A stretch of 64,000 bases of DNA from NCBI RefSeq assembly GCF_009914755.1, contig NC_060927.1. The stretch is one strand, 5' to 3'. The position numbers and the translations under genes were made by a program. Below are positions 1 through 64,000 of this stretch, piece by piece. This stretch comes from the human T2T-CHM13v2.0 reference genome, Homo sapiens. The notes under the pieces are model-generated. The model searched no databases and was not told the DNA's origin. It saw only the letters and a program-made list of their open reading frames with translations. Each line of letters starts with the position of its first letter. Within the stretch, counting starts at the first letter, position 1.

Positions 1-2450
1 TATGATGGAAGAGGTCCAATATAATCAACCTGCCGCCAAGTAGCTGGCTGATCACCCCAAGGAATGGTGCCATATCGAGGGCTCAGTATTGGTCTCTGCT
101 GCTGGAAAATTTGGCACTCAGCAGTGGTCATAGATAGGTCACCCTTGGTGAGTGGAAGTCCATGTTGCTGAGTCCATGAGTAACCGCTATCTCTGCCACC
201 ATGGCCACTTTGTCCATGGACCCACTGGGCAATGACAAGGGTGGCTGGGGAAAGAGGCTGAGTGGTCTCCATGGAATGGGTCATTCTTCATCCTTCATTA
301 TTAAAATCCTCCTCTGCTAAGGTCACCTGTTGGTAAGCATTCACATGGGATACAAATGTCTTCACAGTTTTTGACCACTCAGAGATGTCCATCCACATAA
401 CTCTTCCCCAAATTTCTTTGTCACCAATTTTCCAATCATGCTTCTTCCAAGTCCCTGACCAACCAGCCAAACCATTGGCTATGGCCCATGAATTGGTATA
501 TAATCACCCATCTGGCCATTTCTCTGTTCATTCAAAGATCACAAACAGGTGCACTGCTTGAAGTTCTGCCCACTGGGAAAATGCACTGGACTTATTGATT
601 TGTGAGGCATTTGTGTACTCTCCACTGCCGTCCTTCATGGATGTCCTAGAAAGGGGCTGTAGTGCTGCAGCTGTCCACTTTCGGGTGGTGTCTGCACATC
701 ATGCAGAACCATCTGTGAACCATGCCCTTGTCTTCTCTTCTTCTGTCAACTGATCATAGGAAATACCCCATGAGGCCACCAGTGCAGGCTGGGGAGAGAA
801 GGTAGGGTGTCAGGAGTGCAGACCATGGGTGTTTGAGCCACTTCCTAATGTAACTTACTTGTGCCTTCAGGACCTGCTAGAGTCAGATCACGTATATACT
901 ACTTCCATTTGATGATGGAATACTGATGTGCATAACCCACTTTATGGCTAGATGGGTCTGAAAGCACCCAGTTCATGATAGGCAGTTCAGGTTGCATGGT
1001 GAGTTGATGACCCGTAGGCAAACATTCAGTTTCCACCAAAGCCCAGTAACAGGCAAAGAACTGTCTCTCAAAAGGAGAATAGTTATCTGCAGAAGATGGC
1101 AGGGCCTTGCTCCAAAATCCTAGAGGCTTCTGCTGTAATTCACCTATGGGGGCCTGCCAAAGGCTCCAACCAGCACACCTATCAGCCATTGACACCTCAA
1201 GCACCATTGGATCTGCTAGGTCTTATGGTCCAAGTGGCAGAGCAGCTTGCACAGAAGCCTGGATCTGTTGCAGAGCCTTCTCCTATTCTGGACCCCACTC
1301 AAAACTGGCAGCCTTTTGGGTCACTCGATAAATGGGCCACAGTAACCCACCCAAATGAGGAATGTGTTGTCTCCAAAATCCAAATAGACCCACTAGGCAT
1401 TGTGCATCTTTCCTGGTTGTAAGAGGGGCCAAATGCAGCACTTATCCTTCACCTTAGAAAGAATATCTCAACAGGTCCCACACCACTGGACTCCTAGAAA
1501 TTTTACTGAGGTAGAAGGTCCCTGAATTTTAGTCTAATTTGTTTCCCATTCTGTGACACACAAATGCCTCATCAATAAGTCCAGTGTGTTTTCTACTTCT
1601 TGCTCACTGGATCCAATCAGCATAATGTCATCAGTGTAATGGACCAGTGTGATACCTTGCGAAAGCAAAAAGTGATCAAGGTCCCTCCAAATAAGATTAT
1701 GACACAAAGCCAGAGAGTTGATATGCCCCTGAGGTAGGACAGTAAAGGCATATTGCTGGCCTTGCCAGCTGCCGACAAATTGCTTCTGGTGAGCCTTATA
1801 AACAGAAATGGAGAAAAAGGCATTTGCCAAGTCAATGGCTGCATGGCAGGTACCAGGAGATATGTTAATTTGCTCAAGCAATGAAATCACATCTGGTAAG
1901 CAGCCGCAATTGGAGTTACCGCTTAGTTAAGCTTATGATAATCCACTGTCATTCTCCAAGATCCATCTGTCTTCTGCACAGGCCAAATGGGAAAGTTGAA
2001 TGGGGATGTGGTGGGAATCACCACCCCTGCGTCTTTCAAGTCCTGATGGTGGCAATAATCTTCACAATCCCTCCAGGAATGTGATATTGGTTTTGATTTA
2101 CTATTTTTCTAGGTAGAGGCAGCTGTAATGGCTTCCATTTGGCCCTTTGTCACCATAATAACCCTCACCCTACCAGCCAGGGATCCAATGTGGGGGTTCT
2201 GCCAGCTGCTAAGTATGTCTATGCCAAATCTGCATTCTGGCACTGGGGAAATGACCACAGCATGAGTCCGGTAACCCACTGGACTCACTGTAAGTCAGAC
2301 CTGAGCTAAAACTCCATTAATTACCTGACCTCCATAAGCCCCTACTTTAACTGGAGGACGACAGTGATGTTTTCGGCCTCCTGGAATCAACATCAGCCAA
2401 AAGCCAGTGTCCAGTAGTCCCTGAAATGTCTTATTATTTCCCTTTCCCCA
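1..2450 (-). pseudogene. HERV-L pro-pol remnant (protease, RT, RNase H, integrase start)
   Basis: DTG protease motif; RT AIDLANAFFSI/LPQG/YTDD; connection-domain PLGFWSKALPSSADNYSPFE (899-1207); RNase H pieces (288-470). Confidence 0.92.
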
Positions 2451-2885
2451 ATGCACAGTTACCCTGGTAAAAGGTCAGAAGTCTTCTTGGGGAAGAATGG
2501 GAAAAAGATTCACTGCATAAATTGTCGGTAATATACTGGGGTCTTTCCTCAAGGGGATCCGGCCTCTCCTTCATTCAAGGGGTTCCAGATCTGTAAACTG
2601 GCTCAAGTCTGGAAATTGATTGATGGACGATGATTTTCTGTTTTTATAATTCAAAGTAGTCTTTTGTGCATTTGACCTAGAAATTTTCTGCTTGTATTAA
2701 TTAAGTAGAAATACAGTAGTCTTCCTATCATTTTCACTTCTAGCAACACCGTGATTAATTAGCCAATACCAGAGCTCTACACTAGTCAGACTATTCTGAT
2801 TGCTGCCTTGCCTCTGCTGTCCATGACAGTAGCTATGCCCACCTTGCCTTTGATGATTGAGTGCCGCCACTTGGCCTGTGCCACC

Positions 2886-4307
2886 TCAGGATCCAGTTAT
2901 TCCTACTCTATTTAAATTTTGTAGTTGAGTGACTGCGGGTCCCACTGTTAGATCTGACATACAGAGAAGAGCAACCACAGGGCTCTTCAAAGATGCAGGT
3001 GCTGCCCTCACAAATGTATTTTGCAAGGCATTAGTCAAGGGTATATCTTCTGGACCCTCACAGCTGGGATGAGTAGGTCTAAAGGGAGTAATCCACTCCA
3101 CCATCCGAATCTCCTTAAGCTTTTGGATCCCTTCATCTACATTAAACCAAGTGAGATCAGGCATTTCCAGCTTACTCACAGTGGGCCATCTTTTAATCCA
3201 TATTTCAGCTAACCAAGCAAATAAACTATTAGAATCTTTTTAACTCCCTGAGCTGCAACATGAAATGCAGAGTCCCTACTTAGTGGGCCCAAATCAATAA
3301 ATTCAGCCTGATCCAACTCTATGTTCCTTCCACCATTATCCCACAGCCTTAATATCCATTCCCATGTCTGTTCTCCAGATTTCTGTTTATATGAATTAGT
3401 AAACTCAAGCAGTTCTTTTCGAGTGTAATGCACCTCCTCTTGGGACACACTGTGAACCCCACCTCTAGGGACCCACTGGGACTTTAGTTATATGTCTAGA
3501 AGTAAACAGGGGTGTTGGGGGTTGCTCCTAAGGAGAATCAACATTATCTTGCCTGGCAACTGCCTCAGGGGAGGCCTCAGGCAGCACAGGGTATATCTCC
3601 TCAGACAAAGGTAGAAAGGCTCATGACAGCATGGGTCGAGGAGGGGATATTGCCACTACTGGGGATGGGGAAGCTGTTTCTTCTGGCAAAAAAAAAAAAA
3701 AAAAAAAAAATTCATCAGCAGTGTCCCCAGCTTCATCAGGATCCTCTCACACATTCCCATTCCAAGTTGCAAGGTCCCATTCTTTTCCAATCAATGCCCT
3801 CACTTTAACAGTAGATACCTGGTGAGGCGGTTCATGCATCTTTTCTTGCAGTCAGCCACTTGCATGGTAAGAGCTTGGGTCTGTTTTCCCAAATTTCAGC
3901 TCTTTCTCTACAGGAGGTAAGACTCTCACTCAGGGCAATCTAATCAGATTTGAAGCTCAGTATCTGCTTCTGAAGCTGGGAGATAGAATCGCTGAGTTCA
4001 GCATTTTCTTTCATTATTTTATCTGCTGAACTTAGGAGCAACCAACCAGTTTCATTACATTCTTGCTTCTCCACAAATGGTCAAAGGTATTATGTGTAGA
4101 GTCACTAAACTCCTTGCCACTCATGAGCAATGAATCAGGAGTGTAAAGTGCATTTACTTTGCATAACTCTGTAAACAGTTCATGTCGATGACTATCAGGG
4201 TTTGCCATGCTATTAGAAGTAGAGTCCTTAGCATTTTTGAGTCTAATCATATTAAGCAGCCAACTCCAGAAACCCCAAAACCAAGAAAAGAACTCCATCC
4301 TTAACAT
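2886..4307 (-). pseudogene. HERV-L gag remnant (fragmented)
   Basis: ORF pieces 4032-4307, 3209-3448 (WEWILRLWDNGGRNIELDQAEFIDLGPLSRDS) and 2886-3179 resemble ERVL Gag. Confidence 0.88.
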
Positions 4308-4322
4308 TCTGTTCCTCTAGAA

Positions 4323-4337
4323 CCACTCCTGATACCA
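4323..4337 (-). promoter_or_regulatory. Primer-binding site, tRNA-Leu type
   Basis: The plus strand reads CCACTCCTGATACCA, one mismatch from the recalled tRNA-Leu(UAA) 3' end CCACTCCTGGTACCA. It lies 5 nt inside the LTR boundary. Confidence 0.8.
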
Positions 4338-4342
4338 AAATC

Positions 4343-4770
4343 TGTTATTAATCAGGGTTCTCTAGAGGGACAGAACTAATATATATGTATTTTATTAACT
4401 ATTAACTTACATGATCACAAGGTCCCACAGTAGGCCATCTGCAGGCTGAGGAGTGAGGAGAGCCAGTCTGAGTTCCAAAACTGAAGAACTTGGAGTCCGA
4501 TGTTCCAGGGCAGGAAGCATCCAGCAAGGGAGAAAGATGTAGGCTGGAAGACTAGGCCAGTCTCTCTCTTCACATTTTTCTGCCTGCTTTTATTCTAGCT
4601 GCACTGGCAGCTGATTATATTGTGCCCACCCAAATTAAGGTGGGTCTGCCTTTCCCAGCCCACTGACTCAACTTTTAGTTTCCTTTGGCAACACCCTCAC
4701 AGACATACCCAGGATCAATACTTTGTATCCTTCAATCCAATCAAATTGACACTCATTATTAACTATCACA
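4343..4770 (-). mobile_element. MLT2A1 5' LTR of the HERV-L
   Basis: TG...CA termini. The minus strand begins TGTGATAGTTAATAATGAGTGTCAATTTGATTGGATTGAAGG and ends GTTCTGTCCCTCTAGAGAACCCTGATTAATAACA. Length 428 bp. Confidence 0.88.
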
Positions 4771-5429
4771 TTTCTATTCTGTTCCTAAAGCCACACTGTC
4801 TCAACTTCTTTTAAAGCACCTTTTTGGCCTGGGCCCGAAGGCTAGACAAATCAATTTAGTCCAGTATCAAGAACAAGGCAAAACAAGACAAAACAAAAAA
4901 ATTCCACTTTTCTCTGCATTAAGTTGTCAATAACCCTAAAGCATCTTCCATGTGTAAACACTGTAAACTTGACTTCTTTCTAGAAGATTAAAGTTCTGGA
5001 TTAGTAGTTGTACATAAACAAAGTATGCAGGCTAAATTATTTTTACCCATTATTATGTCCAATGTCTGCTTATTATCAGGGAGGACTTTGCCAGAACCCA
5101 ACTTTGAATTTGTTCATTCAAATAATTAGTACACTAAGGCTTATATACGTGAAACAAGTAAAAAGTAATCATGGTGTTATGTAACCAAGTATTAGAAATG
5201 TCAGATGGGATATTTGTCAGCATTCAGTGATTTAAAGCTTTTGATATCTGTAAAAAAATGTATTTTCTCTCTTTTATTAGTTTCCTGTCATGAGACGTTT
5301 GTGCTTCTTTAGTCATTGTCACTTGATTCAAACAGTAAAGTCTGTGCTGGATGAACATTTTCATTTATATAATAAGAATGGCTTTAATAAACACTTCACT
5401 CAGGTGAGATATTTAAAGTAAGTTCTTTA

Positions 5430-5688
<259 letters not shown>

Positions 5689-6989
5689 TAAACTTTTCTG
5701 AGAAAAAGTGAGAGGGCTTGGAAGGATGGTTTATGACAATGAACCAAAGAGCTCTAGCTTTATTTGCATAATAAGGGAGTTCCAAAGAGATTAGAGGGAT
5801 TTGGAAGCTTGCCTGTATACTAGGCAAATGATCCAGCGTATTCTTGTACATGCTCATCCATAACCTTTTTGAGTAGGTAGCAGTCTGCACAACCTGCTTC
5901 CATGGCACGGATAATTGGAACAGTGGTTGTCTTTCTCCAGAATATTTGACTGAGAATCCCAGAGCAAAGTTGATTATGAACTTGGAAGGTCATATAAATG
6001 CAGGTGTTAGGGCTGGAAGGTCATATCAACACAGGTGTTGGGTCTGCCATTTTAGAGAATAATGGGTGGTGGAAGAAGCCATAAAAAGATTAGAGGAAGA
6101 AAAAAGGGGAAAAATGAGTAAATGTCTGAAGGGCAGACATGTAGTATCTCATGGCAGAGGCAAAGGCATGACTGATTCTCAAAGCTGCCTGCCTTCCTGC
6201 CCTTCATATGAATGGCTGCCCAGATACTCTTAAGCCCTATATTTGTATGTCCTTTCAAAACTTCCCTTTTTTTTTAGGTTCCTTGAGCAAGCCATTGTTT
6301 CTTGAAACCAAAATTACCTAATGGGTGCAGTATTTGGGGGGAAAAATGAAGCCTAAGGGAGAATACTACAAAGGAAAACTTATGAACTGATAAGAGAAGC
6401 CAACCAGGAAGGACATACAAGTATGAATGAGTAAGTCACAAAAGGAAGATGGAGATAGGAAGAACTTTGTTTGGAGGCTGAAATCAGCAAAATCGAGTCA
6501 AAACAAAGTGTGGACATACTTTAAGGGAAACGAGAAAGGTTAATATCATGGGTCAAGACAATTTAGGATGAAGTGAAAGCATTGTAAAGGCAGTGCCAAA
6601 AAAAGGTTAAGTTTTCATATATCTTCTCTCTGACAGATTATTCAATTCTGACATTTTTATACCTCCTTTCTTCACTGAAAATAGTCGAAAACATTGCTTT
6701 GTTTTTTTTACAACATACTTCATATTAACCTGTCCTAATTAAAATGTGAACTTTTGTTTTATTTGTAAGAGATACTTAAAATGTTATTGCTACAGTGTAC
6801 ACTATTTTCCCTCTTTAATAATTTGCAAGTAACATAATTCCTTAACAATATTTTTATGGAAAGGTCAGTGAGGCCACAAAACACATTTAGCTGACAGCAC
6901 TTGGAGTTTCTGCCTTTGAAAACATGTTCAGCAGTTTCCAAGTCCATCTATTTCTTATTTTGAACTTTCTCTTGCAAACTACAAATGCC

Positions 6990-7056
6990 GTGTGTATATA
7001 TATATATATGAATATATATTATATATAATACATATGTGTGTATATATGTACTTATA

Positions 7057-7099
<43 letters not shown>
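6990..7099. repeat. (TA)n / (TG)(TA) microsatellite
   Basis: Long TATATA runs seen directly. Confidence 0.95.
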
Positions 7100-7340
7100 A
7101 CATAGTGAGGCCCCATCTCTACAAAAAATAAAATAAGGTTAAAAAAATAAAAATTAAATCAAATTTAAAAAGTCAGCTGGATGTGGTGACATGTGCCTGT
7201 AGTCTTAGCTACTTGGGAGGCTGAGGCTGGAGGATTACTTCAACCAAGGAGATCGAGGCTTTAGTACGTCATGTTCATACCCCTGCACTCCAGCCAGAGT
7301 GATAGAGTAAGACCCTGTCCTCTGCCAAGAATAAAAATTA
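7098..7340 (+). mobile_element. 5'-truncated AluJ-like element
   Basis: CAACATAGTGAGGCCCCATCTCTAC, expanded A-rich linker, and right arm GCCTGTAGTCTTAGCTACTTGGGAGGCTGAGG. Confidence 0.85.
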
Positions 7341-7375
7341 ACGAAAAATGAAAAACATGAAAAATGAAACCTATA

Positions 7376-7711
7376 CAGTCATGTGTTACTTAACAATGGG
7401 GATTCATTCTGAGAAAGGTGATTTTGTCATTGGTGCAAACATCAGAGTGTACTTACACAAATGTTGATGTTATAACTGGCTGCACACCTAGGCTATGTGG
7501 TATAGCTTATGGCTCCTAGGCTACAAACCTATACAGCATGTTACTTTCCTGAATACTGAAGACAATTGTAACACAAAGTTAAGTTTTTGTGTATCTAAAC
7601 ATACCTAAACATAGAAAAAGTACAGTCAAAATGTGGTATTATAATCTTATGGGACCACATTGTATAAGCAGTCTGTCATTGACTGAAATGTCATTATGCA
7701 GAGCATGGCTC
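7376..7711 (+). mobile_element. Tigger3a-like non-autonomous DNA transposon (TcMar-Tigger)
   Basis: TA followed by CAGTCATGTGTTACTTAAC; far end CATTATGCAGAGCATGGCT is a degenerate inverted repeat; internal CACACCTAGGCTATGTGGTATAGC. Confidence 0.82.
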
Positions 7712-8369
7712 TGTTTCATCAATAGAAAACAGCACCAAGCAGTCCTCCAACAACAGCACCATGCCTACAGTGTGGGCCAACAGGCTGGACGCACTCATGC
7801 ACAAGCAGGGCAGATGCCAGGTGTACAGATTTCTTCCCCCCAGCAGTTCTCAGTGTGTTCCAAACCAATGCTGCTTGTAGAGCCATTTCAAATTCCGCAT
7901 GATGCGTATCTATGTGTGTCAGTGCAACATTCATCTTTCCACACCCATATACACAGATTCACTTTCAAGCAAAGAATGCTTCGATACATTGTGCTGGTCA
8001 AATGTCCCACTGTTCTCATGTCCACTCCTTATAATGGAGGACAGGGGAATGGAGAAAGCTGGTATGCCTGCTCACCCTCTCCCTCTTCTTCTTATGGCAG
8101 ATCTAGCCATTATCACTTAAGTTCCTGCTGCCCCTGAATAGCTTTTTTCACATGGTCCCTGGTCCAAAGGGACAGCCTCACTGTGGCTCTGGCGATGGCA
8201 TGGCAGCCTGAAATTCTTTGACCTGCCTCAGGAAGCCATTTCTGTTTCCTGAACAGCCTAAAGTGATCTATGCTTATATCACAATCTTGGGCACATCCAA
8301 ACACTCTCATGTGTGCATACATATTCAACCTTATTATTATTGTTGTTACGTTATTGTTATCAGAATTGT

Positions 8370-8575
8370 AATAAACACTTACATAGTGCTTCCTATGTGT
8401 GAGACAGTCTCCTAAGCTATTAAGTCATTTAATCTTCATCACAACCCTGTGAAGTAAATTCTAGTATAATCATTTCCTTGTTGCAGAGGAGGAAAACCGA
8501 CACCTGAAGGGATTAAGGTGGGATGCACAACTTGCACTGGCAATCCAGTTCCAGAGCCCATACTCTCGTTCCCTA
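8370..8575 (-). mobile_element. MIR
   Basis: TCATTTAATCTTCATCACAACCCTGTGAAGTA...GAGGAAAACCGACAC core in reverse orientation. Confidence 0.7.
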
Positions 8576-10734
8576 CACACACTTTCTTTCTATACCTGCA
8601 TGCACATGCTCACACGTGCAGACACACATGCATCTGCCTGCTCGTCCATATAAAAATCTAAACGTAGCTCTAGCACTCTAGACCCTCACTTCATGCATTG
8701 AACCAGCATAGGGGACGTGGCTCAAATAAGCATATTATAAAATCTTCCACATGATTTAGATTAATGATTCTATTTAGAAACCATTGCTTTAATCCATGTC
8801 TTCTGTGGTTCTTGTCTAATTGTGAGGCAGAATTGGGAAAGGCTTCACAGAGGGGAGAGTATTTTCTAAATCCATCTTCTCTCTTTTTACCTCTTTTAGC
8901 CAGGAGCCAGCATGATGTAGAACTACATTTAATACCAAAGGGTCTTTCCAGATTCCCATAGCTCTCCTCATTATGGTCTTTTATTATGGAAAACATTCTC
9001 TCACATCTCGCATTCTTGCCTCATCTATCTACTCCAAGTGAGTTTGGTAGTTAGAGACTGGAAATTTTTCCTCTTTAAATACTATACATTTTTAAAATCT
9101 GTATTAATTTAGGATTGATTAAATGGGTTAATTCCAGACTTTCCAAGGCTAACACCGTATCATGTGGTATCTTGAAAGCCTGGAGGTTTTGAGATATCTG
9201 CTATTTTTATAACCTAAAGAGTGAAGAAGTGGCTCAGGAGAAGAAAATTAATCTCAGTGTTTTCATGGGATAGGGATCGTTCTGGGAGTATAGGGAGAAC
9301 CATGAGAGGAAATGTAGGAAAAGTATGTACTCTACATATTTAGGGAGATTCCTAGTGCATGACATTTGGGACATAAAACCTTTTATATTTTTTGTGAGAC
9401 AAACAGACTTGATTCAGGCTTCTCTATGCTATTTATGAGCCCCAAGAAGGCTTAGCTACAAGGTAGGGGACTTGTGACTTGGAGTTTGTTATAATGATAG
9501 GAAATCTTATGTTAACAAAACAATATCAAAGTAAACCATTTCAATGAAGTTGTTAACTAAATTCTCTTACTTTCCTCTCCAATCTGGCATAGTTTTCACA
9601 ACTCCAAAACTGAGATAACAATAGTGCCACCTTCCTCAGTTGTTAGACGGAATAAATGAGTAGTACCAGCCCACAAAATGCTGAATAAGTGTCAGCTTTT
9701 AGTAATAGAATTCTAATTGGTATTGAATAATATAATTTCTGATATAAGGGATCATTCAAAAGAATTGAGTTTTAAATTTTCTACTATATACAGCTAGCTT
9801 AAGAGTTTAATATAACACTTTGACATCCATTTTTTTCTTTCCAAAACTAGCAATTACATCCAGTTTCCAACATAGCATAATGAAATGTTTAGATACAATT
9901 GTAATGTTTTATATTTGAGAAATCAAAGCTAGAGACTGGTTCAAGGAGACATAGCTACCAAAGGCAGAGTCAGGGCTCCAACGCAGGTCTTCTGATGAAT
10001 AGTGAGAAAATAAGACAAACTATGATAAGTCTTAAAATATGGCATAAGTTCTATTGTGGTTCAGATGAAGAAAGGGGAACATCTTAATGGGAACTGATGG
10101 ATAGACGGTGCCTGTTTGAAATTCTGTTCAATTGCTTACGTTTTGCCTGGATGTTTCTGTAGATTCCACTGAATTAGTCAGCCTTACTGATTTGAGGTTC
10201 TGACCATGAAAGTTGGCTTCAGAGTCATTTCATCCTAATCCAGTTAGAATCAGCTTCACCCTTTTCACTTACATGATAAATCAGGCTCAAGCCTTGCACT
10301 CTGCTTGAGAGGAGGTTGGAAATGAGTTCCCAATTTAGAATAAGACCATCTGCACCATATGTGGGCCATCCAACTGGGACTGGCTCTGCCCTGGCTACCA
10401 AACTAATTATGGATATATTTCAGGGTGTAAGTTACTAGGCTTAAAATCCTTAATTGGCAAAGTTTTATTTTGTTAAAATCCCTTTGCTTTCGCTTTGGAA
10501 AAAAAGCTCAGTAATCAAGATAAAATATGTAATGGACTATTAATTCAAATCAAATTTAATTTTAAAAAATCCATGATGAATATAACATTAAAATTTTAAA
10601 TGAAGACAAGATTGAATACTTCAGAGCCCTTCCTCTGTATCCTCATCCTAATCTGGCCCTCTTTCCAATAAAAGTTTTTAAAAGTAGGCAGCCAGCGTAC
10701 AGGCCATAGTTTACCCATTTGATCTAAATTTAAT

Positions 10735-10814
10735 TTAAATCTAAATATATATGTATATATTTAAATCTAAATATATATGTATATACTTAAATCTAAATAC
10801 ATACATATATATAT
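10735..10814. repeat. AT-rich minisatellite, 26 bp x3
   Basis: TTAAATCTAAATATATATGTATATAT starts at 10735, 10761 and 10787. Confidence 0.9.
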
Positions 10815-11064
10815 AGCATGAAATTATCTTGATTATGGAGTTTGGGGGTGACTATTTAAATATTGCTTCTAAGGCAAGTGCCTTTCTAACCCCACCTTGG
10901 TCCCAAATTAGGTTCCCAGTAGCTTTACAGTTGAGATGCTTAGTTAACCCACTGTCTATCACACTTAACTTGCTTATATACCAACACATTTTTGCATAAT
11001 ATCTCAACACCTGTGTTCCAGAAAAGTCCTGGTGTGGAAAATCCCAGAGAATAAAGATTAATAG

Positions 11065-11255
11065 CGCCTATTCATTTCATGCTCACAGTAACCATGTGAA
11101 GTAGATGCCTTTATGATGACCCTCATTAAGGAATGAGAAAGATGAAGCAATAATGATTAAATAGCTTACCCAGGGCAACATAGCAAGTAAGGGATGAGGC
11201 TGAGCTTTAGACTCAGCCGGGCTGACTCAAGAGTCCATCTCCTAGGCTGCTACAC
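11065..11255 (-). mobile_element. MIR
   Basis: TCACAGTAACCATGTGAAGTAG...TTAAATAGCTTACCCAGGGCAACATAGCAAGTAAG. Confidence 0.65.
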
Positions 11256-11708
11256 CAAGTTGCCTGTGTTCAGCAGGAAGTAGGAAGCAGGAAAGAGAGC
11301 CCAGGTAGTGCAGAGCAAAAGATATAGGATGGGGAAAGAGTGTTTTCCGTGGGCATTCTGGTCCCTAGTTTGATGCTATGTGATGCCATCTGCATTTCCG
11401 CCTTTGGGTCGTGCGATTCGTCCTGTATCCTTGGAGAAACTCTCATCATTAACTTGCACTAGCACAAGTAGATTTCTGCTGGTCCTCAAAAGATCTTCAA
11501 TACAAAAACAATCATGGATCAAGGCTGATTGTTCCAAAACTCCACCCTGATAACACCCACATTGCTTTCTTACTTTGACATCTGTACTAGTTTTTATCAA
11601 CTCAACAATCATTTCATTTGTATTAAATGTTTATAGTTTTGTCTACAGGCTATTTTACCACTATTGTTATTCTTTTCAAAAATAGTGATATATGAGCAAA
11701 TATATATA

Positions 11709-12345
<637 letters not shown>

Positions 12346-13544
12346 AATTGTACTTACCTTCCACCTGTACTGTCTCCATGTTGCACAAGCTTTCTGCTCC
12401 CATTGTATCTAATTGTGTTGTACTCATAGTTGTCACACAGTAACTATTTTAGAATAAGTAAAACCCATTTAATAACCGTTTCTATTTTTACCCAGATACG
12501 AGAACAAACATCATCTCCAACGCTTTTAATATGCAACCACATATTTTAAGTGTAAAAAGATGTTTGCTTTCTGTGCGGTTCACATTGGAATAAACAAGTC
12601 TGAATTATGAGATGCTGTAATTCCTTAGAGAGACACTGATGACAGTATAAAACCTGAGTGCAAAGCTCAAATGGTTTGTGTGTTCACCAAAAACTCAATT
12701 CAAAATTATGGCTCAATAATTCAACTTTCTCTATGAGGTTGTCTTATTTTTAATGTTATAACCTTCCTAGATTAGAGAACCAAGCACATAATATCCACAG
12801 ACAAAATCAAACAAAGCCTAGAAAAAAAATCAACTATTTTTTAAGTCCATTACAACTGAGTAGTATGAGTAATTATTTTATTTTCATAGCCAGTGCAATG
12901 GAATGTGAGTCTGCACCAGTTTTGGAGGGTATTACCTAAAGTTAGCTTTGAAAGAAATGGTGGAAATGTACTAGAAATACAATGCATGTTTCCGAGCTTA
13001 CTTTGTGAATTCTTGTATCCTCAAGGTTATTCAAATCCAAAATAAGCATATTGAATTCCAGATGGCAAAACCCACGATCCTAGAAAGAAGTGCTGGTAAT
13101 TCTAATGCAGATTCTAACAGCTAGAAATTATTGAATAGCCATTGTTTGAAATAATAAGAGTTGAAATTACTGCAGTAAGACAGACTTAAAGCCTATGAAA
13201 AATTCTGTTCTCTCTCTATTAATTGCAAAAGTCCTTTGGGAAGGCTTAGCTGTCCCTCTCTGATAGCACCCTTAGAGGGTCAGAAATACATCCTTCTGAA
13301 GTCTTACATACTTCAATTAAATTTCTGGGCTTGATTTTCTCATTTGTAAATTGGCAATGATAGTACTTATATCAAAATATTAGTCAGGATTTAATCTATT
13401 AATGGATAAAGTGTGTATCGGCTATGTTATAAATATACAACATTGCTGTTTTTATTTGTTATTATTTTACTCATAGTGTTTATCTCTCTGGTATTAATTT
13501 AACTAAATTTTCTTTGAGACTATATTATAAAACTATAACTATAA

Positions 13545-13604
13545 GACTGCAGTGAGCCGAGATTGTGCCACTGCACTCCAGTCTGGGCGACAGAGTGAGA
13601 CTCT
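13545..13604 (+). mobile_element. 60-bp Alu 3'-arm fragment lacking poly(A)
   Basis: GACTGCAGTGAGCCGAGATTGTGCCACTGCACTCCAGTCTGGGCGACAGAGTGAGACTCT followed directly by GGGGTTAATC. Confidence 0.9.
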
Positions 13605-15434
13605 GGGGTTAATCAAAACATCCTCAGGTTTACAACTTGCTAGATAAGAAGGACTAAGTTCAAAATTGGCCTTTCGAATTTCAGAAGGTACATTTAACTG
13701 TTTGTGTATTACTGTCTGGCTAAAGATGAACCTCGGCCACCAATCAGGGTTTTGTCAAGATGGAAATTTCCTCAATCATGGTACAGTTGTGTGTCTCATT
13801 TCCTCTGGAAAGGCTTTTTCTTTGGCTTGACTACTGCAGCTCACACTTTTGATTTGACTCTGTCTTTCTTTTCAAGATTGAATGCAAGAAACACATTTTT
13901 GGAAAGATATCTTGGAACCTCTTACCATGTAACAAAGATGCCTGTCCTTTCTAATTTTTACTTTGCACTTATCTGACCTTACAACTAGACTGTGAACTCT
14001 TGGAATCACGGCACTATTTTATACAATTTTGTATCTCTTACGTCTAAACCAATGTTTAGATAATCTTAGACATTAAATACACTTTGAATGAATGAAAAAC
14101 AGTGTGAGGTATGCAAAATATTTTTTAAAACATGGGGCTTAGTTTTCACAACCAGCTGGCTACTCTCTTCTTTAAAATAAATCATTTTGGAAGACATCAT
14201 CATACAGGCATTTATCACTTACTGGCTCTGTTTACCAAGCAGGACACTGATTGCCTGAAAGAATGAACCTAAGACCCAGAGTTGCCAGTGGAAGTCTTCT
14301 AGGCACTAGGAGAACCCAAGTTAGCTTTGTTATTAATAACAACAGCAACTATGGGAATGAGCATAAAGGAAATTATATAATACTGTCCATTATTTTATAT
14401 TGTTAAAAATAAGCAGAAGACAAAATCCATCTAGGTATTTATTGACACTTGCTCTAAAGAATTCAGATATTCAAGTAAATATGTTCAGCAATTTTGTGTA
14501 TTGGCTAAACGTTCTAATGACAGATAGCATGTGAATGGGTTTGATACACATTCTTATTTCAAGCTGTAACTGTTCTTATAGAAATTTTTCATCTGTGTTG
14601 AGAAACTATAAAAGTGAAAAGATAGCATTCAGTTTCAGAGTTTGTGATGCACAAATATTTCTCTGGAGTCTCTTTAACCAACTTTTCTTATATATAGATT
14701 ATTTTGTCTAAAACAAATTAAAAACACAAAGACTATATTCATTGGAAATCCTGCTTTTATGTGCAATGAAAAATATGTTAGACATTAATGAGCTGGCTGG
14801 AGCAGCCTCATATTTATTTTTAATCTAATGGGTTATATTTGTGTGGACATAACCTATGCAAAAAATCAGATATTTAAGTGCTAAAATTGTGGCTATATTG
14901 AATTCTAAGGTTATTAAAGATGAATACTTCACGATCAAATATGAGAGTTAGTTTACCAAAATATAAAAAGAGCTAATGACAGCATCTTCTTTCTTGATGT
15001 ACTTTGGACATGTATTTATAATATGAATTACATATAATATGAATATATGTCTCATAAATGATTATGTCAAATTTATAAAGATTTGAAAAATAAAATTGTT
15101 AGAGCATAAGGAGAAAGCATAATTTGTAAGTGTCTGCATCTAGTTGTGGTTTTTACTAATTTCTCATATTATCTAATATTACACCAATGACAATCAGAAG
15201 TCATCTGACCTAAATTTTTAATATCTGATACTTATAATCTACCTTAGAATATGTGGAGGTCACTTCTGGATAGTCATATCTACCCACTGAGTTAAATTGA
15301 GGAATCCTTTGTTTTTCTGCTTACATAACGAATTATCTTAGCAATTCTAGAGAAAAGTTTATGTATTTGAAATTAGGAAGTGGTCAAGCCCTTATTATAG
15401 AATTTTTATTACTTATAATATTTTACAAATGTTA

Positions 15435-15724
<290 letters not shown>

Positions 15725-16379
15725 ACATATATATACACACACATTATGGACCACATATGCTCAAAAGGCCACTCAAAAAGCAGAGTATCGAATCTAGAAT
15801 AAGGGGGTTTGTGCGTCTTTATCGATCATAATCATAATTATTTCACTAGCCTGGGAGATCAGGAATTAAATTTAGAAGCTTGGAAGTAAGCTTTGAGTCT
15901 TTTCCAAATATCCCCATGAACATAGGTTTGTGGAATGAAAATATTATTCTTCTTCCTGAAAAGAATTCCCCAGCCATTAATTAGTCCCAGTGATGTTTCT
16001 CTTTGAGAAAAAATTATCTCAGTCATTTATAACCAAAAACAATACCCAGAGAGAAATTCAATAACAGTATACATTAAATCAGTGATTCCCTAGTCACAAA
16101 TAAATAATTCTGGTTCCGTATCTAGAAAGTGAAACCATTGCCCAGAACATTTCACCTCCCATTGTCCATTTGCGGTCTGCATCCTGCCAAAGTTACAGGA
16201 TTTGGGTGTGAGAATTTTTAGAATCCAAAGAGGTATTTACATATTCTGTAGCTCATTGTAGCAGAACATTTTTCTATCTCTCTAAAGATTATGTACACAA
16301 TCTTTAAGAGCATTTTGGAAAGAGCAGGGACCTCAAGCTCACATGTATTTTTCATTACCTTCCAGCTGCTAGTTCTTAG

Positions 16380-17100
16380 ATTGTCAGAATTGGGATAATA
16401 ACCCGAAGACTATCACTTTGTGTTTTACTAAAAGGGAAGATTGGGTTGCCACCATAATCCCTAATTGAGGCCGAATTAGAATAAACGGCTGTTAAGCTCT
16501 CCAGCATAATTGTGAATGGTGTGTGTTTGACATTCTCTAAGATATAAATTAGAATAAAAAGAACATTTTCAGAGTCATGGAGTAGCTTTGCATTAATGAT
16601 GGCCTCCCTCGCACTGCTGACAGTCTGCATTATTCATAGTGTCATTATCAGGACTATTCAGTGCTGAATGATTTGTTCGCCCAGAAATTGTATGACCTGA
16701 CCAGATAAGTAATATCTGTAGTTTGTATTTATCCTTATGACTGCTTACTTGGGTATGGCTTCTTTTATCTCTGTTGTGAGCTTACTTACTGCTGCTCAGC
16801 GGGATGTACCATCAGTGACAGAAGCTTTATTCATTTACAGATCCACAGTGCGGCATCACAGTATTAAATCCTGCAAATGTGGGGAAAACTCAAAGGCTTT
16901 AATCATCGGACTGGCAATTGTCATTGTACTGCTGCCATATGTCAGCGCTGAAGTTAAGTTTCATGTCTGTGCGCTGTAAGGAAGGCATGTGGCCATGTGT
17001 TGCCTGCTTGTTTGTTTAAGATAGAGTCTTCCCCGCCACTGGAATAACTTTGCCATTCAAATCCCTTTCATCTGCACAGAATGAACTAACCAGAGTCCTA
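16380..17100. promoter_or_regulatory. Candidate conserved non-coding element (enhancer-like)
   Basis: No repeat recognised. Several CpGs are retained, with dense TAAT, TAATCC and TGACAG motifs. Conservation is inferred, not measured. Confidence 0.5.
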
Positions 17101-18599
17101 CAATGAAATGTGAATGTGTCCTTTCAGAACTGATTGGTCCATTTCATAACTCCTTTCTTATTCTAATTAAACCAGCTCAGGAGAGAACTGTGTTTTAGCA
17201 TCTTGGGCTTCGGAATGACAGGGAATGGCAGGAAAGAATCAGAGGATGTAGAAAGCTCTCTGCTGTGAAAGCAAGGTTTCAAGGTCTAGAGGATTTTTCC
17301 TCCCAGCAAAGAGATCATCTTTTGAAATCGTCGCCATCCGTTCCCCTCTACACACACCAATTTCGGTTTTATAACACCCCTTGCTGTGCATCTCTTGGCA
17401 GGAAAGTTGCCCATCTTGCAGAGTCTTGCATGAATAATTCATTTATATGTCATGCTGACTCTTGAAAGCCTGGATTACAGCTTTGGAGGAAATGCTTAAT
17501 AGGATTCTTCCAAACAATCCAAAATATAGCTCAGAGTTCTATGAGTTCTATCTCTTAGAAAGCCTCGGTGCAATAAAAGAATTAATGTGCTGGAAGCCCA
17601 AACACACTCGAGGCCATTCAACCTGCGTTGAGCTAAAGTGTAACCTAATAATGAAGGTTAGTATTTTAGATTAGGGTTTCTGTTTCTCAGAGACAGGATT
17701 CTTAAGTACAGGCCTTGAGTTCAATACACTGGCACAATTACTTTTTGTTAGATCTTGAGGTTTTGGATTTTTTTTTTTTTAACATCAAAGGACCTTGGAG
17801 AACCAGGCAGACAAGCAGCTGAGAGAAGTATTGAGTTAGATGAGGGCAAACAAACTCTGCATATATCAGGTCGCATGATCGCCTGCCGTTACTCAATGAT
17901 GCTGTTCTTTAAACAGTGGTCCTGCTATCAGTCAAGCTGGAAAATTTAAAGATCTTCTGTAGACTCAGTATCTCACCTCTTTTAGTCCCTGTCTCAGTAA
18001 TTTTATTGTATCTACTCACCTTTACTTCCTCTTCCGTTTTCCACAAAGCCTTTTTTGTCCTCCCTTCAACACTTGCCTGTAACAAAGTCTTTAAAATATA
18101 TTTACATTACCCATTTAAGGATCGATTGCCTAAATTCTAACCCACTTTCACTCTCCCAGGATGGTTTGCGTCTTAAGCCAAGAAGAAAGTCATAGATTAA
18201 AAGAGTCTATTGATTCTACTGAGGCTTATTCTTTGCTTGTTTAATAACTTTGAAAATGACAAAAATAATGTGCTTGTTGTACATAACAAAATAGTTAAAC
18301 TAAAAGAAAGAAAATTTTAAAAATAATAATAACCAATAACAACTTGACATTGTGGCATATTAATCCATATTCATGTTTATATCTAGATGTGGATCCATCT
18401 GTATGTCTATAGATTCATATATCCATGTATGTAACTTTACAAAGGTAGGACAATCTATAGCAGAATTTTAAATAGCAGTTGAATTCCAGCAGAGGATCTA
18501 TTCCTTTGGTTTGCTCTATCTAGGTTGCTGGGTTTTAAACTTTTTCAGAGTCTTTTGCATTAGTGGAAGGAATTTGGATTGGATATCTTCCTTTTTTGC

Positions 18600-19551
18600 C
18601 CTCGAGATCTATAATTACCTTTTAAAATTCCGCTCTGTGCCTTGTGAGGCTAACTTTTTAGGGTTGTATCTGTGGGCTTTCTTACCCTCTGGCCCCCGAT
18701 TGAGTTCAGCCAATGAGAGAATCAACAGGAGCCCATCAGGAAGGTAGAGTGAGATTAGGGTATTTATTCACCCAGTTTCCTTTCTTGGGAAAGGGAGTTA
18801 ATAGCACACAACTCTTTCTCCTGCTGAGTTTTAGTAGCCAACCCCTCCCCTCTCTACTTCAGGCCTGGGGTAGTAACTTCTTATTTTAGTTATTATTGCT
18901 GCAAAGCAAACTATCCCAAAACTTAGTAACTTACAACTACAATTGTTTATTTGCCACAGAACTGGCAATTTTTGCTTGGTCAGGAAGGTTTATTTTTGCT
19001 TTTCACTGCTTCAGCTGGAGTGGATTAACTTGGGGATATAAGATCTATTTCCAGGAAGGTTCCCTCACATGCTGGCAAGTTAGTGCTGACTGTTGGCTTG
19101 GAGTTCAACTTGGACTGAGGACCAGGGGCTTAGGTTCTTCTTCACATGAGCTTCTCTAAAGCTTCTTGGACTTCCTCACAGTACAGTGTCTAGGTTCCAA
19201 CAACAATCTTCCGAAAGAAAACCAGGCGTATACACTGCATCACTTTTATGATACAACCATGGATCATTCTGCATCATTTTCTACTGTAATCACAAATGCT
19301 CATAGATTCAAAGGAATGAAATAGAGACATCACCTTTCAATGGCAGAATACCAAGTGAAACTGAAAAGAGCATGTGGGATGAGAAATATTAGAAATAAGG
19401 CAATTTATCTGATGGTTTCTTACTTATTAGCCACAGAGTACTGTACTACCTTTGGGTAGTTTACTTTTGTAAACAATCTCTGTATTCAATTATACTCAAA
19501 CTACCAAATATGAGTATGCCATATTTTTTTGCTGGGACCCTGCTTAATACA
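18600..19551 (+). mobile_element. LTR33-like ERVL solo LTR, split by an MLT1 insertion
   Basis: CCCTCTGGCCCCCGATTGAGTTCAGCCAATGAGAG...AGGGTATTTATTC; the 3' end GCTGGGACCCTGCTTAATACA resumes after ~19430. Confidence 0.65.
18880..19420 (-). mobile_element. MLT1-family MaLR LTR
   Basis: TTAGTTATTATTGCTGCAAAGCAAACTATCCCAAAACTTAGTAACTTACAAC start; CCAGGAAGGTTCCCTCACATGCTGGCAAG. Confidence 0.7.
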
Positions 19552-22104
19552 AAATTGAGAGTAAATAATAGCAGGGAAGGTAAAGGAGGAGGGTGCCATT
19601 TAGCAAGGTGTCAGGAACTAGCCTAAATATCTACTACAGCACCATCTTTATCTTTAATACAAATATTTTGATATCACATAAGTTTTCATTGGAAGAAAGT
19701 CTCTTTCTGTTAAAAGAATATTTTAAAATACCACTGTTTATGTCCTTGAGCATCATGATATCAGTTTTAAAAGTTGTTTCCTGCCTACTGTACTAACTCC
19801 TAATCAAAACTCTTACAAGTCTGTGCTTCTTGCCAGGGAAATTCATTTTTTCTTCTTGGTTAATTACAAGATATGTACAAAGAACATACAATGTTCAGTG
19901 CACCTTCAGATGTGTTAACGAAACATTATCAACACTAGATCATCTGACTCATCCATATTGACAGTCAAGGTATCATTAACCTCAAACTTGAATGATCTAT
20001 TCAAACAGTGGCTTCATGCAAAAATAGTTTTTAAAAAATATTTCTATAAGTTTTTTTCTTCCCTTTCTCTACTGCACATCTCTTCTCAGATGAAGCCCTT
20101 TAGGTACTTATTGAACCTACAGAAGGAAATAAGATGGCAGGAGTTAGTATATATTCTATTTGTCAGTACAAGTGAAATAGAATGGGGCTATGTACTTTTC
20201 AGAGGATGGAACTGAATTCCCTTGGAAAATAAAAAGAGAAAATTTCAGTATTTTGGCTAGAGGAATATAAGTTAAAGATAATACCTCTTTTCTACTTTCC
20301 TTGTGACCTGTAGGAGGTTTTCCCTATGTGAAACTGAAAGTGGTAGAATTGGTAAAGATACTGTAGCAGAAATAAATGAAGAGATGCAGGAATAAGTCAC
20401 CGAAAAATTTAAACCTCAAGTAATGGTGCGTGCCTTTGTCTAACTATTTTAAATCAGACTCTTGAAAAAGAGTCATAATAAATTATAATAAAGAAGAACA
20501 ATCTACATAATACTCCCATTTTACAGAAACAATTTTATCACAACTATAAATATTCTGGCTTGAAATATCTGGTACTTTCCCCACATTGTCCCTTGTGATG
20601 TTAGAGCTGCCCCTTAGGTCATTAGATCAGTCAGGGACCAAGCAAAAGACAGAAATCACACACAGTTTTATTAACAGAGAATGTCCTATGAAAAATTGTA
20701 AACTACGTGTAAAGTTGTTAACTTGGCAATCGAAAAGGCAAAAGGGGAAACTAAGGTATCATAGATGACAAATGTGAGAAGCAACGGACACTCCTAGGGC
20801 TGGGGAAACAGAGGGAATAGGTTGGAATTTTCAGAACCTTGAAGCTTGGAAGAGGAGGCCTATAGAACGAACAGACAAAGTTCTGAGCCAGGACTCTGCT
20901 TAGCTGGCCTAGTGTCTCAGCTCACCAGAGGAGCCTGCCAAGGTCTGGATATAGACTTCTGACAGGGGGATCCTAAACAGCTGGTGCTAATATTTCCAAG
21001 AAGGACATTACGAGGTTCGTTCTGCAGGCACTGAGACACCTGTACAACAGCAACACAGCTGCTTTGAGGGTGAATATAGTAATGTAGGTTAGTACCTCAT
21101 AGATACATTTTTAATAAATATTCAGTACAAACTTTATATGTATTTTTTATCATCTGTTATCTATCTGTCTACCAACCTATCTATTAACCTATCTTCCTAC
21201 CTATATAATCAATTTGTCCCATTTTCGTGATGCTGACCGGTAAATAGTTCAGGAGTTTCTGCTGTGCTTTTTCTTTAGGTTCCGCTCCTAGTGATTGCTA
21301 TAATAGGAAACATTATGAGTTTTGACTCATTTGGCAAGCTTGCAGTTTCTTCCATAAACAGCCTTTTTATTCTGCCTAAACTCAAGCAGATGCAAAGGAG
21401 ATGGAAAAGCTGCATGTATTGATCATCTATGGTGTACTAGCCAACTGAGCTCGGTGCTTTTCAAAAATTATCTCATATGGTTCTTGCCATAATCCAATTA
21501 TGCAGATATTTTTGTTCTCACTTCTCATTTTACTAGTGAGAAAACTGAAGTTATAAAACGTATCAGAAGATACACATAAAACATATGAAGTGGGCAGGAT
21601 TTGAAGCTAGAACTACCTCCTTCAAAAAGATTTAAATCCTCCTGCCCCCACCAACTTTGAAACCACTGCTAGCCCATATGGTGTCTTGTGCTAATTTTTA
21701 AAAAAATGTGCTTACTAATTTAAAAAAAAATGCCTTCTCCAAGGCTGACAAAACCCCATGGGTACACAACCTGGCAAGAGGATTAAATGTTTGTGTGTTA
21801 GAAAAAGGCATTTCTGCTTCTGGGTAGATGCAACTCTGAGTCAGGTCACACAGCTTGGAGACCAGAGCGGGGGTTTGATTTGCATCTTCTTTCACATCCT
21901 GGGTCGGGCACCCTTGTGAACAGCACAGTCTATACAACTGAATACCATGGTCTTTTTCAACATCACTTTCGTCAAAATATTGTTCCTGTTTAAGATCTCT
22001 CTTTCATTCAGATTTCAGCATTAAGAGGACAACATGCCTTTTTGCCCTAAAATGCTTTGTTGTTCTCACTTCACTTTTATATAATAATGCTAATTATGTA
22101 GTAA

Positions 22105-22900
<796 letters not shown>

Positions 22901-25479
22901 AAATATAGTTAAGACTATGGTCTCATTATATGTGCCAACATCCTGAGGAGATAAAATGGCTGATACTCAGGTGATCCTCAGTGGTACAACTGTTGGCTGG
23001 CATTTATTTTGGTCAAATGAGTGTTTTTCCTGATTTTTCTATGCTCATGCCCAATCAGTTGTTAAATATTTTAATAATTATTCCTGGAGATAGATATGGT
23101 TGTTATCATCAGCTTGCAGACGTTGAATGTGAGGTTTCTAGACTTCAATTTCCTCCACAAATAAATGCTAGAACCGACCTTGGAACCCCCAATCTTTTAA
23201 TTACTATGTTATTACCTTCTTTAGTATATTCAATTTTAACTTCAATTCATCACTTCTAGAAGTAAGCTGGCACCACACTAATACCAAACATGTTTCTACA
23301 TGAATAAATTTCCATAACATATTAAATATAAAAGCCTCTTTTAAAGCTAGCTTGATGTTAAAAATCAAAGGAAGAGATTTTATCATTAGGCAGGTCAGAG
23401 ACTCATTTCACCCTGTGTTCAAAGAGCAGAGCCCATGTCTCAGATAAAGAGCTTATCTAATTTTGAGGAAGACATTCTATATTACTGTTTTCTTTCTAGC
23501 TAATATAACATTTGGATTTGAGTTTTAAGGGGATAACCCTCTCCCCAAATATTTAAGCATGTCAGTTCCATAGGAGTGCATTTAGGGAGACCAAGTGGGA
23601 GATCCTATTATTTGCATACTCCGCCAACAACAGAAAGACTGAGTTCTGTAATTATGAAAATTATCGGTTAAAACCGGTTGACAGGAAAAAATGACAACTT
23701 GGCTGATTTTTTAAAATTTTTAAATAGATACTGGGCATGTTATATAAGTGCTGCCTGAAGGCTGGGTTTGGGTGTTTTATCAAAAAGTAGCAAATAATAA
23801 CAAATGTACTTTGTGAAAAAATAATTAGTGGATGTGATTATTTTATTTTCGAAATATAAATTTATGCATAAGAAGAATAAATGCAAGGTATTAGTAGCAA
23901 CCAATTTACTTCTTATACAATCCTTATTTCAGGCAACATTTATAAAGGCCAACTGAAATTGAAGCTAAGGCAAATGCCCAGATATAAGCTCAGGCCAAAA
24001 TCCCCAAATTTGCAGTTATCAATATATCCTCAATATATCAATGGCTCCTTGGCTACAGGGTAATGTAAACTAAGACAAAATAAATCTGGTTTGCACAAGC
24101 TTTGGATATTTTATTAGCCATGTGGCATCTTCCAACCTATGGAAATTAAGCTATGGCCAAGGCCAAGTCTGGCTAAAAAAAAAAAACAGGCAATCACACA
24201 ATTTTAACAAGCTCACATGTTTTAACATAACCTCAAATCTATTTTCATTTTTTTCCATTTCCTGCCAAATAACAGCTCCCATACTGAAATGCAGGGACTG
24301 AAGCCTTCTTTTTTTCCCCCCACTGGAGAAATCTTATCTAACTCTATTAGGCCATAAATAAACACTAAGACCCATGCTAAACCTCAAAAATCCTAAACAA
24401 ATATGCAATATATTCTTCATATGCTCACCTATTTCATTCTTATAATGGCTTTCCCTGGATCCATCGTCCAGATGCTTACTTTGTGACAAAAGTATTTTGA
24501 TTCAATTATCTGTGAAGGGAAATATCAAAGAAAAACCATCATAAAGATGTCTGGCCTCTTAAAACTATGTTGCCTTTAGGAGCTCATGTTAGAAGCGTAA
24601 GAGCTGAAGTTTTCTGTCTGAATTCAATTTCAATTAGATTTTAATATCAGACCTCCCTCTGATTATTAATATTCTACCACCCAATTTTCAAAAATGTAAT
24701 TTGTCATGCAATAACCTTGCTGGCTCTGTATTTCCATCATCACATTTGCCCTCACTCCACATTCTATATGGTCTGTGTGAATAAGCTCTTAATCAAAATT
24801 TTATTCCATTCTTGAGAGTGTAACTTTCCCAAACTAAGTTTGTAAAAGTGAAATCTTTTTCACTCAAGCTTTGTAAATTACAATCTTCTTAACATCAATG
24901 GTTTAATGTGTTCTGAGAATGAGGAAAAAATAGGGAGGGAAGTTTGCGTGTTTTAATAATTCTCCCTTTGCTTCTTCTAATGAAGATTAAAGTTTATATG
25001 AAATTTAATGAGACATTTGTCTATCAGAGGTAAAATCTATGCAGTATCTCCTGGACAACACATAAAATGGGCCTCTTTAAAGGAAAAAAGGAGTTCTTCA
25101 TATTTAAAGTATCATATAATAGTAAGAAAAAAATAAATCTACAAATCACTGATGGAATAGCTATGGTATGGTATGTTACCACTTCATAAATTTTGACTAT
25201 CCTTAAAGCAGTTGAATTAACCCAGTCTAAATGCAAATAGGTTTTATTTATTTATTTATTTACTTATTCATGCATTTATTTATTTAAGGCCAACTTCAGT
25301 TTCTAGTAGACACTAATAATGCTGTAATGAGGATTGTGAGACTATGTGAAGTCATTGGGGAAGATTATCATGATCAATTAATGATGTCTGTCATGAGTTT
25401 GCCAAAGGGAAGTTGTAGGTTATACATATATGCAAGATATTTTGCATCCCTGGTCTATGTGAAGTAGAACAAGACTGAT

Positions 25480-25860
25480 GGTATTAGTCCATTCTTCACT
25501 GCAATAAAGACATACCTGAGACTGGGTAATTTATGGAGAAAAGACGTTTAATTGGCTCACAGTTCCACATGCTGTACAGGAAGCATGGCTGGGGAGGCCT
25601 CAGGAAAATTACAATCATGGCAGAAGGCAAAGGGGAAACAGGAGTGTTTTACATGGCTGGAGCAGGAGGAAGAGAGTGAAGGGGGAAGTGTTACACACTT
25701 TTAAACAACCACATCACTTGAGAACTCACTCACTACCATGAGAATAGCAAGGGAAAAATCTGCCCCCATTATCCAATCACCTCTCAAGTCTCTCCCCCAA
25801 CATTGGGAATTACAATTCAACACAAAATTTGGGTGGGGACAGAGAGCTAAGCCACATCCC
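25480..25860 (-). mobile_element. MSTA-like MaLR solo LTR
   Basis: GTATTAGTCCATTC...GAGACTGGGTAATTTAT...GGCCTCAGGAAAATTACAATCATGGCAGAAGGC...TTGGGTGGGGACAG. Confidence 0.85.
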
Positions 25861-26079
25861 TGATAAAAGTTTTCTATTATTTACCTGTTATACTTTAGGA
25901 AAATTTTCCCGTACTTTTGGAATTAGAGCTTCAAGGGCTGAGGTTTGGGAATGCAAACTTTCAAAAATTTCGCCAATTGATTCTAACAAGGAGCCAAGCT
26001 TAGGAGCCATTGTTTTAAGGATCAGATTTATATCAAGCTTATTTTTTAATATTTAAAAAAGTCTTCTGGATACATAGAA

Positions 26080-26180
26080 GTTTTATATACTTACGGGGTA
26101 CATGAGATGTTTTAATGCAAGCGTGCAATGTGTAATAATCACATCATGGAGAATGAGGAATTCATCCCCTGAAGCATTTT
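26080..26180 (-). mobile_element. L1MA-type 3' end fragment
   Basis: GGGGTACATGAGATGTTTTAATGCAAGCGTGCAATGTGTAATAATCACATCATGGAGAATG. Confidence 0.7.
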
Positions 26181-26744
26181 CAAACATATTTTTCAGTTCA
26201 GAGCTAAGTGGTAAGCAATGAGTGAGTGTGTGCTTGCGTGTGGCAGGCAGGAGGGGGCAGTATAGGAAAGAAACAATCGAATTCTTGTGGAAAAAGGACT
26301 GCTTTATTTCTTTGCAATCGTTTTGCATGTGGGTTTTTATTATTACGGAGACCAACTTCAAAGGGGAATAAAAAATAGATATAGACTAGTCCAGGAGAAT
26401 AAGAAAGAAAAAGGAAGGAGAGTATAATATTCATGTAGGGTCATAGGTCTTTCTGTTTCTCTGAAATTTACATTACAGGGTTGCAATGGTTCACTTGCCT
26501 TAGGTACACATCAGTTAAGTCTCAGAGGAGGTAGAGAACTGGGGCAATTATTTGCAAATTCATTGACTTAGTTGATCATTGCTTCAAGTTTCTATTTCAA
26601 TCACACCATGGAGATTGAACTAGAATTAATTTCCTGGTTAAGTGACCCTAAGAAGTCATGCCCTGCTCTCTTCTAATTCCACACCATTTTACTGCAGATC
26701 ATGGCAGCTCATACATACAAAGATACATAAATGAATATCTAATC

Positions 26745-26866
26745 TTTTTAGAGACAGGGTCTCACTATGTTGCCCAGGGTGGACTTGAACTCCTGGCCTC
26801 AAGTGATCTTCTTGCTTCAGCTTCCCAAGTGCTGAGATTATAGGTGTGAGCCACCTGGGCCAGCCC
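26745..26866 (-). mobile_element. FLAM_C / Alu monomer
   Basis: AGAGACAGGGTCTCACTATGTTGCCCAGG...GTGAGCCACCTGGGCC; a single arm. Confidence 0.88.
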
Positions 26867-26883
26867 GAAATTTTTCACAAACA

Positions 26884-26896
26884 TGTTTGTGTATGT

Positions 26897-26933
<37 letters not shown>

Positions 26934-26960
26934 GGTGAATTGGTGTGGGTGTATGTATAT
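26884..26960. repeat. (TG)n microsatellite
   Basis: Seen directly. Confidence 0.95.
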
Positions 26961-27792
26961 ACTTATCTACTGAATTCTCTTCCCCGTCCCCCTTCTCCTT
27001 TTCCTCCTTTCCATCTCTCTCCCTCTTTCACACACATACACACAGACACACACACACGTGCCCTATGTAGCTATTTATGTGAAGGCATTCTAACAAAGGA
27101 AAAACTTTTCAAAAGTCCACAGAAATTAAAGCTTCTCAAGATGCATCACGATCTAACGAATAAAAATAACAATGTTTTGCAACATGCAAAATCACAACAT
27201 ATTGCAAAAGATAATTGAAATTCCTACATATGCCTAGGATATTAATATTTTTCCCTGCTTTTTTGTAATTAGATTGATGTGCGTAATTAAAAATCTGCTC
27301 CCCACATGTGCTTAAGAATGCCAGGTTTTTCCTGAGTCATATTGCCAACTCCAATACTAGGTTTGAATGTGTCTTCTATCCCGGTGGTATATACACGTGT
27401 GATATTTTAGCACCCCTGCAAGGTGCTGGTGTGCTGAGAATATCAGCACAGATGTTATAGGATGCTGTTATTCAGAAATAAATTATTCATTTCCTGGGCA
27501 CTTTCAGTTTTATGTTGACAATAGTAGCCATTACAATCCAATCTGATTTACATTCTCAGCATTTACCTTTCAAACTGATAGGCCTCTGAAACAATAAACG
27601 TTTTGGAAGTTTAGACATTATTTTCAGTCTGGTTTTCTAGATGCAGAAACTGAGATACGGATTTGAATGTACTTGATGTATCAGGGAGTGTGCTGAAGAG
27701 ATAAGGACTGAGGAAAGACAAGCAAGAGTTGGTCCACTTTGAGGCAAGGGGGTCAATATTTATACCCCCAAGGTATTAGTTTGATGGGGTTG

Positions 27793-30336
27793 TGATATGG
27801 TTTGGATCTGTGTTCTGCCCAAATCTCATGTTGATATGTAATCCCCAATGCTGGGGTTGGGTCCTGGTGGGAGGTAATTGGATCAAGGGGGCCATTTCCT
27901 ATTAATGGTTTAGCACCATTCTGCAAGTGCTGTTCTCATGATAGAGTTGTCATGAGATCTACTTATTTTAAAATGTGAAGCACCTCCCCCGACCCCTTGT
28001 TACATTTCTGGTCATGTAAGACATGCTTGCTTCTCCTTCATCTTCTGCGGTGATTGTAAGTTTCCTGAGGCCTCCACAGAGACTGATGCTGCCAAGCTTC
28101 CTGTACAGCCTGCAGAACTGTGAGCCAATTAAACCTCTTTTCTTTATAAATTACCCAATTTCAGGTGTTTCTTTAGAAAAATGTGAGAATAAACTGATAC
28201 GGAATATTGGTACCAAGAAGCAGGGCACTGCTATAAGGATACCTGAAAATGTGGAAGCAGCTTTGGAATTGAGAAAGCAGCAGAAGTTGGAAGAGTGTGG
28301 AGGGTTCAGAAGAAGAGAGAATGGTAAGGAAAATGTTGGAACTTCCTAGAGGCTTGTTGAATGATCGTGACCAAAATGCTGATAGTAATATGGACAATGA
28401 AGTCCAAGTTGATGAAGTGTCAGATGGAAATGAGTTACTTATTGGGAACTGAAGTAAAGGTCACTTTTGTTATGCGTTAGCAAAGAGGTTGGCTGCATTG
28501 TCCAGCCTGGTCATGTGATTGAAGAGAAAAGCCCCTTTTCAGGAGAGAAATTCAAGCAGGCTGCAGAAATTTGCATAAGTAAAAAGGAGCCAAGTGCTAA
28601 TATCCAAGACATGGGGAAAAGACTCCAAAGGCATTTCAGACACCTTTGCAGCAGCCCTTCCAATCACAGGCCCAGAGGTCTAGGAGGGAAAAATGGTTTT
28701 CTGGGTGAGGCCCAGGGCCCTGCCACCCTGCGCAGCCTTGGGACACTGCCTCCTACCTCCCAGCTGCTCCAGCTCCAGCCATGGTTCAAGGGGGCCCAAT
28801 TATAGCTTCAGTGGGTATAAGCCATAAGCCTTGGCAGCTTCCTATGGTGTTAAGCTCATGGGTGCACAGAGTGCAAGAGTTCAGGCTCAGGAGCCTCTGC
28901 CTAGATTTCAGAGAACATATGGAAAAGCCTGAATGTCCAGGTGGAAGCCTGTTGCTGGGGTGGAGCCTTCATGGAGAACCTTTAATAGGGCAGTGCAAAG
29001 CAGAAGTGTAGGGTTGGAGCCCACACACAGAGTCCCCACTGGAGCACTGTCTAGTTGAGCTGTGAGAAGAGGACCACCATCCTCCAGGCCCTAGAATTGT
29101 AGATTCAACAACAGCTTGCACTGTGCACCTGGAAAAGCCACAGGCATTCAGTGCCAGCTTGTGAAAGCAGCCAAAGGGGTTTGTAACCTACAAAGCCACA
29201 AGGGTGGAGCTGCCCAAGGCATTGTTATCCCACTCCTTGTACCAGTGTGCCGTGGATGTGAGATATAGAATCAGAGGTTAATATTTGGGAGCTTTAAGAT
29301 TTAATGGCTGCCCTGCTGGGTTTGAGGTTTGCACAGGGCCTGTAGCCTTTCTTTTGGTTAATTTCTCCATTTTGAAATAGGAGTAACTACCCAATAGTTG
29401 TACCCCCATTGTATCTTGAAGTACCTAACTTGTTTTTGATTTTACAAGTTCATAGGCAGAAGGGACTAGCCTTGTCTCGAATAAAACTTTGGACTGTGGA
29501 CTTTTGAGTTAATGCTGGAATGAGTTAAGACTTTGGGGGACTGTTGGAAAGGCATGATTGCGTTTTGAAATGTGAGAAGGATGAGATTTGGAAGGGACCG
29601 GGGTAGAATGATATAGGTTTGGTCTGTCTCCCTGCCAAAATCTCATGTTGAAATGTAATCCTCCATCCTGGATGTGGGGTGTGGTAAAAGGTGATTGGCT
29701 TATGGGAGCTCTTTCTCATTAATGATTTAGCACCAGCCGCTAGTGCTGTTCTCGTGATAGAGTTCTCACGAGATCTGGTTGTTTAAAAGTGTGTAGTACC
29801 ACCTCCCTCCTTCTTGCTCCTGCTCCAGCCATGTAAGAGGTGCCTGCTTCCCCTTTGTCTTCTCCCATGATGGTAAGTTTCCTGAGGTCTCCTCAGAAGC
29901 TGATGCTGCTATGCTTCCTATATATTCTGCAGAATTGTGAGCCAGTTAAACCTTTTTCTTTATAAATTACCCAGTCTTAGGTATTTCTTTCTTTCTTTTT
30001 TTTTCTTTGAGACAGCATCTCACACTGTCGCCTGGGATGGAGTGGAGTGCAATGGCGTGATCTCGGCTCACTGCAACCTTTGCCTCCCTAGTTCAAGAGA
30101 TTCTTCTGCTTCAGCCTCCTGAGTAGCTCCTGAGTACAGGAGCCTGCCACCACACCCAGCTAATTTTTTTTGTATTTTTAGTAGAGACGGGGTTTCACTA
30201 TGTTGGCCAGGCTGGTCTCTAACTGCTGACCTCGTGATCCACTCATCTTGGCCTCCCAAAGTGTTGGGATTACAGGCGTGAGCCACTGAGCCCAGCCAGG
30301 TATTTCTTTACAGCAGTGGAAGAACAGACTAATACA
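27793..30336 (+). mobile_element. Full-structure MSTA provirus (5' LTR 27793-~28201, internal region, 3' LTR 29609-30336)
   Basis: Two similar LTRs, both starting TGATAT; TGGTACC just after the 5' LTR; purine tract before 29609; 5-bp TSD GGTTG/GGCTG. Confidence 0.9.
29991..30297 (-). mobile_element. AluS (Sg-like) inside the MSTA 3' LTR
   Basis: Perfect TSD AGGTATTTCTTT at 29979-29990 and 30298-30309. Confidence 0.95.
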
Positions 30337-30947
30337 GGCTGTCTTAGCAAAATACTAGACTGGGTGGCTTCAGTAACAAAAATTTATTGTCTCATACTTC
30401 TGGAGGCTGGACATCCAAGATCAAGATGCTAGTGGAGTTTTTTTTTTCTGAGGGCCATAAGGAAAAGAACCATTATCAGACCTCTCTCCTTGGCTTGCAG
30501 GTGGCCACCTGCTTGCTGCCCCTTCATTTGGTCTTTCCTCTGTCTGCATGCCCTTTATGGCTCTTTTTGTGTGCAAATTTCCTCTTCTTAGAAGGACACA
30601 AGACAGGCTGGATTTGGGCCCTGCTAACAACCTCATCTTAATGTAATCACCTGTTTAAATGTGCTATCTCCAAACATAGTCACATTCTGAGGTACTTGGG
30701 GTTAGGGCTTCAGTGTATGAATTTTGGGTGAACACAATTCAGCTTGTAATCCTCATCAATCCAATCTGTCAGTCACTGGCTATAGGCAACATCTAGGGAA
30801 GAGGGTGAGGAGTAACATTTCCAGTGTCCCTGAGAAGTCACTTGGAGCAGTGGGAGGATAGATAGAGGGGTTACTGAATAAAGGTGATCTGGTAGGGCAA
30901 CCCACAGTGCCAACTGCAGAAATTATTATATGCCAGTGGAAGAATCA

Positions 30948-31678
30948 TGAAGTTCATAAACGTGGAATGGAGAACTTTATTTCTCATAAAGGGTTGCAGC
31001 CTCTGGGCTGGCCACTACACAGGCTGGAAAGTATCGCCTCTGGAAGAAGCCAAGTTCAAACACTTTGAGGCAGGGGCAAAAGGAACAGAAGTTTATGCTG
31101 AGCAGTTGACTAAGTATCCATATTCTATAAACTAAAGGAGGAGTCATGAATATTTATGAAAGGAGAAACCATGCCCATGAGCAATTGAGCTTCATGCCTC
31201 TTCATGAATTGCATAGAAAAAAGCATGGCTGTGCTGGCATGATGAGGGTGGATGTTTTGGCCCTCTGATGTCAAATGGTGAAGCAGAGGACACGAAAACC
31301 TTTACTGCACATCCTCCATGAGTTGGTCAAAAGCAGTCCAGAGGTGGTGGTCATTTTTTTAGAAAGGGGTGCATTGTAAAACTAGTGAGCTGTCATGTCA
31401 AAACTGCAAAGCTGGAGGGGGAGTCCAGTCGTGGCCTCAGATGACTGATTAAGGGAAATAATGGAATGAATCAGCTGTTTCTTGTTTTCCAGAACTTGTT
31501 TCTGCTTACTCCTCAGGAAAAAATTCTGGTTAAAGGTTAATAAGGGAGGGGAGGACTGAGGCACATCTGACCTCTTATCCCATCATGGCTGGGAGCTCAG
31601 TTTTCCCTTTGGTCCCTTTGGCTCAGAAGGGGCCCATTCAGTCAGTCAACGGGCTTAGGATTTTATTTTTATTTCTCA
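30948..31678 (-). mobile_element. MER39-like ERV1 solo LTR
   Basis: The minus strand starts TGAGAAATAAAAATAAAATCCTAAGCCC, as recalled for MER39; TG...CA ends; flanks ATCA/ATAA. Confidence 0.8.
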
Positions 31679-32235
31679 ATAAATAGAAGTAACTAATATT
31701 TCATGATCCCTTAATAATTAGGTATTTCATCAAATTTAGGAACCCATTAACAATAACACACACTATTATTTTAAGGACTGTAAGAAAAGAAAACCATGCC
31801 ACAAGATGGCAATCTAATAGGAAACCTCCAGAAAAGTGGGACACAAAAGAATTAAATTCTCAATGTCAAGAAAAATGAGTAATGAAACCACCATGCAGAA
31901 AGGCAGTAAGAAACATTCATGTTTATATATTGGCACACGATAGAAGAAAGAAAAAAATAACTCCCTTAAAAATTTGGACCTTAAGCTCTTACTAACATGA
32001 ATTTTTGACTTTAATTCACACTACTCAGGTGGTCCAAAACCCTAAGCAGACAATTTAATTAAAAGTGCTCTCAGGTATGCAGTGCCCCCAAATAATTGGA
32101 GGAGCAAATACCAATGTGACCAAACGGTGAAGATGCACTGATTAGAAAACGCTTCCTCCGCAGATGTCAAATGATGATAAATAGTGATGATAACAAGGAT
32201 AGACAAAATTTTGTATAATCTGAGGCTTTTTCTTT

Positions 32236-32451
32236 AGTGTTGGCAAACTGCAGCCTGTGGGCTGGCTGCTGCTCCTTGTTATAAATAAAGTTTTATTGGA
32301 AGACAATCATGCCATTCATTTCTATACAATCTATGGCTACTTTTGTGATATAACAGCACAGTTAAATAGTTGCCACAGAGACCATATGACCTACAAAACT
32401 GGCAAGAATTATTATCTGACCCTTTACAAAAAAAGTTTGCTGAACCCCTGA
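32236..32451. mobile_element. MER58A-like hAT-Charlie MITE
   Basis: GTGTTGGCAAACT ... AGTTTGCTGAACCCCTG inverted termini; AAATAAAGTTTTATTGGAA. Confidence 0.8.
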
Positions 32452-33271
32452 TGAATTTCCACCTATTACATTATTTCATTTTAACCACAATCTTATGTGG
32501 TAGATAACATTATATCCCCATTTTATAGGCCGGGAAACAGGGACCAAGAGGTTAAATGACTTACCCAATGTCACATACTAGTAAATAGCATAAGAAAAAT
32601 TTGATTATAGGTATGTCATTAACTTCCAGTGGTTAATTATGTAAGAGGGGAAGGTATCCAAAGAAAATGGGCTGCGTGATAGTAGGCGTTCAATAGATAG
32701 TTTGTTGTATGAATAAATGCATGAATTAATGGATATAGTCAAGATGTGGCAGAACCAGGATTTTAACCCAGGCCACTCTGAATCCAAATTCCAATATCTC
32801 TTAAAAACAAGATATAAAAGTGTAATTAACCGCAGAGACAGAGACTGCCTTAGCCTCTACCCTTAATTAACTTGACAGAGTAACCCACACCTTTTTTTCT
32901 GATAAAAACATGCTGACTCATGCATCCACTAGGGTACTCACAAATACTTTTGTTCCCAGCAGATGTGCTCTTTGAATCCCATTTTAATCTGCATTTTTAT
33001 TAACTGACCTACTGTTGTCCTGATTACATTGAAGAAGAGGTCATCCATTGTACCAGATACAGGACTTTCTGTGAGTTAATAGATCCAAAGGCAGGGAAAT
33101 AATTTTCCTTAACAAATTATCCATTTGTTTCCCAATATTTAGAAGAAAAGTCATTATTTTTGTTAACAATTAAAATAAAATTAGTTAAAAGCCCTATGTT
33201 AATTGAATGCTCATTATAAAGTTAAAAATAATTTGAGTGAAGTATTTATATCTGTGCTTATAAATATTTCT

Positions 33272-33598
33272 TTTTTTTTTTTTTTTTTGAGACAGAGTCT
33301 TGCTCTGTCGCCCAGGCTGGAGTGCAGTGGTGTGATCTCGGCTCACTGCAAGCTCCGCCCCCTGGGTTCACGCCAGTGTCCTGCCTTCACGCCAGTGTCC
33401 TGCCTTAGCCTCCCGAGTAGCTGGGTCTGCAGGCGACCGCCACCTCTCCCCGCTAATTTTTTTTTTTTTTTTGTATTTTTAGTAGAGACGGGGTTTCACC
33501 ATGTTAGCCAGGATGGTCTCGATCTCCTGACCTCGTGATCTGCCCGCCTCGGCCTCCCAAAGTGCTGGGATTACAGGCGTGAGCCACCTTGCCCGGCC
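33272..33598 (-). mobile_element. AluY with a 19-bp internal tandem duplication
   Basis: Y-type diagnostics (CTGCAAGCTCC, GTTCACGCCA, TTAGCCAGGATGG); perfect 19-bp TSD TGTGCTTATAAATATTTCT at 33253-33271 and 33599-33617. Confidence 0.96.
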
Positions 33599-35380
33599 TG
33601 TGCTTATAAATATTTCTATAAAATATTCAGCTTAAAATTGTTGTAAAAAGATTATTAAAATAGGAAAATAATTCAATAGTTAATAGAAAAAAGGAATATT
33701 TTTCATTATGAAAAACTCTTTTTTAATTTAAGCAAGAAAATATTAACCTACTGGTGATAGTAGAAACAAGATGGCAGGTTCTTTTCTCAAGAGGAGCTCG
33801 CTGTGTAGTAGGCGAGCCTGTGTTGAACCCAAGCAGATCTGGCTCTAGAGTCTCTGCTTTTAACTACTATATTCTACTGCCTTTTCCTGAGAAATGCCAT
33901 TTTGCACAAAGATCTCTGCAAATTGCTTAAAAAGCTTTCTATTGGAGCAGAGTGGAGGAGATATTTGAAATGAGTTTTGAATGGCTCATGGGAGCTTAGC
34001 AAGAGAATGAGGAAGAAAGAAAGAAGGTGAGATGAGATTTAAAAAATAAAAAATTGTGCTGAGGCCAGAGGCATGAAACAACATATTAGGGTCAGAGAGT
34101 TTAAAGTGGTTTGGTAATGGTAGAGGGTAGGGTGAATGTTGGGACATGGTGAAGGATGAAACAAATAAACAAAGTAATAATAACATGCCCTAGTTTGACT
34201 TTCAGCCAATGAACAGCAAGGAGTCACTGAAGAATTTAAACAACAGAATGAGAAACTCAGATTTTTATTATTGAAAATTGTCATTCTGGCAGTAGCACGT
34301 GAAATGACTTGGAATGGGGAAGGCAGGGATCTCTCTGAACCTTCCTTAACAGTGGTCTTTGCTGACCTTTCCTCTCCTGCCTATTCTTTACATACCACCA
34401 TGGCCCAAGAGCCAGGCCCTGGCCTCTTCTTGTCACTTTCTACAATTCCTTGGCCAATCTCATCCATTCCCATGATTCACGCATCTGTACAAGTGAGCTG
34501 GATCCCTCTCTTGAGAAATAGTCTGATGGTACACATTCACAGCAGCTTGGAGCAGAGGAATCTCAAAGTCCACATATCCAAGGAACAGAAGAAGCTCAAC
34601 TCTGTGGATTCAGATCTGACTGACAACCCTCCAACTCATACCATGAACTGAAATTAGTAATTGACCTTACCATCCCATCTAATAGGCAAGCCAGGAAATC
34701 AGAGGCCCTCCTAAATTTCTCTCTTTCTCTCACCACCCATTGCATTTTATCCCATCAATTTCAAATTAATACTTGTATTCTGTTAACTCAACCTATAATA
34801 GTCCCATCCCTCCCTTTCAGTGTGGAACCTGAAGAGCTTTTAAACTCTTATATAGATGTTAGAACTCCAATGCCCAGAGAGTCTGAGTTAAACGGTCTGG
34901 CATGAGGCTCAGGACTGGTATCTCTTAAATGTTTTTTAGGTGTTTTGGATGTGCAGCTATGAGTGAGAATCATTGCTCTCAGCCAAATAAACTGTTAGTG
35001 ATTTGTCCATTGCTTCCACCTCCATGTTCTCTCTCATTCTCAGCCCATGGCATGTCCTTCAGCCATGTTAAAGGCATGGTAAGTTCTTGAATATGCCGAT
35101 TTATTCCAAGCCTCCCTGCTTTGACTTATGCTATTCTCTATGTCTGCATTTCCTACCATTATCCTTCTCTATACACTTGAGCCTTCTCTCCTCAAGTAGA
35201 ACTGATTATTCCTTCATTTTGCCTCAGCCCCTGAGGTCCTTCCTCATATTTTAGAGTATCTATAACTTCATTGCCTTTGTTCTTTACCTATCTATCTTCC
35301 CCGACCCTGGAAATCACTCTCTGAGTTGAGCGATCATCCAGTTTCATTCTTAGAAATATTTCAGAACCTTACATATAGAA

Positions 35381-35749
35381 CAGACTCTCTCAAATGGTAT
35401 GCTATTGATACTTTGGGCTGAGAAATCCTCTGTTGTAGGGATCCATCCTACAGCAGGATGTTTAGCAACATCCCTCGTCTCTACCCACTAGATGATAAGT
35501 AGCAACCCCTTCCCACTTGTGATAATCAAAAAGTGGCACATGTCTATAGTCCCAGCTACTCAGGAAGCTGAGACAGAAGGAGCTCTTGAAGTTGGCCAGC
35601 CTGTGCAACACAGCACGATCCTGTAAAAAAATGAAAAAACAAAAACAAACAAACAAAACCAATAACAACAAAAAAAAACACCTACAAACATTGTCCAACT
35701 CTGGGGTGGGTGTGAGGAGGACAAAATCAACCCTGCTGAGGACAACTGA
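35381..35749. mobile_element. MER20 with an Alu-monomer fragment inserted (~35532-35680)
   Basis: GGATGTTTAGCAACATCCCTCGTCTCTACCCACTAGATG (MER20-like); the insert reads TAGTCCCAGCTACTCAGGAAGCTGAG plus an A-rich tail. Confidence 0.75.
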
Positions 35750-35779
35750 GATGCTAAAACTGATTGGTGGAGGACATGT

Positions 35780-38140
35780 AGAAAGTGTGGCTGCTTGTTA
35801 TGCTGATGGTTTCTTTAAAACAAGCCTCCCTATGTAGTCCCCTCTTCTGTTGACTCAGGGCTTAGCCATGTGATTTACTTTGGTCAATAGGTCATCAACA
35901 AGGACAATGCCCACAGAGGCTTGAAAAAAGCTTGTTGTACTAGGGATTGCCCCTTTGGAGCTCAGCTACCATGTATAAAGCCCAGGCTAGTTTCCTCGAG
36001 GATGAGACACCACAAGAAAAGAGAGACACCCATACCACAAAGAGAAAGAAGCCCAAGTCTTCCAACATTCCAGTGAGGCCTGCTCCCAGTGTACCTGCTA
36101 TATGAATATACCCAGGTGAGACCAGTAGTAGAATATCCCAGCCAAACCACAGGATCATGAGAAACAATAAATCATTATCTGTGACTTTATATTTAGAACA
36201 CTCCATCATCTCAGCCCAAAAACTTATTGAACTGATAATAAATTTCAAGGAAGTCTCAGTATACAAAATAAATGTGCAAAGATAGCAATCATTCCTTTAC
36301 ACCAACAGTAGGCAAGCAGAGAGCCAAATCATGAATGAATTCCCATTCACAAATGCTACAAAGAGAATAAAATACCTAGGAATACAGCTAACAAGGGATG
36401 TGAAGGACCTCTTCAAGGAGAACTACAAACCATTGTTCAAGGAAATAAGAGAGGACACAAACAAATGGAAAAACATTCCATCCTCATGGATAGGAAGAAT
36501 CAGTATCGTGAAAATGGCCACACAGCCCAAAATAATCTATAGATTCAATGCTCTTCCTATCAAACTACCTTTAACATTCTTCACAGAATTAGAACAAATC
36601 TACTTTAAATTTCATATGGAATCAAAGAAGACCCCATATAGCCAAGACAATCCTAAACAAAAAGAATGAAGCTGGAGGCATCACACTACCTGATTTCAAA
36701 CTATACTACAAGGCTACAGTAACCAAAACAGCATGGCACTGGTACCAAAACAGACATATAGACCAATGGAGCAGAACGGAGACCTCAAAAATAACACCAC
36801 ACATCTACAATCATCTACAACTTAACAAAAACAAGCAATGGGGAAAGGATCTCCTATTTATTAAATGGTGCTGGGAAAACTGGCTAGCCATATGCAGAAA
36901 ACTGAAACTGGACCCCTTCCTTACACCTTATACAAAAATTAACTCAAGATGGGTTAAAGAATTAAATGTAAAACCCAAAACCATAAAAACCCTAGAAGAA
37001 AACCTAGGCAATACCATTCAGGACATAGGCATGGGCAAAGACTTCATGACAAAATCGCCAAAAGCAATTGCAACAAAAGCCAAAATTGACAAATGGAATC
37101 TAATTAAACTAAAGAACTTCTGCACAGGAAAAGAAACTATCATCAGAGTGAACAGGCAACCTAAAGAATGGGAGGAAACTTTTGCATTCTACCCATCTGA
37201 CAAGGTCTAATATCCATAATTTACAAGGAGTTTAAACATATTTACAAGAAACAAACAACCCCATTCAAAAAGTGGGCAATGGATATGAACAGACACTTCT
37301 CAAAAGAAGACATTTACATGGCCAACAAATATTTGAAAAAAAGCTCAACATCACTGATCATCAGAGAAATGCAAATCAAAACCACAATGAGATACCATCT
37401 CATATCAGTCAGAATGGCGATTATTAAAAAGTCAGGAAACAATAGTTGCTGGCAAGGCTGTGGAGAAATAGGAATGCTTTTACACTGCTGGTGGGAGTGT
37501 AAATTAGTTCAACCACTGTGGAAGACAGTATGGTGACTCCTCAAGGATCTAGAACCAGAAATACCATTTGACCCAGCAATCCCATTACTGGGTATATACC
37601 CAAAGGAATATAAATCATTCTACTATAAAGACACATGCACACATATGTTTATTGCAGCACTGTTTACAATAGCAAAGACATGGAATGAACCCAAATGCCA
37701 ATTAATGATAGACTGGATAAAGAAAAAGTGGTACATATACACCTTGGAATACTATGCAGCCATAAAAAGGAATGAGATCATGGCCTTTTCAGGGACATGG
37801 ATGAAGCTGGAAGCCATCATCATCAGCAAACTGCCACAGGAACAAGAAACCAAACACCCATGGTCTTGCTCATAACTGGGAGTTGAACATCTGTGACCAG
37901 ATGGACACAGAGAGGGGAACAGCACACACCAGGGCCTGTTGGGGATAGGGGGTGAAAGGAAGGAACTTAGAGGACAGGTCATTAGGTGAGCAAACCACCA
38001 TGGCACATGTATACCTATGTAACAAACCTGCACGTTCTGCACATGTATCCCTTTTTTTATTTTTTAGAAGAAATAAGAGAAAATATCATTGTCTGAAGCC
38101 ACTAAGTTGTGGTGTGGTACATTATGTAGTAATACAGAAT
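35780..38140 (+). mobile_element. MLT1-family LTR split by L1
   Basis: CTTAGCCATGTGATTTACTTTGGTCAATAG...CCACAGGATCATGAGAAACAATAAA; resumes GAAGCCACTAAGTTGTGGTGTGG after the L1. Confidence 0.7.
36183..38078 (+). mobile_element. 5'-truncated L1PA (L1PA10-12-like): ORF2 C-terminal remnant and 3' UTR
   Basis: ORF2 peptides [46 protein letters not shown] and MFIAALFTIAKTWN; 3' UTR AACAAACCTGCACGTTCTGCACATGTATCCC; degenerate TSD ATCATTATCTG/ATCATTGTCTG. Confidence 0.95.
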
Positions 38141-38359
38141 ATGGAGGTCATTTTAAAAGTGCAGTGAAAGGAACTGAGAATCTGAACTAGGGCAGTGGTG
38201 GTGGGAATAGAAAGTGGTGTGGAATTTAGTTTAATGTTTTCTGTACTCTGCTGAGCAATCTACTAAGTACCCTGCAGGATTCACATTTATCAATAATTGA
38301 TGATTTATACTTGTACACTTTTTTTAAAGATTTGAAAACCTTTATTACCTCAGTAATTA

Positions 38360-38570
38360 TTTTCTTAAGTGTTTGCTATGCATTAGGCACTTTACAAGCA
38401 TTAGTTCATTTAATCCTCGTAACAACACTATGAAGTGAGTCATACTATCAGTCCATTTTATAAATGAGGGAACCAAGGCTTATAAAATTAAATACTTGAC
38501 CCCATCAAATAGCTAGTAAGTGGTGAAACCAGGATTCAGACTAAGCTCTGTCTGACTCCTGAAGAATTGC
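38360..38570 (-). mobile_element. MIR
   Basis: TCATTTAATCCTCGTAACAACACTATGAAG...ATGAGGGAACCAAGGC...AGCTAGTAAGTGGTGAAACCAGGATTC. Confidence 0.75.
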
Positions 38571-39994
38571 TTTTAAATATTCTTCTACATTTTCAAAAAA
38601 GTGTTTGGTGTAAGATCTTTATTTGATCTTTCTGGGAGTAGAGAAAAGCTATTTGCCATTCTTTTCATTCTCAACAATCCCTTTCCCAGGCTGAAGTTTC
38701 AGTTTAACAGGGAGTATTTTTATTGTGAATAACTGCAAGGTCAATTTGTGGTACATTTTCACTTCCTGAATGATACAAGTTTCAGGGAAATGGATGTGAG
38801 GGACATGAATTTCCAGTCTATATTAGCAGCCACCAAAGATTATTTGCTGTGAACTGATTAGCCCCTCATCTCCCTTCTCTTCTTCAAAATCTAAGGAACG
38901 TTCTGTCTTTTCCAGCACTTCGAGGACTTTTTGTGATTTAGAATGGGAAGCATGGGGCAGAGAGAAAGTCAACTTGAGTGGACAGAGCCAGAGGTGTGCT
39001 TCTGCTGAAGGTAGGGATTTGAGGGGTTAGCAGGAAGGAGAGGTCCCTAAGAGGGAATAAGTTCACATATGACCTTGCTATATATCAAGGTTATAGATTC
39101 CTTTACTTGCTCTATTTACAGCTTTCCCAAATGTTGCTCACACTATCTGAAGCCACATAACCAAGGATTATAAACTTTCTTGAGAAAGCATTACTAAACT
39201 TCCCCAGACTTGGCAAAGTACACGCTTAGCTGTTCTTATCGTGCCTACAGCTGTGGGGAGCTTTCTTTGAAGAGTCTCTCCTCCCCATCACCAAATGCAG
39301 TATCAGGAAATTCCACCTGAGAAACTATTGTTTTTTACACGTCATTTGAAATATGGCTTCTGAGATTTCAAATTAAATTAACAGCAGCCTGCAGTCTTGA
39401 CTGCTTCTAGAAAAAACTGTGTATAAAAAGCCCAGCCATCTTTTGATCTAAAAGTTCTGTATGTATTTAAATTTCCTAGTATCTCATGTTTACATTAGAA
39501 ATGCCCATCTGGGTTTGCTGAATGAGGAATAATTGTGTGTCCATTTGTTTTTCTCTGATTTGTAGTTACTTCACTATCTCAAGATAAAAGAATATTTTAC
39601 CTCGGTGAGAGAGGACTCAAGTTTTTTTGACAATGTCATTTGTGATACAGCCAAGGGCTTTATAACTGACTGTATACATCTAAGTGGCTATTTAACTGAA
39701 AAGAAAATAAATTTGGTTCAATGCTTGAGTCTATGCTAATGTCGACTGTGACAGAACTTTCCTTTCTTTACTCTCTAATCCAGCAGAGGGCACTGATCAA
39801 ACATCAGTGGCTTTAAACCTAGACGCCTTGTTCACTGAATAGTTTATCAGTGCTATTAGATAATTATTCTCTTCAAGCCATTATCTAACTGGAAGCAAAC
39901 TTTGGAAAATGATGTGTACATTGGCCTTGGTAAATGGTTTATGGATTTAAAATAATAATTTTCAACACAACTGCACCCTGTATTCTCTATATTT

Positions 39995-40322
39995 TTGCCG
40001 TTCAGTACAGCAACCACTTGCCATGAGGGGTTACTGAGCACTTGAAATGTGACTAGTTTGAATTGAGATGTGCTGTTAGGCATGCAATACACACTGGCTT
40101 TTAAAGACTTAGTGCCAAAAAAAGAATGCAAAACGTCTCACTAGGTTTTTGTTGTTTTTGTTTTTTTAATTGGTGAAAAGTTGAAATCATGTTTTGGATA
40201 CGTTGGGTTAAATATACGATTTAAATAAATTTTAGCTGTTTCTTTTCACTTTTTTAACTTTTCTACTAGAAAATTTAAAATGACAGATGTTGCTTGCATT
40301 GTATTTCCACTGTGAAGCACTG
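39995..40322. mobile_element. MER33-like hAT element
   Basis: GAGCACTTGAAATGTGACTAGTTTGAATTGAGATGTGCTG...CTACTAGAAAATTTAAAAT. Confidence 0.75.
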
Positions 40323-40525
40323 ATCTCACTCTTAGAACACTTCTTTTCTTCTCTAAGAGTAAGTGTTTTCCAATTATACTGCCTATTTTGCGGTCCAAGC
40401 CCCTATTCTTGCTTTCCCTCAATGTTTCTCGTCTTCCCAGATGAATCCAGAAACCACAGGTCCCCAGTGGTACCTTGGCACTGTGAGAGTCACCTGAAAA
40501 CTACCTTTAAAAAGTCAATGGCCAA

Positions 40526-41329
40526 GCCGGGCGCGGTGGCTCACACCCGCAACCCCAGCACTCTGGGAGGCCGAGGCGGGTGGCTTCCCTGAGCTCGGGA
40601 GTTCGCAGCCAGCCTGGGCAACACGGCCAAACCCCGTCGCTACTAAAATGCAAAGGACCAGCCGGGCGCGATGGCGGGCGTCTGTGGTCCCAGCCAGCGG
40701 CGAGGCTGAGGCGCGGGAACTGCGTGACCCCGGAGGCGGAGGTCGCAGTGAGCAGAGGCCGCCGCACTCCAGCCCGGGCGACGGAGCGGCGAGGCTGAGG
40801 CGCGGGAACTGCGTGACCCCGGAGGCGGAAGTCGCAGTGAGCAGAGGCCGCCGCACTCCAGCCCGGGCGACGGAGCGGCGAGGCTGAGGCGCGGGAACTG
40901 CGTGACCCCGGAGGCGGAAGTCGCAGTGAGCAGAGGCCGCCGCACTCCAGCCCGGGCGACGGAGCGGCGAGGCTGAGGCGCGGGAACTGCGTGACCCCGG
41001 AGGCGGAGGTCGCAGTGAGCAGAGGCCGCCGCACTCCAGCCCGGGCGACGGAGCGGCGAGGCTGAGGCGCGGGAACTGCTTGACCCCGGAGGCGGAGGTC
41101 GCAGTGAGCAGAGGCCGCCGCACTCCAGCCCGGGCGACGGAGCGGCGAGGCTGAGGCGCGGGAACTGCGTGACCCCGGAGGCGGAAGTCGCAGTGAGCAG
41201 AGGCCGCCGCACTCCAGCCCGGGCGACGGAGCGGCGAGGCTGAGGCGCGGGAACTGCTTGACCCCGGAGGCGGAGGTCGCAGTGAGCAGAGGCCGCCGCA
41301 CTCCAGCGCGGGCGACGGAGCGAGACTCC
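40526..41329 (+). mobile_element. GC-hyper-enriched Alu carrying an internal tandem array
   Basis: Starts GCCGGGCGCGGTGGCTCAC, has a left arm, linker and right arm, and ends AGCGAGACTCC; substitutions against consensus are mostly A/T to G/C. Confidence 0.95.
40696..41318 (+). repeat. Alu-right-arm minisatellite: 7 x 89 bp
   Basis: Units start at 40696, 40785, 40874, 40963, 41052, 41141 and 41230. Only 3 variable positions; 68/89 G+C and 12-13 CpG per unit. Confidence 0.98.
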
Positions 41330-41559
41330 TCGCGGGCAGCGGGGTAGTGGGGGCGGGGGGGGGCGCGGGGCAGGGCTTGGGGGAGGCCAAAGGCGACCTC
41401 TGAGCTCTTGTCCTTACCCTGGGAGAGTATGGAACTCAGAGAAATCATCTGACCCGGGTAATGTATGACAACAAGCAGGAAAGCTTTGCTTGAGAAAAAA
41501 AATGTCTTGTTTTAAATGCTGAGGCTTTGGGACCACAGTTTCATGATGAACAAACATTC

Positions 41560-41780
41560 ACTGAACCCCCTACCTTATGCCAGAGGCTTTTCCATAATTA
41601 TCTCCTTTAATTGTCACAAAAAAACTCGGCAAGTGTCAGAGTTATTGCCATGCTACAGAAGAAACATCGAGACTTAGAGAGGTGGGACAGCTTTGCCGAG
41701 ACCACACTGAAGAGCGTGGTAAGTGGCAGAAGAGACCTTAAGAGCCAGCTTTGTTCAGCCTGCAGGATGCTCTCTCCACC
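41560..41780 (-). mobile_element. MIR (CpG-retaining)
   Basis: TATGCCAGAGGC...CAGAAGAAACATCGAGACTTAGAGAGG...CTTTGCCGAGACCACAC...GGTAAGTGGCAGA. Confidence 0.6.
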
Positions 41781-42444
41781 TGCGACTGGCAGGTTAAGAA
41801 GACCCTGGGTCTGAGATGGTGATCGGCAGGCAGCCAGTGAATAGGCTCTGCTCACTATCGGGTGGTCACTAACCATATCCAGGAGCCAAAGCAGGGAGCT
41901 GGTAGCTTGGGAGCAGGGACATCACTTCTGACAGCAATGGGATGCTGAATAAATCAGTTATTGAACTAAAGAATAGAGAAAGAGAGAGAGAGAGCATGTA
42001 ACATAAAAGTCTCCTCTTTTGTGATCTTAATAAGATAAATGTTTCATTGTTCTCACCTCTGATTGGGGCCTATTTTCAACAACAAAAGAACTGCTTTGGA
42101 ACTATGACTATTCTGCTGATTAGACAAACTAGGTTCATTAGAAAGATCAAACAGAAAAGTTACAGAGAAAACAGAATTTACCAGCATAGTTCAGACTCAG
42201 GGGCTTACCACGGTTTCATTTTCTCCATAAGTGGATTCTTGAAACAGCAAAGAATTCTTTTCTGTCATCACCCCTCATGTTCTCTAAAGTAGAAACTGGG
42301 AATGCGTTGCTGTAATTGTGTTCATGGCATCTTTGTAATTTTCCAGGCCTTAAATGAGCCAGTCCAAAAGCAATACTGGTTCAGGCAAAATGAAACTTAG
42401 CCTTCCAAGAATACATATTTGGTAAAGGCTGAGCTGATTTTAAT

Positions 42445-42675
42445 AGCTAATATTTATTGAGTGCTATTTCTGATGGTTATATGCAGTATTTCATTAAATC
42501 CTAATTCATTTTTAGACAGTAACACTGTTATTATCCCTATTTTACCAAAAAGGAAGCTGAGGCTCAGAAAGGTTACGTAATTTGCTATAAGTCATAGAAC
42601 TCACCAGTGTGAGGATTGTCACCACTGACCCTTTTACTCAAGAGCTTTGACGCGTAACCATTACACCATGCTGTC
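42445..42675 (-). mobile_element. MIR
   Basis: ATCCCTATTTTACCAAAAAGGAAGCTGAGGCTCAGAAAGGTTACGTAATTTGC. Confidence 0.75.
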
Positions 42676-43440
42676 TTCCTTAGAGAACATCTTGTTATCA
42701 TGAAAAAAGTTATTTTCTTTCTCTGGCCCGTTAAAACAATACAAAAATCTATATCAATGGCATTTGCAATGCACCAGATACTTTTACCCTTTTCATTCTT
42801 TCACTAACAAAAAATTGATAGCAAATGTAAGCCCATGTATTTATGAAGGCAGTTGGTTCCTGCTCACTTCATTTTACCATTTGCTTTCACTTGAAGAAAG
42901 GAATAACTGAGAGCAACCTTTACTGCTATAATTGGATTTTTGTCATCAGATATGGTTTGGTTCAATTGTATCTTAGGAGAAATAATACACATTTGGGGTT
43001 TAGTTTATAGAATCTATTTTCTGTAACCTTAGAAGTCTTAAATTTTATCTAGGAATGCATTATATTCAACACTTTCAACTTGCATGTAACCTGCTAGGGG
43101 GAAAAAAAGGCTAATTTAAGAAGATCTTTCTAATCTTGTCTTCCAACCTTCACAGTGAACATACCCATCTGAAATTTGCATTTTTTGTCATCTTGAACTT
43201 TGCATAAAACTTCTAAAAATGTTCTTATCTATGAACTGCAGGAACCTGAAGAATAATTTTGTCTCCAAAATAGTTACTGGAGCACTTCCATGTTCTTTGT
43301 GTTGTTGAGAAATTTTTTTTTTTAATGTATGCAGTTTTTAAAAAAATCTTTGTTTAAGGCCCTAAATATCATACATCTGGGATTCGATGAACAAGAGTTT
43401 GGGGAAAACCATTTATTATTATTATTATGCAGCTCATATT

Positions 43441-43753
43441 ATAATTTTTTAATTTAACTTTTATTTTAAGTTCAGGAGTACATGTACAGGTTTGTTATAC
43501 AGGTAAACATATGTCATGGGGTTTTGTTGTACCAATTATTTTGCCAACCAGGTATTAAGCCCTAGTACCTATTAGTTATTTTGCCTCATCCTCTCCCTCC
43601 TCTCACCTTCCAGCCTTTGATAGGCCTCAGTGTGTGTTGTTCCCCTTTATGTGTCCATGTGTTCTCATCATTTAGCTCCCACTTATAAGTGAGAACATGT
43701 GGTATTTGGTTTTCTGTTCCTGTGTGAGTTTGCTAAGGATAAGGGCCTCTAGC
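43441..43753 (-). mobile_element. L1PA13-like 3' end fragment
   Basis: TTTTATTTTAAGTTCAGGAGTACATGTACAGGTTTG...GCTCCCACTTATAAGTGAGAACATGTGG; degenerate TSD ATGCAGCTCATATT/ATGGAGCTTATATT. Confidence 0.88.
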
Positions 43754-44304
43754 ATGGAGCTTATATTTTAAAGAAAACTGATGAGTTGGCCCCAGTTGTG
43801 GAATGAAGAGTTTTCAGCTTGTGTTGGGAACCAAAAAGGCTGTTAAGTGTAGTTCAAGAGTTAAAACAAGGCAGGGTAATAGAACATTTTACCGATGGCT
43901 TACTAGTTTCTAGTAAAAATGAAACTCATCCCCTAACTGTGGAAATTCAACGTAACTGTGGAGTCTCATAAAATTATACTGTGAGCTATTATGACAAACC
44001 CAAAAGGAAACAATATGCAATTTAAGAAACATATTCTGAATATACTTTTTAAGAAAAATCTAAATTCTTTAAAAATGGTGTGACAATCAGCAGAAGGAAT
44101 TATGGTAGATTCTTCTAGTAATAGAAAATAGTATTTCTATTATTAGGCAACAAACAGTTTTGTGGATTTGTATTATCCATCTCAAGAATTTTCATAAAAG
44201 CCTGATTTTCTTTTGCTTTTTAAAAATGTCCTATCCTGACTGACCCTCTTAAGGTCAGACTTGAAGAACAAGCTTCTTACTTGATACTCCTTAAGTGTCT
44301 AAAA

Positions 44305-44465
44305 CAGTGTTTATAAACTTTCATCTACATGTGAATTACCAGAGTGCATTGTTAAAATGCAAATGCTGATTCAACTGAGATGGGGCCTGAGATTTAGCAT
44401 TTCCAGCAAGCTTGCCTGGGATGCCCTCACTGCTGGCGGGCAGACTTCACTTTGTGTGGCAATGC
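44305..44465. mobile_element. MER5-like hAT element
   Basis: TTGTTAAAATGCAAATGCTGATTC...GATGGGGCCTGAGATTTAGCATTTCCAGCAAGC. Confidence 0.65.
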
Positions 44466-44499
44466 AGGGGAGCCCTGACAATTCCAGCCTTGCCTTCCC

Positions 44500-45870
44500 T
44501 CTTTGTTCCTATTCGATCCATCCACAAACCTATTGGCTCTGCCCTCAAAATCTATCCAGAATATAATCACTTCTCACCCGACTGCATAGCTAAGACCTCA
44601 AGCCAAGCCACCATCATTCCCTTCCTAATCTCTGCCTTGGCTTCCTAAATGACATCTGTCATTGACTGTTGCCCTTGAAGAATATTTTTCACACGAACGG
44701 CAGAGAGATCTTTCTCCAAACATAAATTAAATCAAACCTATTCCTTATTATTTCCTAATTGTTTCCCAGCCCATTAATACCCAAACCTAAACTGTTTGCC
44801 ATCAATAAGACCCTCCCTTATCTGACCTGTTTCCTGTTCCACCTTGTCTGCTACTTTTCTCTGATTTTCACTCCATTTCAGCCAGACCAGCTGACATGTT
44901 ATTCCTTTAAAACACCATGTGCATTCTTACCTCAGGGCCTTCGTATTTGCTCTTCCTTCTTTCTGGAAAGTACATTCTATAAATCTTTGAATGACTCCTT
45001 ACCTGATGCCATTCAGGTCTCTATTCCAATATCTGCTCTTGAAATAAACCTCCCCATACCCTGTTTACAATACTGCCCCAGTTATTATGGATGTGTAGCT
45101 GAAAAAGTTTAGTGGTTTAAAACAAAAATATTTATTTTGCTTTTCAATTTGCAGTCTGAGCAGGGCTTGGTGGGAACAGCTCTTTTCTGCTCCACTCAAC
45201 TTTGGCTGAGGAAGGTGGCTAAAAGGCTGGGGAATGGAATCATCTGAAGGCTCACTCACCCACAAGCCTGACACCTGGACTGAGAAGACTCAATATCTGG
45301 GGCTCCTCAAGCATCTGTCTGTGTCTCTATGTGGCATCACGTCAGGGTCTCTTTATCATAGTTGCTTCAGGTTAGCCAGACTCCAGGATCACAGGTGGAG
45401 AGGCAGAGAGGAGAGGAGAAAGAGACACAGAAAGAAAAAGAGAGACAGAGTACTAGGTGGAAGCCAAATGGCCATTTGTGACTCAGCTTTGGAAGTTACT
45501 CATACAGTATCACCTCTGCTTTCTTCTTGCCTGCCAAGTTCTATTAGTTGGAGGCAAGTCACTAAGGATGGCCCACATTCAAGGAAAAAGGAATTAAATT
45601 CCACCTTTTGGAGGAGGAATGCCAAAGAATTTGAAAACATTTTGCAAAACCCATCACATGGTCCAACTGTTCAACCAAGATTCTGCCTTATTTTTCTTCC
45701 TAGTGCTGATCACATGGATCTCTTGTCTGTTCCTCCTACTGGAAATGTTAAGTCCCATGAGAGGAGGGACTTGGTCTTCTTTACTGCTGCTTCACCAGTG
45801 ACTCAAAACTGCTGGGCAAAGAGTAGACATTCACAAGTACTGGTTGGGTCAATTTATTTATTTAATGAAC
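44500..45870. mobile_element. L2 remnant interrupted by an MLT1 LTR (~45080-45655)
   Basis: L2-like CCCTCAAAATCTATCCAGAAT, CCTCAGGGCCTTCGTATTTGCTC and ATGTTAAGTCCCATGAGAGGAGGGAC; MLT1-like TTAGTGGTTTAAAACAA...GCAGTCTGAGCAGGGC. Confidence 0.65.
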
Positions 45871-46409
45871 CTGTTTTCTCTGCAGAACTCAGTTCAATTC
45901 CTGCTTAATAATATTACTAATGAATTAATATATGAAATCTTCTTAGAATAATGCAGGGCCCCGTGGTCTGTGCTCAGTTAATTCTAGGAACTGTCCCTAA
46001 TAAGAGCTAACATAGATAGTGTGTTTAGTATCCACTGAGCTCCTCATGTAGGTTACTTTTTTTAATCTCCCAGGAAATCCATGAGATGATACTGTGATTA
46101 CACCCTTACTTCACATAGCTACTTAGTGACTGGAACTCAGAACCGATCCTGCCTAATTCCAAAGTACAAGCTCTCATTCTTCCTCTATGGTGCATTTTGA
46201 TCATTTATATGGGCAAGGTGGAAAGTAAGTGATTTTTGGATTAAGACACAGAGCCTTATCCTGGCTCTTCTATTTCACCTCTTTTAGCCTCAGTTTTCCC
46301 ATTTGTAGAATGGGGATGATAATGATATCTATCTGAGAGGGCTAGTGTACAATTCAAATGTGAGCTACATCTGTGAGTGGCTTGCCAATAATATACTGCT
46401 AAAGGAATA

Positions 46410-46780
46410 TGTTAAAATAATTGGTTGAGAGGCCATTAGGCTGAGGCAGCTCCAGCACTCTGGGTTCTGTCTAAGCAAGTTGAAACCTGATTCACTGGAA
46501 ATAGTAAGACAAAACTTAAGCTTAACCAGTCAGAAGCTGCCAAATAAGCTCTCAATAGGAACTTTCCACTTGAATGATTCAAATAAGGCCACTGCTCCAC
46601 TTCAACCAGTGAAGTATTTTCTTTGCCTTGTTTCCACATTCACCCTGTAAAAGCCTGTAACTCATACTCCTGTTGGTGGAACCCCCAACCACCTGTGGTC
46701 TGGAATTGCCTGATTTATAAATTGCTGTTAGCTCAAAGAAACTGTTTGTATTTTAATGTGCTTCAGTTTATCTTTTAACA
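46410..46780 (+). mobile_element. LTR37-like ERV1 solo LTR
   Basis: Perfect 8-bp inverted termini TGTTAAAA...TTTTAACA; GAGGCCATTAGGCTGAGG as recalled for LTR37. Confidence 0.78.
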
Positions 46781-47711
46781 GTAAAATATAATCTTTAATA
46801 TTTTACTATGTATCCTAATCATTGCTATAGAAATCTGTATGCATATTTTATTCTAATTTTAAGTTTTTGGTTCCTAGTATAAGATTGACTGTACTTGTCT
46901 ATCTCAGTGTCTTAGACAGAACAAGGTTTTGGTAATCATTTCAGGAATTAATGGGTAATTCCAACACTCATGGTGTGAAGAGTGCCCCTAAAATTAAGAA
47001 AAAATGCATATTCTTTATATTTATTTGAAACAAATTATCTCAAATTCTTTCAGAAGTGAATAGATCAACTGTTAAAAAGTACAAAAACAATTGGCTTACT
47101 CTGCATGGAATCATGAAAGTGTGAAGATGGAAAAGAACAGAGGCATAGTTCAAAATCCTGATAAATCACTTAATAGAAAGGACAATTTTGTAAATGTTTT
47201 TATTTTAAACTTTCACTTCCTCACATGTAAAATGAAGTTGATAGTACTAACCTCATATGTTGGATTAAATGGTATAATGTAAATAGATGTACTTTGCAAT
47301 ATGTAAGTTATTGCATAAATATAAGGCATCATCATCTATTTCTTATAAGTCTAGGCTAATTTCTACTTATCTTAGAAAATGAATATTACCCTGGGGATTC
47401 TTCGAAGAAGTAACTAAACATCATTTTAGAAATTCCTGAAAACATGTATTTTAAAATTATAAAAATGAAATAGTGAAGCTTATTAATGGAATAAATGCTT
47501 TTGCTTTTCATTGTAAAGAAAATTGTTCTGATATGAATATATTGCCCACAAGTGCTGTAATGGAGGCCTTGCAAATCCTTGATATTTTATTCTTTCTTAA
47601 GTGTACCAGGTAAAAATAAGGGATGCCCTGGGATGAATTCTGCAAATTTTCTCCCAAGTATCATCCTCCAGCTGATTCCCACTCAAAGATATTTGATTTT
47701 GTTTGGGATAA

Positions 47712-48061
47712 TGTCTTAATTTGGGCTTCTATAACAAATTACCATAGACTGGGTGGCTTAAACAATAAACATCTATTTCTCACAGTCGGGAGGCTGGAAA
47801 GTATAACATCAAGGGACTGGCAGATCCAGCGTCTGGTGAGGGATGCTTCCTGGTTTGCAAATGGCCATCTTCTCATTGTATCCTCACATGGCAGAGAGTA
47901 GAGAGAGCAAGAGCAAGCTCTGGTGTCTTCTTTTAGAAGGGTTCTCTTCTCATGGCCTAATCACTTTTCAAAGGCCCTACCTCCTAATACCATCATATTG
48001 TGGGGTAGGATTTCAACCTATGAATTTGGGGGATGAGAATACAAACATTCGGTCCATAGCA
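47712..48061 (-). mobile_element. MLT1A0-like LTR
   Basis: TGTCTTAATTTGGGCTTCTATAACAAATTACCATAGACTGGGTGGC...ACAAACATTCGGTCCATAGCA. Confidence 0.85.
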
Positions 48062-48860
48062 TGATCAGCCCCAAAGGCCAGTGTGTGATACATTTTCGTT
48101 AATTGTGCGTATGCTAGTTTTTTTTTTTTTTGCAAAACACATGTTTTCCTAGTCATGCATAGCTGGAATAGACCTTGTAATAAAATTTTGTCAGTGAAGT
48201 GTAAGTGGAGGTTTGCCAAGGGACTTCTGAGGAGGGGACACTTTCTGATAAGAACCACACTTAAGAAATCTCAATAGCTATGCTCCTTTCCATTCCTTCC
48301 TCGTTGAGACATCAATGACTCTCTAACATTTGTAACCATGAGGAATGGACTAAGAAAATAGAAATATCTCTTTATGTAATGGAATCCTGATGTAATTGAG
48401 CCTTTCAATAACCCTTGTACTATCTATCTACCTACTTACTATCTTTAGTAAATAATAAAAATTCTGTGATTAAGGCCACTGTAGTTATTTGGTTGCTGTT
48501 GTGGTTACTTGGAGATGACTGCATATTAACTGATATATGCTATAGTATCTCTCTAGGAAAGAGTAATCATAAAGCAAGGGATTTCTGTACTGTGTTAAAA
48601 TAGTTTGATTCTAGCAAAAGTTGAAATAAAGAAAAACATATAATCTCTACAACAAAAAATATTGCTCCATAAAAATATTTTACATGAAGACTCTGTGAGT
48701 CCCTAAATAACTTCAGAAATTAGAAATTCTAATTTCTCTGAGATTTTCTTCATTCTTTGGCCAGACAAACAGCATCCCAGAGAACTTCTTTTTCTCATTA
48801 AAATATGAATAAAATTTCACTAGTTAAGTATGGTATGACCAATTAAAAATAAGAACAATG

Positions 48861-48947
48861 TGCAGTGAGCTGAGATCGTGCCACTGCACTCCAGCCTGGG
48901 GCAAAGAACAAGACTCTGTCTCAAAAAAAAAAATAAATAAAATAAAT
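48861..48947 (+). mobile_element. Severely 5'-truncated Alu with tail and TSD
   Basis: TGCAGTGAGCTGAGATCGTGCC...TCTC-An; TSD AAAATAAGAACAATG (48846-48860) / AAAATAAAAACAATG (48948-48962). Confidence 0.92.
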
Positions 48948-49450
48948 AAAATAAAAACAATGAAAATAACAATTTTCAGATTACTGTTCATCAAACATAC
49001 TAACTTACCGGTTTTGTACTCTGGTCAATGCTATTTAAAAATTCCTTCGTTTTGAAAGATTTTTCTCCTTCAAGTTCTCTGAAGGGACTGAAAGTTCAAG
49101 GCATCTGGATTTAAGAGAGTTAAAAATTGGATGGCAAAGTGACCCCAAAAAAGTTAGAAACAAGATTAAGATTTTGATAACCCAAATTAGGGAGTTAGGC
49201 ATCATCTTTCATAGGAGCAATAATGAGACATTGCATTATCTTATTCAGGGAGAGATTTTAATGTGATGAACATATTAAAGGAACCATGCTGGCCACAGGA
49301 TAAAAAGTCATCTAGATGGGGCGAGTTAGGGAAAAGTGACCACTCGGTTGTTGTCATAATTTGGGCAAGATAGTGATAACCTAAATGTGGTACTAGAAAG
49401 TGAACTGGCAACAAGTGCAACAATTACAGGCATTAAAAAAAAAGGATATA

Positions 49451-49782
49451 CAATCATCCCTTGGTATCCATGGGGATTGGTTCCAGTAACCCTGCAGATA
49501 ACAAAATCCAAGGATACTGAAGTCCCTGATATAAAATGGTGTAGTCTTTGCCCATAATGTATCTCTCTTCGTGTGTTTAAAATCATCTCTAGACTACTTA
49601 TTATGCCTAATGCTATGTAAATGCTATGTAAATAGTTTGTATACTCTATTTTTTAAATTTGCATTTTTATTGTTATATTGCTGTTTTTTATTTTTATTTT
49701 TCATATATTGATCTACAGTTGGTTGCATCTGCAGATGTGGAGACAGTGGATACAGAATCTGCTGATAATGGAGGGCTCACTG
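49451..49782 (+). mobile_element. MER2
   Basis: TA-CAATCATCCCTTGGTATCCATGGGGATTGGTTCCAG...GAGGGCTCACTG-TA. Confidence 0.88.
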
Positions 49783-52404
49783 TATAAGCAAACAGACAGA
49801 AGTTTGTGCCATATTAGACATGGACATAGAGGGAGTGGGAATAGCTACAATGACAGAAATACTTGGATTTCTGGCTTAAGAAAACTAGACAGAAGTCAGT
49901 GGTACTGTTCACTGGGATTGCTTAACTAGGCCAAATGCTGCAGAGAAATAAAATTAAAATAGAAGGGAACAGGTGTAGAAGGTCTTGGTATTTATATTAA
50001 GAACTTGGTCTACATGGGGGAAGAGTAGAGGGGATTCCAGATGTTTGTAGCTTGAAGAGGGACTAGACAGTAAGTTGATAGGTAAGTGGAGGCAGATACA
50101 TCTCGAAGATGTGGAGAAAGAGAGGGGCAAACTGAAGGAAAATGGAAAGTTAAGGCTGAAAGAAAACTTTGGTTTGAATAGGAGAGAGCCAAGTAAGTTT
50201 CATGGATCCAACCTGAACAGTTGGTTATCTTCATTCTCTTCTCTTACACATCAAATACTAAAACAAGCAAAAAACATCTTCTGTTATTTTCCTTTCTTTT
50301 AGGCTCACTCTGTGGCATTGCAGACAATACAAGGAAAGATGGTTTAACCTTAGGAGAATTGAATCCCAGGGGCAGCACTGTGACTCAGAAACCAAAAGGG
50401 ACCATTTCTTATTTGAAATCAGCCATGCAACTTCACCGGTTTTACAATGACTCTAGCCACCTCTTCCTTAGCAGACACTTCCGGGGCTACTGCTTGTTAT
50501 CTGGGTCCTTTCCCTTTTGACCACAGATCCTCCTGGAATCTCCAGTGTGAGCCTTCCTTTCCTCCTCCTGTGTCTTCTTTACTTTGACATAAACCAGTTC
50601 AGTTTTTGTTTCACTTTCTCTTGTTAAAGACACATGCATTTCTAAAAATAAAGGGTCAAATACTTTACCTATAGAAATGTATATCAGCTTTGGAAGCTGA
50701 TGGCATTTGTGGCACTGATGGCTCTGTGTTCATTAAAAAAAAAAGTATTTCCTTTTCTTCCTGGTGGTTAGCTACCTATCCAGCCTTTTATGCAATTAAG
50801 GGAGATCATATTATGCAATGTGCCCTGTGGACTGAAATGCTATGTGTCACCTTGCATGGTCATGTGTTTTCACATATCCTTTTTTTTCTGCTTTCAGGTG
50901 GCTGGAATGGCTTTAACCCCAAGGCCGTATTTGGAAGGCACTTGTTTAAAATTAAGGAGCCAGAAGCTAGAAAGAGCTCCTGTCTCTGATTCACCACCTA
51001 GGGGAGCACTATCTAACTATCAGAAATTTTTATCAGCAGGAAATAAACTTCTATTGTGTTAAGCCTCCAAGATTCCAGGGTTTATCCATTAAAAAACAAC
51101 CAAAATACTAACAAATAGATTATTCATTCATGATGGTAACATTTGCCATACATTGACTTAATACCAAACACTGCATAAGTAGTATATCATTTAATTGTCT
51201 TATCAGCTGCATGAAGTAGATATCATTCTCCTTATTTTATAGATAAGGAAGGAGTCTATGTTTCACAGTGTTAAATAAACTGGTCCTGACAGCCCCTGAT
51301 AACTTCTTAAAGGCTATGTAGAGTCTCAGAGTTTTTACTTAAAAGATTATTATAGAACAAAGCACAGGGATGTTTGCTTCAGCCTCATAGAGAAAGTAAG
51401 TTCCTCATTCATTTTAAATCTGTATGTATAAAACACTTGGAGACAGTGTAATCAATATATAATTATGTATAGTATTGCAATTCATAATACTTGAAAAATT
51501 ATATGTTCTAACATGTATATGCAAGGTCAAATTCTAGAGTATCTTTTAAAACAATAAAAAAGGAAAAGATTCCTTTTTCTAAAAATAAGTCCAAGATATA
51601 GGAGTATGTCATCTAATAAAAACTTTCCAGATATAGCTTTTACTTGACATAACCTATTTAAAATGTACAACTCAAAACCAACCTGGTTTGACCTAAGCGT
51701 ATATGCTCAAGTATTGCACGCACGATCTTGAATATTCACATTACGGTTCATTGAAAAGGCAATGGGCTTTGCAACAAGGTTGACAACAAAAGGAAAAATG
51801 ATGAAGAAAATTGCCTCACTTATCTGCTACAGTACTCTTGATTGCCAAGTGTAATTTCATGGTTCATTATAAGAGACGGAAAAGTTTGACCATTAACTTG
51901 AGTACTTGTATATCCTATTGATACAAAGAATAAGTTGCTTGAAACACACTTGGTTTTTAATGAAGCCACTGTAATTTTGTGTTTTTAAAGCATCATCAAT
52001 TTTCATCAGTTTTACCCCTGCTGGAGTTTTATGCGGGTAAAATAGTTAAAGGTCGTCAGACACTGTGGGACGTAAAACAACTGTAGAAAAATGAAGATGT
52101 TAAAGTGACACAGGGGTGACATGAGTTATTTTCTGAGTTACCACTTGACATAGTGTGAGATTTGACTGGGTAATTGAGGTAAATAGCGTTGCTGTTACAG
52201 ATGTCATATGATAGATCAGATAGGGGTCAGATAACATAACAAGTTTAATCATACTTTAACACAGGGGAACACTGCTCCACATTTCTATGGGGAATGCACC
52301 CATTTAAAGTTATGTTTCTCCATTCTAGTAAATATTCCTAAACTTTAATTCCCTAAAGGACACTCCACTGTTCAAAAACACTTTAATAGCTTCTCATTAT
52401 CTAG

Positions 52405-53244
<840 letters not shown>

Positions 53245-55254
53245 TAATGACAAAGTCTATATGATAAAGGCCTGAAGGGACATACCCGTAGTGCAACAAA
53301 GTGGGGCTTCTTAACTTGCTGTCCACTGGAGGAACTATGGGGGTGCTCGCCAAGCAGAGGAAGAGACACAGTTACAGTAGGGGTCTGTGGAAGAGCAAAA
53401 TTTAAGAGAAACTTAAATGATGTAGTATTTTGGTAGAATCAAGCAAAGGAGGGAGGGCTGTTTATAGAGGAATTAAACTTAGGCCCAGGCTAAGAAGCAG
53501 ACATTTATTGTAGCTTTGAAAACTACAAAGTAAAGATAAATATGGCATGTATTTAAAAACCCTTTATTTGAAATTCTTAATTAAGTTGAAAATTGAGACT
53601 GTGTTTGTGGGCCAAAGTGACTCAGTCCAGTCAAAGGTGGAATGCTCCACTCTTACTAATAGATGATTCTTCACCATTACGTTCTTTCATTAATCATCAA
53701 AAGGAGTGTTTACGAGTTCATCATAGAATAAAATTCGTATTTCTTGGCATAGCGTTAAAGTCCATCCATGATCTGACTCTGTGGTTCCCAGTAATATTGC
53801 GTGCTATGATTCCTCATACACACTGTGATCATGCAGAAATGTTCTCAAAGCTTGCCCTGTTCTTGCTAACACTTTAATTTGCTCATATTACTTCTCTTCT
53901 GCTAGAAGGTTCTTCCCGCTCCTTCTGTTGAAATACTTCAAGGCTCAGTTCTATAATCACAGCTTCTTCTAAAGTCTTCCCAGATTTTATCCTTTATAGT
54001 AAAGCAAGCATCAAACAAATATCCCAGAACATTTGGCTTTGACGTACCAGGGGTAAATGAGGGGCACACTTTCTACTTTGTGAGATGCTTATTTGGTCAT
54101 GTTCCCTCTAGGCTGCCTGTCACTTGTCCAGCTCCTGAAAAGCAGAGGACATGCCCTGTTTGTGCATTTTTCCCCTCCCCGTAAAAGCAGTTCATTTCAC
54201 ATGGGAAGTTCTCAAAAAATTTTGATGAATGAATAATTATTCTTATAAAAAGAGAAAATGTAATTATGTTGGTAGTGAAAAAAAAATCATGTGTAGCTTA
54301 GGCCTAGGCAGATCCTATGACCTCCACTTATTTTCTCTTTGCAAGCACAGCTCCAAGTAATTCAGTAACTATACACAGACTGAAGAAATGATGACATCAG
54401 ACCTGGCTTTGCCTATACTTGAATGCATTTAGTTGTTTTGGTGCTTCACACCTGAATTTCAGTTTGCCTGCATAGAACACACACACACACTCAGACACAT
54501 ACATGGTCTACATCTGTGCATGCTGGAGGGAGAGAGAGGAAGAAAAGCATGGTCTTTGTTTTAGAGGGTTAGTGCTGACTCAAGATGCCTGAAAGTTTCC
54601 TATTATACCACCCTGCCTATGTCTTATGTGATAACAGCTATCAACATTCATACCAATATCAGACTGACTCAAAAGCAGTCTCTGGTTTATTCACTCATTC
54701 ATATCATTTACTATGCATATAATTCATGCTAGACTTTGCTTGTTAATGCATTTATATGATGGGAAATTATTCTAAGCACATATTTTGCAGGCCATATTTA
54801 AGCATAGAAAAGGCAGATTAAAAGGCAGTGTTCTTTGAGGATCTGTTGCAAAATTATCTTACCAGTACCCATAATATCAAAAATCCTCATTTGTCTCTGC
54901 AATTATAAATATATCTTAACATAGGAAATGCTACTAAAATACTAAAAAGAGCAATGAGCTAGGGAACACAAGGTTGGTGTCCCACCTGATTTGTTAGCCA
55001 TGTGATTTGATAAATATTAATTTCTCATTTTTAGGACACCTTGTACCCATTTCCTCTTCTAAGAAAACATAATAAAGCATTGTTCTTTACCTTCTTAATG
55101 ATAAGAGTCACGAAAGAAAGATTGCAAAGCCTGGTCCGTGGGGATTATGATTCAGGGGGTGTAGAGAGAAATCTAGAAATCTGTTGTGTTGTGTTTTGTT
55201 TTTATTAAACGTCCTGGTGATTGTAAAGAAAGTTTGAAAAACTCTGATTTAGAC

Positions 55255-55440
55255 CTGGCTTCACACTTCAAAGTGTGTAAGAACCACCAGGAGGCTTGTT
55301 AAAAAATGCAAATTGTGGGGTCTCACCTCTAATGATTCTGATTCAGCAGATCCGAGATGGGGCCCAGGAATCCGAAATTTTAATGAGCATTTCCAGGGAA
55401 TTCTGATGCACATTCACAGATCACAGTTTGAGAAATACAG
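55255..55440. mobile_element. MER5-like element
   Basis: GATTCTGATTCAGCAGATCCGAGATGGGGCCCAGGAATC...CAGTTTGAGAAATAC. Confidence 0.7.
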
Positions 55441-55804
55441 ATCTCAACTGTGACTTTTGGGAGGTTAGAGATTGTCTAGTTCATGGCCATAATTTCAGCA
55501 ACCAGAGCAGAGTGGTTGCTCACAGCTAATGCAGAATTAAGTCAAATTGCCCTATGATATAATATTTTTCTTTTACTTAGAAAAAAAGAGCCATTATTTA
55601 GAAGTGGTAAAACAATTTATCTACTAATAAAATAACAAAGATAATTTATCTATTTCATCTCTATCTCAGTTTCTTTGGTACTTTAATGTCACTAGTTCAT
55701 TTACTCATTCATCAAGTACTTATGGAACACGTGAGGTACTGGTAATACAGCAGTGAACAAACTGACATAGTTTCTTTTCTCCTGGAACTCATGGTATAAG
55801 TAGG

Positions 55805-56330
55805 TTTTCTGGTTATCTATTGCTGGATAATGGGTCACTCTAAAACATTGGTTTACAACCACAACAATGATCTATACTCAAAGTAGGGTCACTGTGACAA
55901 CTTGTCTCTGTCTCATATGGCATCAGCTTGGGCGACTAACTGTGGCTGCAGATTCAGTTCCAATAGGCTGGCTTACAACTTGGTGTTGACTGTCTCCTGG
56001 AAACTCAGTCAGGGATGTTAGCTGAGCCCTTGGTTTCTTTCCACATGGCCTTCCCAGCAACTGCTTGGGCTTCCGCACACGATGGGAGTCTCAGTGTAGT
56101 TGGACTTCTTACATGCAGACTGGCTTTTCTCAAAGACCATTGTCCACCAGAATACAGTATAGGCTACAATGTTTCTTCTGAGTTACCCTCTGAATCACAG
56201 AATGTTACTTACATTACATTCTAGTAGTCAATCAAGTCATTATGGCTCCCAGATTCATAAAGTGGGGAATTACTCCCCACTCTCAATGGCAAGAGTAGCA
56301 AAGAATTTGTGGCCATCTTTAATTTACCAA
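55805..56330 (-). mobile_element. MLT1-family LTR
   Basis: GTTATCTATTGCTGGATAA...GGACTTCTTACATGCAGACTGGC...CCCAGATTCA...GTGGCCATCTTTAATTTACCA. Confidence 0.7.
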
Positions 56331-56574
56331 GGAGTGAGACAGATATTTAACAGTTAACTAAATACACTTGCAATAAGAACCACTAAGGAAAAGTATCTGG
56401 TACTATGAAAGCATAAAACAGAGGGAGGTAATTAGGAAAAGACCCCCTAAGGAGGTAATATTAAAGATGAGATGGGCTCTAAGTCAGAGTGCTACAATAA
56501 AATGCAAGGAGTTAGTAATTAGAAAGCAGGTAGAATAATTAGGCAAAAGAGACAAGGATAAAAATGATAAGAGC

Positions 56575-56780
56575 TAGTCTTAATTACTTGCTTCCTCTGT
56601 GCCAGGCACTGTTTCAAGCCTTTACATGCATTATCTCATTTAACCTTCACAAAGATCCCAGGTGATAAATAATTGTATTCCTATTTTACATAAACTGAGA
56701 AATAAAGAGTTGCTCAAGATAATGCAGCTAGCAGGTGGCAGAACCAGGGTCTTAGGGTCTTGTTTTACTTGAGAAATGTA
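56575..56780 (-). mobile_element. MIR
   Basis: TGTGCCAGGCACTGTT...ATTATCTCATTTAACCTTCAC...CTAGCAGGTGGCAGAACCAGG. Confidence 0.75.
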
Positions 56781-59161
56781 AGATATGGACGTTCTTGCAC
56801 CAAATGCTGTCATCCCAAGGGCTATGAGTAGGCCTGAAATTCCAACAGGGAACAGACACCTGAAGAGAAGGTTATGCACAAAGTAAGAGTGAACGAATGT
56901 CAGAGGTGAACTTCATCTACTACACCATGGCTCCACTGGAGGGTTGTAATTTTCTCTCACAGCAGGGTATTAGAAGGAGATTGGAAAATAGCAGCTGGAC
57001 TCCTATTTGTCACTAGGAAAGGGGAAGCATTCCCTTTGATTTAACTCCGTTTCCCAATCCAATATTTTTTTAAGCCCAGAAAGACCCTTATTGCCTCTCT
57101 CTCCAGGTGGAGTGGGGGCATAGATATTCTTCTTCAAAATCAGACAGGATTTGCTAAATAAATAATATTCCTTTAAATAAACCTTGAAAGATATACGTCA
57201 GCTGTGTACGTTTCCACAGGTCTGGTGACAGTGCAGTGAATGTATCACCCGAGTGACGTGGGTCTTGTGATCTACAGATGTAATACTTCATCTGGACCCG
57301 TGTGACATACTATCAGGTCTGTGTTGCTTTGATGATGTATTACTCGGGAAAATAAGGTTAGCTGTCAAAAACTCATTCCAGGGAACTGAAAGTTTGGCTG
57401 GGGGGAAAATTCATTTCGGGCCTTAAAAAAACACATTTTTCATTGGAGTGGAGGGAATGATGACACGGCTAGAGTCAAAAAGCTTGAGGGCCTTGTGAAC
57501 TCTCATGGCAATTGCATCTTTCGATACAGATGACTCAGGGAAAAGGCAAGGGACAAATGTATACAGACAGAACTCTTCTTTATTTGGGGTATTTGCAGCA
57601 GCCAATATATACAACTGTAGGATGGTACAAATGGGCGAGTTTCTGTAAATTCCCATTGGAATGTCCTTGAGACAGCATAGGCTGTAAAAGCTATTTCAGA
57701 AGGCTACGTTTTCATAATAAACACCTGGAATTAGAGTTTTGCATGGGGGCTAGAAAGTGTCTTATAATTATTTTGCATATCTCTATTTATGGGTGCATTA
57801 ACAACTGTTATTTTACTGAGAGTGATAATGTATTCTGAAATGATCTTTAATACTGATATTTCAAAATCTGTTTTTAAAAATGTGTGTCATCTGAAATTAA
57901 AAAAAATTCTCTTCAGTATTTTATTTACTTTCAGATGTGCTGACTAATCTTGGAACTCGATTTACATTTATCACTAAATTCAGATTTTACATCCATGTAT
58001 TGTTCATTTCTCCCTGAACTTAATGTTTGCAATAATGCAAAACTTCTATAATAGATTTTCAGAGAAAATAAATACCAAAAAATAAAAGCAACAAACAAAA
58101 ACAGAACATAATCCTTGAGGGAGCCAAATGGAAGAACTATTTCTTTTGGGTAAAACAGCAAGTCCATAGAAGTTCTGAAGTTTTAGAGTTGGGCTCTGAA
58201 TTTAATAACAGTTGGATCTGTATACATTTATTCATCACTGAGGTGAATTTCACTTTGTGATTTGAAGAAAGGCCAAGAGTTATTCTTAAATCTGATAAAA
58301 CACTATGACTTAAGTAGTAAAATAGTGATTGTGAAACCAAAACATTTATATATCTTGTTCTTTGTTTTTTTTAACATAATAAAGGTAAAGATATAACACA
58401 CAATAATATTTCATTTTCCAAATTTAAAGAAAAATCCAAAGTGTTTTCAAATTTTGTTCATAACAGTTTGTCCTAATCACTGTAATTACATCTGTATAAC
58501 TCTTACATATCTTGGTAGGGGGTGCAGTAAGATAAAGTAAGGCAAGGGGTTGGTCTAAATAATTCCCTGATGACAGATACAAAGAACAGTGATATACACT
58601 CAATAATCATTTTTAAATAAATTCATATATTGACATTGCTCTATGTCTTAAAATAACTTTTCAGTAAATAAGCACATAAACAGTAAATGTATTGCCAAAT
58701 GAAAATTGTGATTGCTCCTAAGAACACCTTACCACATCTTTGCCCAAAGAAAATACAGCCTCAGGAGAGAAAGACTTTCAAATATATCAATTGGTATATA
58801 TATATATTTTTGAAAAATGTAAATACATCTTTACTTTATCTAAAATTATTATAGCTCTTCTGTTTTTTAAAGAAAGATCCAAGAGTTTATAATACAATAA
58901 CACAAATATTTATTTTTTAAAAATCAATGTAATGAATATTTTAATTATTTAGTATTTTTTGATGAGTTCGAATTTATAATTTGTTTTTTGAGAAATTTGA
59001 AATAATGGATTAAACCTGATTTATATAATAATAATGATGATGATAAAAATAATATTGGTTACTCTTCTAAAAGAAAAATAAAGCAAAATCTATTTGTGTT
59101 TAAATGCCCAAAACAAATCCACCAAAAATAGCTAAGATAAAGAAAATGAAGGTTATATTTG

Positions 59162-59232
59162 CATATGTATGCCCACATATGTATACATATATTTTACATA
59201 TAAACATATATACGTGTGTATATATATAAAGT

Positions 59233-59265
<33 letters not shown>
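59162..59265. repeat. Compound (TA)n/(TG)n microsatellite
   Basis: Seen directly. Confidence 0.9.
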
Positions 59266-60721
59266 TTCCTTTTTATATTTCTTTAAAACATGAAGGTGTA
59301 GGAAAATGTTTCTAAATTGTGACAAACAAAGAAGGGCTAATGAAGCATTTTGAATGAATTCAAGTCCTCGGTGTGTGAAAAAAGAGGGGTCTGGGTATAG
59401 ACTGTGTTGAGGACAGGAAAGACTTTGGGACTCCCTTTCATCTAGGAAAGGATTTTTGAGTGACATGAGAAAGAAAGACATACATAAGTCAGAGAGTGGG
59501 TGACATTGAACTTGCTAAGTGATATTGGGGTGGAATATTCAACAAAGTCAAATATCGAAAACATTTAAAATTTCAGACCTAAACCTGGGCCCCTCTACCA
59601 CCTAAGGGGGCAGAGTATTTCTCTCTTAAGCTCCTCAGTGAAGACTAATATGACCAAACACGCAGGAATCCAGGTCTGACCTGGAGAGATGACTACTATC
59701 ACCTTACTCCACACCTGGAGGAACGGGCAGAGGGTTAGACACATTGCTAAGTGGGGACAACACAGAAGGTTATAGAGGCTTGAAGGTGAAACAATATAGA
59801 GCATACATCAAGAAAACATCATAATTTGCCCTGTCCTATGTTCACCTTTAGGAATGTGGCTATTACTTTAAGAGAGAATGTTTCAAATGCACGTTCCTCT
59901 CATTACATGGCTCAGGGTTTCCCAGATTGTGCCACTACTCCCAAAAGTATTCAGAATGACTTTAGGTAGTATTTCAGAAACATTTCTTTTTAAAGTATTC
60001 ATTTGTTTTAAAGGTATGTTAGAAAAACTACATGGCTGGAGCACAAAACTCATGATTTCACAAGTATTATTGCTTAAAATAAGGCCAAGTCAGTATTTAA
60101 ATGAATTTAAAAAAATGAGTTGATATTAGGCAAAAGTATTTAGGGAGCACACAGATGCAGTGACAATAGTCAAGAGGTTAAGCCAAAGACTGAGATTTGA
60201 AAACCTTTTATGTCCTGAATATAGTCTAGATTTGTCCCTTCTTAATTCTGTCCCCATTCTTCCTCCCATGACTGATATAATTCGTGAGCCAAGTGTAAAA
60301 TACAGGGTACCTTGTGCAAAAATTTCTAAAAGTTTCAAGACAGTGACAGCAGAGTGAACCAAGTGTGGGATGCTTATTAGCACAGGGCACAATGCAACCG
60401 ATGAAGGAGTCTCCCACTCACTCAGGAGGCTGGCTCTACTCTCTGCATGTAGGGAGACATGTATGTGGGGATGTGGCAAAGTTAGATATTAGTCTTTGCT
60501 CCAGGAAATCTGAGCTGGAGAGTCAGAAAATGTGTGGAGTATTTGTGTGTGTGTGGTGGTGGTGGTGGTGGTAAGGTTGTTGCTATTGTTGTTTTCCTTG
60601 GAAAACCAGAGAGAATATAAGACAACTCTGAAACTCTGGAAGAGACAAACATTGGAACTTTCTCTCATTACTCACACGGAAGAACATGTGAACATGTCGT
60701 TCTGTTAATTACAAAACCTGA

Positions 60722-61040
<319 letters not shown>

Positions 61041-63244
61041 CTTGGAAGATCTCAAGACTGCATGCATATTGCACTCTCCTGTGGAATCTCTTATTTCACA
61101 TGGATGATGCAATTTCCCAAGTTCCTTTTCTAGGTTAACTGAGGACTCCCAGAAGGCCATCTCTGCTAGGAAGAATGGTATTTCAATCTCTAGCGCAAAA
61201 ACTGTGAGATGATGCAGGGGCTGCTTTGCTTTCTAGATGCATTTCATCTCTGGCTTGATAAGGCTGCAGAAATCAGAATGTTTCTCCTTTTCTCCTACCC
61301 TCTCTTTCTTTTTCCCTTAATCATTTTCTCTCTTTTGCTTTTAGGTCTCGTCTTTGAGGGCTCGCTCCAGGTTGCCCAGGTTTATTGGTCTTCCTTTGTG
61401 TTCCCATACTACTTTATTCTCCTTAATGCTTCCTCTTGGACATGAATTTCAGACACCAACTTGAAGTTGTTGCCTTGTTTGGCTGTTTTCCTTCTAGATC
61501 CTGAGGTGTGTGGAGGCAAGACCATAGCTTAATCGTTGCTTGTTCTCTATATTTTGTCTAAGATTCTGGCATGGAACACACACTTCATAAGTATTTGGTG
61601 AATGAATGAATAAATGATTTAATGTATCAATTAACATACACGTGAAGGGTGACAACATTAAGATGTCTGAAAAAGACACAAGCAAAATTTTCTAAAACAT
61701 ATTTTTTACTGTTTATGATTTATAAATTATGTTTTCCATATAGATTTTTAGGCATTTATAAGTATCTTTTTTTGATACTTTTGGTTCAAACTGTATTTTT
61801 CATATAAATGATTGCTTCTAAAAATACTTTCTATAGTTATGTAAAGTCTAATTTCAAAACTGAATTCATATTGAAAGCTTGTATACACCAAACCCATAAT
61901 TTTATTGAAATATTCCAAAAAATGTGCCTTCACCATAGGTCTTAAATAACATTTTAAAAATGTCAATATTTATCTTTTAAAAATAGAAATCATGTTTGTG
62001 ATTTTTTGTTGCTATTGTTTTTAGGAATTAACCTGCTCTTCTACCCTACGTGTAAAACAATTTTAATTTGTGTAACCTTTTTTTTGTAATAATGCGGACG
62101 TATGGTCATTCATGTGATAAATCATATCTGATTTCTGAAATATAAATCACAAAGAACTTCAAAAATGCAGTTTTCTTGACTTTCTTTAATTTAGTTATGG
62201 AGTGTGTTAGGTTTGGTGCTATATAGCCATGTTTGATTTAAAAATATTCATTTATGACACTATTAATTCTGTAAACTCTGGACTTAGATTCAAGTATTAG
62301 TTATAAATCAACAAATTAGTAATCTAATATGCCTATCTGCTTATGGATATAAAAGTCATACATTGTATATGATTACATTGTTAGGTTCATGTGGAAAACT
62401 CAATACATTTTTGACTTACAGAAGTACTTTATCATTAAGAAATTTTGAAATAATAATATGATATGATGGCCTGAGAAATCTGTGAATCATGTGCAAATAA
62501 AGTAGATAAACTAAGCTTTTCAAAAACATGTTTCTGACTGTGTGACATCTTGTGGAGAGGCTTTGGAAGATCTGACAGGGGAATGGCCAATTTGGAGCTT
62601 TCAGTAGAAAGGTAAATGTATAAAAGTAGCTGAGATTTGTCACAAATGTTTCCTGCATTTCTCTTTGGAAAACAATGGACTTGAATTGCTGTAATATAAA
62701 TAAGAATAAAATATATTTCCAGTGGGGATGAATAGGGATGGATACTAAGTGATGTCCGAGTATCCTTTGATCTGCATAATTCATTTTTTCACATTTTTCT
62801 ATATCAATAGTCAAATATTATTGGAGAGAAAAGCAACAGTAAACCTCAGTAAATATATTTTCTTTGCCATTTTCTCTCCACCATTGCTCTTGGGCACATC
62901 ATTTTTAGTTTGCTTTATCTGTTAGTTTTTAATAGAGATATGTAAGAATTGCCTGCTGACTGTGGATTCATTGATATGTCTTTTACATTTTGTCAGTTTT
63001 TGCTTTGTAAATTTTTATCACATTGTGAAGCTCATAATAGCGTATGATTGTTATACATTTGGTGGTTTTTCTCCTTAATTTTAAATTATGTCCTCTTTCT
63101 TTTGCCTAATTTCTTTTCCGTTTGATGTAAAGTTGCTACACCAGCTTTAACTTGGTAGATATTTGTATAGTGTATTTTCCCTCCCTTTTATTTCTAACCA
63201 TTTAGCTGGGATTTGAATTTTTATCAGATAAGACAACATGTCTT

Positions 63245-63388
63245 GGCCAGGTGTGGTGGCTCACACCTGTAATCCCAGCACTTTGGGAGGCCAAAATGGG
63301 AGGATTACTTGAGCCCAGGAGTTAGAAACCAGCCTGGGCAACATAGTGAGTCCCTGTCTCTAATTCAAACAATCTAAAAAAAAAAAAA
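63245..63388 (+). mobile_element. FLAM_C monomer in T-rich sequence resembling old antisense L1
   Basis: GGCCAGGTGTGGTGGCTCAC...GAGTCCCTGTCTC-An; TSD AAGACAACATGTCTT/AAGATACCATGTCTT. Confidence 0.9.
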
Positions 63389-63847
63389 AAGATACCATGT
63401 CTTTTAACGTGTGAGTTTAAATGGTTTTACATGTGACAAGACTACTTACAAATTTGGAATCTTCTAACCTCTCGTTTTGTCTTTTGAACTGATTCTTCTT
63501 TTCCTGTGTTTCTTTCATTCCTATCTTTTACTGATTTCATAGAGTTTCAATACTCTTTTTTTTCTTTTTGACGGTCTGTATGCAATTGATTAGTTTTGGT
63601 GGTTATTATTAAATACATAACATACATAATTAGTCATAAATTGTTCTAATAATATTTAATGTTATTCAGTGTTTTCATCTTCCTCTCAAATATGACAAGA
63701 ATTTAGCATTTTTTTAAAACAAATGTTTCTCATTTTTTGTTATTGCCCCACTCCAAACCCAAGGAAGTTTCTCTGAGGCAAAGTCATTTCTACTGGCTGT
63801 GTGTGCTTTAAACTTTAATCTTATTATTACACATTGTGTACTTTATA

Positions 63848-64000
63848 TTTTTTTAATTTTTATTTAAGTTCTGGGATACATGTGCACAATGTGCAGGTTT
63901 GTTACGTAGGTATACCTGTGCCATGGTGATTTGCTGCACCCCAACCTGTCATTTAGGTTTTAAGCCCTGCATGCATTAGCTATTTGTGCTGATGGGCTCC
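63848..64000 (-). mobile_element. L1PA 3' end, continues beyond the right edge
   Basis: TTTAAGTTCTGGGATACATGTGCACAATGTGCAGGTTTGTTACGTAGGTATAC...GCATGCATTAGCTATTTG. Confidence 0.9.

What the first reader, a model, noticed from the sequence alone, without database searches (positions are those of the whole stretch)
40526..41400. Alu evolving in reverse: pervasive A/T-to-G/C substitution and CpG gain
Normal Alus lose CpG by methyl-C deamination, as the other Alus in this window show. Against the recalled consensus this one changes CCTGTAATCCC to CCCGCAACCCC, CACTTTGG to CACTCTGG, AACATGGTGAAA to AACACGGCCAAA, TCTCTACT to TCGCTACT, ATACAAAAATTAGCC to ATGCAAAGGACCAGCC, GGCAGGAGAA to GGCGCGGGAA, GGTTGCAG to GGTCGCAG, GCCTGGGC to GCCCGGGC and GACAGAGC to GACGGAGC. 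Both T>C and A>G occur on one strand, plus A>C and T>G. Inference: this fits intense, local (~1 kb) GC-biased gene conversion at a long-lived recombination hotspot, combined with germline hypomethylation. A possible self-reinforcing loop is hotspot, then CpG island, then open chromatin, then tandem amplification.
Basis: partly seen in the sequence, partly recalled or inferred. Interest (0 to 1): 0.85.

Follow-up and report, generated by a model that had tools for sequence, protein, structure and literature searches.

The report
GC-converted Alu turned CpG-island minisatellite
An old Alu repeat near the tip of chromosome 3 has had about a third of its A/T bases replaced by G/C, and part of it was then copied seven times in tandem, making a CpG island beside a predicted non-coding RNA start; it is a striking example of a kind of locus already described in humans.

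Summary
Window 40526-41384 is one S-type Alu on the + strand. Its 89-bp right-arm segment is repeated 7.0 times (40696-41322) and its A-tail is now 43 of 51 G/C.

I compared it with a consensus built from 58 other Alus of the same genome. The non-repeated 259 nt carry 32 weak-to-strong (W>S) changes on 95 A/T sites. That is 7.5 times the rate in 31 S-type control Alus. There are only 9 S>W changes (Fisher P=2e-17). CpGs number 29, against 22 ancestral.

No other genomic copy shares the changes, so a GC-rich source subfamily is not supported.

The four W>S classes rise together. CpG and GpC gains are equal. TpG/CpA sites are not preferred. This fits a fixation bias (GC-biased gene conversion, gBGC) better than CpG-directed repair or selection.

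Non-CpG S>W changes are not clearly depleted. A continuous strong bias is therefore excluded; the bias must have been episodic and very strong, or mutagenesis contributed.

The hotspot, germline hypomethylation and feedback-loop parts of the reading could not be tested here.

The kind is known: BGC islands, CpG beacon clusters, HAQER CpG Beacons and Alu-derived minisatellites. Interest is moderate.

The parts
40520..40525 (+). Candidate 5' target-site duplication GGCCAA, preceded by the A-rich TTT|AAAAAG target
   Evidence: The same 6-mer lies directly after the tail at 41385-41390. In 141 of 2000 shuffles a match of 6 or more appeared somewhere, so the support is weak.
40526..40644 (+). Alu left monomer, starting at consensus position 2
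   Evidence: Alignment to the consensus. A sub-threshold Metazoa_SRP match covers 40526-40642 at 43.6 bits, like an ordinary Alu of the window at 48.2 bits. W>S is 6 of 21 and 12 of 36 W sites in the first two quarters.
40645..40660 (+). Remnant of the A-rich linker, now AAAATGCAAAGGACCA
Evidence: Reading.
40661..40695 (+). Start of the right monomer, before the array
   Evidence: Alignment. A sub-threshold mir-1268 match (an Alu-typical hit) covers 40659-40710.
40696..41322 (+). Minisatellite: 89-bp unit x 7.0, derived from right-arm consensus columns 171-266 and bounded by AGCG at both ends
   Evidence: TRF gives period 89, 7.0 copies, 98% matches, no indels. The units differ only at unit positions 29, 46 and 79. 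Mean pairwise difference is 1.33 per 89 nt.
41319..41333 (+). Last 15 nt of the Alu body (AGCGAGACTCCTCGC)
41334..41384 (+). Former poly-A tail, now G-rich (G 36, C 7, A 4, T 4), with many G-runs
   Evidence: Control Alus have an A-run at this place (consensus).
41385..41390 (+). Candidate 3' target-site duplication GGCCAA
41373..41718 (+). Exon 1 of predicted lncRNA LOC105376922; its start lies inside the G-rich tail
   Evidence: Hub annotation (a predicted model only). A canonical donor G|GTAAGT is read at 41718/41719.

Best explanation
An S-type Alu inserted here by ordinary L1-mediated retrotransposition. In place, it then underwent a strong, very local, direction-biased replacement of A/T by G/C. 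The most likely cause is GC-biased gene conversion around a double-strand-break site inside or beside the element, in the male-recombining subtelomere 0.47 Mb from the 3p end.

About a third of all A/T sites in both arms, and most of the A-tail, became G/C. CpGs were kept or restored, and 16 new ones arose simply as a by-product.

After most of these changes, an 89-bp right-arm segment was duplicated between two AGCG sites, one of which the substitutions had created. It expanded to seven units by slippage or unequal exchange, which multiplied the CpG count to 114. The resulting CpG island and G-rich tail now coincide with the start of a predicted lncRNA.

Shown: the anatomy, the W>S excess, its uniformity along the element, its spectrum, the uniqueness of the locus, and the order of substitution before amplification.

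Inferred: gBGC as the cause, its episodic nature, and promoter function.
For: - W>S on 32 of 95 W sites against 138 of 3052 in 31 S-type controls. This is x7.45, or x8.9 after multiple-hit correction.
- All four W>S classes are raised together: 10/15/4/3 against 67/52/13/6, chi-square P=0.29.
- There is no TpG/CpA preference: 11 of 32 against 14 of 63, P=0.23.
- CpG gains are 16 and GpC gains 14, ratio 1.14. Random placement gives 1.23. The preprint PMC12687773, section 10 as read, reports 1.08 for phastBias tracts.
- CpG transitions are 3 against a control mean of 14.2, P=4e-4.
- W>S is even along the element: 6/21, 12/36, 9/23, 5/15. The non-repeated left arm is therefore as affected as the array.
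- W>W is 1 against 1.13 and non-CpG S>W is 6 against 9.9, so the element is as old as the controls. It is not a young CpG-rich Alu.
- The tail is 43 of 51 G/C. L1-mediated insertion needs an A-tail (established knowledge), so the change came after insertion.
- No other genomic copy exists.
- All 27 local Alus are ordinary.
- The location is subtelomeric (hub coordinates).
- Published models predict GC-biased substitution hotspots of up to about 20x (Duret and Arndt 2008, passages).
Against: - Non-CpG S>W changes are not significantly depleted: 6 against 9.87, ratio 0.60, CI 0.22-1.32, P=0.14.
- A continuous bias strong enough for the W>S excess (B 6-9) predicts 0.03-0.36 S>W changes, and 9 are seen.
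- Fitting both needs episodes with B about 11-21 for 40-80% of the element's life (my arithmetic). That is above the average hotspot value of B=5-6.5 and the short hotspot lifespans quoted.
- S>S changes are raised: 9 against 2.5, P=0.0012, or 6 on the conservative count. gBGC does not predict this.
- The footprint stops close to the Alu edges. Flanks are 0.45-0.47 GC with 2 CpG per 150 bp.
- The recalled PRDM9 13-mer is absent from the element; the window's 2 matches lie elsewhere.
- No recombination, methylation, polymorphism or ape data were available.
Confidence: 0.58

Rival explanations
1. Biased mutation rather than biased fixation. The open, unmethylated, G-quadruplex-prone or break-prone state of the locus raises the local mutation rate with a W>S and S>S spectrum. 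Possible routes are error-prone synthesis during break repair, or aberrant TDG-initiated base-excision repair. Ordinary drift then fixes the changes.
For: Non-CpG S>W is close to normal, x0.60, P=0.14. S>S is raised x3.6, P=0.0012. This is what an added mutational input would give and what a pure fixation bias would not. Several changes are clustered within a few bases, for example five in seven bases at consensus columns 170-176. Rapidly evolved human regions are reported to have raised mutation rates (PMC13689511, passages). TDG-driven TpG/CpA>CpG mutation has been proposed for CpG islands (PMC4041421, abstract).
Against: The W>S spectrum does not differ from the neutral one (P=0.29). TpG/CpA sites are not preferred: 11 of 32 against 14 of 63, P=0.23, with a similar odds ratio in controls. 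New CpGs from W>S are not in excess, 14 against 12.5 expected, P=0.34. W>W is not raised, 1 against 1.13. CpG transitions are strongly depleted, which a mutator alone does not explain.
Confidence: 0.2
2. Selection for GC or CpG content. The element was recruited as a promoter or regulatory island, and CpG-creating changes were favoured, as proposed for HAQER CpG Beacons.
For: The start of a predicted lncRNA lies in the G-rich tail (hub annotation). The CpG island criteria (thresholds recalled) are met. A preprint reports CpG-over-GpC gain of 1.46 in 107 such human loci, two of them at CHL1 (PMC12687773).
Against: Here the CpG:GpC gain ratio is 16:14 = 1.14, no more than random placement gives (1.23, P=0.66). 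W>S is spread evenly over both arms and the tail, not concentrated in motifs. The lncRNA is only a predicted model.
Confidence: 0.07
3. The changes predate insertion or were copied in. Possible sources are a GC-rich Alu source subfamily, an RNA-edited transcript, or non-allelic conversion from a GC-rich paralogue such as a 7SL gene.
For: Alus have about a million paralogues, and interlocus conversion is known. It could have restored some consensus CpGs.
Against: The best non-self matches in the whole genome are 81% for the element and 84% for the unit. The element is itself 78% identical to the consensus and the unit 75%. Only 40 of 9434 and 40 of 2359 candidates were scored. The tail plus flank is unique, 17 of 17 candidates scored. 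A>G and T>C both occur on one strand, so single-strand RNA editing fails. A G-rich tail cannot prime L1-mediated insertion (established knowledge). The sub-threshold SRP match is no better than that of an ordinary Alu, 43.6 against 48.2 bits.
Confidence: 0.03

Closest known systems
Biased-gene-conversion CpG islands and GC-biased substitution hotspots (Cohen et al. 2011 as summarised in review PMC8286816; Duret and Arndt 2008, PMC2346554; Dreszer et al. 2007, not held)
   Same: A short, subtelomeric, CpG-rich tract made by clustered W>S substitution. CpG gain is a by-product of GC gain.
   Different: Here the ancestral state is known from the Alu consensus without any outgroup. The tract is confined to one SINE and was later amplified in tandem. 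BGC islands are described as highly methylated with rapid deamination, whereas here few CpG transitions are visible (3 against 14.2).
Human CpG beacon clusters (Bell et al. 2012, PMC3469460) and HAQER CpG Beacons (Abeykoon et al. 2025 preprint, PMC12687773)
   Same: Extreme local CpG gain, enrichment near telomeres, overlap with gBGC tracts, and links to new regulatory activity. Both papers list loci at CHL1, the nearest protein-coding gene.
   Different: Those sets are defined by human-specific gains against apes, which I could not test. Their coordinates are in supplements I could not open, so identity with this element is unknown. HAQER sets are reported as depleted in SINEs. Here the CpG:GpC gain ratio is 1.14, not the 1.46 reported for the beacons.
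Alu-derived minisatellites (Jurka and Gentles 2006, recalled and as cited in Ahmed and Liang 2012, PMC3389668)
   Same: A tandem array of part of an Alu, bounded by a short direct repeat (AGCG) and amplified in situ. AluS is a common source.
   Different: Seven units is unusual: the mean for AluS-derived arrays is 2.31, and 8.11% of arrays from older AluS subfamilies have more than 3 units. The unit is heavily GC-converted; the passages I read do not describe this.
Regional W>S drift of Alus in regions of high male recombination (Webster et al. 2005, seen only as cited)
   Same: The same direction of change, the same use of Alu consensus for polarity, and a subtelomeric setting.
   Different: That effect is a weak, megabase-scale trend. 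Here 27 of 27 neighbouring Alus show no such bias, and one element shows a 7.5-fold excess.

Membership tests
Alu SINE, S-type | Dimeric 7SL-derived body alignable over its full length to the Alu consensus | tested here: met
   208 of 266 consensus columns are identical. BLAST gives 80% over 270 nt to the general consensus. The sub-threshold Metazoa_SRP hit resembles that of an ordinary Alu.
Alu SINE, S-type | Subfamily-diagnostic positions | tested here: inconclusive
   S-type states at columns 64/65, 77, 87, 94 and 218. Y-like states at 99, 152, 162 and 199. G at 93, as in the older cluster. The Y-like states are themselves W>S or CpG-creating, so they may be convergent.
Alu SINE, S-type | 3' poly-A tail and target-site duplication | tested here: not met
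   The tail is G 36, C 7, A 4, T 4. Only a 6-bp GGCCAA repeat flanks the element. I read this as decay after insertion, not as non-membership.
CpG island (Gardiner-Garden and Frommer thresholds, recalled) | Length over 200 bp, GC over 50%, CpG o/e over 0.6 | tested here: met
   875 bp, GC 0.747, o/e 0.96.
gBGC tract / BGC island | Polarised excess of W>S over S>W substitutions | tested here: met
   32:9 against 138:745 in controls, P=1.8e-17. The conservative count is 27:7.
gBGC tract / BGC island | A bias blind to mutation type and dinucleotide context (all W>S classes raised; CpG and GpC gains equal) | tested here: met
   Spectrum P=0.29 and context P=0.23. 16 CpG gains against 14 GpC gains. 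Power is low (n=32).
gBGC tract / BGC island | Depletion of S>W substitutions | tested here: inconclusive
   CpG transitions are x0.23 (P=4e-4). Non-CpG S>W is x0.60 (P=0.14).
gBGC tract / BGC island | Coincidence with a meiotic recombination hotspot, and skewed derived-allele frequencies | not testable with these tools
   No recombination maps or population data are held. The recalled PRDM9 13-mer is absent from the element, which decides nothing.
Alu-derived minisatellite | Head-to-tail copies of part of an Alu, bounded by a short direct repeat | tested here: met
   89 bp x 7.0, 98% matches. AGCG lies at 40696 and again at 41319.
Alu-derived minisatellite | Length polymorphism (VNTR) | not testable with these tools
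   Only one assembly is held.
HAQER CpG Beacon / CpG beacon cluster | [quoted passage not shown] | not testable with these tools
   No ape sequence is available.
GC-rich Alu source subfamily | Other dispersed copies share the substitutions | tested here: not met
   The best non-self match is 81% or 84%. The tail and flank are unique. Only 40 candidates were scored in each of the first two searches.

The most novel reading that the evidence does not exclude
A single Alu became a self-sustaining, PRDM9-independent ('default', promoter-like) recombination hotspot. Early W>S conversion of its body and A-tail made an unmethylated CpG- and G-run-rich patch. That patch attracted meiotic breaks, which drove further gBGC for a large part of the element's life (B about 11-21 for 40-80% of the time). 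The process ended in minisatellite formation and a new transcription start. This would be a natural example of a hotspot that escapes the usual self-destruction, and it can be dated base by base because the ancestral sequence is known.
Probability: 0.15. Interest if true: 0.65.

Novelty: new member of a known kind. Interest (0 to 1): 0.36.

Why it matters
The Alu consensus supplies the ancestral state of every base, so this locus is a clean natural record of how far a local W>S drive can take a sequence. GC rose from 62% to 72-75%, a poly-A tail became poly-G, and CpG increased in net.

The locus also shows two things. First, the CpG gain needs no CpG-specific force. Second, W>S excess combined with near-normal S>W puts numerical limits on the strength and duration of the drive.

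If ape genomes show when the burst and the amplification happened, the locus could test whether long-lived, sequence-intrinsic hotspots exist in a PRDM9 species. It could also show whether such drives create promoters from junk. It lies in the CHL1 region, where similar 'CpG beacon' elements have been linked to gene regulation.

Tried and rejected
- PRDM9 13-mer (motif recalled): 0 matches in the element and 2 elsewhere in the window, against 0.81 expected by chance. Uninformative.
- TDG-type context preference: not seen.
- CpG-targeted gain: not seen.
- A 5'-to-3' gradient of W>S within the Alu body: not seen.
- 'Late onset after full CpG decay' scenario: disfavoured. It predicts 9.3 visible CpG transitions and 3 are seen, P=0.017.
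- Continuous B=6-9: rejected.
- GC-rich subfamily, paralogue or edited-RNA origin: rejected.
- Rfam hits (Metazoa_SRP, mir-1268, MEG8_3): all below the gathering score and Alu-typical or noise.
- Average-linkage clustering of the control Alus failed to split subfamilies. It was replaced by k-means on polymorphic columns.
- A longer target-site duplication (17 nt) aligned by eye matches at only 7 of 17 positions. I claim only the 6-mer.
- Dreszer et al. 2007 is not held.
- Literature searches for LOC105376922 and for Alu + weak-to-strong + gBGC + CpG island + VNTR returned 0 papers. This covers only the open-access library searched.

Full report
**Anatomy**

Window 40526-41384 is a single Alu on the + strand. 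It is made of these parts:
- The left monomer starts at consensus position 2 (40526).
- A decayed A-rich linker lies at about 40645-40660.
- The right monomer starts at 40661.
- From 40696 an 89-bp stretch of the right arm (consensus columns 171-266) is repeated head to tail. TRF reports 7.0 copies, 98% matches, no indels, 40696-41322.
- The array begins with AGCG, and AGCG follows it again at 41319.
- The last 15 nt of the Alu body follow (41319-41333).
- Where an Alu carries its A-tail there are 51 nt composed of G 36, C 7, A 4, T 4.
- GGCCAA lies directly before the Alu (40520-40525) and directly after the tail (41385-41390). It is a weak candidate target-site duplication: 141 of 2000 shuffles give a match of 6 or more somewhere.
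- The hub annotation puts the start of predicted lncRNA LOC105376922 at 41373, inside the G-rich tail. Its first exon ends at a canonical G|GTAAGT donor.

**The reference and the controls**

No sequence from memory was used. I searched the window's own genome with the element and fetched 200 kb of chromosome 3 around the window.
- I collected 67 full-length Alu matches.
- I dropped the element itself and the 8 copies lying in four loci (L008-L011), which are segmental duplicates of L007. This left 58 copies: 27 local, 17 bystanders in fetched flanks, and 14 top hits.
- K-means on polymorphic columns gave three groups of 8, 31 and 19 copies. By my recollection of Alu subfamilies their consensus sequences look J-like, S-like and Y-like.
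- The element carries the S-type state at columns 64/65, 77, 87, 94 and 218, and Y-like states at 99, 152, 162 and 199.
- I used the S-like consensus as ancestor. I also made a conservative count of sites that differ from all three consensus sequences.

**Check of the observation**

Over the 259 nt that include only one repeat unit, the counts are as follows:

| Class | Element | Mean of 31 S-like controls |
|---|---|---|
| W>S | 32 on 95 W sites (T>C 15, A>G 10, A>C 4, T>G 3) | 4.45 (range 1-11) |
| S>W, non-CpG | 6 | 9.87 |
| CpG transitions | 3 | 14.16 |
| W>W | 1 | 1.13 |
| S>S | 9 | 2.52 |

- The conservative count is W>S 27, S>W 7, S>S 6.
- The W>S rate per site is 7.45 times that of controls, or 8.9 times after multiple-hit correction.
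- Fisher 32:9 against 138:745 gives P=1.8e-17.
- Of 22 ancestral CpGs, 13 are kept and 16 are new, making 29.
- GC is 0.722, against 0.51-0.645 in all 58 controls.
- Young Y-type controls reach 28 CpG. It is therefore the W>S excess and the GC content that are unique, not the CpG number.
- W>W and non-CpG S>W counts show the element is about as old as the controls, not a fresh insertion.
- The whole region 40526-41400 has 114 of the window's 520 CpGs, GC 0.747 and o/e 0.96.

**Is it a subfamily or a copy?**

It is neither.
- Whole-genome searches found only the locus itself. After it come ordinary Alus, at 81% or less for the whole element (45 matches; 40 of 9434 candidates scored) and 84% or less for the unit (40 of 2359 scored).
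- The tail plus flank is unique (17 of 17 candidates scored).
- The element is itself 78% identical to the consensus, and the unit 75%. The best hits are therefore simply consensus-like Alus.
- The scoring of only the best candidates is a limit of this test.
- A G-rich tail cannot have served L1-mediated insertion (established knowledge), so at least the tail changed in place.
- A>G and T>C occur on the same strand, so single-strand RNA editing does not fit.

**How local is it?**

- All 27 Alus in the window and within 100 kb either side have W>S 1-14 together with many S>W changes. This includes the nearest copies at 33289 and 52902.
- The 150 bp on each side of the element have GC 0.45-0.47 and 2 CpG each. 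The next 250 bp upstream are at 0.29.
- The drive is therefore centred on the element and fades within about 150 bp.

**Fixation bias or mutation bias?**

Four tests favour a context-blind fixation bias:
- The four W>S classes are raised in proportion to the control spectrum (chi-square P=0.29).
- Transitions at TpG/CpA are not preferred: 11 of 32 against 14 of 63, P=0.23. The controls show a similar odds ratio.
- New CpGs from W>S number 14, against 12.5±2.3 under random placement (P=0.34).
- CpG gains (16) equal GpC gains (14). The ratio of 1.14 compares with 1.23 expected here, 1.08 reported for phastBias tracts and 1.46 for HAQER CpG Beacons (PMC12687773, section 10 read).

W>S is also even along the Alu body (6/21, 12/36, 9/23, 5/15). 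The left arm, which lies outside the array, is as affected as the right arm, so the tandem state is not the cause.

Two results go the other way:
- Non-CpG S>W is only mildly and not significantly low: x0.60, CI 0.22-1.32.
- S>S is raised: 9 against 2.5, P=0.0012, or 6 on the conservative count. Some of these depend on how nearby indels are aligned.

I used the standard fixation formula (Nagylaki, as cited in Glémin et al. 2015, introduction read).
- A constant B of 6-9 would give the W>S excess. It would leave 0.03-0.36 S>W changes where 9 are seen (P=2e-10 or less).
- Fitting both needs a bias that was 'on' for 40-80% of the element's life with B about 11-21. This is my inference.
- That exceeds the average hotspot value of B=5-6.5 and the short hotspot lifespans quoted.
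- Two points soften this. Duret and Arndt predict roughly 20-fold substitution hotspots at the most intense sites. Ancestral populations were also larger (recalled).
- A scenario of normal CpG decay followed by late restoration is disfavoured: 9.3 visible transitions expected, 3 seen, P=0.017.
- I conclude that gBGC is the best single explanation. It must have been unusually strong, recurrent and tied to this sequence. A mutational contribution is not excluded.

**Order of events**

- All seven units share every derived state except at three positions (unit 29 G/T, 46 G/A, 79 C/G). They differ pairwise by 1.5%.
- The substitutions therefore preceded the amplification, or were homogenised after it.
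- The upstream AGCG that bounds the array does not exist in the consensus; it was made by the substitutions.
- This fits the direct-repeat route to Alu minisatellites attributed to Jurka and Gentles in Ahmed and Liang 2012 (passages).
- The G>A variant at unit position 46 is an S>W change now present in 3 of 7 units. S>W variants can therefore spread within the array.

**What is known**

- W>S drift of Alus with male recombination: Webster 2005, seen only as cited.
- GC-biased substitution hotspots: Duret and Arndt 2008, passages.
- BGC-type CpG islands: Cohen 2011, as summarised in a review passage.
- Telomere-biased human CpG beacon clusters, 57% of which overlap top BGC regions and which are mostly hypomethylated in sperm: Bell 2012, sections 7 and 8 read.
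- 107 HAQER CpG Beacons attributed to gBGC plus selection: Abeykoon 2025 preprint, abstract, section 10 and passages.

Together these cover this kind of locus. Both beacon papers name CHL1, the nearest protein-coding gene, whose 3' end lies about 73 kb upstream by the hub's coordinates. Their coordinates are in supplements that I could not open. The main text gives none, so I cannot say whether this element is one of those loci. HAQER sets are reported as depleted in SINEs generally. Searches for LOC105376922 and for a five-term combination on Alu, W>S, gBGC, CpG island and VNTR found no paper in the library searched.

**Verdict**

- The gBGC reading is partly supported by internal tests.
- The hotspot, hypomethylation and feedback-loop parts remain untested.
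- The 'long-lived continuous' form is contradicted by the S>W count.
- The locus is a new and unusually clean member of a known kind.

Noticed in passing
window 40526-41400: The hub's list of the 20 longest masked stretches (141-648 bp) does not include this 875-bp Alu-derived region. NCBI's masking therefore seems to miss it or break it into short pieces. The window file carries no case information (0 lower-case letters), so I could not check.
   Followed up: partly
L007-L011 (G000 C16: 80.22-80.45 Mb and 75.77-76.00 Mb): Five loci carry the same pair of Alus with identical match statistics, and two are byte-identical. They form a segmental-duplication family. The older Alu of the pair (L007 at 1206) has the highest control W>S count (19), with 16 CpG and GC 0.61.
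   Followed up: no
window 40659-40710: The sub-threshold mir-1268 match (an Alu-derived hairpin family) scores higher in the GC-converted element (48.9 bits) than in an ordinary Alu of the window (33.1 bits). Both are far below the gathering score of 83.
   Followed up: no
window 41334-41384: The former A-tail now holds many runs of 3-9 G. It contains a GGGGCGGGG-like stretch (a GC-box by my recollection) and fits a G-quadruplex pattern. It lies directly at the annotated lncRNA start, 41373.
   Followed up: no
window 40696-41318: The seven units fall into four types by three variable positions, in the order a b b a c b d. This interspersed pattern could serve as a variant-repeat map if other haplotypes were available.
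   Followed up: partly
CHL1 locus, upstream of the window: Published work reports one extreme CpG beacon cluster (Bell 2012) and two HAQER CpG Beacons (HAQER0297 proximal, HAQER0202 distal) at CHL1. The same subtelomere therefore holds several GC/CpG-gain loci.
   Followed up: partly

What the first reader, a model, noticed from the sequence alone, without database searches (positions are those of the whole stretch)
40696..41318. An Alu right arm amplified into a homogeneous 7 x 89-bp CpG-rich minisatellite
Seen: the unit AGCGGCGAGGCTGAGGCGCGGGAACTGC(G/T)TGACCCCGGAGGCGGA(G/A)GTCGCAGTGAGCAGAGGCCGCCGCACTCCAGC(C/G)CGGGCGACGG repeats exactly every 89 bp between an intact left arm/linker and the normal Alu end. 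The copies differ at only 3 positions, although each unit is far from the Alu consensus. Inference: the amplification is much younger than the Alu and came after its divergence, so copy number is probably polymorphic. Each added copy would contribute ~13 CpGs, making a CpG island of variable size. Alu-derived minisatellites are known in general; I cannot tell whether this locus is described.
Basis: partly seen in the sequence, partly recalled or inferred. Interest (0 to 1): 0.85.

Follow-up and report, generated by a model that had tools for sequence, protein, structure and literature searches.

The report
Alu-derived 89-bp CpG-rich minisatellite
One old Alu element near the tip of human chromosome 3p has had the far two-thirds of its right half copied head-to-tail seven times and has drifted towards G and C, making a small CpG island next to the start of a predicted non-coding RNA; this is a tidy example of a known kind of repeat, not a new kind.

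Summary
Tandem Repeats Finder gives 40696-41322, period 89, 7.0 copies, 98% matches. The seven units differ at 3 columns only.

The array sits inside a single Alu. With one unit kept, the element aligns end to end with six other Alus of the window. Rfam gives sub-threshold SRP and mir-1268 matches. The unit is the distal two-thirds of the right arm, not the whole arm.

The array is unique in T2T-CHM13.

The new point is the direction of divergence. The element differs from the local Alu consensus by 40 weak-to-strong against 9 strong-to-weak changes. The six neighbouring Alus show 73 against 143. The element has 20 new CpGs and a G-rich former poly(A) tail. The result is an 877-bp CpG island (74.6% G+C, observed/expected 0.96) in 36-43% G+C flanks. 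It ends at the annotated start of lncRNA LOC105376922.

"Young, amplified after divergence" is only partly supported. Two units keep the ancestral T at column 29, so homogenisation is still running.

Copy-number polymorphism, orthologues and methylation could not be tested.

Verdict: a new member of a known kind (Alu-derived, GC-rich subtelomeric minisatellite). Interest is modest.

The parts
40520..40525 (+). Left copy of a 6-bp direct repeat (GGCCAA); candidate remnant of the Alu target-site duplication
   Evidence: Read. The same hexamer follows the G-rich tail at 41385-41390. Six bases are weak evidence on their own.
40526..40642 (+). Alu left arm, single copy and GC-shifted
   Evidence: Rfam Metazoa_SRP match at 40526-40642: 43.6 bits, E 1.4e-9, below the gathering score of 70, as expected for an Alu rather than an SRP RNA gene. 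Collinear with six window Alus. 27 W>S against 7 S>W changes.
40643..40659 (+). Remnant of the A-rich linker between the two Alu arms
   Evidence: Aligns to the A-rich middle of the local Alu consensus.
40660..40695 (+). Proximal 36 nt of the right arm, single copy and not part of the repeat unit
   Evidence: The Rfam mir-1268 (Alu-derived miRNA family) match at 40659-40710 scores 48.9 bits, below the gathering score of 83.
40696..41318 (+). Seven head-to-tail 89-bp units, the distal two-thirds of the Alu right arm
   Evidence: TRF period 89, 7.0 copies, 98%. 3 variable columns. 12-13 CpGs per unit. Only this locus in CHM13 matches at 98-100%.
41319..41332 (+). Single-copy 3' end of the Alu body. 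Its first 4 bp (AGCG) repeat the first 4 bp of the unit, giving a flanking direct repeat
   Evidence: TRF extends to 41322. Aligned to the end of the local Alu consensus.
41333..41384 (+). Former poly(A) tail, now G-rich (36 G, 8 C, 4 A, 4 T of 52). It holds overlapping G-quadruplex motifs (41334-41383) and the window's only GGGGCGGGG (41350-41358)
   Evidence: The 9-mer is expected 0.01 times per window by shuffling. The tails of the other Alus are A-rich.
41385..41390 (+). Right copy of the GGCCAA direct repeat (candidate target-site duplication)
40524..41400 (.). CpG island made by the whole element: 877 bp, 74.6% G+C, 114 CpGs, observed/expected 0.96, with sharp edges
   Evidence: The 100-bp bins run 0.69-0.77 G+C inside, against 0.48 and 0.38 in the adjoining bins. 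Whole window: 38.7% G+C, observed/expected 0.22.
41373..41718 (+). Exon 1 of the predicted lncRNA LOC105376922. It starts inside the G-rich former tail, 51 bp after the last repeated base
   Evidence: Coordinates come from the hub's RefSeq table (a predicted model). A GTAAGT donor begins at 41719. No expression data were available.

Best explanation
This is one old Alu insertion, about 40526-41384. An 89-bp segment of it, the distal two-thirds of the right arm, was amplified in place from one copy to seven. The first duplication was most likely by slippage or unequal exchange between short direct repeats. The array is bounded by AGCG, and the two ends of the segment share an imperfect GAG-CT similarity. 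Further copies were then gained and lost by unequal sister-chromatid or meiotic exchange and by conversion between 89-bp units, and these processes also keep the units alike. The whole element, including its non-repeated parts, evolved under a very local GC-favouring regime. The most likely cause is GC-biased gene conversion at a recombination-active spot, probably together with low germline methylation. That regime kept most old CpGs, added about 20 new ones and turned the poly(A) tail into a G-run. The product is an 0.88-kb CpG island. Six-sevenths of the array (534 bp, about 77 CpGs) is added by the amplification. The island most likely serves as the CpG-island promoter of the adjoining predicted lncRNA. 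Shown: anatomy, Alu origin, uniqueness in the genome, direction of substitutions, island statistics. Inferred: slippage origin (about 0.6), gene conversion as the cause of the GC shift (about 0.6), promoter role (about 0.45), copy number polymorphic in people (about 0.75). The overall confidence given is for the structural core (an Alu-derived array made in place, plus a GC-ward shift that makes a CpG island).
For: Array. Alu identity: the element with one unit kept aligns over positions 3-272 of 288 to the five best of the six other full Alus of the window, at 69-73% identity (66% over 3-259 for the sixth). The multiple alignment is collinear from head to 3' end. Rfam gives SRP and mir-1268 matches. 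In-place origin: of 43 matches in CHM13, 4 are this locus at 98-100%. The other 39 are single Alu right arms at 80-84% identity, and none spans a unit junction (40 of 2359 candidates scored). GC-ward regime: target 40 W>S and 9 S>W, against 73 and 143 summed over six neighbouring Alus; Fisher odds ratio 8.7, p 1.5e-9. 21 of the 40 W>S changes do not create a CpG. T>C (18) and A>G (15) are balanced. 10 of 15 inferred ancestral CpGs are kept and 20 are new, against 0-6 new in the neighbours. The tail is 85% G+C. None of the 3 variants between units is a CpG-to-TpG/CpA loss, although CpGs make up 180 of 623 bases. This fits low germline methylation, though n is only 3. Promoter context: the annotated start at 41373 lies 15 bp after a GC box at 41350-41358, within G4 motifs, and a GTAAGT donor closes exon 1. 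Literature: Alu-derived minisatellites and the flanking-direct-repeat model (PMC3389668, passages and section 3.4). GC-rich long-unit VNTRs are 21-fold enriched within 5 Mb of chromosome ends (PMC7608644, passages). GC-ward substitution rises towards telomeres and with male crossover rate, in Alus too (PMC2346554, passages). A class of 'biased gene conversion islands' exists among CpG islands (PMC8286816, one passage).
Against: The window as a whole is AT-rich (38.7% G+C, CpG observed/expected 0.22), and its other Alus decay in the usual strong-to-weak direction. A regional subtelomeric effect therefore cannot explain the shift; a hotspot under 1 kb wide has to be assumed. The island's edges coincide with the Alu's edges, which is sharper than a conversion gradient would predict. 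There is no exact PRDM9-type 13-mer in or near the element: the window's 2 matches lie at 196 and 5473, with 0.81 expected. PMC7608644 lists 3p among the arms with fewer VNTRs. The flanking direct repeat is only 4 bp, shorter than the 5-20 bp used in PMC3389668. The first 7 bases of unit 1 differ from the Alu consensus at 5 positions, so the original breakpoint may have been overwritten. The lncRNA is a predicted model, and no expression or methylation data were seen.
Confidence: 0.8

Rival explanations
1. The array is old and is shared with other apes, perhaps at other copy numbers. It looks young only because unequal exchange and conversion keep homogenising the units (concerted evolution). 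On this reading much of the divergence from Alu accumulated after amplification began and spread through the array.
For: Column 29 keeps the consensus T in 2 of 7 units, while 5 carry a derived CpG-creating G. The variant types are interspersed (a b b a c b c'), which needs several exchange events. Units differ by 1.5% on average, which is not negligible. PMC3389668 reports that Alu-derived arrays with many units are partly present in other primates and grow slowly (passages).
Against: The never-amplified left arm shows the same amount and direction of divergence, so the array is not needed to explain most of it. With only 3 variable sites no dating is possible.
Confidence: 0.4
2. The CpG island is a passive by-product with no promoter function. 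On this reading the lncRNA model is transcriptional noise or a prediction artefact, and the island is methylated like the 'biased gene conversion islands'.
For: The gene model is predicted only (hub table). No paper mentions LOC105376922 (0 papers). PMC8286816 describes conversion-type islands as highly methylated (one passage).
Against: 0 of the 3 variants between units are CpG losses. CpG observed/expected is 1.04 in the array. The annotated start lies right at the island's edge, after a GC box. A consensus splice donor closes exon 1.
Confidence: 0.4
3. The GC shift comes from RNA editing: an ADAR-edited (A-to-I) Alu transcript was retrotransposed.
For: 15 A>G changes in the body and an A-to-G-converted tail.
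Against: T>C changes (18) are as common as A>G (15), so the shift affects both strands. There are also 7 W>S transversions. Editing cannot explain the tandem array.
Confidence: 0.03
4. The array is an assembly artefact, or a copy brought in from another locus by segmental duplication.
For: None from the calls.
Against: No second locus exists in CHM13. The array is 627 bp, far shorter than the long accurate reads behind this assembly (established knowledge, not tested here). The units carry a structured variant map rather than being identical.
Confidence: 0.02
5. The array is coding: a 313-codon ATG-started open frame runs antisense through the whole element (40507-41448, minus strand).
For: The ORF is listed. 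The minus strand of the unit has no stop in any of its three frames.
Against: 0 Pfam families. 89 is not a multiple of 3, so the frame rotates through the units. At 76% G+C a unit with no stop in any frame is expected fairly often by chance (my estimate is about 0.3). No coding gene is annotated here.
Confidence: 0.01

Closest known systems
Alu-derived minisatellites (Jurka & Gentles 2006, seen only as cited; Ahmed & Liang 2012, PMC3389668)
   Same: A piece of one Alu is repeated head to tail in place. The units resemble each other more than any other Alu in the genome, and a short direct repeat bounds the array. It meets that study's stated filters: >=95% identity between units, G+C >=40%, >=2 copies, overlap with a TE by at least one period.
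   Different: Seven copies is well above the reported AluS mean of 2.31 units; only 8.11% of arrays from older AluS subfamilies exceed 3 units. The direct repeat is 4 bp, against their 5-20 bp. The strong GC-ward shift and the CpG-island outcome are not features discussed in the passages I read.
GC-rich subtelomeric VNTRs / classical hypervariable minisatellites (PMC7608644; Jeffreys-type loci, recalled)
   Same: G+C above 60%, unit longer than 15 bp, about 0.47 Mb from the 3p end, and an interspersed variant-repeat map.
   Different: Variability is not shown here. 3p is named among the arms with fewer VNTRs. The surrounding 64 kb is AT-rich with only 3 arrays of TRF score >=100.
'Biased gene conversion' CpG islands (class summarised in PMC8286816)
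   Same: CpG richness comes mainly from weak-to-strong substitutions (20 new CpGs, W>S:S>W of 40:9), close to a chromosome end.
   Different: That class is described as highly methylated with rapid deamination. Here no CpG-loss variant is seen among the units (0 of 3), and the island abuts an annotated transcript start. A recombination hotspot has not been shown.
VNTR region of SVA retrotransposons (recalled)
   Same: A CpG-rich, copy-number-variable tandem array associated with Alu-like sequence.
   Different: SVA arrays travel with a composite mobile element present at many loci. This array is single-locus, lies inside an ordinary dimeric Alu, and its unit is Alu sequence itself.

Membership tests
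Alu (dimeric 7SL-derived SINE) | Left arm, A-rich linker and right arm collinear with other Alus | tested here: met
   With one unit kept, the element aligns over 3-272 of 288 to the best of six window Alus at 66-73% identity. The multiple alignment is collinear.
Alu (dimeric 7SL-derived SINE) | Similarity to 7SL/SRP RNA | tested here: met
   Rfam Metazoa_SRP at 40526-40642, E 1.4e-9, 43.6 bits, below the gathering score of 70. It is therefore Alu-like and not an SRP RNA gene.
Alu (dimeric 7SL-derived SINE) | 3' poly(A) tail and target-site duplication | tested here: inconclusive
   The tail position holds a 52-nt G-rich run (4 A of 52) instead of A's. Only a 6-bp direct repeat, GGCCAA, flanks the element.
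Alu (dimeric 7SL-derived SINE) | Subfamily assignment by RepeatMasker/Dfam | not testable with these tools
   No repeat library was on hand. From recalled diagnostic positions it looks S-type, but this was not tested.
Minisatellite / VNTR | Head-to-tail array of a 10-100 bp unit | tested here: met
   Period 89, 7.0 copies, 98% matches.
Minisatellite / VNTR | Copy number varies between individuals | not testable with these tools
   Only one human haplotype (CHM13) could be searched. No pangenome or primate genomes were available.
CpG island (length/G+C/observed-expected criteria, thresholds recalled) | >=500 bp, G+C >=55%, CpG observed/expected >=0.65 | tested here: met
   877 bp, 74.6% G+C, observed/expected 0.96.
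CpG island (functional sense) | Unmethylated in germline or early embryo; promoter activity | not testable with these tools
   There are only indirect hints: 0 of 3 variants between units are CpG losses, and an annotated lncRNA start lies at the island edge (hub table).
GC-biased gene conversion tract | Excess of weak-to-strong over strong-to-weak substitutions, on both strands and outside CpG contexts too | tested here: met
   40 against 9, compared with 73 against 143 in neighbours. 21 of the 40 create no CpG; T>C 18, A>G 15.
GC-biased gene conversion tract | Coincides with a meiotic recombination hotspot | tested here: inconclusive
   No exact CCNCCNTNNCCNC motif in the element (the motif is recalled). 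Recombination maps were not available.

The most novel reading that the evidence does not exclude
A complete CpG-island promoter was built from one Alu by three stacked processes: GC-biased substitution (20 new CpGs), conversion of the poly(A) tail into a GC-box/G-quadruplex core promoter, and six-fold tandem amplification. This gave rise to a lineage-specific lncRNA (LOC105376922) whose promoter length is set by a copy-number-variable repeat. It would be a natural series of alleles for asking how CpG-island size sets methylation state and transcription.
Probability: 0.22. Interest if true: 0.55.

Novelty: new member of a known kind. Interest (0 to 1): 0.3.

Why it matters
If copy number varies, the locus offers natural alleles of one CpG island that differ only in length, at about 13 CpGs per step. 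It could then be used to test how island size relates to methylation and to the activity of the adjoining lncRNA start. It also shows how an ordinary Alu can be turned into a CpG island by GC-biased evolution rather than by protection from decay alone. Both themes are already established in general, so the value is as a clean example rather than a new principle.

Tried and rejected
1. PRDM9-type 13-mer: 2 matches in the window (at 196 and 5473), none in or near the element, 0.81 expected. This gives no support for a motif-driven hotspot.

2. Hairpin-driven slippage: one unit was folded as DNA on both strands in two registers. The z-scores were -0.63, -0.30, 0.05 and 0.31, no better than shuffles.

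3. Coding reading of the 313-codon antisense frame: 0 Pfam families. The open frame is explained by composition.

4. miRNA or SRP gene reading: both Rfam matches are below their gathering scores.

5. ADAR-edited retrocopy: rejected by strand symmetry.

6. Higher-order periodicity: TRF reports only period 89. The unit map a b b a c b c' shows no clean 2- or 3-unit period.

7. Searches for the locus in print:
   - 'LOC105376922': 0 papers.
   - 'VNTR'+'CHL1'+'long-read': 2 papers, neither about this locus by its listing.
   - '3p26.3'+'VNTR': 3 papers, unrelated by their listings.
   - 'LINC01266' with repeat terms at min_terms 2: 7,609 papers, and the 10 listed had 0 occurrences of LINC01266, so this search was uninformative.

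8. The supplement of PMC3389668 (its full list of TE-derived repeats, which may contain this locus) could not be opened.

9. Earlier findings of this scan were not open.

10. Soft-masking could not be read, because the stored window is all upper case. The hub's list of masked stretches, which goes down to 141 bp, does not include this element.

Full report
**1. The observation**

Tandem Repeats Finder reports one array at 40696-41322: period 89, 7.0 copies, 98% matches, no indels, score 1212. Only 3 arrays in the whole 64-kb window reach score 100, and the other two are AT-rich simple repeats.

Cutting 40696-41318 into seven 89-mers shows 86 invariant columns and 3 variable ones:
- column 29: GGGGTGT
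- column 46: GAAGGAG
- column 79: CCCCCCG

The mean difference between units is 1.33 bases, or 1.5%. Six units contribute 13 CpGs each and unit 5 contributes 12. The array has 75.6% G+C, 90 CpGs and observed/expected 1.04.

**2. What it sits in**

The array lies inside one Alu.
- Rfam matches 40526-40642 to metazoan SRP RNA (E 1.4e-9, 43.6 bits, below the gathering score of 70). It matches 40659-40710 to the Alu-derived mir-1268 family (48.9 bits, gathering score 83). This is what a diverged Alu, rather than a real SRP or miRNA gene, should give.
- With six of the seven units removed, the element aligns collinearly with six other full-length Alus of the same window. It covers positions 3-272 of 288 at best, at 66-73% identity.
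- A multiple alignment runs from the Alu head through the linker to the 3' end.
- The unit is not the whole right arm. The first 36 nt of that arm (40660-40695) are single-copy, and the unit is the distal two-thirds.
- A hexamer, GGCCAA, lies just before the head (40520-40525) and just after the tail (41385-41390). It may be what is left of the target-site duplication. That would bound the element at 40526-41384: 859 bp, or 325 bp without the six extra units.

**3. Where the array came from**

A two-unit query against the whole T2T-CHM13 assembly gave 43 matches. Four are this locus at 98-100% identity. The other 39 are single Alu right arms at 80-84% that stop at the unit border (40 of 2359 candidates were scored, best first). 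The array therefore arose in place and exists once in this genome.

It is bounded by a 4-bp direct repeat (AGCG at 40696-40699 and 41319-41322). The two ends of the amplified segment also share an imperfect similarity in the local Alu consensus. This fits the model in which replication slippage or unequal exchange between short flanking direct repeats makes the first duplication. PMC3389668 describes that model for Alu-derived minisatellites, citing Jurka and Gentles 2006 and Haber and Louis (passages, section 3.4).

The repeat here is shorter than the 5-20 bp used there. The first seven bases of unit 1 differ from the Alu consensus at five positions. The original breakpoint may therefore have been overwritten by later conversion. 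I put the slippage origin at about 0.6.

**4.

Against a majority consensus of the six neighbouring Alus:
- left arm: 38 substitutions in 171 aligned bases (22.2%), of which 27 are weak-to-strong (W>S) and 7 strong-to-weak (S>W)
- repeat unit plus 3' end: 20 in 100 (20.0%), of which 13 are W>S and 2 S>W

Each of the six neighbours, scored the same way against the others, shows 11.8-25.0% divergence. Summed, they have 73 W>S and 143 S>W changes. The contrast, 40:9 against 73:143, has an odds ratio of 8.7 and p 1.5e-9.

Further detail on the 40 W>S changes:
- 19 create or join a CpG and 21 do not.
- T>C (18) and A>G (15) are balanced, so both strands are affected.

The element keeps 10 of 15 CpG positions that I could infer as ancestral; the neighbours keep 2, 5, 4, 10, 2 and 7. 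It has 20 further CpGs, against 0-6 in the neighbours. The position of the poly(A) tail holds 52 nt with 36 G, 8 C, 4 A and 4 T, while the neighbours' tails are A-rich. The amount of divergence is thus ordinary for an old Alu, and what stands out is that it runs towards G and C.

**5. The resulting island**

Positions 40524-41400 are 877 bp at 74.6% G+C, with 114 CpGs and observed/expected 0.96. The kilobase on either side has 36.2% and 42.8% G+C with observed/expected 0.27 and 0.22. The whole window has 38.7% G+C and 0.22. In 100-bp bins the G+C is 0.69-0.77 inside and drops to 0.48 and 0.38 in the adjoining bins.

The six added units supply 534 bp and about 77 of the 114 CpGs.

**6. How the GC shift most likely arose**

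GC-biased gene conversion at a recombination-active site is the best single explanation (about 0.6). The shift is on both strands, it extends beyond CpG contexts, and it affects the repeated and non-repeated parts alike.

The literature I read places such effects near chromosome ends, and in Alus in particular:
- In PMC2346554, the G+C content towards which sequences evolve rises towards telomeres and with male crossover rate. The authors say this confirms earlier work on Alu repeats by Webster et al. 2005, which I saw only as cited (passages).
- PMC8286816 summarises a class of 'biased gene conversion islands' among primate CpG islands (one passage).
- PMC7608644 reports that VNTRs with more than 60% G+C and units over 15 bp are 21-fold enriched within 5 Mb of chromosome ends (passages). 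This locus lies about 0.47 Mb from the 3p end.

Several things count against this explanation:
- The shift is confined to under 1 kb, and the other Alus of the window decay normally.
- The island's edges coincide with the Alu's edges.
- No exact 13-mer hotspot motif lies in the element.
- 3p is listed among the arms with fewer VNTRs.

Low germline methylation probably contributes. None of the 3 variants between units is a CpG-to-TpG or CpG-to-CpA change, although CpG bases make up 180 of the array's 623 positions. With n = 3 this is only a hint.

**7. Timing**

The equal divergence of the never-amplified left arm supports the idea that most of the divergence does not depend on the array.

At column 29, however, units 5 and 7 carry the T of the Alu consensus, and the other five carry a G that creates a CpG. 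The simpler history is that this GC-ward change arose in one unit of an existing array and has spread to five. The three variant types are also interspersed (a b b a c b c'), which needs several exchange events.

Homogeneity therefore reflects ongoing concerted evolution at least in part, and the age of the array is open. PMC3389668 reports that Alu-derived arrays with many units tend to be partly present in other primates and to grow gradually. In that survey AluS-derived arrays average 2.31 units, and only 8.11% of those from older AluS subfamilies exceed 3. Seven copies therefore lies in the upper tail.

**8. Possible function**

The hub's RefSeq table places the start of the predicted lncRNA LOC105376922 at 41373.
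- That is inside the G-rich former tail, 51 bp after the last repeated base.
- It is 15 bp after the window's only GGGGCGGGG (41350-41358; 0.01 expected per window).
- It is within overlapping G-quadruplex motifs at 41334-41383.
- Exon 1 ends at 41718, just before a GTAAGT donor.

This is the layout of a CpG-island promoter, but I saw no expression or methylation data and the model is only predicted. I rate the promoter role at about 0.45.

A 313-codon antisense open frame spans the element. It has no Pfam match, and composition explains it: the unit's minus strand has no stop in any frame.

**9. What could not be done**

No other human haplotype, primate genome, methylome or recombination map was available. 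The central predictions, polymorphic copy number and variable island size, therefore remain untested.

Searches for the locus in print found nothing specific.

**10. Verdict**

The finding is real and is correctly read as an Alu-derived CpG-rich minisatellite. It belongs to known kinds: TE-derived minisatellites, GC-rich subtelomeric VNTRs and conversion-type CpG islands. It is a clean and rather large example of them.

The added value of this check has three parts. The whole Alu, not just the array, has evolved towards G and C. The island is built mostly from gained CpGs plus amplification. The homogeneity of the units does not by itself show a recent origin.

Noticed in passing
window 40507-41448 (minus strand): A 313-codon ATG-started open frame runs antisense through the whole Alu and array. 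The unit's minus strand lacks stops in all three frames. It has no Pfam match, so it is most likely a composition effect.
   Followed up: yes
window 33295-33597: The Alu 7 kb upstream keeps 10 of 15 inferred ancestral CpGs, has 16 CpGs in all, and shows slightly more W>S than S>W changes (16 against 11). This is unlike the other four or five Alus of the window. It may simply be a younger Alu.
   Followed up: partly
window 40520-41400 against the hub's list of masked stretches: The hub's list of masked stretches goes down to 141 bp and includes the other Alus, but not this 859-bp element. The GC-shifted Alu seems to escape NCBI's masking, so repeat-masked scans could treat it as unique sequence.
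   Followed up: partly
window 6995-7093 and 10733-10812: There is a (TA)50 microsatellite and a 26-bp AT-rich repeat of 3.1 copies. These are the only other arrays in the window with TRF score >=100.
   Followed up: no
G000 matches: Several of the best non-self matches to the GC-rich unit lie near chromosome ends (for example C6 at 0.59 Mb, C18 at 0.71 Mb, C1 at 1.02 Mb, C16 at 1.52 Mb). This hints that CpG-rich Alu right arms are commoner there. It was not quantified.
   Followed up: no
window 41349-41376: TRF finds short 10-12-bp periodicities (2.2-2.3 copies) inside the G-rich former tail. The tail may therefore have been remodelled by slippage as well as by A-to-G substitution.
   Followed up: no
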